DNA of 19,967 nucleotides from Candidatus Thorarchaeota archaeon SMTZ1-45 (GTDB lineage Archaea > Asgardarchaeota > Thorarchaeia > Thorarchaeales > Thorarchaeaceae). Below, piece by piece: positions 1 through 19,967 of this stretch (position 1 is its first letter; each line of letters starts with the position of its first letter). A program made the position numbers and the translations under genes. The notes under the pieces were generated by a model. It was not told the DNA's origin. It ran no database searches and worked only from the letters and a program-made list of their open reading frames with translations. The stretch lies in the NCBI GenBank assembly GCA_001563335.1, contig LRSL01000050.1, positions 1-19,967 on the forward strand, read 5' to 3'.

Positions 1-345
1 CCTTACGACTTAATCACGTTCGTGGAACGTCTACCAGAATCATGGGCAACCTATTTCTACTTGTCAATTGGCCATCCAGAAAAGGATGCAGAGTTCCTGA
101 GAGAACGTTCTCCAAGCACGTACATGGATCAGCTGATAGCGCCTTTGCTTGTTATACAGGGTAAAAACGATCCTCGAGTAGTTGAGAGAGAGTCTAAAGA
201 TATTGTCGTTAGATTGAATGCATCTGGCAAGCACGTGGAATATCTCATGTTCGAGAATGAAGGACATGATGTCATTAAATTTAACAACAAAGTAACAGTT
301 TACAACAAGATTGTCGAATTCTTTGAGGAACATTTGAAGCCATAA
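1..345 (+). CDS. S9 family (prolyl oligopeptidase/acylaminoacyl-peptidase-like) serine peptidase, C-terminal fragment truncated by the window start
   Basis: Frame is open from base 1 (PYDLITFVERLPESW...). Motifs PLLVIQGKNDPRV (catalytic Asp) and FENEGHD (catalytic His) are typical of the S9 C-terminus. Confidence 0.9.
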   Translation, partial: PYDLITFVERLPESWATYFYLSIGHPEKDAEFLRERSPSTYMDQLIAPLLVIQGKNDPRVVERESKDIVVRLNASGKHVEYLMFENEGHDVIKFNNKVTVYNKIVEFFEEHLKP

Positions 346-397
346 TGTCTTTCAAATGTCATATTTCAATATTGAGTCTGTCGAAAACGGAATTGAT

Positions 398-2263
398 TCA
401 TAATTCAAATTCTTGGTCCTTCCACCAGCCTATGACAATGATAACAGACACTATAGCAACTATTGCTATTGAAAAAGTGGGAATAGAAAGTACTTCAGGT
501 TCAGCCAAAAATGGATTTGAACCTGCAAGGAACTCTTCTATGTTTGTTTTACCATCTTCATCGGGATCTTGGTCAGCATCATTAGCAAGAGGATTGAGAC
601 CGTATTCATGTTCCCAACCATCAGGCATCAAATCGAAATCAGTATCAACACTCCAAGGGTTAAGGCCGAGAATATATTCTTCAGCATTTGATAGAGAATC
701 ACCATCATAATCTGCAGCTCCATCAGAAGGATCAGTTGGATCAAACCCATTATCGATCTCATATTTGTCATCCATAGAATCTGAATCTGAGTCAATGTTG
801 TTGTCATCAGTACCAAGAAAGAGTTCATCAGCAGTTGAAATTCCATCAGAATCTGAATCAGTGCCAAATAGCCTGGTATCTATCCAGAACTCTTTACTAT
901 CAAGAATACCGTTGTGGTCGATATCACTGTCATAGGAGTAGCAGAGCTCGAATCCTACGACATCATTTCCAGTATTATTTAGAATAAGAGTATAGAGTCC
1001 CCTATTTGAAACAGATATGTTGAACAAATTGGTATGTTCCCAAGCTGATGCATGGTCAAACTCAGCAACTCCTATTACTTGGTCAAAAGGGTCTGTAATA
1101 GAAAATGAAGCAGGACCGACAAACCATCTGCATGTAACTTCTATGTTTGTCGCTACTGTGATAGGTATGTAGATCTTTTCTGTCCAACCATGTTGAATAA
1201 TAAAGGAGAAGTTGAATTCTCTACGCTCTCCATAAGTCCGACCCATTACATAAGCCATACTTCCACCGATAGCTGCGGCTACCTCTCTGCAAATATCATA
1301 GTTAAACAATACGTTGAAGTAAACATCATTCCCACTATGATAGGATGGATCAACAGCCCACCCTGATTCAAAAGCACAGATTGTTCCTGAGAATCCTCTT
1401 ATATAGAATGGATAATGGTCTGAAATCCCCCAGAGAGGGAAGAGGAATGAAGGAACTGGTGATATATAATTCGAGCCATAGTTATTACTGATTGTCCTAG
1501 TTAGTTCTGCCCAATACTGACCTCTGCTATAGTCACCAATACCATCATAGCCCATGAGTACCTTCTCGTCATTAGGTGCATCAGGATCTGGATATAGAAT
1601 AGTATCGATGTTGAAAAGGGCAAGAGTTTCAATTCCTCTATGTTCAAATTCAGTTGAAACCTCTCGACTTCCTTCCAAGTAATCCACCATCTCTCTACCG
1701 TGTGGGTGAAGCCCATTGAGAGCTACGAAATATATATCTAAGGGCCACTTGAATTTAGACATAACTTCTGCCAAAACAAGCATTGCCGCAATACCTGCTC
1801 CATTGCAATTTGCACCAGGACATCCATCAGGAGAGTCATAATGCGCTGTTACAATAAATACTGGATTGTTGCCTGGTAAATATCCTGGTAGTTTTCCGAC
1901 GACATTATAATAACTTCCAATGATTTCAATCTCAATCTTTCCACCGGATAGTCCATCTAATTGTCCTATTATATAATTTCGAGCATACTTATTCGGACCC
2001 TCGATATCTGCATCAAATACAGCGCTGATATATCGCGAACCATTTTCAGTAAAACGCTGTACAATACTTCGTATCTTAGAAATTGCTATTTCTTCATAGA
2101 TTTCTTCAATGACTAATTCACCATATACATGTCCAGAGGCAACTTCCGCTTTGGTAACTTTCAAAATTGATCTATCTCTGATTGTGGGATTTTCGGATAT
2201 TGGTACCAAAAGAAGGAATGAAAAGATGATTACAAACCACAATCGCTTCAAGGGTTTTACCAT
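398..2263 (-). CDS. Secreted, membrane-anchored M28 peptidase-fold protein with Ca-binding TSP3-like (DxDxDG) repeats and an atypical active site
   Basis: N-terminal hydrophobic signal; M28 motifs YNVVGKLPG, AHYDS, PGANCNG, NIDTI, SDH and YHS; six DxDxDG...G[TFLS][DN][DP]-type repeats; C-terminal TM helix followed by WWK. Confidence 0.85.
   Translation of the reverse strand: MVKPLKRLWFVIIFSFLLLVPISENPTIRDRSILKVTKAEVASGHVYGELVIEEIYEEIAISKIRSIVQRFTENGSRYISAVFDADIEGPNKYARNYIIGQLDGLSGGKIEIEIIGSYYNVVGKLPGYLPGNNPVFIVTAHYDSPDGCPGANCNGAGIAAMLVLAEVMSKFKWPLDIYFVALNGLHPHGREMVDYLEGSREVSTEFEHRGIETLALFNIDTILYPDPDAPNDEKVLMGYDGIGDYSRGQYWAELTRTISNNYGSNYISPVPSFLFPLWGISDHYPFYIRGFSGTICAFESGWAVDPSYHSGNDVYFNVLFNYDICREVAAAIGGSMAYVMGRTYGERREFNFSFIIQHGWTEKIYIPITVATNIEVTCRWFVGPASFSITDPFDQVIGVAEFDHASAWEHTNLFNISVSNRGLYTLILNNTGNDVVGFELCYSYDSDIDHNGILDSKEFWIDTRLFGTDSDSDGISTADELFLGTDDNNIDSDSDSMDDKYEIDNGFDPTDPSDGAADYDGDSLSNAEEYILGLNPWSVDTDFDLMPDGWEHEYGLNPLANDADQDPDEDGKTNIEEFLAGSNPFLAEPEVLSIPTFSIAIVAIVSVIIVIGWWKDQEFEL
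510..931 (-). repeat. Coding tandem Asp-rich TSP3-like calcium-binding repeats within the M28 protein
   Basis: DSDIDHNGILD, DSDSDGISTADE, DSDSDSMDDKYE, DYDGDSLSNAEE, DTDFDLMPDGWE and DPDEDGKTNIEE, mostly followed by GTD/GFDP/GLNP/GSNP. Confidence 0.8.
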
Positions 2264-2402
2264 TGCGCATATCCTCCGAGCAGGCCTCTCAAATTAATTC
2301 GGAACCGTTAAAGAAATCCTACTATAAGCGCAATCTCTGCCTATGATGTTATAGCTATGAAAAGAAACACCTTCGAAATTATAATGAATAAAGGAAATCG
2401 AA

Positions 2403-2440
2403 TGATTAACAAGTCAAGACATGTTGACTAACTAGTCAAG
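2403..2440. promoter_or_regulatory. Tandem palindromic operator, probable transcription-factor binding site
   Basis: Perfect inverted repeat TTGACTA-AC-TAGTCAA (2424-2439). A 14/16 identical copy lies 22 bp upstream (TGATTAACAAGTCAAG 2403-2418 vs TGACTAACTAGTCAAG 2425-2440), in the divergent intergenic region before the ArsR gene. Confidence 0.65.
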
Positions 2441-2487
2441 GACCGTAGGATTATATCATTCCATTCCCTTGTCAATCGTGAAGAAAA

Positions 2488-2940
2488 ATGACCTCGGATG
2501 AAGTGTTTGAAGCAATTTCTCACCCAATGAGAATTGCTATCTTGAAGGAACTTGCCAAGAAACCTACACGTTTTGCAGATCTGAAACGGAAACTACGGAT
2601 TAAGAGTAGCGGTCTCCTGGACTTTCATCTCAAGAAAATGGACACAGTCGTGACAACTGACAAAGATGGAAGGTATACTCTGAATGATAGGGGATTTGCA
2701 GCTCTTAGGGCAGTCTATGTTGTTTCGAACTATGGATGGCAACGAAGAGCGTGGTTCATCAATGTGGCAACTATCCTTTTCATCAATGTCTACATGTTCT
2801 TCTCAATTCCCGAATTCTTTGTTTTCAGTGCAGTGCCAACATTTGGGTGGTTGGTCTTTTACAGTTATTGGACATTTGTGAAGAGGCGAGTACGACTGAG
2901 AAACAATGGCATCGAAACTGAAAATGTGGAGGTGTCCTAG
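2488..2940 (+). CDS. ArsR-like winged-helix transcriptional regulator with C-terminal transmembrane segments
   Basis: VFEAISHPMRIAILKEL...RFADLKRKL...SSGLLDFHLKKM...GRYTLNDRG winged HTH, followed by two hydrophobic stretches flanked by basic residues. Confidence 0.85.
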   Translation: MTSDEVFEAISHPMRIAILKELAKKPTRFADLKRKLRIKSSGLLDFHLKKMDTVVTTDKDGRYTLNDRGFAALRAVYVVSNYGWQRRAWFINVATILFINVYMFFSIPEFFVFSAVPTFGWLVFYSYWTFVKRRVRLRNNGIETENVEVS

Positions 2941-3033
2941 GATGAATTATCGCGTAGTTGTTAAACATTATATATCTTCTAGAGAAGCATGCACATCCGA
3001 GAGTTTCTTCATTGAACGAAGGGAGTTTGAATT

Positions 3034-3816
3034 ATGGTGACTGCTGTAAAAATTGAAAATCTTGTGAAGACCTTTGGAGACTTGGTCGCTGTCAACGAAC
3101 TCACACTAGATATTCGGGAAGGTGAGATTTATGGTCTTCTTGGTCCCAATGGTGCTGGGAAAACTACAACAATCAAAATGCTGATGGGACTGCTGGATCC
3201 AGACTCTGGTCATGCTAGTGTGTTTGGTATCGATTCATCAAAAGACCCGGTAGAGGTCAAACGTCTTGTTGGATATGTGCCTGAAGACCAACAGCTATAT
3301 GATTCACTTACCCCGCGGGAGCTTTTTGATTTCATTGCATCAATTAGGCAGCTCCCTCAGGAAAGGATTAACAAGAGAATCAAGGAGTTTGTGAAAGCTC
3401 TCGATTTCGGAAAGCATTATGACAAGATGATTGTCACACTCTCACAGGGTAACAAGCAAAAGACTATGTTGATAGCAGCTCTCCTACATGCTCCCAAGCT
3501 ATTGATACTCGATGAACCATTCTCAAGCCTCGATGTTCGTTCAGCAAAAATCATGAAAGACATCGTAAGGATACACGCTGAAAACGGAGGTTCAGTTTTA
3601 CTTAGCACTCATGTCATGGAAGTTGCTGAGGGTCTATGCGATCGTGTTGGCATAATCGATGAGGGAAGTTTAGTTGCAGAGGGCACACTTGAAGAACTCC
3701 GTGTTCAGGCTCATAAAGAAGCAGCGACTCTTGAAAGTCTGTTTTTGAAACTAACAGAACAGGAAGAAGAGGTTGAAGAAGGAGTGTCTGTCCTTAGGGA
3801 GGCACTGGCAGAATGA
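3034..3816 (+). CDS. ABC transporter ATP-binding protein (ABC-2/drug-exporter type)
   Basis: Walker A GPNGAGKTT, signature LSQGNKQK, Walker B LLILDEP, H-loop STH; GGGAG upstream. Confidence 0.95.
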   Translation: MVTAVKIENLVKTFGDLVAVNELTLDIREGEIYGLLGPNGAGKTTTIKMLMGLLDPDSGHASVFGIDSSKDPVEVKRLVGYVPEDQQLYDSLTPRELFDFIASIRQLPQERINKRIKEFVKALDFGKHYDKMIVTLSQGNKQKTMLIAALLHAPKLLILDEPFSSLDVRSAKIMKDIVRIHAENGGSVLLSTHVMEVAEGLCDRVGIIDEGSLVAEGTLEELRVQAHKEAATLESLFLKLTEQEEEVEEGVSVLREALAE

Positions 3817-5450
3817 GATTCTCAGAGAGCTGGAAACTAGCTGGAGTCATAGCTCAAGAATCTCGTTTCCAAGCTTTTCTAGAGATGAACCCATCCAATC
3901 TTGCTCGTGTAAAAGAAGAACCCGAGAAGATTGCTCGATCGATTAAATCATCAAGTCGCATCAGCTATTTTATGACTACCATCATTTTATTGATGATTGC
4001 TGTTATTGCACTTGCTGCGTCTTCATTTGATGTATCACTAGGAAACCCAGAAGCTAGGTTAGCTATTGGTTTCACAGTTTATCTGGCGTTGAGTTTTGTC
4101 GTGGTATTCTTTCTTAACCTCACATCCACCACTGGACTAATCACATCCGGTGCGATGAATCTACCAGCCACCTTACCTCTAAGTAAGGCGGATATTGAAC
4201 AACTCTCATTCATGACCTTTGCCAGAGTATTTCTAGCTCCAGTGTTGCTTTCTCTTATAATATTCCCAATCGGAAGTTTACTTGTGTTTGGACCTTTGGT
4301 TGCAATAGTTGCTTTTGTTGCATGTTCGAGTACAGTGTCAATCGCCATAGCAGCTCTCATAGCAATGTCAAAATGGTTCCATAAGAAGTCGCATTCATCA
4401 GATGAATCAAGAAGCTCCGCTTTTGTCAGAATTGCTGCTTCGCTTGGTATTGTTATAGGCATGGTCAGTGTGTATGGCTTAAGCAGCTATCTTCCTGATC
4501 TTATGCGATTCATAATTGAACTTTCAAGTATTTGGGGTGAAACTGCGTTCACTACTTTGGCACTAGTCTTTCCGTTTTCATTCGGTTTCTTTGCAGCTTC
4601 ACTAGCGTTTGAAACGCCAGTCAGCACTATTCTTGCATCCGCAATTGGGACCCTCTTGTACACTTTGCTAGCAATAGTTGCATACCAACGAAGTGGAAGA
4701 TCACTTAGACAAATCACTATTAGTGGAGTGCCAACTACGCAAATCAATGTAGAGAAAGAAGTCATTATCAGATTAACTAGTCCGTTAAAGGCAATGATTA
4801 GAAAAGACCTCAAATTGGCTACACGAAATGTTGGATCCGCGTTTGTGTTTGCAATTCCTATTTTCCTAGTTGTTATGTTATTTCCAATGATTCAGTATTG
4901 GAAAGTTGATGGGTTGCTTAGAAGTATGACTGCTTTGACAGCAGTTAATTATGCCAACCTATTTGGCGGAATTTCATTAGTATCCATACTGATGTTCGAT
5001 ACACAAGGCGCATCTGTTCATGAAGGATTACCAATAAGCTCCAAGCTTGTTCTTCAAAGTAAAACATCAATACTACTCGTACCGTATATCTTGAGCATGA
5101 TTGCTATCGACATTATGATTTTAATTAACAATCCAATCACACCACTTCTATTACTTATCCCAATCATCCAGTTTCCTGTTGGATATTTTGTAGGAATGGC
5201 AGTAGGTACAACAGTATTCAGAATAAGAGGTGGTGGCAGAGCAGTGGCAGTAAATGTCGCCTCTGACCAGGCAATGGGTTTAGTTTCTGCAGCAATTGGA
5301 ACAATTGCAGGTATTCTTCCTCTTCTTGGATTTGGGATTGCAATGCTTGTCACAGGGTCTCAAGTTGTAAGTCTTGCATGTCAGAGCATATTGGTACTGG
5401 TTTCAATCTTAGTCGCTCAGAAATTCATACCAAGACTCCTGAAGGATTGA
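3813..5450 (+). CDS. ABC-2 type exporter permease (large, about 12-14 TM)
   Basis: ATGA overlap with the ATPase stop (translational coupling); many TM helices; AMIRKDLKLATRN begins a second permease half. Confidence 0.85.
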   Translation: MRFSESWKLAGVIAQESRFQAFLEMNPSNLARVKEEPEKIARSIKSSSRISYFMTTIILLMIAVIALAASSFDVSLGNPEARLAIGFTVYLALSFVVVFFLNLTSTTGLITSGAMNLPATLPLSKADIEQLSFMTFARVFLAPVLLSLIIFPIGSLLVFGPLVAIVAFVACSSTVSIAIAALIAMSKWFHKKSHSSDESRSSAFVRIAASLGIVIGMVSVYGLSSYLPDLMRFIIELSSIWGETAFTTLALVFPFSFGFFAASLAFETPVSTILASAIGTLLYTLLAIVAYQRSGRSLRQITISGVPTTQINVEKEVIIRLTSPLKAMIRKDLKLATRNVGSAFVFAIPIFLVVMLFPMIQYWKVDGLLRSMTALTAVNYANLFGGISLVSILMFDTQGASVHEGLPISSKLVLQSKTSILLVPYILSMIAIDIMILINNPITPLLLLIPIIQFPVGYFVGMAVGTTVFRIRGGGRAVAVNVASDQAMGLVSAAIGTIAGILPLLGFGIAMLVTGSQVVSLACQSILVLVSILVAQKFIPRLLKD

Positions 5451-5565
5451 TTTCACTAATAAACCAATTTTCAATTCTTTATACACAACCCATTAAACCT
5501 TACATAGTTTAGACTCTTTCAATTCTAGGTAAGATAATCCTGATTGTGTAATGGTGTAATAACAG

Positions 5566-6816
5566 ATGTCTGAAAATGAGCCCCAAGAAAATGAAAATTC
5601 AATGTTCCAGAGGGTTCGCTTAATTCTATTTGAACCATCAACTGATATTCAATCTGACATTCTTCGAATGAATGCTAAACTTCTGTCTTTTGCATTATTT
5701 CTTATTGTTATTCTCCTTCCATTTATTCAATTACTATTGGGCATCCTGCTTGGTAATATTCCATTATTTTTCTTTGCTTCTGCTATCTTCTTCTTTCTTT
5801 ATCTAATTAGTAGAACAAAGTATGCAGTGATTGCAGGAATGCTTACTACTCTTTGTATGGCTATAATGCCTTTCCTTTTCCTATCAGTTGAATTTAATCA
5901 GGAACCCGTGAGGGTAGTAATGAATATCATTATCTGGCCTGTCATTGCAGCGCTTTTTGGTAGCCAATGGTTAACTGCGAAATTAGAAGCTCTACTCATT
6001 TCTTGTGAAACAATAGGTCTTTCCATCTACTGCTACCTCCATCCTAATATTGGACTTGGTATTGCGTTTGAACCCATTGTTGATCAAGCAGCACTCTCTC
6101 TTGTTGTACTGATTTTTACCTGGATGTTACATTATTATTTGTCTCAACTAGAAGAACACAGACAATTCCTTGAGCAACGTCAGCGTGAGCTTGAGGTTTA
6201 TACTTCAGTCTTGACTCATGACCTCGGCAATGATATGCAAATAGTACGAGGTCTTGTTGAACTATTACATGAAACAACTCAAGTGCCTGAGGATAAGGAG
6301 TTATATCTCTTGACATCTCTTGCTGTCAGTGAAAGGATGTCACGAGTTATCAAACTCTTCTCAGTTGTTGGACGCGGTGTAGAATATGATTTTCTTGAAA
6401 CCCTTCAAACAATGGCTAACAGAGCAAAGGATGCTACTGGAGGGGCTCATGTAAGTCTCCTCATTGAACCTGACATTCGCTCAGCTGATATCCGACCGGG
6501 TATCTTACTTCCATTGGTTCTGGAAAATCTGATGAGGAACACTGCAGATTATGCTGGTGAAAGTGCTGTTGTGACTATACGTCTAGGACTCGTGGAGAAG
6601 AGATTGATAATCACATACCGGGACAATGGACCTGGTATCGATCCTAGCATCAGAGATCGCATTTTTCAAAAAGGAGTCACAACTAAAGGTGAAGGAAAAG
6701 GTCTTGGTCTATATCTCTCAAAGAGAATTGTAGAATCATACGGTGGCACAATTGAGTTGTTGGACGAGAAGGAAAGAAGAGGGGCCGCATTTCTTATCTC
6801 AGTTCCAGTTCGATAA
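5566..6816 (+). CDS. Membrane-bound sensor histidine kinase
   Basis: About 6 N-terminal TM helices, a coiled coil, H-box THDLGND, N-box ENLMRN, G1 DNGPGI, F-box IFQKG, G2 GKGLGL. Confidence 0.93.
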   Translation: MSENEPQENENSMFQRVRLILFEPSTDIQSDILRMNAKLLSFALFLIVILLPFIQLLLGILLGNIPLFFFASAIFFFLYLISRTKYAVIAGMLTTLCMAIMPFLFLSVEFNQEPVRVVMNIIIWPVIAALFGSQWLTAKLEALLISCETIGLSIYCYLHPNIGLGIAFEPIVDQAALSLVVLIFTWMLHYYLSQLEEHRQFLEQRQRELEVYTSVLTHDLGNDMQIVRGLVELLHETTQVPEDKELYLLTSLAVSERMSRVIKLFSVVGRGVEYDFLETLQTMANRAKDATGGAHVSLLIEPDIRSADIRPGILLPLVLENLMRNTADYAGESAVVTIRLGLVEKRLIITYRDNGPGIDPSIRDRIFQKGVTTKGEGKGLGLYLSKRIVESYGGTIELLDEKERRGAAFLISVPVR

Positions 6817-6847
6817 AATATGATTTGGTTTAATTAGGACAAAGCTT

Positions 6848-7468
6848 ATGCAATCATCCATGGGATTCAGTATTCGCAAATATCCGCTGACAACAATAAG
6901 CGGTGCATTAGTCATTCTCTTCTATTGTGTATTCACACTTATTTCTTGGGCTTTCTATCCCGAGCCATATGGACCAAGCACTCATTACCTCAGTCGCTTG
7001 GGTAATTTTAATTACAGCCCGTTTGGAGCGTATTTCTACAATTGGGGGTGTATATTAACAGGAATTGCTTTGATTCCCTTCTTTATGAGTTTGAAGGATT
7101 GGTGGACTGAGAATATAATCCAGAGGTTGATCATGTTTATTGGTCAGGTACTTGGAATTGCTTCTGGTTTTGGGCTAATGGCGATTGGAGTGTTTTCAGA
7201 AGATCAAGGTGAACCACATATGTTGGCGTCCAGCACCTTCTTCATGATCCTGTTTTTTGTACTCATACTAATCATCATTGCTCTTTTCCTAAATCCAACA
7301 TTGAATAAGTTGGTTGGACTTTATGGTTTGGTAATCGTTTTCTCAAGTCTAGCTTTTGCACTCACCTTTGGTGGTCCTTTAACTGAGTGGTATACTGTCT
7401 TTGGTTCACTGTTATTTGTAGGACTTCTTTCAATAAATAGTATGAAATTGAATTACTACCTATATTGA
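6848..7468 (+). CDS. DUF998-like membrane protein
   Basis: About 6 TM helices; YLSRLG, FYNWGCILTG and GVFSED...H motifs resemble the DUF998/Frag1-like family. Confidence 0.65.
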   Translation: MQSSMGFSIRKYPLTTISGALVILFYCVFTLISWAFYPEPYGPSTHYLSRLGNFNYSPFGAYFYNWGCILTGIALIPFFMSLKDWWTENIIQRLIMFIGQVLGIASGFGLMAIGVFSEDQGEPHMLASSTFFMILFFVLILIIIALFLNPTLNKLVGLYGLVIVFSSLAFALTFGGPLTEWYTVFGSLLFVGLLSINSMKLNYYLY

Positions 7469-7536
7469 AAATGAGTCATCATCGACACTGACTTAAGCCA
7501 GTCTGATTCGTTACCGCAAGACTTCGAGGCAAAGAC

Positions 7537-8802
7537 ATGAAGAAAGAAACCTTGACTGATGGTGACCTACCATTAGTTAGCAGTTCGCGTCCTGGCAGAC
7601 TTGGTCTTAGCCCTAACCTATGGAGATTGGCTGCAGTTATTGCCATTGCACAGTTCTCAACAGCTCTTTGGAAATGGGAATTTAGTATCTTTCTTGAGGG
7701 TTTCCTTGAACCTTGGCAAATTGGATTTGTGTTCTCACTTGCCACTTTTTCCGGGCTTATTGCCAGTGTTTTCTCTGGATATATTGCTGACTTTATTGGT
7801 AGAAAGTGGACAATCTCCCTAGGTTTCTTACCGATAGTTATTGGACTCTTCACGATGTCATTCTTTCCTATATGGCCCTATGTTGCAATACAATATGGCT
7901 TAGTCTGGTTCGGTATGAGCACTGCACGGCTTATGGCTAGAGCTATCCCTGCAGACGAGATTGCGTCTGATGACGGAAGTAATCCCGCACGGCGTCTCAT
8001 GATGGTAATGATGCCTTTGTGGTTTGTCGACGCGCTCGGTCCTTTCACTGGCTCCTTTCTTCTGAGTTCTGGATATCAATCTGGAAATCTTCACTTCATA
8101 GGTTCAATCTGTGCTATCTTTACATTCGTTTCTGCAATCATACTATTGAAAGAATCACTTGGAGCTGAAGTCATTAAAAAAGCCCGTGCAGGTCCAAAGA
8201 TCTCTTTTCGAAGGCTTGGACGTAGTTTTTGGTTACTTTCACTTGGTATGATTGGATTTGTGTTCGCTTGGAGTAGTTCAATTCCATATCTCGGAAACCT
8301 TAGTGTCGGGCCTTGGAATGTTGATACTGTAACCTATGGTCTCACTTGGAGTTTGTTCTCAATCACAAGCGCTTGCATAATGTATCCTGCTAGTAATCTT
8401 ACAGATAGAAATCTGAAGGGCACTTTATTGGCTGGAGTACTAGGAAACGCATTGATTCTCTTGTGGTTTAGTCAAGGAAGTGGAGTAGTCATGATGTATC
8501 TCATCAATTTTGTCTGGGCAATTCCATTTGTGCTCTGGACTGGTTCTGTGAAAAGCATTACTGTCCTCGTTGTGTCCGAAGAAGTCAAAGGACGAGCACT
8601 CGGTACCTATGATTTTCTAATGGGAATTGTTGGTATGATCGCTCAGATTTTTGGTGCTGCAGTGTGGGAAATCTCAGGCAGTCTTCGAGTTGTCTATGGT
8701 GTTGCAGGTTTAATCGCTTTAGTCACTTCAGTACTAGTATTTATTATACTCAGATTAATCCAAATCCCCAACCATTTAGAGAAGCCAATGGAGTCCACCT
8801 GA
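7537..8802 (+). CDS. Major facilitator superfamily transporter
   Basis: About 12 TM helices; motif A GYIADFIGRK; EEVKGRALG in the C-terminal half. Confidence 0.92.
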   Translation: MKKETLTDGDLPLVSSSRPGRLGLSPNLWRLAAVIAIAQFSTALWKWEFSIFLEGFLEPWQIGFVFSLATFSGLIASVFSGYIADFIGRKWTISLGFLPIVIGLFTMSFFPIWPYVAIQYGLVWFGMSTARLMARAIPADEIASDDGSNPARRLMMVMMPLWFVDALGPFTGSFLLSSGYQSGNLHFIGSICAIFTFVSAIILLKESLGAEVIKKARAGPKISFRRLGRSFWLLSLGMIGFVFAWSSSIPYLGNLSVGPWNVDTVTYGLTWSLFSITSACIMYPASNLTDRNLKGTLLAGVLGNALILLWFSQGSGVVMMYLINFVWAIPFVLWTGSVKSITVLVVSEEVKGRALGTYDFLMGIVGMIAQIFGAAVWEISGSLRVVYGVAGLIALVTSVLVFIILRLIQIPNHLEKPMEST

Positions 8803-8809
8803 ATTTTAA

Positions 8810-9064
8810 AACTCAAAGGTTTCCGAATCATTTTCTGAAGAGTATTGTTACTCGCACCGCCTTGCGACAGAACCCTCTGCAATCAGCGTTTTTCAGGTAG
8901 AAAGAATTACAGAGCTAGAGAATATCTATCGCACTATCAACAAGAAGCAAGGGATTTTGAAACTCACTACATATGTATATTTCACTGCAACAGTCGACCA
9001 ACCATTATCTAATCTTATGCTATACGAAATGTTGGTTGAAGCAGGTTTACGTGAAATAAGTTAG
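8810..9064 (+). pseudogene. Possible gene remnant or unannotated small ORF (84 sense codons, no clear upstream start)
   Basis: Stop-free frame NSKVSESFSEEYCYSHRLATEPSAISVFQVERITELENIYRTINKKQGILKLTTYVYFTATVDQPLSNLMLYEMLVEAGLREIS* fills the gap. Its TAG (9062-9064) abuts the radical SAM stop (9065-9067). Confidence 0.25.
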
Positions 9065-10369
9065 TTAAACAAACTCATCAGGTGATGCACTGATATCTGC
9101 ATCTAGTTCGGTGTCCACCATTCTATCAATTCTTGCTTCAAGGTTCTGAAGAACTTTGCAAGTTCCTTTCTCCAATATTTCCTCTACAGTTACTTTCATG
9201 GAACTATCAATAATAAGATGTTGATCTATTTGACCTTCAGATTGAAGCTTGGAGAGGTCTTCAACACCTCTTTCAATTTTTGCAGCAACTTCCCAATATG
9301 GTTTAGTTACACTTCGAGGCAATCCAAAGAACATATTCATTCTAAAAATAATGTCAAGTAGAACTCCAAGGACTTTGTTATTGGAGTCATACTCATGAGG
9401 TATCTTATGCCTCACAGATCTATCCCGAAGACCAACTTGCTGACAGACATGTCGTCCTAAGACCATAACGTTCGCTGGCAATCGTTTCCATATTGGCTGT
9501 CCATATGTATTGTTATTTTCATATATTCTAACTAAAGCGTCATAATTTTCAGGGTATCGTCGCTTTATCACACGCATGAAGTATTCTTTTTGCCTACCTG
9601 GTTTGAGTGTCATTCCACCAAATTGAATAAACTCACCATTTGCAGATTTTGTGGCTTTTGCAAGCTTAGTCATATTATCAACTTTGTCACCAATTGTTGG
9701 AATGATAGGCGTTGCCATCACTCCCCCAAAAAGACCTGCCTTCCTGATCTCTTTAAGCGCAGCAAATCTTTCAGAGCTAGATGAAGCATTTGGCTCGAAT
9801 ACCTTCTGTACTTCATCATCCGCACATGTTATTGTAAATACTACATTGGCAAAAGAACGTTCATGAATCTCCTTCAGAAGGTCTATGTATTCTAGCACAA
9901 GATTCGATTTCGTAAGAATAAAGACTGGCATTCCAAAATCTAAAAGCACCTCAAGTATACGATATGTAATTTTGTACTCTCGTTCTGCTTGTTGGAATCC
10001 ATCGCTCACACCACCACATGCTCCAATCACAAGTTTTCTAGGTACTTTCTCTGCAATTCTTTTAGCATCTTCATCGTCAAGAAAAGACCAGAGTGTTTCA
10101 GTTTCTAACTCGGATTTCGATGTAAAACCAAGTTTCTTCAATTCTTTCCGAAGGAGAGTAGCAGCATTCTCTTTCACTCTAACGTGTGAATAGAAATTAT
10201 CTACATGATAGTATTCTGAATTTCCATCACAATAGACACACCCATGTTCACACCCTCTATAGGCATTAAGACTGCGGTTCATATGAAACCAACTGTCTGC
10301 TACATGTGGTTTTGAGAGTAGGGACTTTGCCTTGACACACTCATATCGCATCTCAAGCCACACTCTCAT
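9065..10369 (-). CDS. Radical SAM protein, spore-photoproduct-lyase-like/Rv2578c-like, with a C-terminal HhH-like domain (start may be the ATG at 10351)
   Basis: SLNAYRGCEHGCVYC (CxxxCxxC), VKENA, SDGFQQAE, ILTKSNLV, FTIT...FEPNASSSSERF and PIIPTIGD are characteristic of this DNA-repair-associated radical SAM family. Confidence 0.9.
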   Translation of the reverse strand: MRVWLEMRYECVKAKSLLSKPHVADSWFHMNRSLNAYRGCEHGCVYCDGNSEYYHVDNFYSHVRVKENAATLLRKELKKLGFTSKSELETETLWSFLDDEDAKRIAEKVPRKLVIGACGGVSDGFQQAEREYKITYRILEVLLDFGMPVFILTKSNLVLEYIDLLKEIHERSFANVVFTITCADDEVQKVFEPNASSSSERFAALKEIRKAGLFGGVMATPIIPTIGDKVDNMTKLAKATKSANGEFIQFGGMTLKPGRQKEYFMRVIKRRYPENYDALVRIYENNNTYGQPIWKRLPANVMVLGRHVCQQVGLRDRSVRHKIPHEYDSNNKVLGVLLDIIFRMNMFFGLPRSVTKPYWEVAAKIERGVEDLSKLQSEGQIDQHLIIDSSMKVTVEEILEKGTCKVLQNLEARIDRMVDTELDADISASPDEFV

Positions 10370-10541
10370 AAATGAGTACTAATCTGAAAGTAAATCGAAT
10401 GTGGATTATTTACTTAAAAATCGAATGAAGACTAGCTAGATTTTTTTAATTAGCACAATGATTGCTTAGAATATGGATTGCATAAAGGCTACGATTGTTT
10501 ATGTAGAGCTATGTAGAACGTTTTTAGTGCAGGTGTAACGG

Positions 10542-12272
10542 GTGACGAATGAGAATCACGAAGCATCATGGCTACACAAGGTAATGGAAGTAGTCCGTGA
10601 TGGCTTTGTCGTCATCCAAGATGAAGACATCATTATCACCAACTCCTCCTTTGCTGATATGCTTGGTTATGACAAAGAGAGTCTTGTTGATACTCCTTTT
10701 GAAGATTTGATTGAACCAATGTCACGAAGACGAGACCAGGAAATGATTGAGGCTCTAGTCACAGGCGAACATGCAACGCGATTCATTACTCGTCTTTTAT
10801 CAAAAAATAATGATGTCCTTCATGTTGAAATCACTCCAACTGAAATTAAATTAGATGGGGCGCCAGCAATCATCGCCACAATTCGAGACATCACCTCCCA
10901 AATGGAACTTGAAGCAGCTGTGACAGAACTAGAGAATCGGTTTGCCACTCTCTATGATCTATCCCCTGTTGCATATTTCACATTGAATCGAAATGGAACC
11001 ATTGAGCAGGTAAATGCGGCTGGAGAAGAATTGCTTGGTTGTGATGCTGACTTTATTATCGGTAAGTCTCTCTCAGAGTTTCTACCTGATCCTGAACCAA
11101 GATATGACCCTGGTGCAGATATCGTCAGAGAAGCAGTTAGAGGAAAAAGTGTAAGTGGGTTAGAGATTCAAATGAAAAAAGGAGATGGTAAGATTATCTG
11201 GGTTAACATCTCCTCAAGTCCTCTCACTTCAGGAACTGAGAAAGTAAGTGAGATTGGTTTGACTGCTTTTGATGTGACAACACGACGCGGTGTGGAACAG
11301 AGACTCAGACATGAGAGTGAAAGGGCTAATTTGTACATGGAGGTCATGACTAGTGATCTGAACATGACAAATCAAAATGTGCTATTCGCATTGGAGGACC
11401 TTGCAATCTCTTTAGACATTCCTGATCGTCTGCGTGGACTCCTTAGTGAAACTGCTTGGAGTGTTCGAAGTGCAGGAAGAATGATTGCCAATATGGGTGT
11501 TCTGATATCATTAGGTCAATCACCTCCAGATAAAGTCGAAACTAAGCTTCAACCCCACTTCAATAAGGCTGTTCGAGAAGCTACAAGAGACTTTGAATGG
11601 AAGACCATTAATATTGAATCCAATATTCCTGAACAATCAATCAATGTTGTTGGACATGCCTTCATGTGGTACATTTTCTTCAATATAATTCACTATTGCG
11701 CAAGTGAAGACCCTAGTACAACTGTCGAGCTAAATATCAATGCAGATAGCACTGAAGATGGTGAAATGGTCAGAATCGAATTCTTAGATCGAGGACCCGG
11801 AATTCCAGATGAACACAAGAATCAGATATTTAGACGATCCGGAGAGATAGAGGAGCAACTGGCTGGAAAAGGTCTTGGTTTGACTGTTGTTGATAGGTAT
11901 ATTGAACATCTTGGAGGAAGAGTATGGGTAGAGGATAGAGTCCTGTCAGATCCTTCTCAAGGGAGTAAGTTCATTGTACTATTGCCAGCATGGAAAGAAG
12001 AACTCAAGATTCCACCAATCATGTTCTATAAATCAGACCATTGTGTATTCTGCGGACCTGTTCTTGAATCGTTGAACGCTGTTCTGAAAGAGATGAATAT
12101 TAGTCCTGCTACTATACAACTCATCAATGTGGATGACCCTAACTCTGGTGTAAGTGAAGACGAATTACCTGCTTTGCCAACTATTTACATGGGTACTAAA
12201 CAACTTGCAGGTTTCGTATCTGAGGATGACCTGAGATATGAAATCTCCACAATGCTTCTCATGTCTGGTTAA
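10542..12272 (+). CDS. PAS-PAS histidine-kinase-like protein lacking the phospho-acceptor His, with a C-terminal thioredoxin-like CxxC domain
   Basis: Two PAS domains (NSSFADMLGY...RDIT; VNAAGEELLG...WVNISSSP...FDVT); degenerate H-box MTSDLN; HATPase DRGPGIP, IFRR, GKGLGL, GGRVWVE; tail FYKSDHCVFC...INVDD...ALPTI...GF. AGGTG lies upstream of the GTG start. Confidence 0.88.
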   Translation: MTNENHEASWLHKVMEVVRDGFVVIQDEDIIITNSSFADMLGYDKESLVDTPFEDLIEPMSRRRDQEMIEALVTGEHATRFITRLLSKNNDVLHVEITPTEIKLDGAPAIIATIRDITSQMELEAAVTELENRFATLYDLSPVAYFTLNRNGTIEQVNAAGEELLGCDADFIIGKSLSEFLPDPEPRYDPGADIVREAVRGKSVSGLEIQMKKGDGKIIWVNISSSPLTSGTEKVSEIGLTAFDVTTRRGVEQRLRHESERANLYMEVMTSDLNMTNQNVLFALEDLAISLDIPDRLRGLLSETAWSVRSAGRMIANMGVLISLGQSPPDKVETKLQPHFNKAVREATRDFEWKTINIESNIPEQSINVVGHAFMWYIFFNIIHYCASEDPSTTVELNINADSTEDGEMVRIEFLDRGPGIPDEHKNQIFRRSGEIEEQLAGKGLGLTVVDRYIEHLGGRVWVEDRVLSDPSQGSKFIVLLPAWKEELKIPPIMFYKSDHCVFCGPVLESLNAVLKEMNISPATIQLINVDDPNSGVSEDELPALPTIYMGTKQLAGFVSEDDLRYEISTMLLMSG

Positions 12273-12352
12273 ATTCATTCTTTCTATGTTGGATATTGGT
12301 GTTGAAATACTGCCCTCTTTTTTGATTCGAAATAGCTAAAGGTTTTCAAGCA

Positions 12353-12844
12353 GTGGGATTAATTTACAGAGTCTTTCTACATCATAATAACAAAAAGGTG
12401 GAAGATTTGGAATATTCTATTCGTCCTATTGGGCATATTGAGAAGGATGATACAGGTATCTATCTGGTCATAATGTCTGAATTTTGGGATGCAACGACTC
12501 ACGTTAATCTTTTTTCTCATCTTATTGTACTCTGGTGGATTCACGAACGTGATACTCCTGAAGATCGCCAAACACTAGTTTCTAATCCTCCGAGGAAGAA
12601 AGGAGCTGAACCTTCAGGAGCTTTTTCTTGCCGGTCTCCTTCACGACCAAACCCAGTAGGACACACTATTGTCAAACTTATTGCTGTTGACCCTGAGAAC
12701 TCACGATTGAGAGTTGACCATATGGATGCAAATCATGGTTCACCAATAATCGACATCAAGCCTTACCTACCCTCTTCTGATAGAGTAGATGGTGCCATGG
12801 TTGCACCTTGGTTTAAAGATTTAGAACCACGCTATACAAAGTGA
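12353..12844 (+). CDS. trmO: TrmO/TsaA-like SAM-dependent tRNA m6t6A37 methyltransferase (true start likely GTG 12398 or TTG 12407)
   Basis: IRPIGHI, FSHLIVLWWIH, GAFSCRSPSRPNPVG and DANHGSPIIDIKPY motifs. Confidence 0.85.
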   Translation: MGLIYRVFLHHNNKKVEDLEYSIRPIGHIEKDDTGIYLVIMSEFWDATTHVNLFSHLIVLWWIHERDTPEDRQTLVSNPPRKKGAEPSGAFSCRSPSRPNPVGHTIVKLIAVDPENSRLRVDHMDANHGSPIIDIKPYLPSSDRVDGAMVAPWFKDLEPRYTK

Positions 12845-12845
12845 A

Positions 12846-13802
12846 TCACTTTGGTCCTTCTAGATAATACTCTAACAAATCTTCCATGAAATCAGAGGTC
12901 TTCTTGATTATCATCATTGGGTCATCTACCACATATGTGAAGCGATATGTGACTGCTGCTACTGGTTTTGCCCATATCTGAAAGGTTGGACGAGCGAGGA
13001 AAACCGTTTCATAGTCTTTGCATACCTTTTCGAAATGACGCTGCATCTCTTTTTGATTGTAGCTCATGTGGATATTCAGGTCGAAGGTGTACCTGAATGC
13101 GTTAGCATCACCAGCCATATGTCGAAGTTTATCAATAGCCTCATCAATAGATCTGATATAGGCTTTCATTCTCCGTTCCTCCTTTATTTCCTCAATTTGT
13201 TCCTCTTTATCCCTGATTAAATCAGCCACAGCAACTCGGAAATTAGTTACCTCGCTACTTACTACTTTATTGTTTGGAAGTAGTTGCCTTGTTTCATCCG
13301 CAAGTAGAATCCTTGTATAGTTTAGGGTAATTTCTCTGACTATTCCTTCAACATTTCCCACTCTTACATAATCCCCGACTCTAAATGGTCGGGCTGCCAA
13401 TACATACAACCCACTAACAACATTACCCAGGGCTTGCGAGAAGGCGAGACCCAGCGCAGTACCAAAGATAGCTGTTAAAGATAGAAGTGCAGCCACATCT
13501 GCTTGAAATCCACTGAGTACAATCATGATTCCTGCCATGAAAAAGACTAGTCTAAGAACCAAGACAATCCCGGTGGCAGCTTCAATTCCCATTCCAATCG
13601 ATGTTAGCGATCTCTTGATTAACCTGGTTATTATGAAATAAAATGTCAATAGAATAAGAAGAGACACCAGTATCATGATGAAGGGGAGCAACAAGTTGAT
13701 GTAATAGAGAATATATCCAAGAGGATCACCAAAGGGATCTGGAGGAGGAGGAAGAGTTGTTGTGGTTTGCATTGCAGTATCGCGTAGAGGAGTGAATCCC
13801 AT
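12846..13802 (-). CDS. mscS: Small-conductance mechanosensitive channel (MscS family); start may be the ATG at 13772
   Basis: Three TM helices with pore helix GTALGLAFSQALGNVVSGL; RPFRVGDYVRVGNVEGIVREITLNYTRI...LPNNKV...VTN. Confidence 0.9.
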   Translation of the reverse strand: MGFTPLRDTAMQTTTTLPPPPDPFGDPLGYILYYINLLLPFIMILVSLLILLTFYFIITRLIKRSLTSIGMGIEAATGIVLVLRLVFFMAGIMIVLSGFQADVAALLSLTAIFGTALGLAFSQALGNVVSGLYVLAARPFRVGDYVRVGNVEGIVREITLNYTRILLADETRQLLPNNKVVSSEVTNFRVAVADLIRDKEEQIEEIKEERRMKAYIRSIDEAIDKLRHMAGDANAFRYTFDLNIHMSYNQKEMQRHFEKVCKDYETVFLARPTFQIWAKPVAAVTYRFTYVVDDPMMIIKKTSDFMEDLLEYYLEGPK

Positions 13803-13889
13803 CTATATGAATGATGTGACCTGTTCAGAGAGCAAGAAGTGAATTCTTGCGTACTATTAATAGGCAGATATGCAGTAGGTGAAAAAGAA

Positions 13890-14993
13890 ATGACTGAAGT
13901 TATTAGTAGGCGTAGATATATTACAGCTTTTCTTATCAAAATACTAATAGTCTTATCATTCCCTCTAACTGGATTTCTCTCACTATCAAGTGTTGATTGG
14001 TATTCTATTCTCTTCGTTGTTAGCGGAAATCAATTTATTATGTTCAATTCAGTCTTTTCTGTTTTTGTAGCGTTATTCATAATGCTACCTGGTATTCTCT
14101 TTGAGTACCACTTGAACAAAAAACCAATCTCGAAGTCAATACGTGGGAGAGCAGTTGCCTCATCAATTATATGCATTTTTATTGGGATCTATGTGCCCTT
14201 AGGTACGGCTTCTTTCCCTGACATGGCTTTGTTTTATGCAAGAAACTACGCACCTATCCTTACTATTGCTTTCTTTGTTATCCTTCCAGTAATATCACGA
14301 GAATCAATGTTACGGAGCGTTCCTTTTGAATCTCGTTTGAGAAGCTACAATTCCTTTAGGCAAATTTTTCGAAGAAAGATGAAACGAGAAATTCTTCTCT
14401 CGGGACTTCTTTGGGCCGGTCTTGTATTCTGTCCTTTTCTAATCAGTTCTGTTTATACAGGGTGGCACCCTCAATTTAGTTACTGGTCTCTCTTCTACGA
14501 ATATGAGATTTATGCTGAATATTCATATTTTGGTGGGTTACAGGTGATATTTTCTGATACTCTCAGGATTAATGCATTAATGCCATCTGAAATGCTATTA
14601 TTTGTCTTCTTGTCAGCAATACGTTTCATATTTGTTAGAGATATATTTCGACATCAGGTAACTATTGTCAAGAAATCACGACTTATATCAGTAGCAATCT
14701 TAGGTGAGATACTTCCTGCTGCCACTGTCACGCTTCTCACTCTAAGCGTCATTCCCCTAGAATTCATCACTCTTCTTTTCTTTCCCATGCCGATACTACC
14801 TATTGTCGGTTTCATTTATATAAAGTTCAGTAGGGCAATCCCGATAAAGGAAGAGATTTGGCAAGACCAAGAATTTAGAATGTGGTTTGAGAAGGAACAA
14901 GAATCCCGTCTTCCAGAAACAACTGATGAGTCAATTAAAGTTCCGATGTTGTATCTAATAGTTTCACAAGTCCGCAAACGTATGAAAGAATAG
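13890..14993 (+). CDS. Hypothetical multi-pass membrane protein
   Basis: Long ORF with about 9-10 hydrophobic segments. The ATG at 13890 is preceded by AGGTGA (ORF track start 13839). No family recognised. Confidence 0.75.
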   Translation: MTEVISRRRYITAFLIKILIVLSFPLTGFLSLSSVDWYSILFVVSGNQFIMFNSVFSVFVALFIMLPGILFEYHLNKKPISKSIRGRAVASSIICIFIGIYVPLGTASFPDMALFYARNYAPILTIAFFVILPVISRESMLRSVPFESRLRSYNSFRQIFRRKMKREILLSGLLWAGLVFCPFLISSVYTGWHPQFSYWSLFYEYEIYAEYSYFGGLQVIFSDTLRINALMPSEMLLFVFLSAIRFIFVRDIFRHQVTIVKKSRLISVAILGEILPAATVTLLTLSVIPLEFITLLFFPMPILPIVGFIYIKFSRAIPIKEEIWQDQEFRMWFEKEQESRLPETTDESIKVPMLYLIVSQVRKRMKE

Positions 14994-14999
14994 CCTAAT

Positions 15000-16451
15000 T
15001 CACACAGAAATAAAGACCAATGTCTTTACTACTACTGGAACCACAACATCTTCGATGATTGGCTCTCCTATGTCTATGAAATCTCCCTCCCTTAGTTTAA
15101 TCTCATCGATAGAAAGTAATTCATTTTTTATTCCAGTTTCTCGTTTCATGACATTACCGACACTATTACCAATATCTGCATCAAAACACATGAAAATGGG
15201 GGCTTGGTTTTTAACAGTATTTGGCAGAGCGTTTACAACTCCAAGTACAAATTCTCTGAGATTCTCATAAGATGGTCTAACAGACTTATTAAAAGCTAAA
15301 ATGAGCGGGTCAAAACCTTCAATCAAATCGAATCTTGATAACGCTCTCTCGATGGCATTTTTAACATCTAGTGATGACGGTTTCCTCGTGGCAATATATG
15401 GTTCGATAACAGGTAGATTCCGCAGTGGGTATTTGAGCCCTTGTGAAAGGAAAGTAGTTGAACCACTGACCTGAAGACTGAAGTTGCCTGCTCCTATCAC
15501 AGTAGCACGTATCTTGTGCTCGGGTCTTTCTACAGGTAAGTTCAATTTTGTCACTTTTTCCTTGATTGCCTTGGCTAATGATACTCCAAGATCGTTGAAC
15601 ACCCTCTCCTCACAGCCATAGTAATACTCAGCAACGCCACCGGAAAAAGTCATTGAATCAATTCTACTGTCAAACTGGAGTTGAGGTGCCATCATGAGTC
15701 TTGAAGTAATTCTTGAGAGCTGAACTTGTTGCATACTTTCAATTAGGGCATCGGCAAGAACATCCGCTATCCTATCCTGGGCGTCTTCTGAAAGTTCTTG
15801 ACCAAGTTCCAGGTTTAGTCCCACTGCTTCAGCGAGTTTCTTGCCTGTTTCTTCCAAGCGGATGATTCTTCGACTATCATCAGTAGCAATCAATCTCCCA
15901 CCAACATTGATTGCTGTAGTAGCTTCGACCCTCCCGTCCTTGCATACAGCAATATTAGATGACCCACCACCTATATCAACATTCATGATTGTTTTTCCTG
16001 TTTCGGCTGACCTTGCCACAGCACCCGATCCGTATGCTGCAAGAACAGATTCAAAATTAGGTCCTGCAGTCACAGCGACAAATTTACCTGCTTCACCAGC
16101 AAGAGAAGTTACAATCCATTCTGCATTCTCTTTTTTTGCGGTTTCCCCAGTTATGATGACTGCACCTGTGTCAATTTCAGAAACTCCAATTCCTGCTTCT
16201 CGATAGTCATTCAGAAGTAGATCTCGAAGTCGCTCGAAATCGATGTTATTTGCATCCTTGAAAGGAGTGAGGTGAATTGGACCTGAGTGGAGTATTTTTC
16301 GTTCCTTAATCTCAAACTTCTCGGAACGAGAATTCTCATTTCTCTCAAGTACAATTTGGCTGAACACGACATGGGAAGTCGAAGTACCAATATCGACTCC
16401 AACACTTGTGAGTTCCTTTCGTTTAGTTTGGATGACCATTGTCATGTTCAC
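15000..16451 (-). CDS. eutA: Ethanolamine ammonia-lyase reactivating factor EutA-like protein (ASKHA ATPase); start may be the ATG at 16445 or 16439
   Basis: SVGVDIGTSTSHVVFS, GAVIITGETAKKENA, AGKFVAVTAGPNFES, NVDIGGGSSN, IRATVIGAG, PLRNLPV and GDFIDIGEP...VPVVVKTLVF match EutA. Confidence 0.9.
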   Translation of the reverse strand: MNMTMVIQTKRKELTSVGVDIGTSTSHVVFSQIVLERNENSRSEKFEIKERKILHSGPIHLTPFKDANNIDFERLRDLLLNDYREAGIGVSEIDTGAVIITGETAKKENAEWIVTSLAGEAGKFVAVTAGPNFESVLAAYGSGAVARSAETGKTIMNVDIGGGSSNIAVCKDGRVEATTAINVGGRLIATDDSRRIIRLEETGKKLAEAVGLNLELGQELSEDAQDRIADVLADALIESMQQVQLSRITSRLMMAPQLQFDSRIDSMTFSGGVAEYYYGCEERVFNDLGVSLAKAIKEKVTKLNLPVERPEHKIRATVIGAGNFSLQVSGSTTFLSQGLKYPLRNLPVIEPYIATRKPSSLDVKNAIERALSRFDLIEGFDPLILAFNKSVRPSYENLREFVLGVVNALPNTVKNQAPIFMCFDADIGNSVGNVMKRETGIKNELLSIDEIKLREGDFIDIGEPIIEDVVVPVVVKTLVFISV

Positions 16452-16554
16452 CGTTCAGATCTATCGTGAGCCTCGAAATTCCTCCTTTTAGGTTTATGAT
16501 AACGCGCAATATTTTACTCGGTTCGTCATTGGAACAATCAGGAGTATTTGTATT

Positions 16555-17067
16555 ATGGATACTATAAAAGCGATAAGAGAACGACGAAGCATTAGAAAAT
16601 ACAAGTCAGATAATGTAAAAGAGGATGAACTAGAAACGATTCTCCAAGCAGGACGATGGGCACCATCCGCATCTAACAAACAACCTTGGCACTTCATCAT
16701 CATCCACAATGAAGACATGAGAAAGAAACTTGCTGACATTCATGACTATGGAAGATTCATGAAAGAGTCACCAGTTGTGATTGTTGTACTTGGAGACCCA
16801 GAAAAGCATCCAAGATATCACCTTGCAGACCCGCATCAAGCAGTTCAAAATATGTTGCTAGCTGCGTACTCTCTTGGATTAGCAACCTGTTGGATGGGTG
16901 TGAGAGACACAGACTTGGAACCGCAATTTCGTGAAGCTCTTGGAATTCCAGAGAAGCTTCGTGTAATCTGTTCAATATCTCTTGGATATGGTGATCAGGA
17001 CCGACAAAGCACACGATTTCCATTGGATGAAATAACTTCATGGGAAACATATGGTGGTAAGAAATAG
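16555..17067 (+). CDS. Nitroreductase family FMN-dependent oxidoreductase
   Basis: RRSIRKY, WAPSASNKQPWHF and QNMLLAAYSLGLATCW; AGGAG upstream. Confidence 0.93.
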   Translation: MDTIKAIRERRSIRKYKSDNVKEDELETILQAGRWAPSASNKQPWHFIIIHNEDMRKKLADIHDYGRFMKESPVVIVVLGDPEKHPRYHLADPHQAVQNMLLAAYSLGLATCWMGVRDTDLEPQFREALGIPEKLRVICSISLGYGDQDRQSTRFPLDEITSWETYGGKK

Positions 17068-17084
17068 CAGAGTGGGTGTTTTGA

Positions 17085-17477
17085 TTGAGTGGAGAATCTG
17101 ATTTGAAGACGCTCATGAGAAAAATGGAACCTGTGGTTGTTCCAGGAGAATTTGTTTTCTGCTCAATTCAGGAAAAACAGCTAGAAGATCTTCAACAACC
17201 TTTACTCATCTTTAGAGAACACGAAGGACCAACAGTTATTGTCACGAAAGATGTCGCTGAACAAAACAGGTTCTCATTTGATGCGATTTGGGGGCTCATT
17301 TCCCTCTCCATCCATTCAAATCTTGAAGCTGTTGGATTACTTGGTGCTATTACCTCCCATCTAGCTAATGCTGGAATTAGCGTGAATGCGGTTTCAGCCT
17401 ATTATCATGACCATCTCTTTGTTCCATATGGACGAGTCAATGAGGTGGTTTCTCTACTCTTAGATCTTTCAAAATGA
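17085..17477 (+). CDS. ACT domain-containing protein (DUF2241/ACT_7-like)
   Basis: MSGESDLKTLMRKMEP, FREHEGPTVI, HSNLEAVGLLGAIT, AGISVNAVSAYYHDHLFVP. Confidence 0.85.
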   Translation: MSGESDLKTLMRKMEPVVVPGEFVFCSIQEKQLEDLQQPLLIFREHEGPTVIVTKDVAEQNRFSFDAIWGLISLSIHSNLEAVGLLGAITSHLANAGISVNAVSAYYHDHLFVPYGRVNEVVSLLLDLSK

Positions 17478-17480
17478 TAT

Positions 17481-17972
17481 CTATAATGAAATTATGACAT
17501 CCTTCGATTTTTTGCCAGTCATATATTCAATATCTATTCTTCCAATATTCACACGCTTTAGTGATTTCTCTGTTACTTGCTCTTGTGTTACTTTTTCTGG
17601 GTCTGACTCAAGAGCTTGAATCATTATCCTAAGAGCATGTTTCTTTTCATCTAGGTCATCGATGAATACCACACGACCTCTAAACTGAGTGGTAGCATAG
17701 AGATGATCACAAGCACCTTCTACATAGCCTAAATCATCAAGTGCTTGCCCCCATACGATATTATTTTTCTTGAGGATGTCTATTTTCTTTCCTTCTTGAG
17801 CGCAATGAAAATAAATGCAATAATTCTTGTCATCATAACCGTGACTTAGAGTGACAAGATAAGGCTCATCGTTGATACTCATTGCTATAGTAATGTATTT
17901 TGCCCTCTTAAGAATAGCAATAATATCATCCTTGCTTTCAATAGCTTTCTCTTTCCTGCGTATTCCTCTCAA
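17481..17972 (-). CDS. Pyridoxamine 5'-phosphate oxidase-like flavin-binding protein (NimA-like)
   Basis: IRRKEK, EPYLVTLSHGY, IYFHCAQEGKKIDILKKN and C-terminal MTGKK are typical of this split-barrel family. Confidence 0.88.
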   Translation of the reverse strand: MRGIRRKEKAIESKDDIIAILKRAKYITIAMSINDEPYLVTLSHGYDDKNYCIYFHCAQEGKKIDILKKNNIVWGQALDDLGYVEGACDHLYATTQFRGRVVFIDDLDEKKHALRIMIQALESDPEKVTQEQVTEKSLKRVNIGRIDIEYMTGKKSKDVIISL

Positions 17973-18054
17973 GGTACATCATCAATTCCAAAAAGTTGGA
18001 TGGCGTTAAACATTTCGAGTAATGTTTTTGTGTTATATCAATTAACCTCATACT

Positions 18055-19002
18055 ATGATTGAGCTTCAAGACATTTATGATGCTCATAAGCGAATTCGAG
18101 ACTATGCTCTTTGGACTCCAGTAATGACATCTTCAACTATTGACAAGTTGATTGACTGCAAAGTTTTTTTCAAATGTGAGAATTTCCAACGAGTTGGTGC
18201 TTTCAAATTCAGAGGTGCTTTAAACACAATATCACAATTGACTGACGATGAACGAAAACGGGGAGTCATTGCCCACTCCTCTGGAAATCATGCACAAGCA
18301 TTAGCTCTTGCCGCATCACTCTTGCACATCAAAGCCACGATCGTAATGCCCAAGAACTCGCCAAAAGTAAAAGTTGATGCTACTTGTGGTTATGGGGCGG
18401 ACGTGGTATTCTGTGAGAATTCAATAGAAAGCAGAGTGAAAGTGGCAAATGAATTGATTGAAAGATATAACTATGTCCTAATTCATCCCTACAATGACGA
18501 ACGAATCATAGCTGGAGCTGGTACTACTGCATTGGAACTTATTGAGGAAGTCAGAGTAATTGATTATATGTTTGCACCAGTGGGAGGTGGAGGTCTTTTA
18601 AGTGGCACATCAATTGCTACAAAGGGGCTTTGTTCCGATTCTAAAGTTATTGGAGTTGAGCCATCAAATGCAGATGATGCTTTTCGCTCCTTTAGAGATG
18701 GCAAAATCTATCCAAGTATCAATCCAAACACGATTGCAGATGGTCTGAGAACTCAGCTCGGTGATCTGACTTTCCCCATTATCAAAGAGTACGTTGACTC
18801 TATCGTTACAGTTACTGAGGAGGAGATTGTAGAAGCCATGAAACTTCTTTGGGAACGAATGAAGATAGTTGTCGAACCTTCTGGTGCTGTTTCCTTGGCA
18901 GGAGTCATAAAAATGAGAGATGAATTACAAGATAAACGGCTTGGAGTAATCATCAGTGGTGGCAATATTGACCTAACAGAGTTCTTCTCAAGATATCTAT
19001 GA
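18055..19002 (+). CDS. PLP-dependent serine racemase / serine-threonine dehydratase (fold type II, no ACT domain)
   Basis: KCENFQRVGAFKFRGA (PLP Lys), HSSGNHAQA, PVGGGGLLSG, EPSNADD, TIADGL, ERMKIVVEPSGA, SGGNID. Confidence 0.92.
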   Translation: MIELQDIYDAHKRIRDYALWTPVMTSSTIDKLIDCKVFFKCENFQRVGAFKFRGALNTISQLTDDERKRGVIAHSSGNHAQALALAASLLHIKATIVMPKNSPKVKVDATCGYGADVVFCENSIESRVKVANELIERYNYVLIHPYNDERIIAGAGTTALELIEEVRVIDYMFAPVGGGGLLSGTSIATKGLCSDSKVIGVEPSNADDAFRSFRDGKIYPSINPNTIADGLRTQLGDLTFPIIKEYVDSIVTVTEEEIVEAMKLLWERMKIVVEPSGAVSLAGVIKMRDELQDKRLGVIISGGNIDLTEFFSRYL

Positions 19003-19967
19003 TTTGTAATCACGCTCACGTATCTTTGGTAGCCACACCACAAACTCTGCTCCTTTGGTAGGCTCACCTTTTACACGATCTCTTACGTCGATTCGTCCCC
19101 CATATTTGTCACAGATATGCTTGGTTTGGTGGAGTCCAACACCTCCATAACGTCTTGACAAATCAAATATAGCTGCCTTCAGTGAGCCAGAAATTCCTTG
19201 TCCATTGTCACCCACAGCAATTTCATACCCTTCTCCACTCTCTCTAAGAGAAATCCACACAATCCTTTCCTCTCTTGGATTATGTTCAATTGCATTCTCA
19301 ATTAGATTACCAAGTAATTGTTCTAGAAACTGATCTGCTTCAATAAGAGCATTGTCAACTTCTAGTGACATATTAAAAGTTACATCTCTGTGCTGGTCTT
19401 CATAGGACTCTACTACTGTTTCAATAGTTGTGTCTAGCTTTCTAATTCTGAGTGGAACTGACATCAAAGGCTCAGTGACCTTTACTTTTGATATCATACT
19501 CTGACATCTTTCAACTGATGAAACAATCTGTCCCAAAAGCCGACGAGCCTCAGGATCTTGAAGCTTCATCTCCATCACCATGGTACTTCCTAGGATTATC
19601 TGTAATTGGTTTCTGAAGTCATGAGCCATTAGGTCAATGAGATGCATTGCACGCTCTTTTTGAGTTTCAATATGCTTCTCAGCATCAAGGCGCTCTGTGA
19701 CATTCATAGCCACAAGCTGGATGGCTGGAGCATCTTCATATTCCACACGTCTACCAAACATTTCTAACCATTGCATATCTCCATCCTTTTGAAAGACACG
19801 AATAATCATTGGTATTTTGTTTGGTGGATCTCCCTTCAGTAGTTCTTGTAATCTGTTCATGACTGAGTCCCAGTCATCAGGATGAATTATGCTTTGAATT
19901 TCCTTTGAAGAAAGTGCAAGGACTTCTTCTACACTTCTCTCAAGAAAACCAGCGAAAGCTGGGTTGG
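18997..19967 (-). CDS. PAS domain sensor histidine kinase, 5' truncated by the window end
   Basis: Frame stays open to the edge (NPAFAGFLERSVEEVL...IIHPDDW, a PAS signature); H-box AHDFRNQLQ, N-box NLIENAIEH, G1 DNGQGI, G2 GGVGL. The stop overlaps the convergent upstream gene by 6 bp. Confidence 0.92.
   Translation of the reverse strand, partial: NPAFAGFLERSVEEVLALSSKEIQSIIHPDDWDSVMNRLQELLKGDPPNKIPMIIRVFQKDGDMQWLEMFGRRVEYEDAPAIQLVAMNVTERLDAEKHIETQKERAMHLIDLMAHDFRNQLQIILGSTMVMEMKLQDPEARRLLGQIVSSVERCQSMISKVKVTEPLMSVPLRIRKLDTTIETVVESYEDQHRDVTFNMSLEVDNALIEADQFLEQLLGNLIENAIEHNPREERIVWISLRESGEGYEIAVGDNGQGISGSLKAAIFDLSRRYGGVGLHQTKHICDKYGGRIDVRDRVKGEPTKGAEFVVWLPKIRERDYKS

What the first reader, a model, noticed from the sequence alone, without database searches (positions are those of the whole stretch)
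10542..12272. His-less histidine 'pseudokinase' fused to a CxxC thioredoxin domain: candidate redox-signalling protein
Seen: the H-box reads EVMTSDLNMTNQ, whereas the two other kinases in this window read VLTHDLGNDMQ and LMAHDFRNQLQ. The phospho-acceptor His is Ser (AGT, 11352-11354), at least two substitutions from a His codon, so not a single-base error. The N-box second Asn is also lost (NIIHYC vs NLIENA), while the G1/G2 boxes remain. After the ATPase fold comes a roughly 85-aa domain with FYKSDHCVFC (CxxC, 12042-12053), INVDD and ALPTI (cis-Pro-loop-like). Established: these are thioredoxin/glutaredoxin fold hallmarks, and the N-box Asn coordinates Mg-ATP. Inference: the protein cannot perform standard His autophosphorylation. 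It may couple PAS sensing to thiol-disulfide output or input, act as a redox-gated modulator of partner kinases, or use Ser phosphorylation. I do not recognise this architecture as a characterised system.
Basis: partly seen in the sequence, partly recalled or inferred. Interest (0 to 1): 0.8.

Follow-up and report, generated by a model that had tools for sequence, protein, structure and literature searches.

The report
His-less sensor kinase with thioredoxin tail
This Asgard (Thorarchaeota-type) gene encodes a well-conserved sensor-kinase look-alike that has lost the residues needed to phosphorylate itself yet keeps a small thioredoxin-type CxxC domain at its end, and it is the inactive sister of an intact kinase of the same unusual build found in the same genomes.

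Summary
ORF 10542-12272 (+, 576 aa) reads PAS-PAS-DHp-HATPase_c plus a 91-aa tail. Ser271 (AGT) sits where the phospho-His should be, Tyr385 replaces the Mg-binding N-box Asn, and the CxxC is C501/C504. The tail folds as a minimal thioredoxin (AF2 pLDDT 87; Foldseek hits mostly thioredoxins).

The gene is a conserved paralogue, not an artefact. In 87 species genomes of its class, 76 hold the family. Of these, 50 hold one His copy plus one His-less copy, 15 only the His copy and 8 only the His-less copy. His-less copies lie on one side of a single tree branch (support 99).

Decay was stepwise: His first, then in the window's clade the phosphatase T/N residue, the Mg-Asn and four accessory cysteines. 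CxxC, His500 and the cis-Pro never change. Position 271 varies (S/Q/N/T/K/R), so phospho-Ser is unlikely.

The His copy sits beside an ArsR/SmtB regulator and a heavy-metal P-type ATPase.

Best reading: a DivL-like pseudokinase with a thiol-switch tail acting in its sister kinase's pathway; this mechanism is inferred. No paper describing it was found. The scan has noted this family before on other genomes.

The parts
10542..12272 (+). Whole gene: soluble PAS-PAS-DHp-CA-thioredoxin-like protein, 576 aa, GTG start, stop included
   Evidence: ORF list and translation. The N-terminus aligns with ATG-started orthologues. 272 database relatives at E<=1e-3; the 120 listed share the architecture.
10569..10919 (+). 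PAS domain 1 (residues 10-126)
   Evidence: NCBIfam TIGR00229 sensory_box, best stretch 10-126. Pfam PAS families match in 2 stretches.
10938..11288 (+). PAS domain 2 (residues 133-249)
   Evidence: Pfam PAS 133-242, PAS_9 142-246, PAS_4 139-249.
11280..11519 (+). DHp-like helical hairpin (residues 247-326). No Pfam HisKA hit.
   Evidence: The AF2 model of residues 246-576 has two long helices, 247-290 and 295-326. Foldseek top hits are HK853, WalK/YycG, CpxA and DivL 4q20.
11352..11354 (+). Ser271 codon (AGT) at the phospho-acceptor His position
   Evidence: It aligns with His of the own-genome paralogue (EVMTHDLNNVNQ). Family-wide the position reads S45 H23 Q7 N3 K1 R1.
11364..11366 (+). Met275 at H+4, the position of the Thr/Asn needed for HisKA phosphatase activity
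   Evidence: M in 26 of 28 ORFs of the window's clade; N or S in 22 of 22 His-type copies. The role of T/N comes from PMC3510030 (passages read).
11535..11993 (+). CA / HATPase_c domain (residues 332-484)
   Evidence: Pfam HATPase_c 56.3 bits against a cut-off of 26.4, residues 381-483. AF2 secondary structure.
11694..11696 (+). Tyr385 codon (TAT) in place of the Mg-ATP-binding N-box Asn
   Evidence: In the window's clade the position is Y24 F2 H1 S1. It is N in all 22 His-type and all 27 earlier-branching His-less ORFs.
11787..11882 (+). G1 box (D416-G420), F box (F430) and G2 box (G442-L447), intact in this protein
   Evidence: In the window's clade G418 is kept in 20/28, G420 in 22/28 and G446 in 21/28, against 22/22 each in His-type copies.
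11997..12269 (+). C-terminal thioredoxin-fold domain (residues 486-576)
   Evidence: AF2 pLDDT 87.1, pTM 0.75, order b-a-b-b-b-a. Most of the 40 Foldseek PDB rows listed are thioredoxins or thioredoxin fusions, TM-score to the query up to 0.74. Profile against PDB sequences: 6mos E 0.0016, 1fo5 E 0.0042. hhalign to an own-genome Thioredoxin_3 protein: probability 97.8%, E 1.1e-12.
12042..12053 (+). CxxC motif C501-V-F-C504, preceded by His500
   Evidence: The two Cys lie at the N-terminal end of helix 1 of the model. C501 and C504 are kept in all groups; H500 in 74 of 75 scored.
12177..12179 (+). Pro546 of LPALPTI, at the thioredoxin cis-Pro position directly before strand 3
   Evidence: Model strand 3 starts at the next residue. 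Pro is present in 77 of 77 tails that cover it.

Best explanation
The gene encodes a pseudo-histidine kinase: a soluble, probably dimeric PAS-PAS sensor built on a histidine-kinase core that can no longer autophosphorylate.

Shown from sequence and comparison:
- It arose by duplication of a Thorarchaeota kinase that already carried a C-terminal thioredoxin-fold domain.
- After duplication one copy lost the phospho-acceptor His once.
- In the window's sub-clade that copy later also lost the H+4 Thr/Asn needed for phosphatase activity, the Mg-binding N-box Asn and four accessory cysteines of the tail.
- Through all of this the CxxC, His500, Pro506 and the cis-Pro loop stayed invariant, and the whole protein stayed under purifying selection.

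Inferred:
- The protein signals by contact, not by phosphotransfer, in the manner of DivL.
- Its PAS domains and a thiol-based switch in the tail (a disulfide, or metal or iron-sulfur ligation at the HCxxC site) set the conformation of the DHp/CA core.
- That core then binds and modulates a partner. The most likely partner is the His-bearing sister kinase or that kinase's response regulator.
- The sister kinase sits next to an ArsR/SmtB regulator and a heavy-metal P-type ATPase, so the pair may report thiol or soft-metal stress.
For: Catalytic residues missing:
- Ser271, Met275 and Tyr385 in the window protein.
- Group-wise counts: His group (n=22) has H, N385, G1 and G2 in 22/22. The window clade (n=28) has no His, has Y/F/H/S at 385 and has M at +4 in 26/28.
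- The role of T/N at +4 is taken from PMC3510030.

Fold: the core matches HK853, WalK, CpxA and DivL 4q20. The tail matches thioredoxins.

Single loss of His: His-less rows lie on one side of one branch. The quick IQ-TREE gives 50 vs 21 rows with SH-aLRT 99. FastTree on the census gives 56 vs 64 rows with support 99. The Asn-lost clade is nested, 24 rows, support 100.

Selection:
- 272 relatives at E<=1e-3.
- Mean column identity 65% over 24 orthologues.
- Rough dN/dS 0.067 for the His-less copy and 0.053-0.058 for the His copy within the genus.
- CxxC and cis-Pro are kept in 77/77 tails.

Partner:
- Of 76 genomes with the family, 50 hold both copies, including 25 of 28 in the window's genus.
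- The own genome holds the His copy on contig C4, 41% identical over 565 aa.
- In the genus the two genes lie about 18-20 kb apart on one contig.
- The DHp helix-1 core is the segment most alike between the two paralogues (0.54 against 0.43 overall, 46 genomes).

Metal or thiol context: an ArsR/SmtB gene lies next to 20 of 23 His-type loci and a P1B ATPase next to 19 of 23. Neither lies next to any of 57 His-less loci.

Precedent: DivL lacks kinase and phosphatase activity and senses a phospho-regulator through its kinase core (PMC4211667, section read).
Against: - No tool result shows that the two paralogues, or any response regulator, touch this protein.
- Co-occurrence can be explained by shared descent alone.
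- 8 genomes show only the His-less copy, though all are draft genomes of 73-92% completeness.
- No response-regulator gene is a conserved neighbour of either paralogue.
- G1 and G2 are intact in the window protein itself, so nucleotide binding may persist and might matter.
- Nothing here shows that the CxxC is redox-active or binds metal. The tail does not reach any Pfam gathering score on its own.
- The extra identity of DHp helix 1 between paralogues is modest.
- Synonymous sites are saturated, so dN/dS is only rough: 43 of 325 and 22 of 276 pairs were computable.
Confidence: 0.5

Rival explanations
1. The tail is the output. The protein would be a PAS-regulated thiol-disulfide oxidoreductase. 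The dead kinase core serves only as a dimeric scaffold that couples sensing to the reactivity or accessibility of the CxxC towards target proteins.
For: CxxC, the cis-Pro loop and His500 are the most strictly kept features while the catalytic kinase residues decay. The tail profile is homologous to small stand-alone Thioredoxin_3-type proteins. Related thioredoxin-like domains are fused to other signalling domains: PAS, Ras/Arf-like GTPases and V4R.
Against: The DHp and CA domains are as constrained as the tail (dN/dS 0.067, 0.093 and 0.101). That is more than a passive scaffold would need. No target or reductase gene is a conserved neighbour. No activity was tested.
Confidence: 0.15
2. It is still an enzyme of the phosphorelay. 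Either it is a dedicated phosphatase of a response regulator, or its CA domain phosphorylates the His of the sister kinase in a heterodimer.
For: Asp272 (+1) is kept. G1, G2 and the F box are intact in this protein. Earlier-branching His-less clades keep the N-box Asn (27 of 27) and often N or S at +4 (14 of 27). His is not strictly required for phosphatase activity in some kinases (PMC3510030).
Against: The window's clade has Met at +4 (26/28), and substitutions of that T/N abolished phosphatase activity in four kinases (PMC3510030). It also has Tyr/Phe/His/Ser in place of the Mg-binding Asn (28/28), and its G1/G2 glycines have begun to vary.
Confidence: 0.1
3. Ser271 is a new phospho-acceptor, so the protein would be a Ser-autophosphorylating kinase.
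For: Ser is the commonest residue at the position (45 of 82 family ORFs; 44 of 58 His-less copies scored in the census). Other GHKL-type kinases that phosphorylate Ser exist (recalled).
Against: The position is Q, N, T, K or R in other His-less lineages, and N or Q even within the window's genus. The Mg-binding Asn is gone in this clade.
Confidence: 0.04
4. The tail is only a docking module, like the KaiB-like thioredoxin-fold domain of SasA that binds KaiC, and the cysteines are structural.
For: The own genome holds a stand-alone relative of the tail directly upstream of a KaiC-family ATPase gene. That relative matches Pfam KaiB at 28.2 bits, above the cut-off of 27, besides Thioredoxin_3. 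SasA is a kinase with a thioredoxin-like domain (10.1101/2020.06.17.158394, search listing only; details recalled).
Against: KaiB and SasA lack a CxxC (recalled). Here both Cys, the preceding His and the cis-Pro are invariant in 77 of 77 tails. None of the 53 tails gave KaiB among the 15 families listed.
Confidence: 0.07
5. It is an assembly artefact or a decaying pseudogene without function.
For: None beyond the missing catalytic residues.
Against: The same full-length architecture lies on dozens of independent contigs. There are no internal stops. dN is far below dS. The His-less lineage spans 11 of the 16 genera that hold the family.
Confidence: 0.01

Closest known systems
DivL of Caulobacter crescentus (pseudo-histidine kinase; PDB 4q20; PMC4211667)
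   Same: Both have PAS sensors in front of a HisKA-type DHp-CA core that lacks the phospho-acceptor His (Tyr in DivL). The fold is kept; 4q20 is among the Foldseek hits of the model. DivL has neither kinase nor phosphatase activity and works by binding a phospho-regulator and modulating another kinase (section read).
   Different: DivL is bacterial and membrane-anchored (recalled), and I recall no thioredoxin domain in it. Here the partner is unknown, a CxxC domain is fused at the C-terminus, and the protein is the direct paralogue of a kinase of the same build.
Small archaeal redox-active disulfide proteins / Pfam Thioredoxin_3 (e.g. PDB 1fo5; thioredoxin 6mos)
   Same: Both are minimal thioredoxin folds of about 85 aa. 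CxxC and cis-Pro align in register. The model matches thioredoxins. hhalign to an own-genome Thioredoxin_3 member gives 97.8% probability.
   Different: The tail is fused to a kinase core and has an HCVFC active-site sequence. No single tail reaches a Pfam gathering score. Ancestral forms carry four more cysteines.
SasA of cyanobacteria (histidine kinase with a KaiB-like thioredoxin-fold domain)
   Same: A thioredoxin-fold domain is fused to a histidine-kinase core and used for signalling (search listing 10.1101/2020.06.17.158394; the rest is recalled).
   Different: In SasA the domain is N-terminal, has no CxxC and binds KaiC, and the kinase is active (recalled). Here the domain is C-terminal with an invariant CxxC, and the kinase is dead.
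Cysteine-switch redox kinases (ArcB, RegB/PrrB, SrrB; recalled, no call)
   Same: Thiol chemistry gates the state of a histidine-kinase core.
   Different: Those use single cysteines within the DHp, CA or linker regions of active kinases. None has a dedicated thioredoxin-fold domain (recalled).
Other bacterial histidine pseudokinases: RocA of group A Streptococcus, PsmA of Streptomyces (PMC7380576, PMC12963549; search listing and start of the abstract only)
   Same: Kinase-like proteins that regulate a true kinase or a protein complex without catalysis.
   Different: They have different domain content. Neither is archaeal, and no thioredoxin fusion appears in the title or the start of the abstract of either (full text not read).

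Membership tests
HisKA-type sensor histidine kinase (catalytically competent) | Phospho-acceptor His in DHp helix 1 | tested here: not met
   Ser271 (AGT) aligns with His of the paralogue. 0 of 24 orthologues have His.
HisKA-type sensor histidine kinase (catalytically competent) | Acidic residue at H+1 and Thr/Asn at H+4 (H-E/D-x-x-T/N; PMC3510030) | tested here: not met
   Asp272 is present, but position +4 is Met275 (M in 26/28 of the clade).
HisKA-type sensor histidine kinase (catalytically competent) | N-box Asn that binds Mg-ATP | tested here: not met
   Tyr385. All 28 ORFs of the clade have Y/F/H/S. The role of this Asn is recalled knowledge.
HisKA-type sensor histidine kinase (catalytically competent) | G1 (DxGxG) and G2 (GxGxGL) boxes; Pfam HATPase_c above threshold | tested here: met
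   D416-R-G-P-G and G442-K-G-L-G-L are present. HATPase_c scores 56.3 bits against a cut-off of 26.4.
HisKA-type sensor histidine kinase (catalytically competent) | DHp-CA fold | tested here: met
   AF2 pLDDT 84.8. Foldseek top hit HK853, E 3e-13. There is no Pfam HisKA hit.
Pseudo-histidine kinase (DivL-like) | Kinase fold kept, phospho-acceptor lost, and the gene kept under purifying selection | tested here: met
Pseudo-histidine kinase (DivL-like) | No autokinase or phosphatase activity; acts by binding a regulator or another kinase | not testable with these tools
   Only inferred from the missing residues. No binding test was run.
Thioredoxin superfamily (Thioredoxin_3 / small redox-active disulfide protein type) | b-a-b ... 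b-b-a thioredoxin fold | tested here: met
   AF2 secondary structure and Foldseek hits to thioredoxins, TM-score to the query up to 0.74.
Thioredoxin superfamily (Thioredoxin_3 / small redox-active disulfide protein type) | CxxC at the N-terminus of helix 1 and a Pro (cis in known members) before strand 3 | tested here: met
   C501/C504 lie at the start of model helix 1. P546 lies directly before strand 3. Both are in register with 1fo5 and 6mos. The cis conformation itself was not tested.
Thioredoxin superfamily (Thioredoxin_3 / small redox-active disulfide protein type) | Sequence membership (Pfam gathering score) | tested here: inconclusive
   No tail reaches a gathering score: Glrx-like 19/53 and Thioredoxin 9/53 match below threshold. 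The tail profile matches a bona fide Thioredoxin_3 protein with hhalign probability 97.8% and PDB thioredoxins at E 0.0016-0.004.
Thioredoxin superfamily (Thioredoxin_3 / small redox-active disulfide protein type) | Reversible active-site disulfide / oxidoreductase activity | not testable with these tools
   Needs biochemistry.
SasA/KaiB-type docking domain | KaiB-like sequence and binding to a KaiC ATPase | tested here: not met
   KaiB is not among the families matched by the 53 tails. Binding was not tested. Only a stand-alone relative next to a KaiC-family gene matches KaiB.

The most novel reading that the evidence does not exclude
The kinase and pseudokinase form a two-protein thiol relay. 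The thioredoxin tails of the two paralogues would exchange a disulfide, or share a metal or iron-sulfur centre. The His-less copy would then convert its PAS-sensed signal into the redox or metal state of the active kinase's tail and so gate that kinase. Through it, the pair would gate the neighbouring ArsR/heavy-metal-pump response. This would be a signalling step in which thiol chemistry replaces phosphotransfer between two kinase-fold proteins in Asgard archaea.
Probability: 0.12. Interest if true: 0.85.

Novelty: new variant of a known kind. Interest (0 to 1): 0.58.

Why it matters
Pseudo-histidine kinases are known from a handful of bacterial cases. I found no described archaeal family, and no kinase core with a C-terminal CxxC thioredoxin domain.

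Here the living and the dead versions sit side by side in 50 species genomes, with a readable order of losses. This gives a natural experiment on how a kinase turns into a regulator, and on what the thioredoxin domain contributes once catalysis is gone.

The lineage belongs to the Asgard archaea, whose signalling is of interest for eukaryote origins and is almost untouched experimentally. The link of the intact copy to an ArsR regulator and a heavy-metal pump offers a concrete, testable physiological setting.

Tried and rejected
- Family scans of the tail alone gave nothing above threshold. The best Pfam hit was AhpC-TSA at E 0.03. NCBIfam on the whole protein gave only PAS and kinase models.
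- Alternative phospho-acceptor His residues were considered. His257 is H/Q/V/E among orthologues. His339 is invariant among the 24 orthologues, but it lies in the first helix of the CA domain and is Tyr in the own paralogue. Both were rejected.
- dN/dS: synonymous sites are saturated (median dS about 2). Only 43 of 325 His-less pairs and 22 of 276 His-type pairs could be computed over the whole region, so the ratios are rough.
- The careful IQ-TREE search did not finish in 288 s. I used the quick tree and a FastTree on the census. No rooting or clade test was done.
- Expression: no RNA holder was listed for window 10400-12900. No reads were laid.
- Earlier notes of the scan by place gave nothing.
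- The leucine-rich-repeat proteins among the profile hits (P0172, P0173, P0178) were dismissed as repeat-driven matches.
- One search failed on term syntax. It was re-sent in plain words.
Full report
**What is there.** The ORF at 10542..12272 (+) is open for 576 codons. Its GTG start aligns with the ATG-started N-termini of orthologues.
- Pfam and NCBIfam find two PAS domains (about residues 10-126 and 133-249) and a HATPase_c domain (381-483, 56.3 bits). They find no HisKA domain and nothing significant for the last 90 residues.

**The tail is a thioredoxin fold.**
- An alignment of 53 tails (A2) gave an AF2 model with pLDDT 87.1 and pTM 0.75. The element order is strand-helix-strand-strand-strand-helix. 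The CxxC lies at the start of helix 1, and Pro546 lies directly before strand 3.
- Most of the 40 Foldseek PDB rows listed are thioredoxins or thioredoxin fusions. TM-scores to the query reach 0.74.
- The tail profile finds thioredoxin 6mos (E 0.0016) and the 85-aa thioredoxin 1fo5 (E 0.0042), with CxxC and Pro in register.
- By hhalign the profile matches an own-genome 110-aa protein at 97.8% probability (E 1.1e-12). That protein passes Pfam Thioredoxin_3 (38.5 bits against 24.8).
- Single tails stay below every Pfam gathering score.
- The domain family is small. Only 106 of 1.84 billion cluster representatives match at E<=1e-3: about 20 kinase fusions, about 60 stand-alone proteins of 90-130 aa and a few other fusions.

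**The core is a histidine-kinase fold.** AF2 of residues 246-576 gives pLDDT 84.8, with a two-helix DHp hairpin and a CA domain. Foldseek hits are HK853, WalK/YycG, CpxA and also DivL 4q20.

**It is one of two paralogues.**
- The protein has 272 database relatives at E<=1e-3. The 120 listed have the same architecture, and those that carry names are Thorarchaeota, Promethearchaeota or Hodarchaeota.
- None of 24 diverse orthologues has His at position 271 (S 19, N 2, T 2, Q 1).
- The window's own genome holds a second gene of the same build on contig C4. It is 41% identical over 565 aa and reads EVMTHDLNNVNQ and NILHNA, so it keeps both the His and the Asn.
- Among 82 family ORFs from 80 public loci plus the own genome, the position is S 45, H 23, Q 7, N 3, K 1, R 1, with 2 cut off.
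- A census of 87 species-representative genomes of the class found the family in 76 at E<=1e-80.
- I fetched and read all 129 matches. Of the 76 genomes, 50 hold one His copy and one His-less copy, 15 only a His copy and 8 only a His-less copy; 3 are unclear because of truncated matches.
- The 8 genomes with only a His-less copy are all drafts of 73-92% completeness.
- In the window's genus 25 of 28 genomes hold both copies, usually 18-20 kb apart on one contig.
- The census genomes and the 80 loci largely come from the same collection, so they are not independent samples.

**Order of events.**
- His-less copies lie on one side of a single branch. The quick IQ-TREE gives 50 vs 21 rows with SH-aLRT 99. 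FastTree on the census gives 56 vs 64 rows with support 99. This fits one loss of His after a duplication. The trees are unrooted, and the careful search did not finish.
- Five genera carry only the His copy.

Group-wise counts show stepwise decay:

| Feature | His copies (n=22) | His-less, Asn kept (n=27) | Window's clade (n=28; nested, 24 rows in the tree, support 100) |
|---|---|---|---|
| Position 271 | H 22/22 | S/Q/K/N | no His |
| Position +4 | N or S 22/22 | N or S in 14 | M in 26 |
| N-box position 385 | N 22/22 | N 27/27 | Y/F/H/S in 28 |
| G1 and G2 glycines | 22/22 | G2 Gly442 in 15 | G418 in 20, G420 in 22, G446 in 21 |
| Cysteines in the tail | six in 20 of 22 | six in 15, two in 11 | two in 27 of 27 |

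- CxxC, His500, Pro506 and Pro546 never change in any group.
- The T/N at +4 is the residue required for phosphatase activity in four HisKA kinases (PMC3510030, passages read).
- So the window protein lacks the determinants of kinase, ATP-Mg binding and phosphatase activity alike.

**Selection.** Within the genus, dN is far below dS in DHp, CA and tail of both paralogues. Ratios are about 0.07-0.10 per domain, 0.067 overall for the His-less copy and 0.053-0.058 for the His copy. Synonymous sites are saturated and few pairs were computable, so these ratios are rough.

**Context.**
- The His copy is transcribed divergently from an ArsR/SmtB metalloregulator gene followed by a heavy-metal P1B-type ATPase gene. 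The ATPase scores 557 bits on TIGR01525. It passes the Cd-family model TIGR01512 but not the Cu model.
- This layout is seen in the own genome (L088). The ArsR gene lies next to 20 of 23 His-type loci and the ATPase next to 19 of 23. Neither lies next to any of 57 His-less loci.
- The His-less gene's neighbours are shared only among closer relatives and suggest no function. They include a TrmO-like gene (26 of 57 loci), an MscS-like gene and an EutA-like gene.
- No receiver gene is a conserved neighbour of either copy.

**How it most likely works.**
- Shown: the protein is a conserved, non-phosphorylatable paralogue of a thioredoxin-tailed kinase.
- Inferred: it acts as DivL does. DivL has neither kinase nor phosphatase activity. 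It uses its kinase core to bind a phospho-regulator and steer another kinase (PMC4211667, section read).
- The invariant HCxxC and cis-Pro argue that thiol chemistry in the tail is the retained function. That chemistry could be a disulfide switch or metal or cluster ligation. The metal-efflux neighbours of the sister kinase and its six-Cys tail point to thiol or soft-metal stress as the setting.
- The likeliest partner is the sister kinase or its regulator. The two copies co-occur in 50 of the 58 genomes that hold a His-less copy. DHp helix 1 is the segment most alike between them (0.54 against 0.43 overall). Neither point proves contact.

**Rejected or weakened readings.**
- Phospho-Ser: the position varies among S, Q, N, T, K and R.
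- Dedicated phosphatase: Met at +4 in this clade.
- Artefact or pseudogene: refuted by conservation.
- Pure KaiB/SasA-like docking: the cysteines are invariant, and KaiB is not among the families listed for the 53 tails.

**Novelty.**
- Four full-text searches found no description of a kinase-thioredoxin fusion or of this pseudokinase family.
- The two archaeal or Asgard two-component surveys I read in passages do not mention it. One notes in passing that an Asgard kinase homologue lacks the catalytic His (PMC10343646, PMC5847659). Their supplements were not read.
- Earlier notes of this scan describe the same family on other genomes and reached the same reading. I saw them only after my own analysis, which reproduces their main claims independently.
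- The family is a new variant of known kinds: a pseudo-histidine kinase and a thiol-linked sensor kinase.

Noticed in passing
L088 (own genome contig C4) 449..2221 (-), 2367..2720 (+), 2704..4614 (+), 26..388 (+), 8055..8663 (+): The intact His-bearing sister kinase has a thioredoxin-like tail with seven Cys in this genome; six is usual in its group. It is divergent from an ArsR/SmtB regulator gene followed by a Zn/Cd-type P1B ATPase gene. A DsrE-like gene and a receiver-domain gene lie on the same 9-kb contig. The kinase-ArsR-ATPase linkage recurs in 19-20 of 23 His-type loci, so this kinase may sense soft metals or thiol stress.
   Followed up: partly
L004 1444..1812 (-); L005 1435..1767 (+) (own genome contigs C27, C77): These are stand-alone 110-122 aa proteins. 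They carry the same cysteine pattern as the ancestral kinase tails: Cys before strand 1, CxxC, I-C-D/E after the cis-Pro strand, and a C-terminal Cys. The four extra cysteines look like a separate metal site. They were lost together in the window's clade.
   Followed up: partly
L003 698..2285 (own genome contig C56): A 110-aa CxxC protein sits between a KaiC-family ATPase gene and a Roadblock/LC7 gene on the same strand. It matches Thioredoxin_3 (38.5 bits) and KaiB (28.2 bits, just above cut-off). This may be a KaiB-like partner that has kept its cysteines.
   Followed up: no
Database proteins P0189, P0213, P0197, P0209, P0200: Relatives of the tail domain are fused to other signalling modules: PAS-Trx-...-HATPase_c, PAS-Trx-PAS, Ras-like GTPase-Trx, Trx-Arf-like GTPase and Trx-V4R. 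The small thioredoxin domain may therefore be a recurrent signalling module. The source organisms were not checked.
   Followed up: no
window 13839..14993 (+) and 15000..16451 (-): A 384-aa ORF with no Pfam match lies beside an EutA-like gene (PF06277, E 3e-140). The two recur in 19 and 20 related loci respectively. No other ethanolamine-utilisation genes were seen in the window.
   Followed up: no
window 5566..6816 (+) and 18997..19860 (-): Two ordinary His-bearing kinases lie in the window. One is membrane-bound (416 aa). The other may extend upstream, as an open frame runs to the window end. Neither has a neighbouring receiver gene in the window.
   Followed up: no
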